Both the position numbers and the translations under genes were made by a program. A stretch of 63,544 nucleotides of DNA, the filler included, from Octopus bimaculoides (taxonomy: Eukaryota): NCBI RefSeq assembly GCF_001194135.2. It is 5 parts of 5 records of this genome, joined end to end, with 100 filler letters (N's around TTAATTAATTAA, not from the genome) between each part and the next. Parts side by side here need not be neighbours in the genome. Positions count along the whole stretch, not along the records: positions 31,113 to 51,221 come from NC_068993.1; 4 more parts are not named here. The stretch is one strand, 5' to 3'. Shown in pieces: positions 1-63,544 of the stretch; position 1 is the first letter of the stretch, and every line of letters begins with the position of its first letter. The notes below the pieces were generated by a model. That model did no database searches. It was not told the DNA's origin and worked only from the letters and a program-made list of their open reading frames with translations.

Positions 1-46
<46 letters not shown>

Positions 47-125
47 ACACACAACTAACCTAAATTATGATTATTCATAAACACTGCTTTGCGCCATTCG
101 TTATTTTTCTCGATCGGGCGATCTA

Positions 126-560
126 CTAGCGCAAGTCAGTCAATGTGTTGGCTGAATTATATATAAAGCTACAAGCTTTATTTAGTACGTTCAGAGTTGC
201 CTCTCTTAAGTACATCTCATTGACAAGCATCAATAAACTCGAAACATCGATGTCTGAGATTCCCGAGAGATGGTGACACTGAACGAACTGGGTGTTTTCA
301 CACCTTTTTATCATAAGATTTCTCTCCACGGTAACTGCAATGTACTTACCTTTAGCAGTTGAAATATGCGACAAACATATTTCAACTAACCTAGATTGTG
401 ATATATATATATATATATATATTGTTGAACGGAAACAGGAACGAGTATTAACCCAGTTTGTAAATAGATTTTACGCTAATTACTTGTGTTTAATAATTTG
501 GCAAAGAAGTGTAATTCTGTACAACGGCTCTAAATTTCATAATGGCTAACATATTCAACA
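126..560 (-). mobile_element. Highly degenerate hAT-like transposase remnant (Charlie/GTF2IRD2 type)
   Basis: Minus-strand translation GKYIAVTVERNLMIKRCENTQFVQCHHL...TLNVLNKACSFIYNS resembles the hAT GK..GV...HCxIH...VLNDAVKIVNFIKS region. Upstream FKWHFDE...LAIMKFRAV resembles the first catalytic-D region. Judged by eye; interrupted by a (TA)n run. Confidence 0.4.
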
Positions 561-1104
561 TTATTTCATCAAAATGCCACTTGAAGCTCGACAAATCTAT
601 TTCCTCAGGACCTCGAAATTGTGATCGGTGTTTTGATGAATAATCTGTAGGTCAAACGCAAGTTTATGCGTGGCAAGCGCGTTTCATGGTTTTATCGAGT
701 TCAAGAAATGAGGGATTAGAGTAACCAGTCAGTAACGAAATACTAAAACCAATCAGTAACAAAATAGTAGATGTAGGACGAAGATCTCATGTTTTGATGC
801 AACTATTATAGTGCAAAAGTTACATCATGAGAATGCATATACTCGCACTTGCCTCAAGCTACATGGTTTCAGACGTTAGACAAAACGGTGGCCGCTACAC
901 ACCATCCGTACCTACCTATTTTTTTTACCTCACCGTATTAGGATAAAATGAGATTGAAGCTAAAGAGACACTACTTAAAGAGGAGAGGTGCATTGGCAGC
1001 GTGGAAGATTGGGATTATTGAGCATAATTACTGCATAGTTGAGAGCTGAGATCACCTTGTATCATTATTGTATACAGTATGTGCTAATCAAATTCACCGT
1101 GTAT

Positions 1105-1269
1105 GAATATTGCGTGCGTGGAAACTAAGATCAACGTGAACGTCTCCAACAGAGCTATTTTGAAAGGGGACGTTACCCGAATATAAATAATACATGAAAT
1201 ACGTTACTTAATGGAGTACTCGTGTACTTTTTCAGGCCTAGTCCGGCAACTTTCTGATAATACCTCGTA
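1105..1269 (+). mobile_element. Mariner 3' end with terminal inverted repeat
   Basis: LRAWKLRS...SYFE resembles the mariner C-terminus (xWxxRLxRC..NGDYFEG). It is followed by AGTCCGGCAACTTTCTGATAATACCTCG-TA, a mariner-type TIR ending in TA. Confidence 0.6.
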
Positions 1270-1543
1270 TTTGTGTATGTATGTATATATGTATATATGT
1301 ATATATGTGTGTGTGTATGTACGTGTGTGGAAGTGGGAGTGTGGATATGTATGCATGTATGTATAATGCACGATTGCATGTTTTGTCGCACATTTTTTTT
1401 CGTATTTCAATGTCTCTTTTGATGTGCATGAGGCAGCAGTAGTAGCAGTAACTACTGTGGTCGTTGGTAATATTAGTGCTATTTTTGTTGCACATTTTAT
1501 TGTTATTGTCCTCGTTGTTATTATTATTACAGCTGTTATTGTT

Positions 1544-1595
<52 letters not shown>

Positions 1596-1648
1596 CACTA
1601 CCACCACCACCACCACCACCACCACCACCACCACCACNNNNNNNNNNN

Positions 1649-1684
<36 letters not shown>

Positions 1685-1697
1685 CACTACCACCACC
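1544..1697. repeat. (CTA)n/(CCA)n trinucleotide microsatellite
   Basis: Directly visible; contains a short N gap. Confidence 0.98.
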
Positions 1698-2864
1698 CAT
1701 TAAATTCGAAACATGCAGCTGACAATGTAAACGAAACAAAATTAAAAAATGAAAAACACTTTTGTCATTATTTTGTGTAAAATTATTTTTGTATTTTGTT
1801 TTTTATTGCTGTCGTTGTCGTTGATATTGTTTTTTTTTTATATTTGCGGTGACGTTGCCAGAAGAAAGAAAGTAGTTTAAAGACACCATGATTACAATAC
1901 TGGAACTGGTAAAGCAAGCTTTTTCACCTGTAGGTCGTAAAAGACGACGAAATTATTTCGTTGGGCGTGAAACCGTCGTCGTTACAACAACAGATCATTT
2001 AAAAATAAATTAAAAAACATTTTACATAAAACAGAAATACAAAATTAATAAAATAAATCGCAACATGAATCGAGTTAACGATACCCTGAAGACAGCAGGG
2101 GTGTTTTTCACGATTAGCTTTACCTTACGAACTTGAAAAATAAAAAAAAAACAACTGAGGAAGATGGTCTCGAAGCTAGAAATAGCAACTGACCTTCTAC
2201 TCCTGAGCAATATACAATGCAGTAGTACTTAATCTGAATGAAAAGTGACTGCCATTTAAGAAATGATGGAGAAATTGCGTAGGAACCTAGTCTTTGGCTC
2301 CCATCAGACAAGGCTTGGATGTCGGTTAAATAGACATATCTCAAGAGATCAGTTTCGTAGACAATACCTACTCTGGGTTGATTAAACAATGCTCACCACA
2401 GGATCGGTTCAGATGGCAAAATCAAACACACAACTTTTTGGCTTTGTGTCACATCACATTATCAGTAAATAACAAATTATAATTAAAAGGCAACCCTCCA
2501 CCCCTAACTGCACCTTCTACCAAGCCTCCACCCTTTACTATACCAATAAAAGTAATACACAACCCAACTCCCAATACGACAACAGATACTTTCACGATGA
2601 TAACTCAATATTTGAAGTTATATAAAAATAAGTAATGTGATGAGAGTTTCTTAAGCGGTTGCCCCAGAAGGTTTGTTTTATATTGCTGGCTCACCCACCA
2701 TTCTATATTTTGATTATTCTCAACTATGTCCCAGCAGTTACGTGTCTCCATTGTATTTCACCTCCAGCCCTAACTTGACAACAATTCTTGGTGTTGCGGG
2801 AACTAACAACCATAACGCGACCATAATGTACCGTGTTAAATGTTTCACTTAACACCAAATCCTG

Positions 2865-3082
2865 TTAACCCTTTAACATTCAGATTATCCTGTCAAATGT
2901 AATGCTTATATATTCATATTGTTTAACATTAATCATACATTATCTCATAGATTTTGATGTGATTGCTAATTTTTAAAAAGACATTGAAGGATAGATGTGA
3001 GAGGCTGGATCTGACTGGTTAGAGCATAAACCAAGGCGAATGTTGGTGCTGGATATGGCCGGTTTAAATGCTAAATGCTTAA
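2865..3082. mobile_element. piggyBac-like MITE (~220 bp)
   Basis: Left end TTAACCCTTTAACATT and right end AATGCTAAATGCTTAA form an inverted repeat (13/16 matches) bounded by TTAA. The interior matches an abundant octopus MITE as I recall it. Confidence 0.65.
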
Positions 3083-3433
3083 ATACCACTACACTTCACT
3101 GCTCCATACTGCAGCAATTCATTCATTGCTTATTGTTTTTTCCCCTGAAATTATTCTCAAACAGATATTTAGGATGGACATCAATTACGGTATGAAATAT
3201 CAAGACCATTGCCTCCTCCTAATAAACTAAAAATAGGAATGAATATTTCCACATAATTTACTAAGTTTTCGTGGTTTCAATGTATTGAAGCAACTGGAAG
3301 GTTACAATTTAACCGTTTCAATAACCGAATGAATCATCTTCAACATCACATTGTTGTAGATTGTTGTTGCGGTGTTCTCTCTCACTCACTCACTCACTCA
3401 CTCACTCACTTTCTCTCCCTCCTTCTTCGTCTT

Positions 3434-3477
<44 letters not shown>

Positions 3478-3711
3478 ACACACACACACACACACAAACA
3501 CACACACTCACACACATACATACACACACACACACACACGAACACACACACACACACACATANNNNNNNNNNNNNNNNNNNNNNNNNNNNNNNNNNNNNN
3601 NNNNNNNNNNNNNNNNNNNNNNNNNNNNNNNNNNNNNNNNNNNNNNNNNNNNNNNNNNNNNNNNNNNNNNNNNNNNNNNNNNNNNNNNNNNNNNNNNNNN
3701 NNNNNNNNNNA

Positions 3712-3750
<39 letters not shown>

Positions 3751-3877
3751 ACACACACACACACACACAAACACACACACTATTTTTCAGCTAGGAAGGA
3801 GTGAGTTTTATAACTATTTATTTTTTTTTACTTTTCGGAACTTATTTAGTAAAAAAAAAGTAAGTAAAGTAAAATCC

Positions 3878-4210
3878 CTAGATGGCGAGTTGGTGTGGTA
3901 GTCTTTTGGTGCTCACTCTGAAGATGTGGCCAAACCACAGTAGCCTACGCTACCGGACTTGGTCTTCAAAGGCCAGCTGTTGTTGCTGGCATTGTTCTCG
4001 GATGCTGTTGTTTGAGTTTCGGTCACATAGAGAAGCCCAAAGGATCTGACGAAAACACCGCATTTACAACACGTTCAGCTTGTCCATGTCCCGCTTGAGG
4101 ATGGTCAAAATCTCAGCGCTGTAGAGGAGGTCAGTCAGAACCACCCGACAACGGAAAAGAGAGATTTTGGTCCTTAGGTAGGTATTGAACTTCTTCCAAA
4201 CACGCCATGT
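3878..4210 (-). mobile_element. RTE-clade LINE, post-RT C-terminal fragment with stops
   Basis: Translation RVWKKFNTYLRTKISLFRCRVVLTDLLYSAEILTILKRDMDKLNVL*MRCFRQILWASLCDRNSNNSIREQC...RRLLWFGHIFRVSTKRLPHQL carries the RTE signature (LLYGSE, MRCLRRIL, RLRWFGHV). Confidence 0.85.
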
Positions 4211-4708
4211 ATTGTACGGGAGAGGTACGGTTTTCCTACGACATGGTATCTATCCCCATTTGGAAAGCAAAGAGTTAGGGTTAGTGGGTCGATAAGGTCT
4301 TCTTTTTTTAACTCGGTGTAATGCCAAATTTTGACAAGAAAACGGTGAGTGTTTCCCACCATGCTGTATGTACGTCTGTTCCTGCTAAAGAGTATTGAGT
4401 TTATGACTGTATTGCAGGTAGAAAATATCTCTTCAGAAGTTAATACATTTAACCATAAAACGTACGCGCTTTGGCTAACAGATATTAACCGTCGTTGATC
4501 TCTAAGTCCGTTGCTCTGTATTGTACTTTACACACTATCCACCCTGTATGTACCCAATATGTATCCTACACTCTCAGAAATCCGCATTGTCTAAAAAAAA
4601 TTATACTATTATATTAGAATGTTTCAGAAACAACACGAAATATTTATGTACTTGTGTATGCGTGTGTATATGCATGTGTGTGTGCGCGTGTGGTATATGC
4701 GTGTGTGA

Positions 4709-4775
<67 letters not shown>

Positions 4776-5520
4776 CGCGCGCACGCACGATAGAGAGAGT
4801 GTCTCGTTTTAACGGTGTGGAAGAGGTGGAGTTCCATTCACGAAAATACAAAAAATAATGGCAATAGTAAATAAATACAGTTCCAGAGGGATCAGACATG
4901 AAAATATAGGGAGATTAACCAGTAATACAATACGTCCCCTCAGTTGTTGGTTTAGCTTTCTTTTCTTTTTTTTTTTACTTTTGTTTTTTGTTTTTTGCTT
5001 TTCGTTATTTTCGTTGGCTTTGCTTTTGATATGTTCTCTTTCTCCCGTTGTTCGGATTAATTTACTTATTCGGGGGTGTTTTACGACAATTTATAGACCT
5101 ACATCAGATAAAATAGCATGATAGGAGAGGATGGGGTCTGTGAAATCAATCTCCAATATATCCTACCACCACCACCACCTCTTGCCACAAACTGATATTT
5201 GCATTCAGAAATTTCATTATACGTAAATCTGTCTATGTGTTTATGAGAATATGCTTGAGAAGGTGTGGTGTGTCTCACTGTATGTAGGTATGCGTGTCTG
5301 AGAGTGTATATGCGTCTATAAGTCTATAAGTATGTGAGCGTGTGTGTGTGTGTATAGAAATATGTATATGTGAGAGCGTATGTAAGTGTATGCGCGCGTG
5401 AGCATTTATGTGAGTGTATAATAGTGTGTTTGTGTGTATGAGTGCGTGCGTGTGTAAGAGAGAGAGAGAGAGAGAGATAGAGAGAGAAAATGTGTGTATT
5501 TGTTGAGTCACCATCTGTTT

Positions 5521-5648
5521 TAGTATGAATATATATAGATATGTATGCTTGAGTGTGTATATGTATCTCTATGCGAGGTTTTGTGGGTCCGCGTATAGAG
5601 ACATGAGTATATTTGAGGGCATGTATATGTATGCGAACATATACTTCT
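5521..5648 (+). repeat. Direct repeat copy 1 (~128 bp)
   Basis: Near-identical to 6566-6692 (TAGTATGAATATATATAGATATGTATGCTTGAG...CATATACTTCTG). Confidence 0.92.
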
Positions 5649-5765
5649 GATTGTGTGTGTGGGTGTATGTGTACATCTGTGTAATTGTGTGCGTGCGTTT
5701 GTGTGTGTTTGTGTGTGTATCTGTGTGTGTTTGTGTGCCTGTGTTTGCTTGTGTGTGTGTGTGTT

Positions 5766-5804
<39 letters not shown>

Positions 5805-5814
5805 NNNNNNNNNN

Positions 5815-5863
<49 letters not shown>

Positions 5864-6412
5864 CTGTGTTCCCTACGTTTTACGGGATTAAATGGAGCTT
5901 CAAAGCAAAAGACATCCTCCCGAACTTAAGACGGAGGTTAATAATATTACCATGATTTAGGGAGGAGGAAATTACAAAGCAAAAAATAAATACAAAACTA
6001 TCAACGACAACAAAAACAATAACAACAACAATAATAATAATAATAATACGGATAAATACATTAGAAAGATAGGAGAATGAAGAAATGATCCGTTCTTCAG
6101 AAATTCCCTTAAAAAAATCTATAAAAATCCTTCTCTCTCACCCCCTCCCCACGAAAACAAAACAAAAAATATAGAATTGTTTCCTTTAAACAAAGAAACA
6201 AACGAAAACAAAACCTCTTTAAGTTATTTGATTTCACATGGTTTGTCATTTTAAATTAAATATCCACCAGAAGGGATGAAACTACCGCTAAACCATTATC
6301 ATCATCGCCTTCTATACACATACACATGGAAACACGCATACATGTACGCACGCACAATATATATACATGTATATGTATATACATATACACTATATATATA
6401 TTTGCGCGCGCG

Positions 6413-6443
<31 letters not shown>

Positions 6444-6565
6444 TTGCACCTATTTAAAATGACTGTACCAGAAATCACTTTTAAATATATAAAATTTGCC
6501 TTCTTTATTTTATTACAATTTTATATCATTTAGAAAAATGGGATTATCAAAAGATGAGAGAATTC

Positions 6566-6692
6566 TAGTATGAATATATATAGATATGTATGCTTGAGTG
6601 TGTATATGTATCTCTATGCGAGGTTTGTGGGTCCGTGTATAGAGACATGAGTATATTTGAGGGCATGTATATGTATGCGAACATATACTTCT
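6566..6692 (+). repeat. Direct repeat copy 2
   Basis: Near-identical to 5521-5648, with only a few differences. Confidence 0.92.
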
Positions 6693-6951
6693 GGATTATA
6701 TTATACCATAAATGGTATAATATAATCCAGTTGAAATGGCTGGGTAAACCTAGTTCAAGAGGCACCTGTACGAACGGCATAACACTATACAAACTATGGC
6801 GGGATCCCTGAGCCGTGGTTGTCAATGTAGCGGGTTTAATAAATGCAATATAAAAGTAGATGAATGATGTGGTGGAGAGGTGAAAGTTGTGAGGAAAAGA
6901 CAGACAGAGAGAGATGAGATGTAGCTTGAGAAACGCAACTGAGCTCGTTTG

Positions 6952-7458
6952 TTAACCTTAGACGGGGTATATCATCATTTAACGTTTCCAAAATTTTACA
7001 TGGATACGGCCATCATCAAACGCATCTAAACATTAGCGGCCATTTTCGTGGGGAGAAATCATGTCGCAAATAGAAAATTTATGCAGTGAGAAAAAAATTC
7101 TTTCCTGACTTCTCTTTGTCATCAGCTGAGGTAGATAATAATGATCTAGACAACACAGAAGAAAGTGATGCTTCAACTACCTCAAGAAGGAAAAAACACC
7201 CCGACTTTCTCCATTTCTACATTCGTTTGACAACAACAATGAGGGTATCTGAAATGAATTTATGTTCAGCTCGGATATGCAAAATAAATGAATATATAAT
7301 GGCACTTTCCGATGGTGACAATGTAAATTTTCATAGTTTTTATACTTATTTTAAGTGAAAATACGTATAAAAATTATCCTTAAGGAGAAAGACCGTTCGG
7401 TTTCTTGCCTGTTTGACACATAAATCTATGCAACCTTTTCCTGCCGTTTAAGGGTTTG
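6952..7458. mobile_element. Possible TIR-bounded non-autonomous DNA transposon (piggyBac-like ends)
   Basis: Left TTAACCTTAGACGG and right CCGTTTAAGGGTT form an imperfect inverted repeat. The acidic internal stretch (EVDNNDLDNTEESD) is reminiscent of piggyBac N-termini. Confidence 0.35.
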
Positions 7459-7620
7459 TGCTAAAGGATCTTTAGAATCATCTTGTGCGCGCGTGTGTTT
7501 TTTATTATAGTTATTCAAATTTATATACTAATTCTACGTTTGTATATAGCGAGCCTACAAAAGATAATGTTTATTCACTGTGTAACACAGACAGACTGAC
7601 TGACCGGCTGACAGACAGAC

Positions 7621-7651
<31 letters not shown>

Positions 7652-8570
7652 GAGATAGAGAGAAGTGGTAAGCAAAACTAATCAGGGGGGATTTAAAAGA
7701 GCTAAAACCGCAAACAACCGCTGCACGTCCTTTTGTTTCCATTTACGTCGCTACCAATGAAACCTTAATTACTGTGAAATCCAACACCGTCCATGACAGC
7801 TACGATACTGTAATTTTCTAATGAGTTAATTTATAGATTAAAGGTTTTAGGGATGGCACACAAAACAGGTATATTCTACACTGTTTCATACATAAAATTG
7901 TTTGTACTGATCTCATCTATTCTACTGCCTGGTCAGTTTATTTCTGTTTCTGTGTGGCTTATTGTTCACTCTCGAAAGCGCTAAGCAGTAACGTGTATAA
8001 ATACTTATTATTTATACGTGTATAAAAACTTATTACCAATTCAAATAAGCTTGAAACAATTTCGGACCAGTAAGAAAACTATTCACTGTATTTTATAATT
8101 TTATAATTTCTTGTTGTATACGCAAATAGGTGCAAACACAGCAAGTCAGTTCGCAGAGCTCCCTAACCAGACTAGTGGATATATACATTTCGAAGTGATA
8201 AACTCTTCTCAGCGCCAGATATCAGAAAGGGAGACGCTACCAGCTGACAAGAGAGACAGGTCTGTATTATTACATTCCTGTCATCGTACTATGATTGGTT
8301 ACACTCGTCGGCGTTTCAATGTAAATAAAATACAGAGGTAAAAAGCAGTGATGTTTATGAATACAAACTTAGTTTTAGACATCGTAAACGCTATTTTAAT
8401 ATAGAAAAGAGAAACAAATTAATAGATGGTCTCCGAACTACGAATCTATAATATACAAGTACGCATTTTAAATGACTACAAAGCTATGAACCCATGTTTA
8501 TTTATTTCTGCACCGTTTTATGATTTGTGCACTGTACCTCGTTTCACAATACTATATTCGTTTCAAATTT

Positions 8571-8775
8571 TGGCACAATGCCAGCAATTCGGAGGGAGGT
8601 GATAAGTCGATTATATCAACCTTAGTACACAACAGGTACTTATTTTATCGACCTCGAAAGGGTTGAAAGACAGAGTCGAACTTGGCGGAAGTTGAACTCA
8701 GAACATAAAGACGGACGAAACGCTGCTGAGCGTTTTTTCCCGGCGTGCTCACGATTCTGCCAACTTACCGCCCTG
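8571..8775 (-). mobile_element. tRNA-derived SINE, family A
   Basis: Reverse-complement match to the copy at 23780-24006 in the head and body, with a B-box-like GAGTTCAACTTCC and a different 3' tail. Confidence 0.8.
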
Positions 8776-9702
8776 TTTCATAGTACTATATTATTTATAC
8801 ATAATAATTCAATGAAAGAGTAAAAAGAATTCTGTTTGCTTGCTACATGGCTGTTATAACGCTCTTGTCTTAAAACGGAGAACAGATTGGTTAACGTAGT
8901 TCTACTAAATGGTTGAGTCAGGAATGGAATATCCAGGTCATAGATCTTGTGAAGATCTGGTCAGCCTTAGAACGGATGATGTCAGCAGGGAAAATAACAA
9001 GAATAATTTACCATTCTATCTATCTCTTTGTCACTAATTCCTCCTATTTTGTTTTCCCTATTATACTCCAGGTAATTCCAGTGAAACTGATGTCTTCTTC
9101 TGAAGTTGCCTCTTAAACTGTGTCATTTACACACTCATAAACACACACACACACTTGTATGTATATGTGTGTTTCAGTGTATTCAGACACACCGTTTTTA
9201 TAAATCAAGATTACTTCACTTAGCCACGATTGATTTAGCTGTGTGGGTCACCAGGCTTTGCTTAACTCTTATGAAATAAGAAAATGAGAAAATCGCTCGT
9301 TTCCTGGCATTTGGCACCACTAAACCAATGATGGCCCACAAAGCTAGCTCCAATTGTTTCATATATAAATAACTCTTTATCTCACCATCAAGTGTTATCT
9401 TTTCCATATTATATATCACGCATAATAACTTTATGTGTATGTGTTTGCGTGCTTGAGTGCGTGCGTGCGTGCGTGTGTGCACGCGTGCGCATGTGTGTGT
9501 GAGTATGCGTATGCATATCAGTGTGTGTATCTCAGTCAACAGCATTTTTGTAATAAATTTCACAGCAAACTTCTCGTTGTTTTTATTAAACTTCCTTCGA
9601 AATTTTTTAACATTTATATTCATCCATATATACACACATACACATACATACACACACACACACACACACTCATGCAATCACACACACACACACACACACA
9701 CA

Positions 9703-9733
<31 letters not shown>

Positions 9734-9889
9734 TGAAGTAATGTAGCCAATCTAAATATTCCCCTTACCCTAAATGTGTGACCTGATACCTAAGTCAGGA
9801 ATTAATATTTCAATCTCTAGATAACTTAAGACTACCAGAGTTCATCTCTAGACTTTCATACATAGGTACATGCATAAATACTAACAAAC

Positions 9890-10200
9890 ATATACTTCTG
9901 TGAGCGGAGCTGAATGACACAGGAATATTTCAATATACTTCTAAATGTATGCAAGCCCGATTTGTGTCAGCGTTCAAAACAACCATATCCCACAAAGCTT
10001 TCGCAACGCCAGTCCAGGTACCAACAGTTAGGATAAGAGAATGGATAACAGAAGAAATCTGGAGGACACTGAGAATGACTGGTAACTTCCACATCAATAG
10101 TAATGCCGACGGAATTTGTGCTAAACAGAAGCATGTTAGTAGAGATACAAAAGCCTTCCAGTTGCCTTTGAGTGTCATATTTGCCACTTAGCATGAACTG
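9890..10200 (+). mobile_element. Degenerate RTE/BovB-like LINE 3' region
   Basis: A stop-riddled frame ICVSVQNNHIPQSF...DKRMDNRRNLEDTENDW...FECHICHL resembles RTE HVxRMxDNRIPKQL...K+RxKDxxKxxL...W plus the terminal Cys-finger. Confidence 0.4.
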
Positions 10201-11141
10201 AACAGTAATAAGAGAAATATGTATATCATATGTGTACACAACAGCGAAAATATTAGCAACTTGTGGTTAAATGAAGAACTCATAAACAGGTACTCTTAAT
10301 GTATAGCTGCTCTGTGTGAACCAAGAATGTCTGGAGTGTCCTCATTACACAGAAAGTTGAAGGAGAAATACTCTCATAACACCAGAAAGTAGTGCATGGT
10401 TACATATACTGTGAGCTAGAGAATACCAACAACACTGACAGAAGCAGTAACTTCTCCTGGACCTGTGGTAAATATATCACATCCCACCAAGGAGGATATG
10501 CCCTTACTATCCAAGGACAAGAGACAGTTACTAAATACCTGGTCAACAAAACAGATAAGGATATAAAAAAAAGTGTCGATTGTGCCACGCATGTATATCA
10601 CTCATGTATATCACTCATAATCATCCATGAATTCCGTAACGTACTACTTTCTCATGTGAGATGATATTGTTGCCTAATCCGTTTGCAATACGATCCACTG
10701 AAAGGATTGTCTTGATAGTCATATAAGAGGCACATCGGAACTAGAATGTATTCACACCTTTAAAAATAAGGAAAACTGATGGAATATTCAAAACAGCAAA
10801 CGAGTATAACCATATCAGACCTGACTTGTTCTATGGGATATCACAAATATATATACGTATGTTAATACGCGTGCACATATATATACATATATATACATAT
10901 ACCTAAATACATACACGCACATACATTTATATGCATATAAACACACGCGCGCGACACACATACACACACATGCATACATATGTGCATATGCATAAATACT
11001 TATAAATACATCCATGCATGTAGACTTGTACATACATTTACATACACGTACATACATATACGTACGTATGCATATGTTCTTGATGCTGTTATGAAGTGTA
11101 GCCCCTCTTGGAATCAAGATCGTATGTATATATATACATAC

Positions 11142-11216
<75 letters not shown>

Positions 11217-11840
11217 CATATANNNNNNNNNNNNNNNNNNNNNNNNNNNNNNNNNNNNNNNNNNNNNNNNNNNNNNNNNNNNNNNNNNNNNNNNNNNNNN
11301 NNNNNNNNNNNNNNNNNNNNNNNNNNNNNNNNNNNNNNNNNNNNNNNNNNNNNNNNNNNNNNNNNNNNNNNNNNNNNNNNNNNNNNNNNNNNNNNNNNNN
11401 NNNNNNNNNNNNNNNNNNNNNNNNNNNNNNNNNNNNNNNNNNNNNNNNNNNNNNNNNNNNNNNNNNNNNNNNNNNNNNNNNNNNNNNNNNNNNNNNNNNN
11501 NNNNNNNNNNNNNNNNNNNNNNNNNNNNNNNNNNNNNNNNNNNNNNNNNNNNNNNNNNNNNNNNNNNNNNNNNNNNNNNNNNNNNNNNNNNNNNNNNNNN
11601 NNNNNNNNNNNNNNNNNNNNNNNNNNNNNNNNNNNNNNNNNNNNNNNNNNNNNNNNNNNNNNNNNNNNNNNNNNNNNNNNNNNNNNNNNNNNNNNNNNNN
11701 NNNNNNNNNNNNNNNNNNNNNNNNNNNNNNNNNNNNNNNNNNNNNNNNNNNNNNNNNNNNNNNNNNNNNNNNNNNNNNNNNNNNNNNNNNNNNNNNNNNN
11801 NNNNNNNNNNNNNNNNNNNNNNNNNNNNNNNNNNNNNATA

Positions 11841-12488
11841 CTAGCTGACCTACCCGATATTTCTCGGGAAAGCGGGGCTTATCCCTTGGTTCTATTCTCA
11901 TAATTGTTTCGTTAATCCAATAAGAACAATACAAAGTATGTAGCCTTTAAAACGGTTTTTGTGCATTTACAGAGAATACCGAACTGTCTTACACAAGATC
12001 TAGTTTTAAGGAATTCCCAATAAGATATGAATATCCAACTCAGTTATGTAATACTATGAAATTAGTTACCCGATTGTAAGAATTCGAATAAAGTAGCCCC
12101 GAGAAGGGCTTTAATGCGTTTACATAGTATATAGAACATAGGAGGAAATACTAATAAGGTATGTATACTAAAATCGTGGATCATGTTACGTAATAACAGG
12201 CTAATTAGATATGAGATAATAATAATTCAAAGTAAATAACTCTGAAAAGGGCTTTTGTGCGTTCCCAGAGAATATTAACATTAGGGGCGCTAGTGTTGGT
12301 ATATTCGTAAATAAGTCATTAACCGAAATAAGTGAATCTATAGTTTAGGAAAATATTATTTATTTGTTTAAGGGTTGTACTGGACAAATTACGAAAATAA
12401 CTCTAACAGTCCAAATACTAAGAGATAAGCATACTCAATTTCATGTTTACCAAATAATTTAGGAAAATGAATGGGTTATTTCCCTTAG

Positions 12489-12532
<44 letters not shown>

Positions 12533-12713
12533 ATCCCTTCCAGGGGCTTTATTATCGATTTTTTTTCAACAATCTGAGTATGCCATAAGGTTTCCAAACA
12601 TGAGTTCTACTCACGTGTCAACTTTCATCAAAATCGATAAAACGATGTAGGAGGAGTTAGCTGACAACTCCACAAACACACCCACAGACAGAATTTCTTA
12701 CATATGCAGTAGA
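11841..12713 (-). mobile_element. Complete non-autonomous Helitron (873 bp)
   Basis: On the minus strand it begins A|TCTACTGCATATGTAAGAAATTCTGTCTGT and ends with a hairpin (CCCGA-6nt-TCGGG, 11853-11868) followed by CTAG|T. This is an A/T insertion with no TSD, the canonical Helitron signature. Confidence 0.78.
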
Positions 12714-12895
12714 TATATAAAAATTATATGCTCAAAGATTATATGCCCAAATTATATTTATACACACATTCAAAATTTATATGCCCGAAAATATTTATAC
12801 ACACATTCGTACATGTATATATACATATACACGTATACATGCATTTGTATATATATATATATATATCATTGTCAGATACATACACTATATCACGC

Positions 12896-13240
12896 GATCT
12901 CATTTTCCATTTTCTTTATTCCACATCCCTTCATTTGACTTACACTGACTTATTACATGCATTCAGAAGTACACCTACCTGCGTTTATCTCTTTCGCACG
13001 AAAACACACACATAGCCACGCGCACACACACACATGCAAGCACACACACACACACACCCGCACGCACGCACATACACGCAAACGCTGAGAAATGAATTAC
13101 ATATACATGTCTATATACACGAATGTAGAGAAACAAACATAAACACACCAGACAACACATATAACTACAATAAATCTCAACCGTCACCCGATATATGGAA
13201 CGTGTGTACCTGGATCAGGACATTATTTCTAAAGGTGTCA
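12896..13240 (+). repeat. Diverged local duplication, copy 1
   Basis: Collinear blocks TTTCCATTTTCTTTATTCCACATCCCTTC, ACACCTACCTGC and CTACAATAAATCTCAAC...GAACGTGTGTACCTGGAT...CATTATTTCTAAAGGTGTCAA recur at 17147-17390. Confidence 0.88.
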
Positions 13241-13484
13241 AACAAGATGTAACCATAGTAGGAGGTTAGTTTGTCTTTCACTATGTGTATAATGTATATG
13301 TAGTTGTTTTATATTATGTATCTGTATATATATATGTTGGGGGAGGGGGTCGATTCTGGCCTGGATTAGCTCACCGTTTTTCAGTCAATTGGTTATATAA
13401 AAAATGTCGCTTTAAATCGGAGAATATATATTATGATATATTATGATATATTATGATATAGTTATTATATGTGTGTGTGTGTAC

Positions 13485-13530
<46 letters not shown>

Positions 13531-13589
13531 ATACACACACACATGCACACATATATATAATTAATAAAAAAAAAACGAAGAAAAAAGAT

Positions 13590-13646
13590 CAGAAAAACCA
13601 ACAACGCTAGGACGTGGTACATGCAAAGTATTAATAAGATGCTCAG

Positions 13647-13717
<71 letters not shown>

Positions 13718-13836
13718 AAGAGTGGTTGTTTTACGTTTCGAGCAAAGCTCTCCTTCGGAAACAGGAAATACTCACACGCACATAAACACACCCACACACG
13801 CACACATAAACACACATACAGACACACACGCACACT

Positions 13837-13868
<32 letters not shown>

Positions 13869-13980
13869 AAAAAGAAGAAGGAGAAAAAAATCGCCAACAA
13901 ATTCATGTGTAGTTACATTTTGAAACGACCGAAAATAGATGGACAAAGAGAAAGTGCTTTCAGAGACAGGAGAGTGTGAA
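13590..13980 (-). mobile_element. Penelope-like terminal-repeat-derived element, family P1, with hammerhead-like motif
   Basis: Homologous to 29515-29700 (CAACAACxCxAGGACGTGGTACA...ACGTTTCGAGC...AAAATCGCCAAC). The hammerhead-like fold is at 13727-13763. The Penelope assignment is an inference from the motif. Confidence 0.6.
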
Positions 13981-14657
13981 GAATGGTTGGTATCTGTGTC
14001 TATGTTTGGGTGTGTGAATGTGTGGTGGTATGTGTGTGTGTTCGTTGGTATGTATGTGCGATAGCGTATGTGTGTATAGCAGCGTGTATGTGGCAGTAAG
14101 TGTGTGTGTGTGCGTGTGGTGCGTGTGTGTGTGATACAGTGTGTGTGTGATACAGAGTGTGCGTGTGGTGGTAAGTGTGTGTGTGTATAGTGTGTGGTAT
14201 TAACTGTTTACATGTATTTATGTGAAAGATCTGTGTGTGTCTGTTAATGTCACAGTGAGAGGTCAGCAGGCTATCGGGACAGGTGTATGCATGGGTGGTT
14301 GCGTGTTTTCGCACATGTGTGTAGATGGGGTGGTCAGTTGTAGTTAGGGCAAGGTGTTTGAAAGGCAGTCTGAAGGGTGTGTGTGTGTGTGTATGTGTGT
14401 GTGTGTGCGTGTGTGTAGGTGTGTATGTGCATGTGAGGGTGGAAGTGTATGTATGTGCGTGTATGTGTGTGTTGTGTATGTGGAGGCATATGTGCTTTCA
14501 TATGTGTGCGTGTGTGTGTGTGAAAGTGCATGTACGTGTGTGTATGTTTGTGTATATGCGTGCGTTGTGTGTATATATGTGTTGTCTGTAGAAGTTGTGT
14601 GTGTGCGTGAGAGTAACAGTCTTTTGTTATATTTCTGCTGCTTTTAAATAAAGTATA

Positions 14658-14704
<47 letters not shown>

Positions 14705-14754
14705 GAATATGTATGTATGTATGTATGTGTGTCTGTATTTGTTCCCCCAACATC

Positions 14755-14920
14755 ACTGTGTTTACGTCCCCGTAACTAGCAGTTCGGCAAAAGAGACCGA
14801 TAGAATAAGTACTAGGCTTACAAATAATAAGTCCTGGGGTTGATTTGCTCGATTAAAGGTGGTGCCCTAGCATGGCCGTAGTCAAATGACTGGAGAAAAT
14901 AAAAGAATAAAAGAAAAGAA
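14755..14920 (+). mobile_element. SINE family B, 3' half
   Basis: GTTTACGTCCCCGTAAC...TTCGGCAAAAGAGACCGATAGAATAAGTACTAGGCTT...CATGGCCGTAGTCAAATGACTG matches the reverse-complement copies at 42692, 48250, 57805 and 61586. Confidence 0.8.
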
Positions 14921-14929
14921 TACATAAAT

Positions 14930-15280
14930 GGCAATTTCTGTCCGTTTGTGACTCTGTGTGTTTGTGAATTTGTTACTTTAACTCCTCTGAGACCATCCAA
15001 CCGATCTTGATGAAACTTGACATGTGTGGGGTGCTTATGCCCATGTGGTCACTTGTGCACTTAGATAATGTTTCAAAAATCAATATGAAATTTCAATGCA
15101 AATCCACATATGAATGTTATTTTCTGCCATATCTTTTAAAATTTTCAACCGATTTTCTTTGAATTTTATACACAGATCGAATATGCGCTAAGAATGGGCT
15201 GAAACGGATAAATTTCTACCTAGGCTACTCAGGCAACAGGTTGCTCTGGCATGTATTTTCTTAAGGGCAGCACTTAAAAT
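14930..15280 (+). mobile_element. Possible Helitron/Helentron-associated (HINE/DINE-like) element
   Basis: CTGTCCGTTTGTGACTCTGTGTG...AACTCCTCTGAGACCATCCAACCGATCTTGATGAAACTTGACATG resembles the conserved block of such elements. The ends are not resolved. Confidence 0.35.
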
Positions 15281-15449
15281 TATCGATTCTAAACGTTGTA
15301 ATGTTGTGTGCTAAAACATGTAACATGTATTTTCTTAATACTTGCACTTACAATTGTCGGTTCTATCCGTTGCAATCGATATTTGATTCTCACGATCAGT
15401 GGAACTATACCCATGACACACAGTCATCGCAAGTGAATTTGCCCCGAAA

Positions 15450-16000
15450 TGACGAAAATCATTTTTGCATCCTTTTTTCCCTCCTCATAGCATCTTATGA
15501 ATCTTATGACTGCCGCGTAGTCGCCTCAGCACTCCAGCCGTTTTTGTAAGTATAAAATCTTTTTCTCTAAATAATTTTTGTTTACTTTTCAAACTTTTAT
15601 GCTCTTTACAATGTTTCCATTGATTATATATTTGCAGCTTTCCACTCCTCTGACCAAAGAATTGTCTTTTTCCGATTCCACACGTATTTATTTGTATTAT
15701 TGTTTCGTGAATGAAATTGCTTATGCCTTCTATTATCTGTCCATCACGCTCTGTTTTTATCCATAGAGTTAATATCATCAGTCATGTGTTTCTCGATGGA
15801 TGTTGTTTGTGTGTTGAATTTAACTGTGTATTATGGGTACTGTTTCCATAATGAATCGTTTATTTTTGTGGGAAATTGTATCTAATATGGTTTTAGTATT
15901 TTAAAATATATTTTATCTAGCTAAATAGTAGGGTGAGTAATGGGGTTTGTTGCGACTGGTCCTTGCGATCAATGCACAGTGAGATTTCAAGAGAGTCTTG
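15450..16000 (-). mobile_element. Degenerate Penelope-like element (RT-to-GIY-YIG linker and endonuclease)
   Basis: Minus-frame fragments TILDTISHKNKRF (cf. NIxSIISSHNKKIL) and RRHKQF...NKYVWNRK...WKAA (cf. RYxxHKxSF...SKYIWxLK...WxI). Multiple frameshifts. Confidence 0.5.
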
Positions 16001-17146
16001 CACTTGTAAGGTGAATATAACAGTTAGATTCATGTAGTTTGCAATTTCATTTAACATGGTTCATTTGTAACTTGTTCCCAATTTATATATTTATATTGTC
16101 TCGTTGCTAAGGTTGTTTTGTATTGTTTTGTCCTTGTTTTGTATATCTTGTACACAATGACTTCGTGTAGAGCACCTTGTGCGTTGAGTATTTTAGACTC
16201 TCTTCATTAAATAAAATAATAGATAAATAAATTGCCAACAGATATTCAAACAATTAGATGAAACTACGAAAAAATATAGAAACACAAATGCAATACAATA
16301 GATACATTAGGCGTTACTTATATTAAAAATACGCAAATTACAAAATTTATTACATGAAACAAATGCATACAGTTTGAAGTTCCTGAATGAACATATGCAC
16401 ACAATCGCATGTAGATCACACACAGACTGTCATATCTACAGAATTATAAACGGGTAGGAAACGTACACGATGATTTTATTGGAACCACTATGGTTAAACA
16501 AAGAGGGGACCATACAAAGGACAAGTAGGGTCGGGGACTTATCGAATGATATGAATAAATATATTATTACGAAGGAAGATGAAACAAAAGACGAATGGAC
16601 GTGGAATGAGTTTGAGCCTATCAACCATATTCCTGCGTCGCACCGTTTATTTTGTCCTTTTTTTTAACTCCGCTTAATTTGGCACTTACATGCCAAACAT
16701 CCGGGCTACTTTCTTCCTTCTTCTTTCGTACGTTTTTGCCGTCATGCATTTCTGCTCTAGACACGCTTTCCCTCTTGGGTGATATAAAAAGAGGTTCACG
16801 AACCACTACATGAGCACAGGTTTGTCAATACTTTCACAAGCAAATATTAATTCACACACACACACACAAACATATATGTATGTTTGTGCATGTGTATATG
16901 TGTGTTTGTGTGTTTGTGTGTGTATGTGTATGTGTGTGTGTGCACTAATTTATATAACCACAAACCCTGAGAGCTGTCTTTTTCCCTTTTCCTTCGAGCC
17001 TCACTAAGAAACTGGCAAAAACATATGTATTGCATATAAAAAAATTACATACATTCATATATACATATACATGCATAATACATTCACATATAAAAACACA
17101 CATATATGCACACATACATATGTACACATAGACACATTGTATTTGT

Positions 17147-17390
17147 GATCTCACGTTTCCATTTTCTTTATTCCACATCCCTTCGTTTGACTTCCCACTG
17201 CACCTAGGGCGACTTATTACATACATTCAACTCACCATCAGAATTACACCTACCTGCTTATCTCTGTTGCCCCCACGCATACACAAACACTCCTGCATAC
17301 ACACATACACGCAGCTACAATAAATCTCAACTGTCAGTTGACATATAGAACGTGTGTACCTGGATAAGAACATTATTTCTAAAGGTGTCA
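17147..17390 (+). repeat. Diverged local duplication, copy 2
   Basis: See 12896-13240. Confidence 0.88.
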
Positions 17391-17498
17391 AGAAAATATC
17401 AATTGTAAAAGTCAGGAGAGAAAGAAAATTATATACCTATGCGTACATACAAATACATACATACATACACGCACGCACGCACACACACATACATACAT

Positions 17499-17531
<33 letters not shown>

Positions 17532-17654
17532 TACATACATACATACATACATACATACATACACACTGTGCGAGGGGTATTTGAGGACAGTTACATATTA
17601 GTATATTAGTCTCTGCAAGCCAATTAAAAGTTTAGGTATCACATAACCGATAAA

Positions 17655-17790
17655 ATGCAAACACAAGAAATGAAAAGAGATGCAATTTTTGTACGGAATA
17701 CAGAAATTTAGAAATTGCCAGCTTTCTAGATGTTGCATGGTCTTTTGTACGCAAATTTCGACTGGAACTGGAAGACAGCTGGAACTGAAA
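17655..17790 (+). mobile_element. maT/DD37D-like transposase N-terminal (HTH) remnant
   Basis: MQTQEMKRDAIFV-(frameshift)-NLEIASFLDVAWSFVRKFRLELEDS resembles, from memory, maT N-termini of the EMKRxAI...LEIAxFLxVARSFVxKVRxELE type. Confidence 0.55.
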
Positions 17791-17910
17791 GTCTGCGATA
17801 CCGCCGAGGAACAATGTTTCTGCGATAGGATGGACTTAGCCATTCAAAATACCCAGATAACCGTTGGTGGTTACCCTGTCATGTATAACTAAAGAAGGAC
17901 AAAAAAAAAT

Positions 17911-18261
17911 CCGTGGTACAGGCTGCCTAAATCATCACAGAACCACCTCCATGCCTCATAGTTGGGGGTCAAACAGTTACAACTTTCTTCGACCTGTCTC
18001 CAGACTTGAACTCGCTCCGAAGTGGGAAAAAGAATGAATGATGATTCATCAGAGACACTTTTTCCGTTTATCAATACTGATCAGGGACAGTTGTTTTAGC
18101 CACTATGTTTCACTATTCCGCGGTCTTTCTTTGTGAGCTGTGCCGCCTGTCCTGAATTATGTTTACCAGAACTGGTCTTGCCTTGGTTTTGGAATGACTA
18201 ATGCTCCAACCATTCGTGCTCCAGCAATTTGTTCTCCTTGAATATCAAATAGGTCATGCAT
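17911..18261 (-). mobile_element. Tc1-family transposase remnant (internally deleted)
   Basis: MHDLFDIQGEQIAGARMVGA (cf. MADLSDFxRGQIVGARMAGA), SDESSFILFPTSERVQVWRQ (first catalytic D) and PTMRHGGGSVMI*AA. Confidence 0.82.
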
Positions 18262-18894
18262 TAAAATTACAGAGGGCCACATCGTGAAATACAAAGCATA
18301 CATAATACATAGGAGCACATATGTACAGATTAGAACACTTTTGAATTTGCCATACTGCCGATGGAATTTTTTTCTTTTTAACATAATTAATTTGACACTT
18401 GTCGAAATATGGTCCGATATTTAAAAAAAGAATCAATGCCTTTGTTTGCCAATACTAGGCGTTCATCAACAAGTCTCTTCTCCACGCTCACATGATTTTA
18501 TTTCCACACACAGCTGAAGAGAAAATATTACATATCTCTACCCATGGTAATCAATAGATACTAAATACTTTAATGCATTTTTTAATGGAATTTTTCAGCA
18601 ACCAATTAAATCTCGCTACATTAACAATTCATATCTCAACATACATTCGAATATTTTTCTTTCAATATTGCTACACCGCTATACTTCTTTAATCGTTTAA
18701 GCAATCTAGAAAATGAAATTTAAAGAAACTTCAGTTTCTGAAATGATGATGATGATGATGATTTCTTTATTGATGACAGAAGATTTACATCAAGAAAACA
18801 TATTATGGACGGCACAAGATAAAGCATTGAATGTGTGTGCATGTTGTGAGGGTTTGCGTAATAGCAACAACAACAACAATAAGAAGAAGAAGAA

Positions 18895-19460
18895 ATGTCC
18901 CGATGTAGTACCAGGCAGTGGCTCTCATGGTTTCTGATCTTAACTGATTGGAAGTGTTATCATGTACATTGTTTTGTCTTGGTATAAAAGATGGGCTACA
19001 GCAAATATTCTGCTTAATACCACAGATTTGCTTGTCAGTTGTTTGACCTTAACCAGTTGAGCAGGTCTCTTAGTGGCTGACGATATGTGCATCTCTAATC
19101 ATGAGCAGAAGTAGTTGGGGAGCATCATAGCCATGCGTCGAGAGGAATTCTTTGTGGTTTGAATAATTCACATCTGGAAACATGGGTGTTTCGTTCAACA
19201 TCCTTAAACAAACCTTATTTAGGGACTTTTGAGCAGGATGGGCTACTCGAACTGAAGACAATTCTAATTGGGCCCCACCTGCAAGGTCATCCACCATTTA
19301 TCTTGATATGAGATCACTGTGTCATGCACATATGGTTGTGATGCATGTGCCTGGTGTACCCTTATCAGACTAGTAGTCATGTTGGGTATATTGAGTTTCG
19401 TATATTTTGTCCCTGTGTCACTTTGATGGCATGTCCTGCTCTCTCACTCAACAACAACAA
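18895..19460 (+). mobile_element. Dispersed ~560-bp non-coding repeat with (AAT)n tail (SINE-like)
   Basis: Sharp boundaries with an AAC/AAT microsatellite at the 3' end. Recognised from memory as an abundant octopus repeat; only one copy is present in this window. Confidence 0.4.
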
Positions 19461-19489
19461 TAATAATAATATGTATTATTAGTATTATT

Positions 19490-19960
19490 TATTTATTCAT
19501 TTATTTATTTGCCAGAGGGTTGTCAATTGAGGGAGACGTTACACAGGCAGATTACAATTTGTGCGGGGTATTACATAAAATCGAGCGCGAAAACAGCCAT
19601 TAGTAAGTAGTGAGAAACGATATGAAAAGTGTACCTATTATACAAAATATGTGAATATATGGATGATGCAATGTCCCTGATACAGGAGACCCTCTAACTA
19701 GGACCAAAGAAGGATCCATAAATTATCCATCTCAGATCCAAAAATCACACAGCACCAAGATCACAAGCGCTTGTACAACTCTTGCCTCTCCATTGTACAA
19801 TTGCATGCTTACCATAGCTCCATTCATCCTGACCATTTTCGTTGGAGTCACCTTTTGATATATTCTTTGGAGGAAAGCACTTTCCCCTCCATCCTCACTA
19901 ATTATACAAAATAGAGAGAAACATAAACACAGACATACACGAACCTGCAACACGTGTTCA
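19490..19960 (-). mobile_element. Tx1/L1-like LINE 3' end
   Basis: QRIYQKVTPTKMVRMNGAMVSM resembles the Tx1 ORF2 C-terminus. The tail GTCTCCCTCAATTGACAACCCTCTGGCAAATAAA resembles the tail at 37140-37178. Confidence 0.45.
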
Positions 19961-20550
19961 GCTCCAAAACTCTGATGCCAAGACCTTCATAGTGTTTTCT
20001 TTGAAATTATGTCCAAAACTGATAGCTAGACATTAACATAAAAACATTGTGTCAGTAATTACCGTTACATCTGAAGAAAACCTCGCTTGTGGACATTGCG
20101 TTTATCTGTTATATTACGGTATCACTATAAGTGTATGTATTTGTCGAACTTGCTGTTACTGTGTGTGCTGTGGATAAGCAACAAAATTGTGTGCGTGTAT
20201 GTGTTTGTGTGTGCATATATATGTATACACAGATACACACACATACACACACATACACACACACATACACACACACACACACATACACATATATGTGCAC
20301 ACACAAACGTATATGTGTATGTGTTGGTGCATGTGTATATATCTGTGTGTGTGTGCGCGCGCACGTAGCGTAAGATCAATGAGATCGGATTTACAGAAAC
20401 ATGGCTACCGGTCCGTGTGGGTGGAGTCGAACTTAGGACGGTGTTTATATGACGCCATTAGACACGGAGAATTACATGTGTCTCCATATATAACATCCTG
20501 CGTGATAGAGGCTTAAATCCGTGACGACCGTGATAGTAGTGGTGATAAAC

Positions 20551-20628
<78 letters not shown>
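20551..20628. repeat. (AGT)n microsatellite
   Basis: Directly visible. Confidence 0.98.
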
Positions 20629-20629
<1 letters not shown>

Positions 20630-20961
20630 ATAATTGGTATACACGAGGTGATATTACCGTAGTTGCTGGTAGTGTTTTTGTACTAGTTGTTATCGTTGTT
20701 CAGACCTGACAGAGCACAGCTATGATACTAGACATTCCCACCATTTATAAAACATACTCTTTCTAAATATACATGATCTAATGTCTTTCGCTTTTAAGAG
20801 TAGAGTGTAATATGTATGAGATTTGTTCAGTATGCGGTGATTGGCTCTGCTAAAAATAGTAGCTATCGTTGGTGTTGTGATTCATCATGATGAAGGTGTT
20901 TTGTCGTCTGTGTGTGTGTGTGTGTGTCTGTGTCTGTCTGTGTATGTATACACACACACAT

Positions 20962-20996
<35 letters not shown>

Positions 20997-22179
20997 AGTG
21001 TGATTCAAATTTGTTGGTACTCCGAGAGTTTCAAGCAAGATTAACGTCCAATAAATGTACTGAGTGTCTTTCGTTTGTCCACTCAATCGTATATATATAT
21101 ATATATATATATATATATNNNNNNNNNNNNNNNNNNNNNNNNNNNNNNNNNNNNNNNNNNNNNNNATATATATTTATATATAGCCTTACATACATTATCT
21201 TGGGGAGGGAGAGAGAACTAGAAGTATACCTACAAGGAAACGTAAAAAATATCAAACTTTCCAATCTATAAACATACGTGTGTGTGTGTGTGTGTGTGTG
21301 GGTGTGTGTGTGTGTAAGGAAACGGTTAAATAGAAACTGTATGCTCAATGCTGAAGTAAACTATTTGGATTAGGACAAAAGAAGAGAAAGAGTTTAAGAA
21401 GAAACAAAAAATAATCTCAAACAGAATCCAAAATATGCTACAAAAATGTATGGAGAGGAAAAACATTCCGTGCCCAACCCTCCGCGATGTTCAACAGAGA
21501 AACCAGTAAGTTAGAGTGAAAGCTAACAATAGCTGGAATATTCTTGGCTAAAAACAGAAACAGAATTTTCTTTAGATTTTACAAAATTGTCTATTCACAG
21601 ATAATTATGAAAATTAAATAATAAAAGAATGTATACTAACATAAATTGTACAACCAGTTAAAACAGTTAATTGACCCACTCACTTTCGGTTGTCCAATCT
21701 TAATCAAATCTGATTCTATTTAGAAGCGTGATAGGATCGGCAGATGAATCCACTGGGTAATGCGCCGATTCGCCATACAACGGTTAAGAAGCGCTTTAAA
21801 CATACACTAAGTACGATATATGGCAACATCCTTGTTCCGATTATCATGAACATGCCTGTCTAGATGTCAAGATGAAGACATAATATCCAAATGCAACAGG
21901 AGAGTCACTAAAACACCTGTGATACGTTAGGCAGTTGGATCCCTTTTGACCAAAAGATCATCTGGAAGAAGGTGCAGAAATTCTTAAGGGCAGGGATGTG
22001 ATAGGTGAAAGACAGGACAGTATCAAAAATGACTGTAGCACGAGATTAAAAAAAAAATGAGCGAAAGCCTAAAATATGTTCTTACATGGCTTAGTTCTTC
22101 ATTACCTTCATCTCCATAAGGTTACCGCCTATATCACTTGGAATACAAACTGTAACATATAACTAACTCTATTTTACTT

Positions 22180-22308
22180 TTACGTTTTGCGCTCTTATTT
22201 CAAATTCCGCCTGGGTCGACTTTGTTTTCATTTTGAGCACGAAGGTCGATGTAATTGACTTACCCCTCCCCCGAAATTGCTGGCCTGGTGCCAACATTTG
22301 AAACCAAT
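22180..22308 (+). mobile_element. SINE family A, partial
   Basis: TTCAAATTCCGCCTGGGTCGACTTTG...GGTCGATGTAATTGACTTACCCCTCCCCCGAAATTGCTGGCC...TTTGAAACCAAT. Confidence 0.75.
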
Positions 22309-22599
22309 ATTTTTCTGTAACCTAACAATCTAGATTCTACAGACCAGAATACACGAAATATAGAAAAAGAAAAAAACCTACATACTAAAGAAATATTGAA
22401 ATCCAAACGACTATATATTGTATGGAACCATCGGAGATTGAAGGGAACCATTCAGTGACAGTGAGCAGTTTGAAACTAAATATTGATCAATACCATTTCT
22501 ACTCGCAACCAGTGCTTTTGTAAAGATGTCTTATATCGATTAATTACGTTGACAGGATTAGGTTTTGAACAACAAAAATCTAGAGTTTAAGTAGCAACA

Positions 22600-23000
22600 G
22601 TAGCAGAGATAGACATACTGATATTGTATAAGTCAACATATATTTACGCTACTTCCGTGAACGAGACGCTCCGTATATACAAACACAAAACTAGCTTTGG
22701 CCTGGATAAACAAATAGAGCATGAACTGGACAAGAAAGTAACAATATTTACGATAAAGGATCACGTCATCACCAACAGATACACCACTGAAATAAATATT
22801 CACGGTTTCTGCAGTATAGATAACAAATTGCGAATATTTACCAAGACAATATACCACACTGTTTCAGGATATCCCATACTAGCTCCGACAAAATTTACTT
22901 TAAGACATAAGAGAGTAAGTAATGATATTCTACATACACCCATCCGCCCTATTTTAACTCTATAAAGTAAAAAAATCCAGTTGCACTGCCACCAATGCAA
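22600..23000 (+). mobile_element. Degenerate Penelope-like RT N-terminal fragment
   Basis: ORF 22624-22965 ends IYHTVSGYPILAPTKFTLRHK...HTPIRPIL, cf. the Penelope LYPxGSxPxxLYGLPKIHK...PLRPIL motif. Confidence 0.45.
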
Positions 23001-23467
23001 AACTGCTCGATAACATCTGCATATAGACAGAAAAACAATTGCCAGATAATATTCCGAACAGCAGTTTCTATGTAAAACATGATTACAATGTCCAAATTAT
23101 CAATACAGAAATATCGAACAATTGTAACGCTGTGTAGAAGTGAAGTGAAAAATAAAGGAATTTCACCGGTCTAAATTTTTAATTTAAAACGCTTATTGAA
23201 TATAAGAAGAATGTTTTTCCTGAGAAGTACATTAAACAACACGCACACCTTACCCTAATTAAATTATTATAAAATGACTTGAGATACTCGTCCTGTCTTG
23301 GTTTTTAATGTTCTTTTCCTCTAATGTATTCCACCTAACATGGAAGCCTAATACAGATCCCTAACTCCAGCCTCAGCTGTGAACTTGGAATCTAACGGAT
23401 GACCAATTATAGCACTTATTCAGCGTACCTATTCGTTTACATCGCCAGTGTACTAAACTCCTCGTAT

Positions 23468-23530
<63 letters not shown>

Positions 23531-23779
23531 GCAAATAAGTAACAATGATGTCAAGATATTAATGCGATACGGCCGTTTCAGGCGGCTCCATTTAATCGAA
23601 CAAAGCAAGCATTACGTTCATTTGAAATACAACTCCATCTTCCGTTGCAAAATACAAATTTTTAACAGCTAGGATATTCAATTATAATCTTTAGCAAATA
23701 TTTCGTTAGAGCTAGAGAAGGAAAGAATTCCATGCTGCTACTAATGTAGCAGAATAAGCTTGAAGAGAAATAGCTACAA

Positions 23780-24006
23780 GGCGGCTGGCAGAAACGTTAG
23801 CACGCCGGGCTAAATGCTTAGCGATATTTCGTCTGCCGCTACGTTCTGAGTTCAAATTCCGCCGAGGTCGACTTTGCCTTTCATCCTTTTGGGGTCGATT
23901 AAATAAGTACCAGTTACGCACTGAGGTCGATAGAATCGACTTAATCCCTTTGTCTGTCCTTGTTTGTCCCCTCTGTGTTTAGCCCCTTGTGGGCAATAAA
24001 GAAATA
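23780..24006 (+). mobile_element. Full-length tRNA-derived SINE, family A, with 29-bp target-site duplication
   Basis: A-box-like head, B-box GAGTTCAAATTCC and central GACTTTGCCTTTCATCCTTTTGGGGTCGAT. Flanked by AGAATAAGCTT(G/A)AAGAGAAATAGCTACAA at 23751-23779 and 24007-24035. Confidence 0.92.
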
Positions 24007-24495
24007 AGAATAAGCTTAAAGAGAAATAGCTACAATTTTGGAATGGCAGAAGTGGAGACACGGTGGAGGTCACGAGATTGGTAATTTAGCTACAGTCTTT
24101 ATCTATCCTCTTATCACCATCAAAAGATTTAATGCAGCTAGTATTAAGACACTAAGAGTTGACAGTTAAATTCTAGTCGCTGGTCATAAATTAATATTGC
24201 TAGATATTCTCCTAAACCCTAATTCTCTATGGCTATATCTCAGAGGGAGTCATTTAGATAGTGGTAAATACCCAAGAAAAATAGGGAGGATGGGGGTGAC
24301 ATAAACTCTTTAATTGTTTTATTAAGGAAGACGACATAATCAACTACATCAAACAACCCAATTCATAAATACACACGCGGATATATATTTATCAATGTAT
24401 ATATATAAATACACACACTCACTCACTCACACATACACACACGCAAACATGTGTGTGCTAGTTATCTCCGTATATGTTTGTATGCCTTAAGTCAA

Positions 24496-24538
<43 letters not shown>

Positions 24539-25570
24539 GTGCGCGTGTGTGCGCGTGTGTGCGTATGTGTTCCCCCCTTATAGAGTCAAAAATTATTTCG
24601 AAACATATTACATGTTTAAAACACTCTTGGAGAAATATAGGGAATATACCGTATGTTCTCGTCGTCATTACGGTGCAATTATCGAACTCTCTATGCAGCT
24701 GGAAACAGCTTAAAGTCTTCGCCGTTGTCGAAGCTAGAAGCAGGGTAGTGAAGTATGAGGGTAAAGGTCATAGGAGTGGAAGGGAGGTAGAAGGAAGAAG
24801 GGAAACAGCTAAAACAAATATCGGCCAACTGACCCTGAGATTGGGAAAAGCAGTCTAACTCGAGTGAATGATAGTTTGATACGCTCGTTATCGTTATTAC
24901 CGTATATATTACTATGACGGATATTGAATATCAATAGGAAATATAAGCTGAGTGTAGTGAACACGATAGAGAGAAGCGCTGGAAGAGTAGGGGCTTTAGG
25001 TGGGCAATTGGTGCAAGAGAATGAGAATGAAAGAACGTGTGGAAGACAGGCAGAAAGAGGAATGGGTAGACAGCAGGATAGAAAGACAGACATAAACGTA
25101 AGAGAATACAGAAAGAAGAAAGAAAGAAAAGGGAGCAAAAAGAGAATTTATGAAGAAAAAAACGGATAAAGATAAAACAAGTTAGAAGAGAAAAAAAGCC
25201 AGAAATATAGAAAAAGCGCAAGAAGCGAGATAGGAGGGAGAGAAGAAAGAAAGAAAGAAAGAAAGTTAAGATAGATCGATGTTATGAGTGGTAGTTGGTG
25301 GGGTGCAGTAGGCAAAGACAATACTAAGGTACCAGTGCAGCGATGACATATCCTTCTCACATATCCTCATTCTACATCCGGTTGTTAAACACACCTCTAA
25401 GTTGGTGTAGATGAGTCAATACGAAGAGAAAAAAGATTTCCGCCGTCGATGATCTCTTTCGTTGTCGTCTTCTTCTTCGACATGCTGTTGTCGTTAGAGT
25501 AACTTGATACATTGTAGATTTTGTTGTTGTTTTAGGGACACTTCGGGGCGGATACCTTGCTGCCGCTGTT

Positions 25571-25630
<60 letters not shown>

Positions 25631-25822
25631 ACAACAATAACCTCACACACGCACAAATGGATGCATGATTTTGCCATATTTTTCGTTGGTGCTTTGCTTT
25701 TTATTTTAAATTTAATCTTCGCTATATGGGTAATTAGAATGACTGACAGACAGAAAACAGACAGACAGAAAACAGACAGACAGAAAACAGACAGACATAC
25801 AGACAGACAGACATAGACAGAC

Positions 25823-25862
<40 letters not shown>

Positions 25863-26899
25863 TCCTCCATTGATATGATATTCTTTTTATGGCTCTAATT
25901 CATTTTTCCTGTCTTATTGAGCACTTGGATGACAAAATACCTTGTTTTTGAATCAGTTGAGACGCACACTCTGAAGCACACGTTTATCTATTACCGGCAA
26001 ATATTGCCCCTGAGTTTGTGTGGAGTTTTTATATTTCTGTCCTATCTACTAAAGCATTCCAGAGTTTTGAAAAAAATCTCAAGGATTAAGAATTAAGACT
26101 GAGGATTAAGAATTAAGAATGTTAAAGTCATAGTTCATTTTCGTTAAGTTTAAGCAAATTACCTACAGGTATCCTCTTGGCTTCCATCTTTTCCGTTATT
26201 GTATGTCAATTTTTGGAAAATACTCTATTCTTGAAAGCATCTCACCCTCTCATCTGTAGTTAGTACCAACTTCCACCAACTGATTGGTCTACTCTCTCTG
26301 GAAACAGAGATAATATCCATAAACTAAAAATTCATCTTGCATGTTATTTAACATACGTTTATTCTTCTTTCGTGCTCAAATACAAGCCAATGGCATGCAT
26401 CTATTTTTGCTCATTTGTTTCATATATGTCCGAGAGGCACGGTTCGTTGATCCAGCAAGCTTCAACCCTCACAAATCCTGACCCTACATTTATAATTACC
26501 ACCAGACAACCAGAAACATTTACAACATCTCAGAACACTACTACAACATCTTAAAACCATAATCTCTACCAATCAGTTTTGAGAACACAAGAAACACATA
26601 CACTCAGAGCACCAACAGTCTTACAGGCTCTAAATACTGGTCTGGGATGTACACCACCATACATAAGAGCACAGAAACAGAAACTGCTGCATTGGAACTA
26701 AGTCGACCTTGCCTGCCTCTGCTGTGGCTACCACCAGAATCTACTGGACAGTGGGAGAGTACATAACAGCCAAACTGTCACAGTGTATTCCATACTGCAT
26801 GTCAGTGTGTACAGCATTGTCCTCAGTTTGGTGGGGACATGATGTAACTGGGTCACACCTCGGTATCCAGTCGACTACCAGTGCTCTATAGGACTGCTG

Positions 26900-29010
26900 G
26901 GAAAGGGTTGATAATAAATGACATCTATGATACCACTACATCCAGCTCTATCCCCTGGACCATCACAACAACAGCCAACATTACAATCATTAACGATGCA
27001 AATTAGTGCTTTTACACAGCACTTCTCTCGCTACCATGTCCCTCACACCACTGACTTGCCTTTTTCCTCTAACTTCCACTCATACATCACCTCTCCTCAC
27101 CTGTCATCTCATTATTACTTTCCCTCACGACATTCGTTATCAGGATGACAACCCTCTACCACTAATCTCATTAATCAGAACACCACCACAACAACAATTG
27201 CCATGACAACGTCCATCACCATAATTATCATCACCAACACTAGCATAATGACCACTACGTGTAGTCTAACGACTACCACCAGTGCCGCCAATGTCAGCTA
27301 CTCTCCGCCACGGTTCAGACTGCTTCTACCTTCATTACTGCCACCATCGACATCAGCACCAGCAACGCCATCATCAACATAATAAATACGACGAGTTCCA
27401 CCCCCTTCACCACTGTCCCGACTGCCATCTTCACGATTAAAAGAACAACTATAAAGCAGGTCTAATCACCACTTCTGTCATTACTACCACACCACCACCT
27501 CGCACCATTACCACCAATACTATCATCACCAACTCCCACTTTTAATCACTACCATCATCACCCCATTATCAATGTCTTCGCTCACCCTATTTTTCACCCC
27601 TGACAACAACAAAACACCATCACGAGTCAATAAAGGAGTCGCTCAACTTACTAGAAGTAGTAACCAAATCGCTTTCATGTCATACTTTTCACCCTGAGTT
27701 GGGACAAAAATACAAGACGTGAACTCAGATTAGACAACTTTGTATGCATGGTACAGCGTAAATCAGAATTGAAATTAATTTACATATGAGGCTTTGTAAT
27801 ATTTAATTTATTTCAACACCACCACCACCGCCATCACCATACCACCACCACCACTGCCATCACCATACCACCTCCACTACTACCTTTACTATAATTCTAA
27901 TCCCCACCACCATGAACACAAATACTCTTACCATCCCTCTCAGCGCTACCCTTCTCAAGACAGAACACTGTTACCACTCCTCTTACTATCACTCTTCCTG
28001 TCACAGCTTTCACCACTACAACCTACGTTTTCACCACTAGGCACCTACGCCCGTAAAGGCTCATAAATCCCTACTGTTACTATCACCACCACTATCATAA
28101 CCGTGACTAATATTACCGTAATCACACGACCACTATTACCACTGTTTCCACTACCATCATAAATACATCTACATCAACCCACCATGACACCACCACCACC
28201 CACTATACGTGTACTCCAAACCCCACTCTAACCCACTCTTATGACCGCCACTTTTCTAATCCTTAACATCCCCCACCCCCCACCCGACGTACCGCTCCAC
28301 CACAGCCTCTAACTCCAATGTACCCCCACCATTTTAATGTCCACCACCAAATTGTTTTCATTAAAATGCCTAAAACCTCGTCCAACACACACCTGACCAT
28401 CCTTGCCTCTCATGACTCCACCAGCCATCAGTAGTACAGCCATTATCCGAAAGTCATTATACAGCATCACCACCACCACCAGCACCTCCACCGCAGTAAC
28501 CAATCACTACCTACTCAGCTACCACTACCACCACCACCACATCCCAGCCAAAACATCTCCGCCACCATCATTTGATATCAACATGCACCTCATCACCGTC
28601 TCCATTCACCTTCATCGTCACCTCAACCAAATATTAGTCAACGAGTAACCTGCATGCGATGATGCGGCCTACTAGAAAGAACAGCCAACTCTGACGAATC
28701 ACACCCAACCATCATAAAAAGAGAAGACGCTTTGAATAATGTAGATCAGGAGATAAAATAGGACGGTTAAAGTTGGAATGTCTTTAATCACAGGTTTGCA
28801 TTTTGAGTGCAAGGCGAGCGGTAAACACCCACACCTTAACCACACCTACTCGCTCTTTCTACAGAACAGCGACGGAAACAACAACCGCTTTTATCGCTAC
28901 CACCACCATCACTATCGCCAACTGCTTCTTCACCACCACTACGACAACCATCTCTTTTCTTCAGCCTCACCACCACCACTACCAACCATGCTTACTGCCA
29001 TTATAGTTAG
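26900..29010. repeat. Long cryptically simple C/A-rich (ACC/ACT/ATC) low-complexity tract
   Basis: Strongly strand-biased degenerate trinucleotide runs with no sustained ORF. Confidence 0.85.
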
Positions 29011-29514
29011 ATTCTAATTGCAGATGCATACACGCGAACATACACACGCATACACATTTCACAGGTCCACACATACGTACACATACACACATGTACAAAA
29101 CACACCAAATACATACAAGCCATCATACACTTTGCAACACAAATACACAGTAGTGGATCCTCATCCTGACCGCCCTCTTTCCTTCCCAATCTGACCATTG
29201 CCCTGTCAATACCCACACTATCACAACCGTCCCTCCCTCCTTACACCACGACAAACAACAATCTGGTAAGTAATGACGCCCTAACACCACATTGGTTGAG
29301 CGATGGGGGAGTAGAACAGGATGATGTAGCTGGCGCGCGCGCGCACACACACACACACACACACGGACACACGTACGCACACACGCACACGCGCACAACC
29401 ACACACACACACACGCCCCATCGCGCGCGCACACACACACAACGAATGAGTGCCGACTCATCACCATGACAATGGGTATATATATGTATATAGATAATCA
29501 ATCTAAACAAGAAT

Positions 29515-29700
29515 AAGCAAGCAAAAACAACAACACGAGGACGTGGTACAAGTACTGCTTAGGAAAGGAAAGAAAAGAAAGAGGATTTCACGTTTCGAGC
29601 GGAGCTCTTCATCAGAAATATAGAAAAAGACAGAAAAAGAAAATCGCCAACGATACACACGCGGTCACATATTGAAATGACCGGAAGGGAATGAATGAAG
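29515..29700 (-). mobile_element. Penelope-like repeat family P1 with hammerhead motif (29585-29619)
   Basis: The minus strand reads AUUU-CUGAUGA-A-GAGC-UCC-GCUC-GAAAC-GUG-AAAU. Homologous to 13590-13980. Confidence 0.65.
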
Positions 29701-31012
29701 AAAAAGATTTTAAGGAGTGGAGGTCAGGCATGGTGAGAGGGTGTGAATGTTGGTGTAGGTGTTATTGGTGGCGACAAAAGGAAAAGAGAAAGAGAAAAGG
29801 GGAGGAAAGTGGAAGTAGAGCAGAAATCCAGAAAACGGAATAAGAATGTAACGGACGACAATAAAAACATACGGACAGATAGACGATACAAAGACGGACA
29901 GGAAAAACCAGGACGGATCATTCGGGGCTTCCTTTCATCAGTCAAACTTCCAATCATCATTACAGTTTCGGCCTGTTATACTTGAGAATGTTCAAAATTG
30001 GCAGGCCCCAAAAATCTAAGCTAAGGGTATTAAATTTTTGGAAGAAAGCAAGCGAATATATGCGACAGCACAGACAAAAGAAAAACGAGAAAACGGAGAA
30101 AATGTTACACGATTACAATACAAACAACAAGAACAACAACAAGTGTCTTTTGACTAATAAGGACAAGTTAAATTGAGCCAGCGAGTAAAATGGAAGCCTT
30201 AATGCACAAACACAGATGAAAGTCAGGAGACAGAAAAATAAGGTGTTGTGCAGGCGACGGTCAAGCCAAGAAAGATCATGCTTAGCCGAACACCGATCAC
30301 GTGGGAGGAACAGAGAGAGGTAGGAGGTAGAGGGATTGAAGAATTAGGGAAGGAACTAGAGAGAGAGGAAGGGTAGAGGGTACAAGGGAGATAACAGAGA
30401 AAAGTAAAGAGATTAAAGAAAGAGAATGCCAAGAAATGTGAGAGAGAGGAGCGAGAAAAAGAAAAGAAGAAAGAAAGAAGAAAGAAAGAAGAAAGTGATA
30501 CATAACAGAAAAGTAGAGAGATTAAAGAAAGAGAACCGATGACGGAATATCCCATACTCTGGGATATCCCAGAAACAGCTGTAAGACTGAATTTTTTTCC
30601 AATAATAATTATATATATGACTTGAGGTGCTTGCCTTGCCTTAACGTTTGTTTCCTCTTTAGCAATTATATATCCACTATATCGGAAATCTGCAATGGCT
30701 CCATAACTACCGCCTCGGTTATAACCTTGGAACCCTAGTAATCCGTTACAGCACTTACCTAGCGTACCTAATTGCTTAGATCAACTGTGAACTAAACCCT
30801 CATATAATATATATATATATATATATATATAACAGAGATGTGTATGTAATCGCTTATCACGTGAAAACGGCTTCACCATTTACTTCCATACTTGTAATAC
30901 ATAAATAATTTGACCTCGGATAAATGTTAGGCTCTTCATTTGATTTTTTTAATCTCTAATTAAAAATAAACAAAATTGCTTTATATTTAAGATTCACTTC
31001 TTTAAAAAGGTT

Positions 31013-31112
31013 NNNNNNNNNNNNNNNNNNNNNNNNNNNNNNNNNNNNNNNNNNNNTTAATTAATTAANNNNNNNNNNNNNNNNNNNNNNNNNNNNNNNN
31101 NNNNNNNNNNNN
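31013..31112. other. Artificial scaffold linker N44-TTAATTAATTAA-N44
   Basis: Exactly 100 nt, with stop codons in all six frames; identical linkers at 51222, 56512 and 59396. Confidence 0.95.
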
Positions 31113-31177
<65 letters not shown>

Positions 31178-32089
31178 GTATGTATATATATGTGCATAAT
31201 TGTATGTATATATACGCGTGTAAAAGGGGTCAGGTGCATATATCCGTATAACGTGTATGGGGCTACATAGTTTGTATGTTAAAAGTAAAGCAGAGAGATA
31301 AGTTAGAATGAGAGTGAGACAGATAGACAAACAGGCAGACAGAGGCAGAGTAAAATTGTGGAAAGGATAGAGCTCGGAGATTTATTATACAGCCTTGGTA
31401 TAGACACAAGAAAGGCTTTTGTTGAAGAAAACAGTAATCACGTGTTGTACCACATAGAAAGGTTGTCTTCATAGAAACAGAACAGCCATGGCTCCCTCCG
31501 TGCTACATACGGTGATTCTACGGGTTCTTTTGTATCAATATTTACTAAAGGTATCTGTTGTTATGCAGGCTGGTGTCCGGGTTTTCTCTTTTCGTACACA
31601 CCTACGCACACACACGCATGCATACGGGCACGCACATACACGCACAAACACATGCACACACATGCAAACTTACACACATACTCATACACAAACACACATA
31701 CACACACACTCACAAACACGCGCGTGCGTGCGCAGACACATTTATTCTATTGATTTTTATTTTATCTTTAGCTGATTCTTTCACGTGCATGATTTTCTTT
31801 ATTCAAACCTGCACTTCTTTGTCGCATTTATGTTTAGGGATGCCCAAAAGAAGTAGATTGCGTGAAGACATGGAAATCAACAAATCTTACTTATTCAAAC
31901 ATACACAATATGTATATTTTTATAAATAATTGTTGTTATTTTCAAACATTAATCACCATATTATACTTTTTGCCATCCCTTATTTCTTTTCTTATTCATT
32001 TTTGTAAGACTAGACATTAATGCAATGGATTTGTAAAAAACAATATGTCTTTTAATGGACTTAGACTCAGATTCTAGCATTACGAGTCC

Positions 32090-32415
32090 AATGGCACCCA
32101 CGTGACTAAGACTCCTACTTTCCCCCTGAACAGGACGTCGTTCTGTCCAGCATTAACGCCCCATTCATAGCTGAATGGCATAATGCTACATAAATGTTAA
32201 GGTGATGTTACCTTCTCGAGTCATACCACCTGATAAGGGACAGTTTCCCGGTTTCAATGGCGTATAAACTACCCGCACCTGGACCGGACGCCAGTCCGTT
32301 GTAGGATTACTCATTTTTGCCAGCTGAGAGGACTGGATAAACGTGATATGAATGTAATCGAAATCACGATATAATGATTGCGAGTTCAAAACCCTTATCA
32401 CTAAGCCACAAGCCT
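32090..32415 (-). mobile_element. tRNA-derived SINE, family D (degenerate)
   Basis: Minus-strand head GGCTTGTGGCTTAGTGATAAGGG followed by CCAGTCCTCTCAGCTGGCAAAAATGAGTA. Confidence 0.55.
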
Positions 32416-32764
32416 TTCAAATTAACTAGTGAACCTTAAGTCAACGAGGGGTGAGTCAAGGAGAGGTAATATGAACAATATAATTTTATTGACGTCTAAG
32501 TCATGCCTGTTAGGATATTACATCGATCTCATTACTTGCTTTGGGTTTCAGATGTAACGTTAGATCATAGATCTTATAACTGAGATTTGGGTTCATTTCA
32601 TGGGTTGTATAAACATTATGATTAGTATTGCAAGTATATCTAATTTTATAGGCTTGTATCTAATTTTGAAACTATAAACCTCTTTACAATTATTTCTTTC
32701 TACTATAGGCCCAAGGCTTGAAAACTTAGGCCAAGGACAAACACAGACACAGAGACACATACAC

Positions 32765-32925
32765 ATATGCGACGAGCTTCTTTCAGTTTCCGTCTACCAA
32801 ATCCATTCTCAGGACTTTGGTCGGCCCGAGGCTATAGTAGGAGGCACCTGCGCAAGGTCCCACGCCGTGGGACTGAACCCGGAACTATGTGGTTTGGGAG
32901 CAAAGCTTTGTACTACGCAACCACA
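32765..32925 (-). mobile_element. tRNA-derived SINE family B, 5' half (CORE-like)
   Basis: On the minus strand, B-box GGGTTCAGTCCC, then GGACCTTGCGCAGGTGCC (cf. CORE GTGACCTTGGGCAAGTCAC), then TTGGTAGACGGAAACTGAAAGAAGC. Confidence 0.85.
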
Positions 32926-33260
32926 TAAATACATGCATATATACATACATATACATTTATATATATATATATATATATANNNNNNNNNNNNNNNNNNNNN
33001 NNNNNNNNNNNNNNNNNNNNNNNNNNNNNNNNNNNNNNNNNNNNNNNNNNNNNNNNNNNNNNNNNNNNNNNNNNNNNNNNNNNNNNNNNNNNNNNNNNNN
33101 NNNNNNNNNNNNNNNNNNNNNNNNNNNNNNNNNNNNNNNNNNNNNNNNNNNNNNNNNNNNNNNNNNNNNNNNNNNNNNNNNNNNNNNNNNNNNNNNNNNN
33201 NNNNNNNNNNNNNNNNNNNNNNNNNNNNNNNNNNNNNNNNNNNNNNNNNNNNTATATATT

Positions 33261-33293
<33 letters not shown>

Positions 33294-33295
33294 TC

Positions 33296-33470
33296 GCCAT
33301 GATAGATCGCTGACCACTACACACATTTTTTCTTTCTGTGTTCCTTTCTGTGGAGGAGCGTAGGCTCGAAACGTTGAAGACTTTTTCAATTCCCGAGCGT
33401 TACACTAATACATCTATGTGTTTTCTACACCACCTGTCTTCGTTTGTTGTTTTTTTTTGTGAATTCTCTC
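33296..33470 (+). mobile_element. Penelope-like repeat family P2 with hammerhead-like motif (33344-33379)
   Basis: CUUU-CUGUGGA-G-GAGC-GUAG-GCUC-GAAAC-GUU-GAAG. Inverted homologue at 35817-35990. Confidence 0.65.
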
Positions 33471-34071
33471 TCTCTATATATATATATATATAGTTGAGGA
33501 TGTATTTTACATAGTAAATTGATGTAATTTAAAGCCAAACCAAGTTTAGTCGCTAATTCCAACATTTGGAGGCACAAGATTTAATGGCAATAGTGTTCCT
33601 TTTTATTTTCTAATTTCCGACGTGCTCTATCACTTTATAGTCACTTCATCTCTAAATACATTAGCCTAATAAAAGAAAAATGCCCTCATATGTCATAAGC
33701 TTAAAACATGACGCTTGCGACCAGATTCGAAACAGAAAACGTTTATGTTGTAACTAATTTTTCTTGCCAATAATATTTATGTAACAGCTTTCTTTCTGAA
33801 AAGCCGGGCCATTAGAATATAGGTAAACATATAAACCGAAACATTTTTTTTTCTTGCACAGATGCAAGTGGTTCCATTAAAGTAAAGTTGTATGTTTCCA
33901 ATTTGCATCTATTCATATGAAACGACATAAATACGTTAAATGGACGCCCTCCCTCCGCGTTCTCTATAGTTATGCTCGGATAGAAAAAGAATGTATACAG
34001 AATCACGCGCTCACACTCACAACCAGCATGTACACACACAATATATGTGTGTGTGTGTATGTATACATATG

Positions 34072-34102
<31 letters not shown>

Positions 34103-34111
34103 ATATATAAA

Positions 34112-34158
<47 letters not shown>

Positions 34159-35816
34159 NNNNNNNNNNNNNNNNNNNNNNNNNNNNNNNNNNNNNNNNNN
34201 NNNNNNNNNNNNNNNNNNNNNNNNNNNNNNNNNNNNNNNNNNNNNNNNNNNNNNNNNNNNNNNNNNNNNNNNNNNNNNNNNNNNNNNNNNNNNNNNNNNN
34301 NNNNNNNNNNNNNNNNNNNNNNNNNNNNNNNNNNNNNNNNNNNNNNNNNNNNNNNNNNNNNNNNNNNNNNNNNNNNNNNNNNNNNNNNNNNNNNNNNNNN
34401 NNNNNNNNNNNNNNNNNNNNNNNNNNNNNNNNNNNNNNNNNNNNNNNNNNNNNNNNNNNNNNNNNNNNNNNNNNNNNNNNNNNNNNNNNNNNNNNNNNNN
34501 NNNNNNNNNNNNNNNNNNNNNNNNNNNNNNNNNNNNNNNNNNNNNNNNNNNNNNNNNNNNNNNNNNNNNNNNNNNNNNNNNNNNNNNNNNNNNNNNNNNN
34601 NNNNNNNNNNNNNNNNNNNNNNNNNNNNNNNNNNNNNNNNNNNNNNNNNNNNNNNNNNNNNNNNNNNNNNNNNNNNNNNNNNNNNNNNNNNNNNNNNNNN
34701 NNNNNNNNNNNNNNNNNNNNNNNNNNNNNNNNNNNNNNNNNNNNNNNNNNNNNNNNNNNNNNNNNNNNNNNNNNNNNNNNNNNNNNNNNNNNNNNNNNNN
34801 NNNNNNNNNNNNNNNNNNNNNNNNNNNNNNNNNNNNNNNNNNNNNNNNNNNNNNNNNNNNNNNNNNNNNNNNNNNNNNNNNNNNNNNNNNNNNNNNNNNN
34901 NNNNNNNNNNNNNNNNNNNNNNNNNNNNNNNNNNNNNNNNNNNNNNNNNNNNNNNNNNNNNNNNNNNNNNNNNNNNNNNNNNNNNNNNNNNNNNNNNNNN
35001 NNNNNNNNNNNNNNNNNNNNNNNNNNNNNNNNNNNNNNNNNNNNNNNNNNNNNNNNNATATATATATATATATATATATATATACATGTGTGTGTGTATG
35101 TATAGATAGATATATTTATGTGTGTGTACGCGTGTATAAATAACAGTGTATATGTGCGTTTATTTGATTCTTCGGAGATTTTAAATACGTTCAATATTTA
35201 TGATAAAATAATGATGTAATATCGAAGCCCTGAACATACTAACATATTAACAATCTTATTTATCGAACACATATGATTACATACTTCACTTTAAGCGTTT
35301 ACATATATATGTGTGTATGTGTGAGTGTGTGTGTTTGTGTGTGTGTGTGTGTGTGTTTTGCGTGCTCATACATCATGTATATGTATATATCCATATAAAT
35401 TTGTATACACGTATATATGTGTGTTTGCGTATGCGTTTCTAAGATATATGTATAATACATATATCTAAAACCATAATGCGCATTATATTATATAATACAT
35501 ATATTTACACCAGTTAACTTTTTACTTCGCTAACCATTTTTCCTTTGTTTTGTATGATTCCATTTTCGGTTCATTTGCAACTGTCTGCAGTAAAAGTTGC
35601 ATTAAACTCTAAACGTACACTGTCATAGTGGTTGAAAACGTGTCACGCAGTAAACCTTGTGCTTGGTTTGCAGAAACAGGAAATAACCCACTGCTTGTGA
35701 ATGTGTTTTTGCATGGGTTTCTTACGATAGCATTGTGATGTTTTTTCTTGTTCTTTCTTTTGTATTCTGATCAGATATTTTTCAACGCAGTGAAANNNNN
35801 NNNNNATATATATAGG

Positions 35817-35990
35817 TATGGGAGAATTCACGAAAAAACGACAGACGAAGACAGGTGGTGTAAACAACAAATGGATGTATTAGTATGACGCTCGGGAATA
35901 GAGAAAGTCTTCAACGTTTCGAGCCTACACTCTTCAAAAGAAAGGAACACAGAAAGAAACAAGGAGAGAAACAAGGAAAGAAGAAAATAT
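35817..35990 (-). mobile_element. Penelope-like repeat family P2, inverted copy
   Basis: GACGAAGACAGGTGGTGTAAA...CGCTCGGGAA...AAGTCTTCAACGTTTCGAGCCTAC is the reverse complement of the 33340-33460 region. Confidence 0.7.
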
Positions 35991-36007
35991 ATGTGTAGTA
36001 TTCACCG

Positions 36008-36097
<90 letters not shown>

Positions 36098-36599
36098 ATA
36101 TGCAAACAGAAGCAGCGCCAGTGTAATAACGTTATCGGTCATATATACTTAACATAACCACAAGAGGCGCGATGGAGATCATTTTCTCAAAGCGTTAGCT
36201 GTTTAAAGGCCTGAAAGTCACTGACAGGCAAGATAATTCACCCCTAATCAAACTTAAGAGCGATGTTCCACTATTTACGTGGATTATCAACATCACTCAC
36301 GCAGACCTAATCGGAGAAGAACCATATCGCCGGTCCAGACTATACGCTTAACCATGTTGTTGTAATTTCGTATAATGCTTGAACATAACCCGATGTGTCT
36401 GCACACACATACGTATCTAAGTATACAAACACACACATACGCACAGATTCATACACATGCACACACTCACTGTCTACCACTCTCTTTCTGTCTGTTTGTC
36501 TATCTGTCTGTCTTTCTCCCTCACTCTCGATCTTTTTACATGCACATATATGCATCTACGTTTATAGTTATATTTTATTTAGAATTGAAACTTCGCTTA

Positions 36600-37178
36600 G
36601 TGTCTGTGTATATTCCAGTTCGTGTGTTCATGAGTACGTTGTCAGGTACAGGAAGAGTACAGCTATCAACTGAGTCTATAGTAAGAATTGACCCGCCGGA
36701 TTTCCTCTCGAAAGAAGGTAAAATTAGTTTGTTTTCTCACTGTGGTAGCAATTGCGAGAAAGGTAGTTTGGAGAACGTGGATGAAAGGGTTAAAGTCGGG
36801 CATTTTCATCTATGGCTCTGCACTGGTGAATTATTTCACCTTCCATCTTAAAAGGAAAATAGAGCTAGAGAAGAAATGCCTGATTGCGAAAACGTTTGAG
36901 AGTCGATAGAAGAATGTAGCACGGAAGTTCCGAGTGGATCGAACCAGATAAACGCGACACGGGCTTTATCTGAGATATCAGTGGCGAGGCGGGTCTCGTG
37001 GGGTCGTGATGAACCCGTCTTTTCACTCAATCCGTAAAGACTTCCGGTCTGTCGTATCATTCGTTTTGTTTATTTTGTGCTAAATGTTTAGTCATCTTTT
37101 TGTTTTTCCCATCCGTTTCTTTGACCCCCAATCAGATGTATTGTCCCCTCTGTGTTGGCCCCTTGTGGGCAATAAAGA
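36600..37178 (+). mobile_element. Tx1/L1-clade LINE 3' end (ORF2 C-terminus and 3' UTR)
   Basis: GRVQLSTESIVRIDPP-(frameshift)-VVAIARKVVWRTWMKGLKSGIFIYGSALVNYFTFHLKRKIELEKKCL resembles the Tx1 ORF2 C-terminus as I recall it from octopus. Ends in CCCCTTGTGGGCAATAAAGA. Confidence 0.7.
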
Positions 37179-37775
37179 TATAGTATATATGAATTTCTCT
37201 CGTTTGTGTACATATGTGTGTGTATATGTATGTGTATATGTATGTGTATATGTATGTGTATATGGTGTTTGTGCACGTGTGCGTATGTGTGTGTATGTGT
37301 GCTTGTATGCGTATGTGTGCAAGTGTGTGTACATGTGTGTGCGCATGTGTGTGTCCATGTGTGTGTATGTGTGTATATGTATGAGTATGTGGCCTGTGTG
37401 CGTGTGTGTGTACGTGTGTGCATGTGTGCGTATGTGCTTGTATGTGTGCTTGTATGCGTATGTGTGTATGAGTGTGTACATATGTGTGTATGTGTGCATG
37501 TGTGTTTGCGTGCAAGACTCTGTGTGTGATGTGTGTCCATATGTTTGTGTGTATGTTCGAAAAAATATTATTTAGGTTCTTCCATGGATCCTATGTTATC
37601 CAAGAATGCTTAATCCAATTATAACGTCATAAGAGCAAACTGAACGAAACGTTACAATACTTTTATTCAATTGCGATATTTGCTAGTGTTTGGAAGCCAA
37701 GTTCTTGAGTTTGCTATTCAATACGTTGTTTGCGTTCATATAATTATCAACCGTTTCTAGTTTTTATTTTCCCAT

Positions 37776-37980
37776 ATGTCTGAAATCATCGACCGTCCGG
37801 GTTTCTTCGCCCGCCTTCGTACAGGAACCCAACGTTGTCTCCACTGTATCATTCCATACCTCAACCGCCCGAAACCGAAAGATGATGACGCATCGATAGA
37901 TGCCGGAAAACCTAGTTCAACGATCGCAGATATGTCCTCAGTAGCCACATCAGAGGAACTGGGAGATCTCTTTGACATGG
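37776..37980 (+). CDS. Unknown protein, coding exon 1 (68 aa + 1 nt)
   Basis: ATG at 37776; MSEIIDRPGFFARLRTGTQRCLHCIIPYLNRPKPKDDDASIDAGKPSSTIADMSSVATSEELGDLFDM; donor G|GTAAGT at 37981; possible acceptor TTTCTAG ending at 37760. Confidence 0.8.
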
Positions 37981-38254
37981 GTAAGTTTTGATGAATGTTG
38001 TAGATACATGCTGAACTCGGAACCATGTGTTTGGGAAGCACGCTGCCCACGCCTGCGCCCATGTTATGTGTGTGAGTGTATTTGTGCGTGTGTGTGTGTG
38101 TGTGAGTGTGTGTTTCTTTGTGTGTGTGTATGTGCATGTATGCGTGTGTGCGTGTCTGTGTGCGCTCGAGCATCGTTATAGAGATACAAAATATTATATA
38201 ATATATGAACTCTATCCAGACTGCTCTTAATTTTCGTCTTCTTTTGGATTCCAG

Positions 38255-38302
38255 ATACTTCTATCAAGAAGTTACCATTCTTTGACACTCCACTTATTAA
38301 GA
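38255..38302 (+). CDS. Unknown protein, coding exon 2 (48 nt, phase 1-1)
   Basis: Acceptor TTTTCGTCTTCTTTTGGATTCCAG, donor GTAAGT; in frame DTSIKKLPFFDTPLIK. Confidence 0.78.
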
Positions 38303-38727
38303 GTAAGTAATAATAAACGTTCATTTTCATATTGACTTCGTAACTGAATCTTTTATAATTTCCTCCATCTCATCTACATTTATATAGTATTAGCATTCAA
38401 TTGCAAATACCGTTGATCTTTCAGTATGTATTGTTCTTTCACAATGTATTCTAGACGTTTAAGAAGCTATATATCTAATACGCACATATTGCGGCCAACA
38501 ATTGTGTGCTTTTTATTACACCCACAAAACAGACATAACGCAACACAAACATAAATGTATATACACTCTTTCTCACTCAATGTCTTTTACTCTCTCTCCC
38601 TCTCATCCTCACTCACCCACTCATCGTTCCTCTCACTCTGTATCTCTGTATCTCTGTATCTTTCTTTCTCTCTCTCTCACATACACATACAAATGTTTAT
38701 TTTTCACATTGTTATATGTGTTTGCAG

Positions 38728-38775
38728 CGTCGGTTCGTTCTTGTTCAGTAATGGATATAGGAATACATGAAAAGT
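38728..38775 (+). CDS. Unknown protein, coding exon 3 (48 nt, phase 1-1)
   Basis: Acceptor TGTGTTTGCAG, donor GTAAGT; in frame TSVRSCSVMDIGIHEK. Confidence 0.75.
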
Positions 38776-39136
38776 GTAAGTAACAATACAAAACGATTTA
38801 ATATATAATTGCAATTGAATTAATCTAGTAATTCATCAATATATCTATCTGTAAACATATAATATAGCAAAAGATATGTTATGGGTGAAGGACCGTTGAC
38901 AGCCGTACTCCTTGTTGACTCTAAACATTTTCACTTAATTATATATATATATATATNNNNNNNNNNNNNNNNNNNNNNNNNNNNNNNNNNNNNNNNNNNN
39001 NNNNNNNNNNNNNNNNNNNNNNNNNNNNNNNNNNNNNNNNNNNNNNNNNNNNNNNNNNNNNNNNNNNNNNNNNNNNNNNNNNNNNNNNNNNNNNNNNNNN
39101 NNNNNNNNNNNNNNNNNNNNNNNNNNNNNNNNNNNN

Positions 39137-39191
<55 letters not shown>

Positions 39192-39457
39192 TGTATGTAT
39201 GTATGTATGTATGGATGGATGGATCGATCGATCGATGGATCGATGTATAAAATAACGAAGGACGGGGGCTAAACGCAATATAATACGAAAAGGGAAAAGT
39301 TCAATTGTCAGTTAGTGAGGTTGCATGGTAGCACCTATATTGCTAAAAAGAAGAGTGAAAGACATTTATAGCCACAAAAAGCAAATAGTATAGATGTGTG
39401 TGTGTGTGTGTGCATCTCCCGCATGCGTATGTATAATTGTTGTCCTTGTATCTTCAG

Positions 39458-39520
39458 ATTTACCTGCCGTAGAGACAGTGACTCGTGACGTTCGTTTCTA
39501 TGACGGAACGTCTATAATAG
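39458..39520 (+). CDS. Unknown protein, coding exon 4 (63 nt, phase 1-1)
   Basis: Acceptor TGTCCTTGTATCTTCAG, donor AG|GTAAGT; in frame YLPAVETVTRDVRFYDGTSII. Confidence 0.82.
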
Positions 39521-39700
39521 GTAAGTTACAAAATAAAAATCCCTTTTTAACATTTAATCAAAATTTAGTACTGTGGCCAAACTGTAAGTGTTTCGGTCTA
39601 TAAAACTGTCGCATACATAGATACACACATACACAGATATATGTACATGTATATGATTTCTAAACGTATGACTTCTATTACCTATTGTTTCTTTTTTCAG

Positions 39701-39766
39701 AATTGCCATCGATTGGAGCCACACTCCATAATTTTTATGGCATCCATGGACTGACTCCTCCAGACG
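39701..39766 (+). CDS. Unknown protein, coding exon 5 (66 nt, phase 1-1)
   Basis: Acceptor TTGTTTCTTTTTTCAG, donor G|GTAAGC; in frame ELPSIGATLHNFYGIHGLTPPD. Confidence 0.82.
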
Positions 39767-40589
39767 GTAAGCCCTCAACGCACTATGCCATATCACATGA
39801 TTCTTAAAACACACACACACATGTGTATGAGCATTAAGATGCATTGATCATCAGAACGCGAAATCATCGATGATCTGGCTGTATCTGCGACAATGGGAAG
39901 CTTGTCTCCCTCGTCAGCTCATTAACATAGTTCTTTTGTTAGCTTTTGAGTTGTTTTGACTTCTTCACATTTACTTCAGAGGACCTAATATATGTATTAA
40001 CTTGTTCTAGATGTTGAGAGCAATACATAAGCCAAACCAAAAACATTCTACGTCAAAGGATGGCTCTACATAGATCCCAGATCAAAATTCGGGAATACAG
40101 AAAAATAGCATTCAAAAAAGACATCGACATTTGCGCCCCTAATAAACACCCCAGCTTCAGCATGTTTCCCTTCTATAGATTCAGGGATAATGCAAACTGT
40201 AGTCAGCGCAATAGAAAAGGGCCATATTTTATCACAAAATATAAAAATTCCTTTTGAATGCGTCCACCACAAATGACACTATTACAAGGGCCTTAGAATA
40301 ATACCCACTCAAATATTAAATACGATATCTTCAGAACAGTAACTACCCAGGAATTTATTCAGAACAATTCCAATCAGTACAATTACAAAGACAACAGGTG
40401 ACTTTTACGTCACTTGACCATTGAAGCGGATTCCACCAACATCCTACTACTGACATACCACTCCTGCATTTTTCTTATTCTTTCTCTTCTTTTCCTACTC
40501 CCTCCTCCTCCTCCTCTCCTCCTCCTCCTCTTCTCCTCCTCCTCCTCTTCTCCTCCTCCTCTTCCTTCTTCTTCTTCTTCTTCTTTTTC

Positions 40590-40626
<37 letters not shown>

Positions 40627-40673
40627 TGTACATATACAGAATTAATAATATATTTTATCTATTTCTCTTTCAG

Positions 40674-40735
40674 TCTCACCTACAAACGATACTTATACCA
40701 GCAATACTGGTCATGGTAATCGCCAGTGGCACTAA
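40674..40735 (+). CDS. Unknown protein, coding exon 6 (stop TAA 40733-40735; exon continues to 40748)
   Basis: Acceptor TATTTCTCTTTCAG; in phase 1 it reads VSPTNDTYTSNTGHGNRQWH*; donor AAG|GTAAGT at 40749. Confidence 0.68.
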
Positions 40736-40918
40736 ACATCATTGGAAGGTAAGTTGTAATATATGTACAAAGGTTTAACATTGCAGCAGATTCTATTGCG
40801 TTCTCTAAACGTCGTGTGTGCAGCGTGTGCGCGCGAGCGTGTGTAAAGTGACATAGTTGTATATATAGGTAGATAGATACATACATACATACATGGATTG
40901 ATATAGACATCGATGTAT

Positions 40919-40957
<39 letters not shown>

Positions 40958-41573
40958 CACATTGATACATCACACATTGATACATCACACATGCACACAC
41001 ATATATCTATATATAGATATACGTTGGTATATATGAATATATATAATGTGTGTGTTTGCGTGTTTGTGTGTTTGGATTTGTGAACAAGTGTATATGTGTA
41101 CGCTAAGTATTATTTTTATTTTGGAAATCCTTATGACTTCTCATCCTCCATATATTGATCACTTAACATTTGTTCAATAAATCTCCATATCCAAACACAT
41201 TTCCCAAAATAATTTTCCCATATTCTTTGTATTCTTTTGCGTAATTTCCACATTTGTATTGGTGTGAAATTCCTGGGTTTCGCTTTGTTTTAATTTAATT
41301 TAATTTAATTACGGATGCTTAGTGTTCTTACATAGAAGAAATGCCACGCATTCCGGCCCTTTATACATATCGTCTTGATTAATATTTAATAATCAACAAC
41401 CTTCCCAATATATACACATCAGGCAGACATATTGTACTTGCTGCCTATATTTACGAAACAGCGAGCATATTTGAGAGGGAGATCCGTGGCATAGGTACGT
41501 CATAATTAGACACTTTTGCAAATTTAAAATTACGAAGTAATGTTTTGTATTCGAATTGTTTTGATCACTTGAG

Positions 41574-41616
<43 letters not shown>

Positions 41617-41739
41617 TACAAATATATATGTATCTATGAACATATATATATATTTGTGTATGTATGTATGTATGCATGTATAGACATACATACATATACA
41701 CGTATAAACTTGGTGTATTTTTATCTACTTTGCTTTCAG

Positions 41740-41990
41740 ATGTTTGAAGCCATTTGACCGAGATGAGATTTGAATAATATATATAAATTGCCATAACTAT
41801 ACAGTGCAAAGAATTCCTCAGACAGCTCCACCGATTAAGAGAATTCAACAGCATTAAGTTCTGTCGAAGAACACTATATGAATTATCCGGCGTTAGGTAC
41901 AAAATATGATGAACCACCCGCCTCAATCTATACCTTTTATGTTAAAGTTAAATGAGCAATTTCGTAAATATATACATAAATAAATAAATT
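41740..41990 (+). other. Probable terminal 3' UTR exon of the unknown gene, with polyadenylation signal
   Basis: Acceptor TCTACTTTGCTTTCAG ending at 41739; overlapping AATAAA at 41979-41988. Confidence 0.55.
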
Positions 41991-42188
41991 TTAAAAAACA
42001 GGTGAACAACAATCATAAAATAGGAATTCAATTGTGAAATATTTATGGGCATCATTCTAAATAAAATAATTTTTAAAATGATTGTTGATTCACTCGTTTA
42101 TGCATTATATTATTCTAGACTTTTGAGAACGTGTCTCTAATAAATGCTATAAACCTATGCTTTGTGCATATCTATCTCTGTCTGTCTG

Positions 42189-42281
<93 letters not shown>

Positions 42282-42349
42282 ATTTATCTATCTATCCATC
42301 CATCCATCCATCCATCTAGATATATATATAAACTTTTGCTTGCTTCAGT

Positions 42350-42515
42350 CACTGTTGTTGTTGGCACTCCGTCGCTTACGACGTCGAGGGTTCCAGTTGA
42401 TCCGATCAACGGAACAGCCTGCTCGTGAAATCAACGTGCAAGTGACTGAGCACTCCACAGACACGTGTACCCTGTACGTAGTTCTCGAGGATATTCAGCG
42501 TGACACAGCACGTAA
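42350..42515 (-). mobile_element. SINE family D, 3' part
   Basis: TGTTGTTGTTGGCACTCCGTCG...GATCAACGGAACAGCCTGCTCGTGAAAT...GTAGTTCTCGAGGATATTCAGCGTGACACAG; recognised from memory as an octopus SINE tail. Confidence 0.55.
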
Positions 42516-42691
42516 GAGTGAGAGAAAGTTGTGGTGAAAGAATACAGCAGGGTTCGCCACCATCCCCTGCCGAAGCCTTGTGGAGCTTTAGGTGTTCTCG
42601 CTTGCAGATATAGTGTAACATCGCCTTGAATAGATATAACCGAACACATCAACCACAGTATTTATTTTTTAAAAGCCTGATACATATACAA

Positions 42692-42952
42692 TCTGTCTCT
42701 TTTGCCGAACAACAAAGTTACAGGGACGTAAACACACCAACACCGGTTGTAAAACAGAGAGAGGATAAACAGAGACACAATGACATACACACGTAGATGC
42801 ATTTATACGAAGGGGTTTCTTTCTGGTTCCGTCTACCAATTCCATTCAAGACTTTGGTAGAAGCTTTAGTAGAAGACACGGTCTGAAGGAGCCACACGAT
42901 GGGACTGAACCCGGAAGTGTGTGGTTGAGAAGGAAGCTCACCACACTGGCAC
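42692..42952 (-). mobile_element. SINE family B
   Basis: TTTGCCGAAC...GGGACGTAAACACACCAACACCGGTTGT...CCGTCTACCAA...GGGACTGAACCCGGAA. Confidence 0.8.
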
Positions 42953-42989
42953 TTGCAACTCAGAAACTTTGGTCGACCAGAGGTTAATG

Positions 42990-43295
42990 AAGAAGTGCTT
43001 CTACTATTGCCTCAGGCAGAATAAAACATTATGAGTGGATTTGGTAGAAGGAAACTGAAAGAATCTTGTTGCGTGTATATCTGTGTGTTTTTGTGTATAT
43101 CTTCGAGTCGGTGTTTACCCAACACCACCACCACCATTTGAGAACCGGTGTTGGAGTGCTTACGCCCCGTAATTTAGCACTTCCGCGAAAGAGACTAATT
43201 GAATATGTATTAGGCATGAAAAAGTGCTCGGGTTTAATTCGTTCGATTAAAATTCTTCAAGGCAGTGCCCCAGTATGTCCGCAGTCTAATAACTA
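42990..43295 (+). mobile_element. SINE family B (head-to-head with the previous copy)
   Basis: CTTCTACTATTGCCTC...GAGTGGATTTGGTAGAAGGAAACTGAAAGAA...AACCGGTGTTGGAGTGCTTACGCCCCGTAA. Confidence 0.78.
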
Positions 43296-43302
43296 AAACA
43301 CG

Positions 43303-43353
<51 letters not shown>

Positions 43354-43787
43354 GCAACGCCTGTTTATCGAACGCAGGAACAAATGAATATNNNNNNNNN
43401 NNNNNNNNNNNNNNNNNNNNNNNNNNNNNNNNNNNNNNNNNNNNNNNNNNNNNNNNNNNNNNNNNNNNNNNNNNNNNNNNNNNNNNNNNNNNNNNNNNNN
43501 NNNNNNNNNNNNNNNNNNNNNNNNNNNNNNNNNNNNNNNNNNNNNNNNNNNNNNNNNNNNNNNNNNNNNNNNNNNNNNNNNNNNNNNNNNNNNNNNNNNN
43601 NNNNNNNNNNNNNNNNNNNNNNNNNNNNNNNNNNNNNNNNNNNNNNNNNNNNNNNNNNNNNNNNNNNNNNNNNNNNNNNNNNNNNNNNNNNNNNNNNNNN
43701 NNNNNNNNNNNNNNNNNNNNNNNNNNNNNNNNNNNNNNNNNNNNNNNNNNNNNNNNNNNNNNNNNNNNNNNNNNNNNNNNNNNNNNN

Positions 43788-43823
<36 letters not shown>

Positions 43824-44769
43824 TTTGTTCCTGCGTTCGATAAACAGGCGTTGCATTTTGGTCAATGCTTTGTCGATATCTTCATGTCATCTTAAGCCTT
43901 TGGACAGCGAGAAATTACTTGGAAACCCATCGGTTGCACTGAGCTAGAATTTCTAAAGAATAATCTTGTCACTTAATGTTGAACGCCAATTCTACCTGAG
44001 AATTGTGGGGAGGAAACATGTGACTCTGGAGTGATCAAAGACTTACTGTAATTCAATGAGTAAGCATTTGAGTTCATCTAACACCTAAATACACATCATT
44101 GATACCGACGGAGGACCCGCTTACATATTTATGTATACATACTTATTTCTCTGAAGCCTTGTATGAATTATGTAACTGAAAGTACATTACTATATTTAAT
44201 TTAAGTTCAGAATTGTTTCATTTTACTTCATGTGGTTAGGCATAATTTTTCCTTGTATTTATGCTTTTATTTAATTAATATGTTGGTACATGTATTTTAT
44301 TAATATTCCTCTTGCATCAGGTATAATTGTGGATTGAAAGCCAGAAACTTTCCTCAAGAATATAGGAACTAATTTTTTTTTTAGTATTATCATTATTATT
44401 ATCCTGGAATATTGGTTGCGCGTTTGGTCCGCCTGCACGTGTGATGTGGTCCGTTATATATGTGAGAGTTTGCGGATGTTGGCATGTGCAAAAATCGCAC
44501 CTCTTTAAAATACTACGATTATAATGCGCTAAATTTTGATCTTGGTCGGAAAATTCTTTACAGGGTTTGATTTTTCAGAATTGGTTCGGTTGCCTCATTA
44601 CAAGCAGAAACGAAAATCTAATGACAGCTATTACCATCTGCCCTTATGCTATAACTTGGAAAAGAAAGAAACAGAAAAAAAAAAACAAGAAAACCTTATC
44701 ATGCCGTAATATCCTACTGCCATGATTGAAAACTATAATAAACACACTTTCTATTCTCTCTTACTACCA

Positions 44770-44940
<171 letters not shown>

Positions 44941-45183
44941 GGTGTTTCTTTCTTTCTTTCTGTAGCTTTACTTTTGTTTCTAAGCATTGATTATTTCGGT
45001 TATTGTTGTTCTTATTCATGTTTAATGCAACATTTTTGAAAGCTAAAACGATAGGAGTAAAAAGATGATATCAATTTTAATAATGCATCACGTTGAATAG
45101 ATAACCAGCTTACGGTGAATTCCGTTCTTTAAAATGTATTTAGCTCCATTGATTTTTTTAAAGTGTATTCAATTCTTCTTCTT

Positions 45184-45243
<60 letters not shown>

Positions 45244-45533
45244 ACCACCACCACCACCACCACCATCATCATCATTATCATTACTATTCTTCTTATTTTT
45301 ATCGTTGTTGTTTTTCCTCGTATGGTTATTATTTTTGAATATATTGTTTTGATTCTAAAGTGTATGGGTTTGTTATTTTCTATCAAGATAATTCTTGAAC
45401 AGTTTTACTAACAAATACTACAGGTAAATTTACTGGTCATACTGTAATATCTTTTAANNNNNNNNNNNNNNNNNNNNNNNNNNNNNNNNNNNNNNNNNNN
45501 NNNNNNNNNNNNNNNNNNNNNNNNNNNNNNNNN

Positions 45534-45582
<49 letters not shown>

Positions 45583-46099
45583 TATACATATATATGTGTA
45601 AACCTAGTTTTAGTTGGATATTTCACTCTTAACATTTGGCATTTTCAATTGTTCTTCTTTTACTTTATTTATGAGTATGTGTGCGAGTTTGTGTGTGTGT
45701 GCATGTGTGTATGAGGGGGTGCAAGTGCTTGCGTGTGTGTGTGCGTGTGTGTTGCATGTGCATGCGTGCATGTGTGCGTATGGAGCGTGAAGCTGCCTAC
45801 AAAGTGGATAACGGAGTTCAAAGCGTTTCTATGCGGGGGTACGGTCCACTGAACACTCAGTTTCGGGTTCTGCCCACGACGTAACGCCTTGTCAACTGTC
45901 TTTCATAGATAATCATTTCCTTAAAAAGGGAAATTGGTAGATGAAAAGTGAGTCGGATGTTATATATATANNNNNNNNNNNNNNNNNNNNNNNNNNNNNN
46001 NNNNNNNNNNNNNNNNNNNNNNNNNNNNNNNNNNNNNNNNNNNNNNNNNNNNNNNNNNNNNNNNNNNNNNNNNNNNNNNNNNNNNNNNNNNNNNNNNNN

Positions 46100-46133
<34 letters not shown>

Positions 46134-46204
46134 TCACACATATACATACACACAGACATGCATACTTGCGGACAACAAGCTCATGGATGCTTGTGTTTAA
46201 ATAT

Positions 46205-46410
46205 CGGCTTCAAATTTTGGCTCAAGGCCAGCAAGTTCGGGCAACGCAGTAAGTCCATTACACCGACCCCAATAATGAACTGTTATTTAGTTTATCAATC
46301 CCGCAACGATGAAAGGCAATATCACTATCAGCGGAATTTGAACTCAGAACGTAGAGAGACGAAATACCGCTAAGCGATTCGGCCGGCGTGCTAACGTTTC
46401 TGCCAGTTTC
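46205..46410 (-). mobile_element. SINE family A
   Basis: GCGGAATTTGAACTCAGAACGTAG...CCGGCGTGCTAACGTTTCTGCCAG is the reverse complement of the head at 23780. Confidence 0.82.
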
Positions 46411-46459
46411 ACAACGTTATGTGCTTAAATATCGATATTTTTGTTTACATTGACACAGT

Positions 46460-46920
46460 TTTAAAACCATTGCGCAAACAGACAACGGGGCATTCCAAAA
46501 AGGATTTTCAATAACTTTGCCGAATTCACGTGACCTGCAACAACTATGATTTTATGAACAGTAACATAGTAGAGAATTCCTCCTTTCATTAACCATTTTG
46601 CGGTCCGTTCACTACTACACACGCTTGTCAAATGATCTCTAATATTTTCTATACCTTTTCCTCATTTTATATCCAACACCTTGCGAATGCAAGCAAAGTA
46701 CAAGAGTACAACGTGGCGCTTTTGTATAACAAAATCAACGGTGTTCCTTCTATGAACCTCAGCTACTGCATCCTAGATTTAACTCCAAACTTCGATTTCG
46801 GACAAGACTCCCTTCCTTCTTCATATCAACAACTTACTTGCATTTCATCTAACACACACTCATACACAGATGACAGTACTCTTTATTTATTTGTAATCTT
46901 CTTCATCCATACACTAGCTA
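46460..46920 (+). mobile_element. CR1-like LINE reverse transcriptase remnant
   Basis: KINGVP ... TPFLLHINNLL-(frameshift)-ISSNTHSYTDDSTL matches the RT motif GVPQGSVL.PTLFLLxINDLL...IHSYADDSTL. Confidence 0.65.
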
Positions 46921-47519
46921 CTCACAATTAATACTCCATTCGTCTTAAACTCATCGATACTTCGAAAATTGGGTTGTCTTATTCTTTTACTCTCTAGAAA
47001 TAATCATGAAACGGATGTTTCTTTCCAGCGTTGATAATGCTTTTGATAACAGTGTCTCTAATTCTGGTGAATTGTCTACCAAATCCAAGAGGAGAGATTT
47101 CGATTTTGAAGGGTGGAAATCCATGATAACGACAGTGATTGAAATTGCATATTGTTTTATTATCGCGATACCTCTAAACAAGTTGATTACAGTGGTGATG
47201 TGATCCCTTGGGATCAATATTATAACCCGCTGGTAATTGAGTTGATGTCATCGAGTGAATGCTTACTTACAATGCTTATCTCGTTCTTTGTGCTCCTTGA
47301 TTAGCCTACATATAGGATTGGAAAGGATGTCGGATATTATGTGAAAACTTGCGAAATGAATACAGCTCAAGTTCTCAGCATCATGTCACCAGTATTTGAC
47401 AAACTATAACCGAACAATTTCAGTTCTCGTAAGATTTCGCTTAACTCCCTTTGCTGTGCACTATCATTTTCTGTCTCATTGTTGTGTTTAAAAGCAGAAA
47501 CATCTTACTAACGACATAG

Positions 47520-47735
47520 GCAATGAAAAGGCCATTCGTTAGCACTTCGGACAAAATTCTTAGCGGCATTTCGTCTGTTAATACGTTCTAATTTCAAATT
47601 CCGTCACGTTCGTCTTTGCCTTGCGTCCTTTCAGGGTGGATAAAATAAATACCAGTTGAAAACTAGGGTCGATGTAATTGACGTAACCCTTTCCCTGAAA
47701 ATTGCTGGCTTTCAGTCAATATTTGAAACCAATAA
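47520..47735 (+). mobile_element. SINE family A (diverged)
   Basis: CGTTAGCAC...TTAGCGGCATTTCGTCTG...TTTCAAATTCCG...GGGTCGATGTAATTGAC...AAATTGCTGG...TTTGAAACCAAT. Confidence 0.78.
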
Positions 47736-48249
47736 AACCAAAATCTCACTAAAAGCAGAACGTAGTAATTTTGAAAAATAATAATCTGCTCGTAAAAGTA
47801 TAGAGAATTGCTAAACAAATAAATGCATAATCATTTATGCATAAATATACATCGGTTTAACTGCCGTCATTACGTATAATCGTATTCTTTGTTAGCTGTG
47901 AATATTACGGCAAATGTGTGAGCTGTGAATATTACGACAAATATATAAACATATTTGACGACTGTTTATATATTCTTTGAAAACGAATATATCGTAACAA
48001 TTATATGACGATGTGGTGTTATACGTAGTTAAAAATTATTATAGCGTTGTTGAAAATGAAAATCGTGGATGTATTTTTTATGGGTCTACAAGAATGCATC
48101 GCAGCTCTTCGCTTCGACATTCAAACCTCCGAGTTCTATCATGACAACTTACGGTTTGTTCTAAGTTATAACATAAAAATAATCCTGTATTTATCAAATA
48201 TCGAGGTCTCGTTCTTTTGCTGTTACTTTTTATTATATATATAATATTA

Positions 48250-48508
48250 TGTTTGTTGGAGTCATTAGACTGCAACAATTCTGGGGTAATACCTTCAATA
48301 GATTTTAGTCGAATGCATCGACCCAACTTCGTAAATTGTTTGGTAAGCCTGGTACTTATTCTATCAGTGTCTTATTGTCGAAAGGCTAAGTTAAAGGGAC
48401 GTAAATGCACCAACACATGTGAAGGGTTAGTGAGGATAAAAAACAGACACAGAGACACAGATAGAAATATAACACACACACACACACATACACACATGTA
48501 CACACGTG

Positions 48509-48567
<59 letters not shown>

Positions 48568-48725
48568 AGCTTCTTTCAGATTCCATCGGCCAGATGCAAT
48601 CACCACGCTTTGATCGACCTGCGGCTATAGTAGAAGACACTTGCACAAGGTGTCATGCAGTGGGACTGAACCCAGAACCAGGTGGTTACGAACCAAGATA
48701 CTTACCATAGAGCCACGCCTGTGCA
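48250..48725 (-). mobile_element. SINE family B, full-length form with internal (CA)n/(TA)n
   Basis: Head at 48575-48725 (GGGACTGAACCC; CTATAGTAGAAGACACTTGCACAAGG) and tail at 48250-48460. A second, more diverged minus copy spans about 48740-49390. Confidence 0.75.
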
Positions 48726-49094
48726 TATATATCTCTCATCTACCTTCTATGTATTTCTGTCGTTGTATTGTGCGGCCAAACTGGACCTCGGCCTTGAAGG
48801 TCTAAGACGAACATGTTGCCCCCGCCCATACATATTGTTTTTAAGTCTTGTATTCTAACAGTCTCTTTGTTGAATAGCTAACAGGAATACGAGTTTGTAA
48901 ACTAACCAACATCGGTTGTCAAGCAATGGACAGAAGGCAAAAACAAACAAAAAGACATACATACATACATGCATATATAAATATATATAAATATATGTGT
49001 GTGTGTATGTATGTATATATGTATGTATTTTTACTCTCCATTCTCTCTATGTGTCTCCCTCTCTCTCTGTCTCTCTCTCTCTGCCTCTCTCTAT

Positions 49095-49188
<94 letters not shown>

Positions 49189-49888
49189 AATAAGGTGGCT
49201 AGACGCAAAAGGGGAAATAATTCACCGCCACGAAAATTGACCAATGGTGTAGGGGGCACCCACATTGCTAGAAACGAGAGTCATAGGATCTCTAGCCACA
49301 GAAAGCATATATCCTATGCGATGGATGCCGCGCGATGGGGCTGAACCTGAAACATTGTAGTAGTGAATTAGAAGTTCTCACCAACCCCAAACAATTATCG
49401 AACTTTCTGGACTTTTGAAACTCCGAAAACTTGCTAATTTATAAAACTAGAAGGCAAATTAGCGCAATTTCGAGTGAGTAATATTATATTCTAGTCGACA
49501 TAAAACAACTTAAGCGGGCATTAACGTTATTTTCATATTCATAATCTATTATTGCAGACTTGTTTCATCATGTTAAAGGTTTTATGATAATGAGATAGAC
49601 AGCGGATGGAGTTTATTGAAAAAATTGGTAACAATAAAATATATAGTAAACATAACTCCGCGTAGGTTACTGCTTGTCTCTTTATTCTATTCTCTCCCTC
49701 ACTTTCCAGAGATTCTTTCGCTTCCTCTCTCTTGCTTTTCTCCCCTTTCCTCTCACTTGTCTGTCTGTCTCTGTCTGTCTCTATCTATCTAACAACCTAT
49801 CTATCTATTTATCTATCTATCTCTCTGAGAATCATTACTTATACTGCCGTACAATCACTTCGTGTCTCTCTCACTCTCTCTCTCTCTC

Positions 49889-49994
<106 letters not shown>

Positions 49995-50216
49995 ATTGTC
50001 TTACTGACAGATGAAAATTACAAGAACTTTCACCAACTTTGCAGAATTCACCTCAGAATTTTTTTTGTTTTTAAGTCTCGTTTTAACTCCATCGCTACCT
50101 TTTGCCAAACTGCAAGGCTACGGGGCTATAAACAAAGGATTACAGGTTGTTAGGCGGTGGAGGGAAACAAAAAGCAAACACAAAATACCTTACTCATTAT
50201 ATATATGGTTAAGTAA

Positions 50217-50333
50217 GGCGGTGAGCTGGCAGAGACGTTAGCACGCCGGGCGAAATGTTTAACGGTATTTCAGGTGTCTTTAGGTTCTGAGTTCAAATTC
50301 CGCCTAGGTTGACTTTGCCTTCATCTTTCAGGG
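50217..50333 (+). mobile_element. SINE family A, 5' part
   Basis: GGCGGTGAGCTGGCAGAGACGTTAGCACGCCGGGCGAAATG...GAGTTCAAATTCCGCC. Confidence 0.85.
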
Positions 50334-50867
50334 ACGATTCACAAGCGGCCCCCGTAACCTGGCGGTTCAGAAAAGTGTATAATAAGTAACCAATCTTAAA
50401 AGACAACATTAGCGCAGGAGCGAGTTCTTTCGACAAAGCAATTTAAGACAGTGTTAGCCTTCGACGATGGCTAAGCCGGCCGAAACTTGAAGTCACTATC
50501 AACATTGTATATATAAGTTATGCATTGCCGAACGCAAGAGAATCCTAAAAGACTCCCACGTGCGAGGGAGCATCCTGGACTCCAGGACGGATATTTTCGG
50601 GCCAAGCTTGCATTTTAGAAGATCCCTGCAGGCCTTTTGGAATCCGCAAGGCGACGCTACAGCCGGAAATCAATGTCCAAGGCTGAAGGGGGACAATCGT
50701 TTGACTTCGTGGTTATTTGGTAACCGCAAGATGGCGGTGCGGGCGAAGCTCGATGGCCGATGGCAAAGGGAGATAATCATCTAGCATTTACCTTTATAGC
50801 GAGGCATTCCTAAGGGGCCAGCTGTGTTTGGGGTCGGAAGATACACCATAAGGCTAAACCCCTTATG

Positions 50868-51221
50868 AGCGAAACAATAAATCATATTATCTCTGGCTGC
50901 CCAGTCCTGGCTAAGAAGGAATATATTCACAGACACGACAGAGCTGGAACCTGTATACACTGGAAGCTATGCCAACATTATGGAATAACAACAGAAAAAA
51001 GATGGTATAAACACACGCCAGAAAAGGTCACAGAAAACGAGAAAGCAACCATATTCTGGGATATGCCAATACACACAGATAGAGAAATTAAGGCAAATAG
51101 ACCAGATATAGTTGTCAAAGATCATGAAGAAAAAAAATGCTTTCTAATTGATGTATCAATACCAGCAGATGACAACGTTTCTCTAAAAGAAATGGAAAAA
51201 CTTTCAAAATACAAAGACCTG
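50868..51221 (+). mobile_element. R4/Dong-clade non-LTR retrotransposon: zinc-knuckle end and restriction-like endonuclease
   Basis: ETINHIISGCPVLAKKEYIHRHD...HWKLC...WYKHTPEKVTEN...WDMPIHTDREIKANRPDIVVKD...LIDVSIP...EKLSKYKDL. Open frame truncated by the linker. Confidence 0.92.
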
Positions 51222-51321
51222 NNNNNNNNNNNNNNNNNNNNNNNNNNNNNNNNNNNNNNNNNNNNTTAATTAATTAANNNNNNNNNNNNNNNNNNNNNNN
51301 NNNNNNNNNNNNNNNNNNNNN
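51222..51321. other. Artificial scaffold linker
   Basis: N44-TTAATTAATTAA-N44. Confidence 0.95.
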
Positions 51322-51339
51322 AGAATCATTAGTATGACG

Positions 51340-51645
51340 GATAAAAATAATTAGCAGCATTTCATTTGTCATTTTATTTGGAGTTCAAATTCTGCTGATG
51401 TCAATTTTGTCTTTCATTTCATCTATATATGGGCTACAAAATAAGTACCAGTTGAGCACTGAAGTTGTAATTGATTAGCCTCTTAACCCTAAATTCTGCC
51501 AAGGTTGACTTTGCCTTTCATCTTTTCAGGGTCGATAAATTAAGTACCAGTCAAGTACTGGGGTTGATGTGATTGACATACCCCGCCCCCCAAAATTTCA
51601 GGCCTTGTGCCTACAATAGAAAGGATATATTATTATTATTATTAT
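51340..51645 (+). mobile_element. Two tandem partial SINE-A copies with an (ATT)n tail
   Basis: AAATTCTGC...TTTCAT...AAGTACCAG occurs twice. The tail is CCCCCAAAATTTCAGGCCTTGTGCCTACAATAGAAAGGAT(ATT)n. Confidence 0.75.
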
Positions 51646-51650
51646 TTCCT

Positions 51651-51895
51651 GTGCAGGTGGCACATAAAAAAACACCATTTGAGCGTGGCCGTCGCCAGTA
51701 CCGGTGGCATGTAAAAGCACCCACTACACTTTCAGAGTGGTTGGCGTTGGAAAGGGCATCCAGCTGTAGAAACTCTGACAGATCAGATTGGAACCTGGTG
51801 CAGCCATCTGGCTCACCAGTCCTCAGTCAAACTGTCCAACCCATGCAAGCATGGAAAGTGGATGTTAAACGATGATGATGATGATGATGATGATG
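51651..51895 (+). mobile_element. SINE family C with (GAT)n tail
   Basis: GCACCCACTACACT...GTGGTTGGCGTTGGAAAGGGCATCCAGCTGTAGAAAC...CCAACCCATGCAAGCATGGAAAGTGGATGTTAAAC(GAT)n; recognised from memory. Confidence 0.65.
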
Positions 51896-52494
51896 TTCAC
51901 AGATTAAGAAATAGCACTGATGACAATTAGTTCAATGCCTTTTTGTAGACATATGTTTTATTTAAATTTTCAGCAATGCATGGATAGATTACTGCATGTT
52001 TCTTTTTTAATCTAGTACTCTGAAAAAACTTGATCTTTTATGACTGCAATATTGCAACATTAAACAAGACAATGCAATTGATACCAGATGCACCCAACTT
52101 GTTGCTAATGTCTTAATACCATAATTCAATAAGAGAAAACAACCAGACAGGCAATTCAAGGCCAAATGAAATTGTACATAACTCAGAAACAAAGACTTCT
52201 GAAAAGCATTAAAAAACAAAGAAATTTAATAGTCATACATATGGTAATTCCCTGAATTCCAGCTTTATGAATTTTGACAAATATGGAATATTTAACAAAT
52301 TTGTAGAGAATTCCTCTGTCAAATGAATATACCTTTATATAAATGTTACTGTTGAGAAAGGCATGAATATCACAAGAAATGGTGCTAAAAAATTATCACT
52401 GATATCAAATATATGAAACAAATAATAGAGATATTTCATGAACACTCATATATAATAGCAATGGAAGTATCAGGAAATAATAATAATAATCCTT

Positions 52495-52590
52495 TATACT
52501 GTAGGCACAGGGCTTGAAATCTGGTGGTGGGGGTTAAGTCAACCAAATCAACTCCAGTACTTATCTGGTACTTAATTTATCGGCCCAGAA
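52495..52590 (-). mobile_element. SINE family A, 3' part
   Basis: Reverse complement of the 51530-51640 tail. Confidence 0.7.
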
Positions 52591-52701
52591 AAAAAAAGCA
52601 CGCAAAGCAACGGGAGGGTGGGGAGAGGACTTTCGGAAAATTCACACGCTCTGATGTTTTTCCCTCATAACTTTGAGGAAAATGGATATCTTTTGATGAA
52701 A

Positions 52702-52903
52702 TCTTAATATATAAAGCTGAAGTTGTGTGTCTGTGTGAAGCCTTTTTAAAAGTTTATAGAAATCCACATTTTCCACTTTTTCGTAAAAATTTTTACATCA
52801 ATGGAATTTTCTCAATGTGAACTTTCCAGTGCAGTAATTAGATTTTTTAAATTCCGTTTACTTTGTGTGATTTAAGGGAGATTTGGCTGTTGTTTCTAGC
52901 AAC
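52702..52903 (+). mobile_element. Probable Helitron 5' terminus
   Basis: A|TCTTAATATATAAAGCTGAAGTTGTGTGTCTGTGTG resembles non-autonomous Helitron 5' ends. Runs into an N gap. Confidence 0.45.
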
Positions 52904-53745
52904 NNNNNNNNNNNNNNNNNNNNNNNNNNNNNNNNNNNNNNNNNNNNNNNNNNNNNNNNNNNNNNNNNNNNNNNNNNNNNNNNNNNNNNNNNNNNNNNNN
53001 NNNNNNNNNNNNNNNNNNNNNNNNNNNNNNNNNNNNNNNNNNNNNNNNNNNNNNNNNNNNNNNNNNNNNNNNNNNNNNNNNNNNNNNNNNNNNNNNNNNN
53101 NNNNNNNNNNNNNNNNNNNNNNNNNNNNNNNNNNNNNNNNNNNNNNNNNNNNNNNNNNNNNNNNNNNNNNNNNNNNNNNNNNNNNNNNNNNNNNNNNNNN
53201 NNNNNNNNNNNNNNNNNNNNNNNNNNNNNNNNNNNNNNNNNNNNNNNNNNNNNNNNNNNNNNNNNNNNNNNNNNNNNNNNNNNNNNNNNNNNNNNNNNNN
53301 NNNNNNNNNNNNNNNNNNNNNNNNNNNNNNNNNNNNNNNNNNNNNNNNNNNNNNNNNNNNNNNNNNNNNNNNNNNNNNNNNNNNNNNNNNNNNNNNNNNN
53401 NNNNNNNNNNNNNNNNNNNNNNNNNNNNNNNNNNNNNNNNNNNNNNNNNNNNNNNNNNNNNNNNNNNNNNNNNNNNNNNNNNNNNNNNNNNNNNNNNNNN
53501 NNNNNNNNNNNNNNNNNNNNNNNNTCCATATTTGTTTCATTTTTCTCTGTTATGTGCTTATGTGCATCCGTAGATTTCTAATGAAGTAATAAGCAGTGAA
53601 GAGAATCCGTCATAAGAAAACTTTTAACTACCTCTATTCCTTTCTCCCCCTCTCTCTACCTCTTCCTCTCTCAAACGCATACACGTGCAAGTACACAATC
53701 ATTCAGTAAAATATAACTCATGTTCGTCAATGTTTTGGAAATATA

Positions 53746-53927
53746 CCACGATTTTCACTAGGGTGTTAGGGTTAGGGTTTAGGGTTACGGTTACGGTTAG
53801 GATTAGTATTACGGTTTTAGGGTCAGGGTTAGGGTTTTAGGGTTAGGGTTTAGGGTTAGTGTTAGGGTTAGTGTTAGGATTAGGTTTAGGGTTGGGTAAT
53901 CGTGCGGGTGTTAATCTGAAAAATTAC
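53746..53927. mobile_element. Foldback/MITE copy containing degenerate (TTAGGG)n
   Basis: Left CCACGATTTTCACTAGGGT, internal TTAGGG variants, and right ATCGTGCGGGTGTTAATCTGAAAAATTAC; the ends match 62122-62326. Confidence 0.75.
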
Positions 53928-54896
53928 AGATATGTGAAAAGTACCAACCCTGTCATCTATTATAACTTTTGTTGTTCTGTTTAAAATATACATAAACTAT
54001 GCCTCCAAAGAAGAGAGTTTGCTGGGGAAAGACAGCAACCAGTTTAAAATGACGGCAACAGACTGCAGCAATTCACCACATTCCAGAAGCTACCTTGAAC
54101 ATAATGCAAAATGGTGCATCAACATCTTCTGCCCAATCTGATAGAATTCTGGCAAAACTGTGTAGCAACAGATCGCCAGCAATTGCTTCATCACAAATTG
54201 CCGCCCTAGCTCCTGCGAAAAGGGATTACCCTGCTATGTATAATCAGGGCAGTGCAAAAAGTTGTTTTGTACAAGCATTTCTATAGCCAATTAGACGGAT
54301 GAAATTTACGTATGCTTAATAATTTTACGGAAAACAGCCTTCAGACTTTCCCTATTAATTTCATCGTCTTTTGAATTATGNNNNNNNNNNNNNNNNNNNN
54401 NNNNNNNNNNNNNNNNNNNNNNNNNNNNNNNNNNNNNNNNNNNNNNNNNNNNNNNNNNNNNNNNNNNNNNNNNNNNNNNNNNNNNNNNNNNNNNNNNNNN
54501 NNNNNNNNNNNNNNNNNNNNNNNNNNNNNNNNNNNNNNNNNNNNNNNNNNNNNNNNNNNNNNNNNNNNNNNNNNNNNNNNNNNNNNNNNNNNNNNNNNNN
54601 NNNNNNNNNNNNNNNNNNNNNNNNNNNNNNNNNNNNNNNNNNNNNNNNNNNNNNNNNNNNNNNNNNNNNNNNNNNNNNNNNNNNNNNNNNNNNNNNNNNN
54701 NNNNNNNNNNNNNNNNNNNNNNNNNNNNNNNNNNNNNNNNNNNNNNNNNNNNNNNNNNNNNNNNNNNNNNNNNNNNNNNNNNNNNNNNNNNNNNNNNNNN
54801 NNNNNNNNNNNNNNNNNNNNNNNNNNNNNNNNNNNNNNNNNNNNNNNNNNNNNNNNNNNNNNNNNNNNNNNNNNNNNNNNNNNNNNNNNNNNNNNN

Positions 54897-55329
54897 TAAG
54901 AAACAAAAACTTGGTTTTTGCGTGGAATCAAGTACCCTGACGGAAAACGGGGTAGAGTGCGGTGGAAGCCTCGCATTAGTTACCCGATTTCAGCGCAAAA
55001 AATTGCAAAGGGAAAGTGCTTTAGTTTTTCAAATCTATTCAGCAATCTGGGATTATTATATATTATATTATATCCAGTTTTAAAGTATAAGCCTAGTTGG
55101 GGGTAAGAAGAATGTTTGGTATTATTTGATACTTTTACCTGCATGATTTACACTAAGAAACAAAAACTTGGTTTTTGCGTGGAATCAAGTACCCTGACGG
55201 AAAACGGGGTAGAGTGCGGTGGAAGCCTCGCATTAGTTACCCGATTTCAGCGCAAAAAATTGCAAAGGGAAAGTGCTTTAGTTTTTCAAATCTATTCAGC
55301 AATCTGGGATTATTATATATTATATCCAG
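54897..55329 (+). repeat. Tandem duplication, period ~257 bp, ~180 bp near-identical
   Basis: TAAGAAACAAAAACTTGG...GGGATTATTATATATTATA at 54897 and 55154. Confidence 0.92.
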
Positions 55330-55885
55330 TGATTTTAAGAGGTAGGAAAAAGATATTTTGATTTAATATTGTATCTTTACTTGTTTCACACACATACACA
55401 AACTAATGTGTTTTTTTAGATGAATTATTTATCATTCTTTATCTTTCCACAAACTTTGTTACCACTAACTTCTATAACCTCTGCATTTTCACTTATTCAT
55501 TTCAAACTTCTTTGAATTTTCAATCTAATGTAATCCACACTCTCTTGAAAATGTATTTCTGCAAAATGTTATCTAAAAATATGGGTAAAGAAAGAAACAG
55601 CAAAAAAATATTTGAAAAGGGGAGGGGGTGAAATTTCCAAGGGTTCCACACCACCCTGTTTTCAAGACCCAAAAAAGAGTTTTATGGTATATTAGGAGGT
55701 CACCATAATTCATTCAGTGGAAAAAAAAAAACAATTTACCCAATGATTCTGGGATGGGGGTGGTCTGGTTTCCCACTCACCCTTTTTCTGAACAAAAATA
55801 AGGGGTTTGCAGCAAATTGGGAAACGGAGTGTGAAATTTGCAAAAATATGTCTGTTAAAAAGAAGATAGAAGGAAACAAAGAAAC

Positions 55886-56500
55886 GGTCTGTCATACAGC
55901 CTAAATGTTGGTTGTTTCACTCATCACTCTGAGCTAAACTTAATCATTAAGTGGGCCTGGCTTGGATTAATATCTCCTCAGTTCTGGAGCTTGCAGGATT
56001 ATCCAGAAGTGATAGGAAGAAACCATATGGTCTTACTCTCTGTCCCTGAGTAAGAAGTAGGTGCCTCGTTTGGGACACCATAATCTGTAACTCTTTCGCT
56101 CCTGCCCACATCCTGGATGATGCAGTAAATGGGAGGGTCACTGCTTCTGTAACCAAATGGAACAAAACCCTGAAGTATTGGGACGTTACAGTGAGCTATC
56201 TCTTCCAGCCTGTGACATTTGAGACATTTGGAGGGATTGGGCCACTAATGGTGAAGTTCTTGTCATTATTGGCAGCTCGCCTCACTGAAATGTCAGGTGA
56301 TGCCCATGAGGGTGCTTGGCTTCTCCAATGCTTTAAGCCTTGCCATCGTCCATGGTAATGTCACGAGCTTGCTTCAGTAGGTTCCATTGAACCTTGTAGT
56401 GTACAACCAATTGAGGCATTTGGTGCTGCATTAATGTTTTTTCCTCCCTTCTTTTTGTTTTTCTTTTGTAAAATATATTCTTTTTCATATTTTGAATAAA
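55886..56500 (+). mobile_element. CRE-clade non-LTR retrotransposon 3' end (restriction-like endonuclease), pseudogenised
   Basis: GLSY...HHSELNLIIKWA-(fs)-SVLELAGLSRSDRKKPYGLTLCP*..CLVWD...KYWDV..SYLFQPVTFETFGGIGP...LAARLTEMSGDAHE..WL-(fs)-SLAIVHGN matches the CRE consensus LEPxGLSRxDGKRPDGLTLxPW...WD...FxPxxxETxG...LSLAIQRGN. Confidence 0.9.
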
Positions 56501-56511
56501 ATATATATTAC

Positions 56512-56611
56512 NNNNNNNNNNNNNNNNNNNNNNNNNNNNNNNNNNNNNNNNNNNNTTAATTAATTAANNNNNNNNNNNNNNNNNNNNNNNNNNNNNNNNN
56601 NNNNNNNNNNN
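56512..56611. other. Artificial scaffold linker
   Basis: N44-TTAATTAATTAA-N44. Confidence 0.95.
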
Positions 56612-56708
<97 letters not shown>

Positions 56709-57804
56709 CTATGTATGTATATTTATATATGGATATATGTAAATGTGTGTACATAGTATATATTGTATATTTTATATATCATATCATATGCATGTGTATT
56801 TTTGTGTGTGTATATATATACATAGAGTTATATATGTATATATTTATATATGTATATATATTTATATATATAAACGTGTATGTATGTGTGTGTCGATGTA
56901 CATATATGCATACATAGGTATGTGTGTGTGTATACACACACACACACGCATATATATATATATATATATAAGTATATATTACGTGCATGTGTATATTCAT
57001 ATATATATATATTTATATTTATATTTATAATATATATTTGATATTTATATATGCATATACGTATGTATGATTTATTACTGTAAATCTACAAATTATTTGT
57101 AGCACATCACAATTAAAGATTTCTTTTTGAAACTAAGCTCATTTCGTGCACCTAAACACCACCCAACTCCCTCTACACACACATAGAGTCTTTCTCCCTC
57201 CCCCTCTCTCTCTCTCTATCACTCTCTCTTTCGCTTTCTTCTTTTTTCCTCACTTCTCTCTTAACTCGCTTTCTCTGCTCCTCCACTTCCCCGTCTTTTG
57301 TTGGTTCCCCATTTTCTCTGTTTCTCACTTTGTCTCCTCCTCCTCCCTCTTCGTCTTGTAAATTTACTTTAACACCCAATCCCATTAATGCTACAATACA
57401 ACGAATTAATCGTTTAAGTTGTTTTAAAATTAAATTATTGTTTTCCTCTCTATAATTGTATTTCTACTCTGTCTCTAGAGACACTTGAGCTGTGAGGAAC
57501 AGTCGTTGCCCCGTTCTACACAGCTCATCTCTTTCACGCAACTGTTGCCCTGGGTCAAGCAAAGACCGAGACTAGACATTTTAGCTTCTAGTTTGTCTTC
57601 ACGTTCTTCCAGGCCATTCACAGCTGAGTACATAATGTACATAATTCCTCATCTCTTAAATATAGAACCAAATACACCAATGTCTTGGCTTTCCTACACC
57701 ATATCCAAGGTAAGATATACAGTAGAATTTCCAACCTCATTTCCTTAACAGGAAAGCGATGATATACTTGAAAAGGGTAGGGCGTCGTAGAGAATTAAAA
57801 TATT

Positions 57805-57905
57805 CTTTTATTCTCTTATTTGTTTCAGTCCTTTGACTGCGGCGATGCTGGAGCACAGCCTTTGGTCGAACAAATCGACCCCAGGACTTATTCTTTGTGA
57901 GCCTA
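57805..57905 (-). mobile_element. SINE family B, 3' tail
   Basis: TTTCAGTCCTTTGACTGCGGCGATGCTGGAGCAC...AAATCGACCCCAGGACTTATTCTTTG. Confidence 0.8.
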
Positions 57906-59061
57906 AAGAACACAAATGGGTTTTAAATGTTCACAACAGCTGTTTCGGCAGCACTTATCTATAGTGCTAAAAAATGCAGAATTAGTGGCGGATGAAAAGC
58001 ATCCAGTAGCGGCGGCGGAATTGCTAGATCCGGGATTTCTGCATATTTGCGCGTCATCGCGAGGAAGCATCCGCTATTGCCGCATGATTAGACAGTGATT
58101 AGCAAATCCCTGGTGTCACACAACGACGTCAGGCCTAGTACTAAACCTTTAGTACCCAAGAATCATAGACGAAACAAAATATATTTTGTCGGACTAATGC
58201 TTATTGATAAAACGTTTATTCAGTCTCAGATTTAACTTTGAATTCTTTATTCTATGTGACCCGACATAGCTTCTTTGAACTTAATACCCTGGAATATACA
58301 CACGCACCCGAACACACACATACGCATACACATCACACACACACACACACATATTGATATATGAATGTATGTCTACACGTGTCAGTACATATGGGTGTGT
58401 GTGTATGTGAAAGTAATATACGCATAATATTCAAATACCTAAAACTCTATAAGTACTTTTATGCATTTCTATACAGTATTTAAACAAATATTGTTTTATA
58501 TAATATATATTGTCATAGGCAGTGTCGTATAAGCATATATACGCATGTACATTGCCTATTCACATATATACACATCCGTTATTTAGATTATTTCACATAT
58601 AAGGACCTTTGTTCCTGTTGAACTTTGATGGTGCGATAACTGGAAGTGATTGAACAAGTTAACTGATTCATATAGAAGATAGAGTTTCAGCAATGAAACC
58701 AATAAGTTATCGCAGAATAATCTTTAATATCTTTATTTCTCACCACAGAGAAGATCTTACGATAATACACAATATGGACAGGAATGAAGTTCACGTCGAA
58801 TTGGGAGAATTAAGTAAAGGTAAAATACGATAAAATCATTTAATTCCTATTTAATTAGAATGCAACCAAAGCTAATTATACGAATATTAACACTCACATC
58901 TGAGTAGTATTTGCATTTCTTGTGCGAATTATATCTAAATGGTTTTATGATGGTTTATACGAGATACGAAGGAGATAAAATGAAAATGAACTCACTATGA
59001 TATTTTACACAATTTAAAATTATATTAAGAGGAAATATTTTATTGTTTCTAAGATAAATTT

Positions 59062-59097
<36 letters not shown>

Positions 59098-59099
59098 TA

Positions 59100-59395
59100 G
59101 TTATCGCCAAGCCAACATGGCAGTCCCAAAATTAGGACGAAAGCTGCCGTGAATTAGCTCCAAGAAGCCATCGCCTCTAGCTAGCTATGTGACACACGAA
59201 ACCTGTGTCCTTTATAACCTTCGAACAGGGGAGGTCAGCAGTGTCCCCCTGCTGGTTTGGCATCTGCAGACTAGACTAGTTTCAGGGTGTTGCCCCTTGT
59301 CAATGCAGAGTAGCCAAGCCTTAGCCAGGCGGCGCTGCTGACTATCTGCTCGAAGGTTATTTATCTAATTTCAGTGGAATCTATCCACTGGTTTT
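59100..59395 (-). mobile_element. Possible RTE-type LINE 3' end
   Basis: Stop-rich minus frames KPVDRF..INNLRA and FVCHIAS.RRWLL resemble the RTE C-terminus; recognised mostly from memory. Confidence 0.4.
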
Positions 59396-59495
59396 NNNNN
59401 NNNNNNNNNNNNNNNNNNNNNNNNNNNNNNNNNNNNNNNTTAATTAATTAANNNNNNNNNNNNNNNNNNNNNNNNNNNNNNNNNNNNNNNNNNNN
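59396..59495. other. Artificial scaffold linker
   Basis: N44-TTAATTAATTAA-N44. Confidence 0.95.
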
Positions 59496-61096
59496 TCCTC
59501 CTCCTGATAACTCTACATATTATTCTTTATTGAATATCGCATCCTGTAATTACAGCATATTTTATTGTTTATTGTATTTTAAATGGTTCACTCATTATGT
59601 TACACAATAACTTACAATATTAATTTTTTAGACTCAGGAATATTGTAAAGGGAAATATTTATGTAAAGAATGACCCCAAGAACAAAACAGAAGAAATCAC
59701 AAAGGAAGATCATGAGGCATAAGTGTAGTTTAGTGCCCCACACAAGACTGATGCCTTGATAGTTTCTGAATAATGTTTTTTTTTAAATTAAACTTTGCAG
59801 AGATAGGTTTTCAAGTGTCCAAATTATGATGATTTCCATAAAATAGAGAAACAACATTTGGGAGTAGATTTCTCACTATTCTTTGTCAACTCTGTTCCAC
59901 TTTGATAAACTTATCCACTTCTTCAACATGNNNNNNNNNNNNNNNNNNNNNNNNNNNNNNNNNNNNNNNNNNNNNNNNNNNNNNNNNNNNNNNNNNNNNN
60001 NNNNNNNNNNNNNNNNNNNNNNNNNNNNNNNNNNNNNNNNNNNNNNNNNNNNNNNNNNNNNNNNNNNNNNNNNNNNNNNNNNNNNNNNNNNNNNNNNNNN
60101 NNNNNNNNNNNNNNNNNNNNNNNNNNNNNNNNNNNNNNNNNNNNNNNNNNNNNNNNNNNNNNNNNNNNNNNNNNNNNNNNNNNNNNNNNNNNNNNNNNNN
60201 NNNNNNNNNNNNNNNNNNNNNNNNNNNNNNNNNNNNNNNNNNNNNNNNNNNNNNNNNNNNNNNNNNNNNNNNNNNNNNNNNNNNNNNNNNNNNNNNNNNN
60301 NNNNNNNNNNNNNNNNNNNNNNNNNNNNNNNNNNNNNNNNNNNNNNNNNNNNNNNNNNNNNNNNNNNNNNNNNNNNNNNNNNNGTTGTCAACATTTTGCA
60401 TGTAGTGAAGAATTATGTGTACCAACGACAAATGAAGTCCAATGAATAAATTATTTTTAATTATGAATCGATTCACTCATTTGTTTACTTCANNNNNNNN
60501 NNAATTATTTTTAATTATGAATCGATTCACTCATTTGTTTACTTCAAAGGCACTCACATTCCTTTGGCATCTGTTTACCAAGATACACATGGCCAAGCAT
60601 ATTGTGCTCTTCTGTCAATAAATTTAATTTGATTTGTTGTTTACCATATAATATGTGAAGGACAGTTTAGAATGATGTCTCAAAAAATACTGTTCATTAG
60701 GTGTTCTGGCATTGTGCAGGAAATAACAGTGAAGTGCTCTGAATTTCACTTGGTCTCCAGGTGGTCTCATGCGACGCTAGAAATACAAACCAAATGCTAA
60801 AATATGCCTTGTTTTTCATATAAAATGGAAGGACACTCAAAATACACACAAAATTACTGTTTGAAANNNNNNNNNNNNNNNNNNNNNNNNNNNNNNNNNN
60901 NNNNNNAAAATTTGTATTGATTTTTGTATAAAATTGAAGGACACTTTAAGAATGATTTGTGAAACACTGTGCTAAAGGTGGCCTCACTTCATGCTAGAAA
61001 TAGCAGCAAAATTTGCATTCTTTTTCATAGAAAAGTGTAACACAACTGTCAAAATATTCTCCAATGAATCCATGCCATGCTAGAAATAACAGCCAG

Positions 61097-61440
61097 TTTG
61101 CAGGACGTCCTCATCGAGCTTTGTAGATCTTGCAGGATGAGGCGCGTCTTCTAGGCTGTAATTTCCGGTTGACACTGGCTTACGCTTATTGTCCAATCCC
61201 CATATACTGCATTAATANNNNNNNNNNCACTGGCTTACGCTTATTGTCCAATCCCCATATACTGCATTAATATTCCTAGCACTTTCCTTTGCGTTGTTGC
61301 CTTTATCAAACTCACAATTCAAAATATGCTGAATATTCTCCTTTGTCACTTCCATTATAGCTTTGAAAANNNNNNNNNNTGAATATTCTCCTTTGTCACT
61401 TCCATTATAGCTTTGAAAAAATAACTGTTCAAGTCGAACT
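61097..61440 (-). mobile_element. Mariner transposase N-terminal remnant (Hsmar1/Mos1-like)
   Basis: MEVTKENIQHILNCEFDKGNNAKESARNINAVYGDWTISVSQC ... GNYSLEDAPHPARSTKLDEDVLQT: HTH with F+xGxxSLEDxPRxGR; ATG at 61355. Confidence 0.85.
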
Positions 61441-61585
61441 GCGCTCTTGATGGAACAAAATATACCTACACACATGTGTTTATATGTGTGTATGCATGCG
61501 TAGTAAGAGACACATATTATAGAAAGTGTGTGAGGTGGGGCGATATATTAATATGGGAGGGGTTGAGAAAGTATTTTCTAACTAT

Positions 61586-62099
61586 ACTCTTTTACTTGTT
61601 TCAATCATTTTGACTGCGGCCATGCTGGAGCACCNNNNNNNNNNNNNNNNNNNNNNNNNNNNNNNNNNNNNNNNNNNNNNNNNNNNNNNNNNNNNNNNNN
61701 NNNNNNNNNNNNNNNNNNNNNNNNNNNNNNNNNNNNNNNNNNNNNNNNNNNNNNNNNNNNNNNNNNNNNNNNNNNNNNNNNNNNNNNNNNNNNNNNNNNN
61801 NNNNNNNNNNNNNNNNNNNNNNNNNNNNNNNNNNNNNNNNNNNNNNNNNNNNNNNNNNNNNNNNNNNNNNNNNNNNNNNNNNNNNNNNNNNNNNNNNNNN
61901 NNNNNNNNNNNNNNNNNNNNNNNNNNNNNNNNNNNNNNNNNNNNNNNNNNNNNNNNNNNNNNNNNNNNNNNNNNNNNNNNNNNNNNNNNNNNNNNNNNNN
62001 NNNNNNNNNNNNNNNNNNNNNNNNNNNNNNNNNNNNNNNNNNCCCGGAACCATATGGTTGGTGAGCAAGCTACGTACCACACAGCCACTCCTGCGCCTA
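61586..62099 (-). mobile_element. SINE family B spanning an N gap
   Basis: Tail (TTTGACTGCGGCCATGCTGGAGCACC) before the gap and head (CCACACAGCCACTCCTGCGCCTA) after it. Confidence 0.8.
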
Positions 62100-62121
62100 T
62101 AAAACTTTAAGATTCTTGGCT

Positions 62122-62326
62122 GTTATTTTTCAGATTAACACCCACACGATCTTCACTAGGGTGTTAGGGTCAGGGTTAGGGTTAGTTTTAGGGTTACGGT
62201 TAGGGACGGAATTCCCCAACCCTAACCCTAAAACCCTAGTGAAGATCGTGCGGGTGTTAATCTGAAANNNNNNNNNNACCCTAAAACCCTAGTGAAGATC
62301 GTGCGGGTGTTAATCTGAAAAATTAC
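62122..62326. mobile_element. Foldback element with ~43-bp TIRs and internal telomere-type repeats
   Basis: 62128-62170 and 62225-62267 are reverse complements with 2 mismatches; TTAGGG/CCCTAA units lie inside. 62278-62320 is a gap-edge duplicate. Confidence 0.85.
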
Positions 62327-62745
62327 TGTTATTTCTAGTATCACATAAGGACCACTAGTTGGGCAAGATTTCTTCAGACGCTTCGTAAAGTNNNNNNNNN
62401 NNNNNNNNNNNNNNNNNNNNNNNNNNNNNNNNNNNGAGCTGTTATTTCTAGCATATTGCCAGACCACTTGTTGGACAACACATTTTATAGACGCTTCGTG
62501 AAGTCTCCTATTTCTATATGAAATACATTACAAATTTGATGGTCGTTGCTTGCTGCTTCCCGAACGATACGAGACAATAAAGAGGTCTGTGTCTGTAGCA
62601 AAGGCCGAAATAATTATGCAAGGNNNNNNNNNNNNNNNNNNNNNNNNNNNNNNNNNNNNNNNNNNNNNNNNNNNNNNNNNNNNNNNNNNNNNNNNNNNNN
62701 NNNNNNNNNNNNNNNNNNNNNNNNNNNNNNNNNNNNNNNNNNNNN

Positions 62746-62945
62746 GTCTGCCAAGCAAATGGGAAGCAGTAATTGAAGTGGATGGTGACTATGCTCCAGA
62801 ATAATCATTTAAAGATGTTTTTGTACATGTTGTTGTTGTTTTTGTTGAATANNNNNNNNNNAATCATTTAAAGATGTTTTTGTACATGTTGTTGTTGTTT
62901 TTGTTGAATAAAATTTGTTGTAAAAAAGCCGCAATAATTATGTAA
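62746..62945 (+). mobile_element. Mariner transposase C-terminus and 3' end
   Basis: LPSKWEAVIEVDGDYAPE* is the typical mariner LPxRWxxVIxxxGxY terminus. Confidence 0.75.
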
Positions 62946-62949
62946 CCGT

Positions 62950-63013
62950 AGGCGCAGGAGTGGCTGTGTGGTAACTAGCTTGCTTGCCAACCACATGGTT
63001 CTGGGTTCAGTCC
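62950..63013 (+). mobile_element. SINE family B head
   Basis: AGGCGCAGGAGTGGCTGTGTGGTAA (A box) ... GGGTTCAGTCCC (B box). Confidence 0.85.
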
Positions 63014-63114
63014 CNNNNNNNNNNNNNNNNNNNNNNNNNNNNNNNNNNNNNNNNNNNNNNNNNNNNNNNNNNNNNNNNNNNNNNNNNNNNNNNNNNNNNN
63101 NNNNNNNNNNNNNN

Positions 63115-63445
63115 AAAGAAAGGACGAGCGTACGTACGTAGGAATGAACGATCGAACGAACGAATGAACGAACGAAAGAACAAACGAACGTACGTACATA
63201 CGTATGTACGTAATCAGAAAATATCGAATGAAAGTACGTACGTCCGAACGACCGAACGAATGAACGAAGAACGAACTTACGAACGAATGAACGAACAAAA
63301 GAATGGACGTTTGTACGTACGTCCGCACGCAGGAACGAACGTACGTACGTACGAACGAACAAACGAACGAACGAAAGAACGAATGTTCGTACGTAAGAAC
63401 GATCGAACGAACGTACGTACGTAGTATGCACGTAAGAACGAACGT
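63115..63445. repeat. CpG-rich degenerate (ACGA)n/(ACGT)n tetranucleotide satellite
   Basis: Directly visible. Confidence 0.95.
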
Positions 63446-63544
63446 TCTCAATTTTATGAAAATAATCTTAATCTGGACATTTGAAAACTTATCTCTGCAA
63501 AGTTTAATTTAAAGAAAACATTATTCAGAAACTAACAAGGAATC

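Follow-up and report, generated by a model that had tools for sequence, protein, structure and literature searches.

The closest described system for the locus studied here is the uncharacterised Octopus bimaculoides gene LOC106871839, together with its relatives in the genus. Its public records, namely RefSeq XP_014774042.1, titled 'uncharacterized protein LOC106871839 isoform X1', and UniProt A0A0L8HAN5, carry neither a name nor a function, and a literature search on the locus and accession names returned no paper. A second public isoform, XP_014774043.1 (isoform X2), corresponds to X1 minus exon 3. The orthologue in O. sinensis, LOC118765699, comprises 158 aa and shares 77–80% protein identity with LOC106871839, and the O. 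vulgaris orthologue is a 'hypothetical predicted protein' of 126 aa, the model of which leaves out exons 2 and 3, both nevertheless present and undamaged in the genome. Protein identity to these two orthologues is about 80%. Compared with the O. bimaculoides gene, both lack 5 aa in exon 1, diverge in the C-terminal tail, and have considerably longer introns 1 and 3. Furthermore, O. bimaculoides itself possesses a paralogue, A0A0L8ICI9 (P0005), which is encoded elsewhere in the genome, outside the piece examined here, and is 52% identical over 86 aa. Its model of 83 aa is partial, being truncated at both ends and stopping at ...RDLY, but shares the elements RPK, SST..D.SS, MDTS.KK, VRSCSVMD, and LP.VETV.RD with LOC106871839. 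By these sequence comparisons, LOC106871839 belongs to a small family that is known to date from Octopus alone.

The window, i.e., the whole stretch of DNA analyzed, comprises 63,544 nucleotides. The 20-kb piece of it that carries the gene is identical to chromosome CM046613.1 of assembly GCA_001194135.2, with matching gaps, and places LOC106871839 at about 15.23 Mb. The initial annotation of this DNA described a 'hidden' six-exon gene encoding a protein of 163 aa. The spliced protein is 100% identical to XP_014774042.1 and A0A0L8HAN5 (163/163 residues, E 6e-107), so that the gene was already public, including its isoform XP_014774043.1, and the attribute 'hidden' had to be dropped. The gene read here and the gene of the public records are the same, with no difference between them. 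Accordingly, the six-exon gene is the annotated, uncharacterised LOC106871839, with a probable 3' UTR exon. Indirect support for its transcription comes from the public gene models, with two isoforms in RefSeq and a UniProt protein entry identical to the RefSeq one. A collection of 15 billion proteins contained no transcript-derived copy of the 163-aa protein, the corresponding cluster consisting of one member from one contig.

Exon architecture and splice signals

All six exons were found on the + strand at the positions initially proposed, and their in-frame splicing yields exactly the 163-aa protein. The coding part of exon 1 (37776–37980; aa 1–68) ends in phase 1 and is followed by exon 2 (38255–38302; 48 nt, aa 69–84), which is also present in the O. 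vulgaris genome, and by exon 3 (38728–38775; 48 nt, aa 85–100), a cassette containing VRSCSVMD that is absent from X2. Exon 4 (39458–39520; 63 nt, aa 101–121) encodes LPAVETVTRDVRFYDGTSII, and exon 5 (39701–39766; 66 nt) encodes aa 122–143. Exon 6 (40674–40748) consists of the final 62 coding nucleotides, including the TAA stop codon of the spliced reading frame at 40733–40735, and 13 nt of 3' UTR. Each of exons 2 to 6 is preceded by a YAG acceptor behind a pyrimidine-rich tract, and the donors, including the one after exon 6, read GTAAGT throughout, except for GTAAGC at exon 5. All exon junctions are in phase 1, and the four internal mini-exons are symmetric (phase 1-1), meaning that the frame survives the skipping of any one of them. 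Forms lacking internal exons are already represented in the annotation, with exon 3 skipped in the O. bimaculoides X2 isoform, and exons 2 and 3 skipped in the O. vulgaris model.

That six near-consensus donors of consistent phase are unlikely to arise by chance, as originally argued, was borne out by the statistics of the 20-kb piece. On its + strand, seven out of ten GTAAG[TC] sites fall inside 37981–40749, and, under strict signal rules, a chain of five exons was recovered from the real + strand, whereas a chain of at least five appeared in none of 200 sequences simulated from the piece with a first-order Markov model. Exon 3 is missing from the chain obtained under these rules for the sole reason that its pyrimidine tract, the weakest among the acceptors (12/20), did not suffice. 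An origin of the exons as repeat copies or as part of a tandem paralogue within the piece was rejected, each exon being found once only by tblastn. A scan of the whole piece against Rfam gave zero matches.

Intron 3 is interrupted by an assembly gap (38957–39136), the flanks of which are colinear with O. sinensis: the left flank (38907–38956) aligns to positions 14794–14848 of O. sinensis L001, and the right flank (39157–39410) to positions 15060–15318. The matching O. sinensis interval is gap-free and about 211 nt long, is made up of the simple repeats (TA)n, (AG)n, and AATT, and contains no candidate for an open phase-1 exon bounded by AG and GT. Moreover, exon 3 is joined straight to exon 4 in the O. 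sinensis protein. An unseen exon within the gap is therefore ruled out by the O. sinensis orthologue.

The unique sequence immediately upstream (37560–37775, + strand), which is conserved and adjoins the ATG, probably represents the core promoter and 5' UTR. Within it, positions 37576–37775 are 92.5% identical to O. sinensis against a background of 88.8%, with a perfect run of 79 nt at 37678–37756. The AG at 37759–37760 is not conserved, which makes an acceptor at this position unlikely. Farther upstream of the block, a TG-rich microsatellite was observed. Downstream of exon 6, a probable 3' UTR exon extends on the + strand from 41740 to 42085, its end being uncertain. Its acceptor (TTTCAG, 41734–41739) is conserved, and positions 41740–41990 are 90.4% identical to O. 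sinensis. The initially proposed 3' UTR exon with AATAAA can thus be upheld as a probable exon, but the particular AATAAA named (41979–41988) is doubtful, since it is found in O. bimaculoides only and is absent from O. sinensis and O. vulgaris. Another AATAAA, at 42060–42065, is also kept in O. vulgaris.

Conservation and selection among Octopus species

The matching loci of O. sinensis and O. vulgaris, where the DNA flanking the gene is colinear with that of O. bimaculoides, retain all six exons, their phases, the 11 splice sites, the position of the stop codon, and the donor behind it; start, stop, and reading frame are likewise conserved. The sole coding indel is an in-frame 15-nt deletion in exon 1 of O. 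sinensis and O. vulgaris. In both species, the donor of exon 1 reads GTGAGT and that of exon 5 GTAAGG. Only 1 of 477 coding nucleotides differs between O. sinensis and O. vulgaris, and the comparison therefore effectively involves two independent lineages.

Exon identity to O. sinensis amounts to 90.1%, barely higher than the 88.8% determined for alignable non-coding DNA, with exon 3 reaching 95.8%. Over the whole CDS, dN/dS is about 0.88 and does not differ from 1 (p=0.72). This average covers very different segments. Residues 1–84 show a dN/dS of about 1.1, and the C-terminal tail encoded by exon 6 is highly divergent (dN/dS 4.6; 14 non-synonymous versus 1 synonymous change). The core of aa 85–142 yields a dN/dS of 0.26 (p=0.02), and constraint is strongest in exon 4, where 1 non-synonymous change stands against 4 synonymous ones (dN/dS 0.07; Fisher p=0.013). 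Judging from these substitution patterns, constraint looks limited to the core. The blocks RSCSVMD and LPxVETVxRD are invariant between LOC106871839 and its paralogue A0A0L8ICI9.

The search for more distant relatives confirmed the assumption that the protein has no recognisable domain: the scan against Pfam returned zero families even at E<=10, and the sequence profile search against the PDB no relative at the same threshold. Among 1.84 billion representatives, the profile search revealed no credible homologue outside Octopus, and a second, word-indexed search with an alignment including the paralogue found no further members. Two marginal matches (E about 7e-4) in the 1.84 billion representatives were internally repetitive and were taken as composition or repeat artefacts; one is an Acer negundo (maple) protein, and the other carries a YDG/T-rich repeat. 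The initial annotation had considered the gene lineage-restricted and possibly cephalopod-specific. Homologues were indeed seen in Octopus only, but the term 'cephalopod-specific' cannot be claimed from three Octopus species, two of them near-identical, because a short and fast-evolving protein would, by a rough estimate, fall below detection at squid distance.

These patterns bear on two further explanations of the origin of the locus. It is rather unlikely, although worth considering, that LOC106871839 is a young or decaying locus with a near-neutral reading frame that is transcribed and spliced, its function residing in the RNA, in flanking regulatory DNA, or nowhere. Neutral-like dN/dS values outside the core and over the whole CDS would fit such a locus, as would the lack of a domain or confident fold and the fact that the upstream 200 nt and the 3' UTR exon are conserved as much as the CDS or more. 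Perfectly conserved non-coding blocks also surround the gene; however, RNA folding of these ultra-conserved blocks gave no significant structure, and they belong to no Rfam family. Against near-neutrality stand the constrained core, the retention of start, stop, frame, and every splice site, and, in particular, the paralogue, which retains discrete protein blocks at an identity of 52% and thereby demands long-term coding constraint. The second explanation, namely that the protein belongs to an older and wider family but has diverged so strongly that its relatives lie below detection, is considered unlikely. Part of the apparent taxonomic restriction of genes is usually due to homology detection failure (PMC7660931), and the bit score of LOC106871839 drops from 372 (self) to 275 already at the distance of O. 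sinensis. Assuming exponential decay according to this concept, the detection limit is reached at roughly 6–7x the O. sinensis distance, which is about the octopus–squid split (rough estimate; PMC7660931). Nevertheless, Pfam, the PDB, and the 1.84 billion representatives offered nothing apart from the two non-credible repetitive proteins.

Protein properties and candidate function

The LOC106871839 protein has a mass of 18 kDa, is acidic (pI 5.6), and is rich in Ser, Thr, Asp, and Pro. Its AlphaFold2 model is unstructured (pLDDT 31.6), and the earlier description of a disordered protein probably holds for most of its length, although a low value obtained from an alignment of four sequences is no proof of disorder. 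The stated lack of a signal peptide agrees with the charged N-terminus and the missing hydrophobic segment; likewise, no membrane span was predicted, the highest Kyte-Doolittle mean over 19 residues being 0.7. As a tentative proposal, LOC106871839 may encode a soluble, largely disordered intracellular protein acting through short linear motifs in the core of aa 85–142. One candidate motif would be a basophilic-kinase-type site, R88-S-C-S91, on cassette exon 3; another would be the LPAVETVTRDVRFY-x5-II block on exon 4. Alternative splicing would then add or drop part of an interaction or regulation module. The motif assignments are regular-expression matches, which are fairly frequent by chance.

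A rival explanation, a disordered, lineage-specific docking or regulatory subunit of protein phosphatase 1 (PP1) that binds via R110-D-V-R-F114, followed by the hydrophobic pair I120-I121 six residues on, is judged very unlikely. PP1 regulators are typically disordered and fast-diverging, and the loose RVxF pattern [RK]-x(0,1)-[VI]-{P}-[FW] matches residues 110–114 in O. bimaculoides and the same position in O. sinensis, within the most constrained exon. However, the stricter RVxF consensus disfavours Asp immediately before Val, as is the case here, and chance alone would, by estimate, produce the loose motif in about 20%, or roughly one in five, of proteins of this size. Furthermore, no similarity to any Pfam family of PP1 regulators was detected, and the model of the paralogue stops at ...RDLY, which leaves the conservation of the motif beyond judgement. 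Very unlikely, too, is the membrane anchoring originally suggested, by means of a palmitoylated CxxC or a hydrophobic N-terminal helix. AlphaFold2 places a helix at residues 10–29 with very low confidence, in a basic, amphipathic stretch whose hydrophobic moment rises to 1.5 (Kyte-Doolittle scale), and C24 is conserved. Yet both O. sinensis and O. vulgaris carry V in place of C21 and Q in place of H23, so that C24 alone is retained and no conserved CxxC exists. The helical stretch has a mean hydropathy of about 0, and the maximum given above for the protein is far under that of a membrane span. The CxxC and membrane-anchor reading is consequently not supported, an anchor being at best the guess of an amphipathic helix.

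A more far-reaching scenario appears improbable, in which LOC106871839 and its paralogue would form a genuinely new family born in Octopus or the octopods. Most of the protein would drift near-neutrally, whereas a core of about 55 aa, located on in-frame cassette mini-exons, would have gained a docking or phospho-regulatory role that splicing can tune, e.g., for PP1 or a basophilic kinase. If this reading were true, the locus would offer a tractable cephalopod example of a recently born gene.

Comparison with orphan genes

LOC106871839 is one among many uncharacterised, taxonomically restricted octopus genes, and its recovery has little significance beyond bookkeeping, namely that a first-stage reader was able to retrieve a genuine multi-exon gene from raw sequence. 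Interest in the gene would arise only from expression linked to a tissue peculiar to cephalopods, or from a defined partner bound by its constrained core. Taxonomically restricted 'orphan' genes represent a category, not a family, and membership in it is silent on the mechanism of LOC106871839. Within this category, the gene corresponds closely to orphan genes for short disordered proteins, with which it shares its shortness, the lack of a domain, low predicted structure, fast evolution, and a narrow range. LOC106871839 is therefore an ordinary orphan gene, which RefSeq and UniProt already list together with its isoforms.

Exon structure and identity of the gene

Splicing of six intervals on the + strand (37776-37980, 38255-38302, 38728-38775, 39458-39520, 39701-39766, and 40674-40748), as read from region 37600-42100 of the window, yielded a 492-nt ORF with its stop codon at 40733-40735, whose translation matched exactly the 163-aa sequence predicted in the initial annotation. 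All junctions are phase 1, and the four internal exons (48, 48, 63, and 66 nt) are symmetric (phase 1-1). The donor and polypyrimidine acceptor signals previously described were both present: five donors read GTAAGT and one GTAAGC, and the acceptors of exons 2-6 are CAG sites with 12-17 pyrimidines in the preceding 20 bases. Ten GTAAGT or GTAAGC sites occur on the + strand of the 20-kb piece from NC_068993.1 (31,113-51,221), seven of them inside 37981-40749. With strict signal rules applied, a five-exon ORF chain emerged from the real + strand; exon 3 was omitted solely because its pyrimidine tract is the gene's weakest in O. bimaculoides (12 of 20 vs. 14-17 for the others). No five-exon chain arose in 200 first-order Markov simulations of the piece, most of which gave two exons. 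The splice-signal pattern is far beyond chance, as had been suspected from the donors.

The gene had been regarded as hidden, which was not borne out, since a protein 100% identical over its full length is public as XP_014774042.1 (UniProt A0A0L8HAN5; 'uncharacterized protein LOC106871839 isoform X1 [Octopus bimaculoides]'). The piece was base-for-base identical to CM046613.1 of GCA_001194135.2 (15,225,158-15,248,117), including the same gaps. LOC106871839 was made public with the first O. bimaculoides annotation, and no mention was found in a literature search for the locus names. The gene is confirmed as real; it was known before, annotated but uncharacterised.

Any internal exon can be left out without a frameshift, as each is phase 1-1 and has a length divisible by three. 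Exon 3 is skipped in RefSeq isoform X2 (XP_014774043.1, 147 aa) of LOC106871839, and exons 2 and 3 are skipped in the public O. vulgaris model; the weak polypyrimidine tract of exon 3 fits a cassette exon.

Orthologous loci and genomic surroundings

The O. sinensis orthologue (LOC118765699) comprises 158 aa and is ~80% identical, and O. vulgaris is represented by a public model of 126 aa. The locus is colinear in both species, with all six exons, every acceptor and donor, and the stop position present. Exons 2 and 3, missing from the O. vulgaris model, are intact in its genome, and the gene spliced in full encodes the same protein as in O. sinensis. As only 1 of 477 coding bases differs, the two species count as one lineage.

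An assembly gap (38957-39136) lies within intron 3. Its left (38907-38956) and right (39157-39410) flanks align to positions 14794-14848 and 15060-15318 of the gap-free O. sinensis locus (L001), and therefore ~211 nt correspond to the missing stretch. This counterpart contains (TA)n, (AG)n, and AATT/ATAG repeats, a search of it for an AG...GT interval open in phase 1-1 returned none, and exon 3 is followed directly by exon 4 in the O. sinensis protein. From this comparison, the gap sides are continuous and the reading frame across the gap is sound. Intron 3 of O. sinensis and O. vulgaris additionally carries ~2.4 kb inserting between O. bimaculoides 38865 and 38866, which is sequenced DNA outside the gap. 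This AT-rich extra sequence (L001 12339-14766 and 12686-14474 of the orthologous locus L003), missing in O. bimaculoides, features a ~950-nt internal tandem duplication as well as minisatellites of 36-38 nt. Intron 1 measures 1.5 kb in these species vs. 274 nt in O. bimaculoides.

A GTAAGT donor 13 nt after the stop codon is also kept in O. sinensis and O. vulgaris, and a probable 3' UTR exon, itself well conserved, begins at a conserved acceptor (41739/41740). The AATAAA previously assigned to the 3' UTR exon (41979-41988) is absent in the orthologues; another AATAAA, at 42060-42065, is common to O. bimaculoides and O. vulgaris. Unique conserved sequence extends from ~37560 to the ATG, with a TG-rich microsatellite farther upstream. 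Since conservation does not extend to the AG at 37759-37760, exon 1 probably carries its own 5' UTR, without a preceding exon.

In all three species, the 10 kb flanking the gene on each side held no other called gene. Blocks of 79-197 nt (33795-33991, 44528-44645, 49492-49655, 41294-41376, 35146-35227, and 37678-37756) match O. sinensis at every base, vs. an average identity of 88.8% for alignable DNA of the piece; they gave no Rfam match, significant RNA fold, or convincing ORF, and have the appearance of conserved cis-regulatory elements, in a region poor in genes. An ORF cut by the piece edge (50865-51221, +; MSETINHIISGCPVLAKKEY...NRPDIVVKDHEEKKCFLIDVSIPADDNV...) is presumably similar to the C-terminal portion of ORF2 proteins from invertebrate non-LTR retrotransposons; the only Pfam hit, to DUF5620, was insignificant. 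Microsatellites of the TG/CA, TA, CT, and tetranucleotide types are abundant in the piece (e.g., 37190-37555, 38060-38170, 40470-40620, and 40880-41080) and account for its assembly gaps (all eight are flanked by microsatellites) and for many spurious 'ORFs' (HTHTHT, IYIYIY).

Constraint and relatives of the protein

Nei-Gojobori comparison of O. bimaculoides and O. sinensis, in which counts are small throughout, gave a dN/dS of 0.88 for the whole CDS (dN 0.103, dS 0.117; 35 non-synonymous/12 synonymous; Fisher p = 0.72) and about 1.1 for aa 1-84 (15/4; p = 1.0), but 0.26 for the core, aa 85-142 in exons 3-5 (dN 0.048, dS 0.18; 6/7; p = 0.02). Exon 4 reached 0.07 (dN 0.022, dS 0.304; 1/4; p = 0.013), and the C-terminal tail in exon 6 reached 4.6 (dN 0.378, dS 0.082; 14/1; p = 0.15). 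The proposed dN/dS check thus favours constraint in the core and not over the whole CDS, and protein-level constraint between the two lineages is demonstrable only for aa 85-142. DNA identity amounts to 90.1% in exons vs. 88.8% in alignable non-coding DNA of the piece, 92.5% in the 200 nt upstream of the ATG, and 90.4% in the 3' UTR exon; the only coding indel (15 nt) is in frame.

When 1.84 billion representative proteins were searched with an HMM profile, one further true relative emerged, A0A0L8ICI9, an 83-aa partial O. bimaculoides model with 52% identity over 86 aa and invariant blocks VRSCSVMD and LP.VETV.RD. It is a paralogue at another genomic location, its locus being absent from the 20-kb piece, and its conserved blocks are the strongest sign of a long-kept coding sequence in the family. 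A second search, with an alignment including the paralogue, gave no additional relatives. Two marginal matches (E ~7e-4) were discarded as repetitive proteins (one from maple, the other a short-repeat protein).

Protein properties and possible roles

The protein (18.1 kDa, pI 5.6, GRAVY -0.35) is rich in T, D, S, I, and P. In agreement with the earlier view that it has no recognisable domain, neither Pfam nor PDB sequences matched at E<=10. AlphaFold2 with a four-sequence alignment gave a pLDDT of 31.6, with 162 of 163 residues below 50 and a tentative helix (residues 10-29) as the sole feature, which is compatible with disorder, although the shallow alignment makes this weak evidence.

That the gene itself is real can be held with high confidence. 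We consider it probable that it is an annotated, Octopus-restricted small gene encoding a soluble, largely disordered protein, with the exons 3-5 core as its functional part. Such a protein might, tentatively, act in linear-motif binding or regulation, as a module tuned by cassette-exon skipping. The conserved RxxS site of cassette exon 3, R88-S-C-S91, is invariant in the paralogue too, and T140-P and S145-P are conserved motif-like sites; these assignments, like the PP1 pattern discussed below, are regex matches and serve as leads only. A young locus evolving near-neutrally, with little protein function, would suit the whole-CDS ratio but not the core, and seems unlikely. Somewhat less likely still, and not exclusive of the other readings, is a diverged member of an older family with relatives below detection (PMC7660931).

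The membrane anchor proposed earlier is highly improbable: the N-terminal segment is indeed basic (residues 7-35, moderately amphipathic), but its CxxC (C21, C24) is not shared by O. sinensis and O. vulgaris, which carry V21 and Q23, and no transmembrane segment was found by Kyte-Doolittle 19-residue means (maximum 0.7). The N-terminus is not signal-peptide-like either, as had been stated. A PP1 docking subunit is similarly improbable, if marginally less so; the conserved R110-D-V-R-F114, with I120-I121 after it, matches the RVxF pattern for PP1 docking in its loose form and departs from the strict form.
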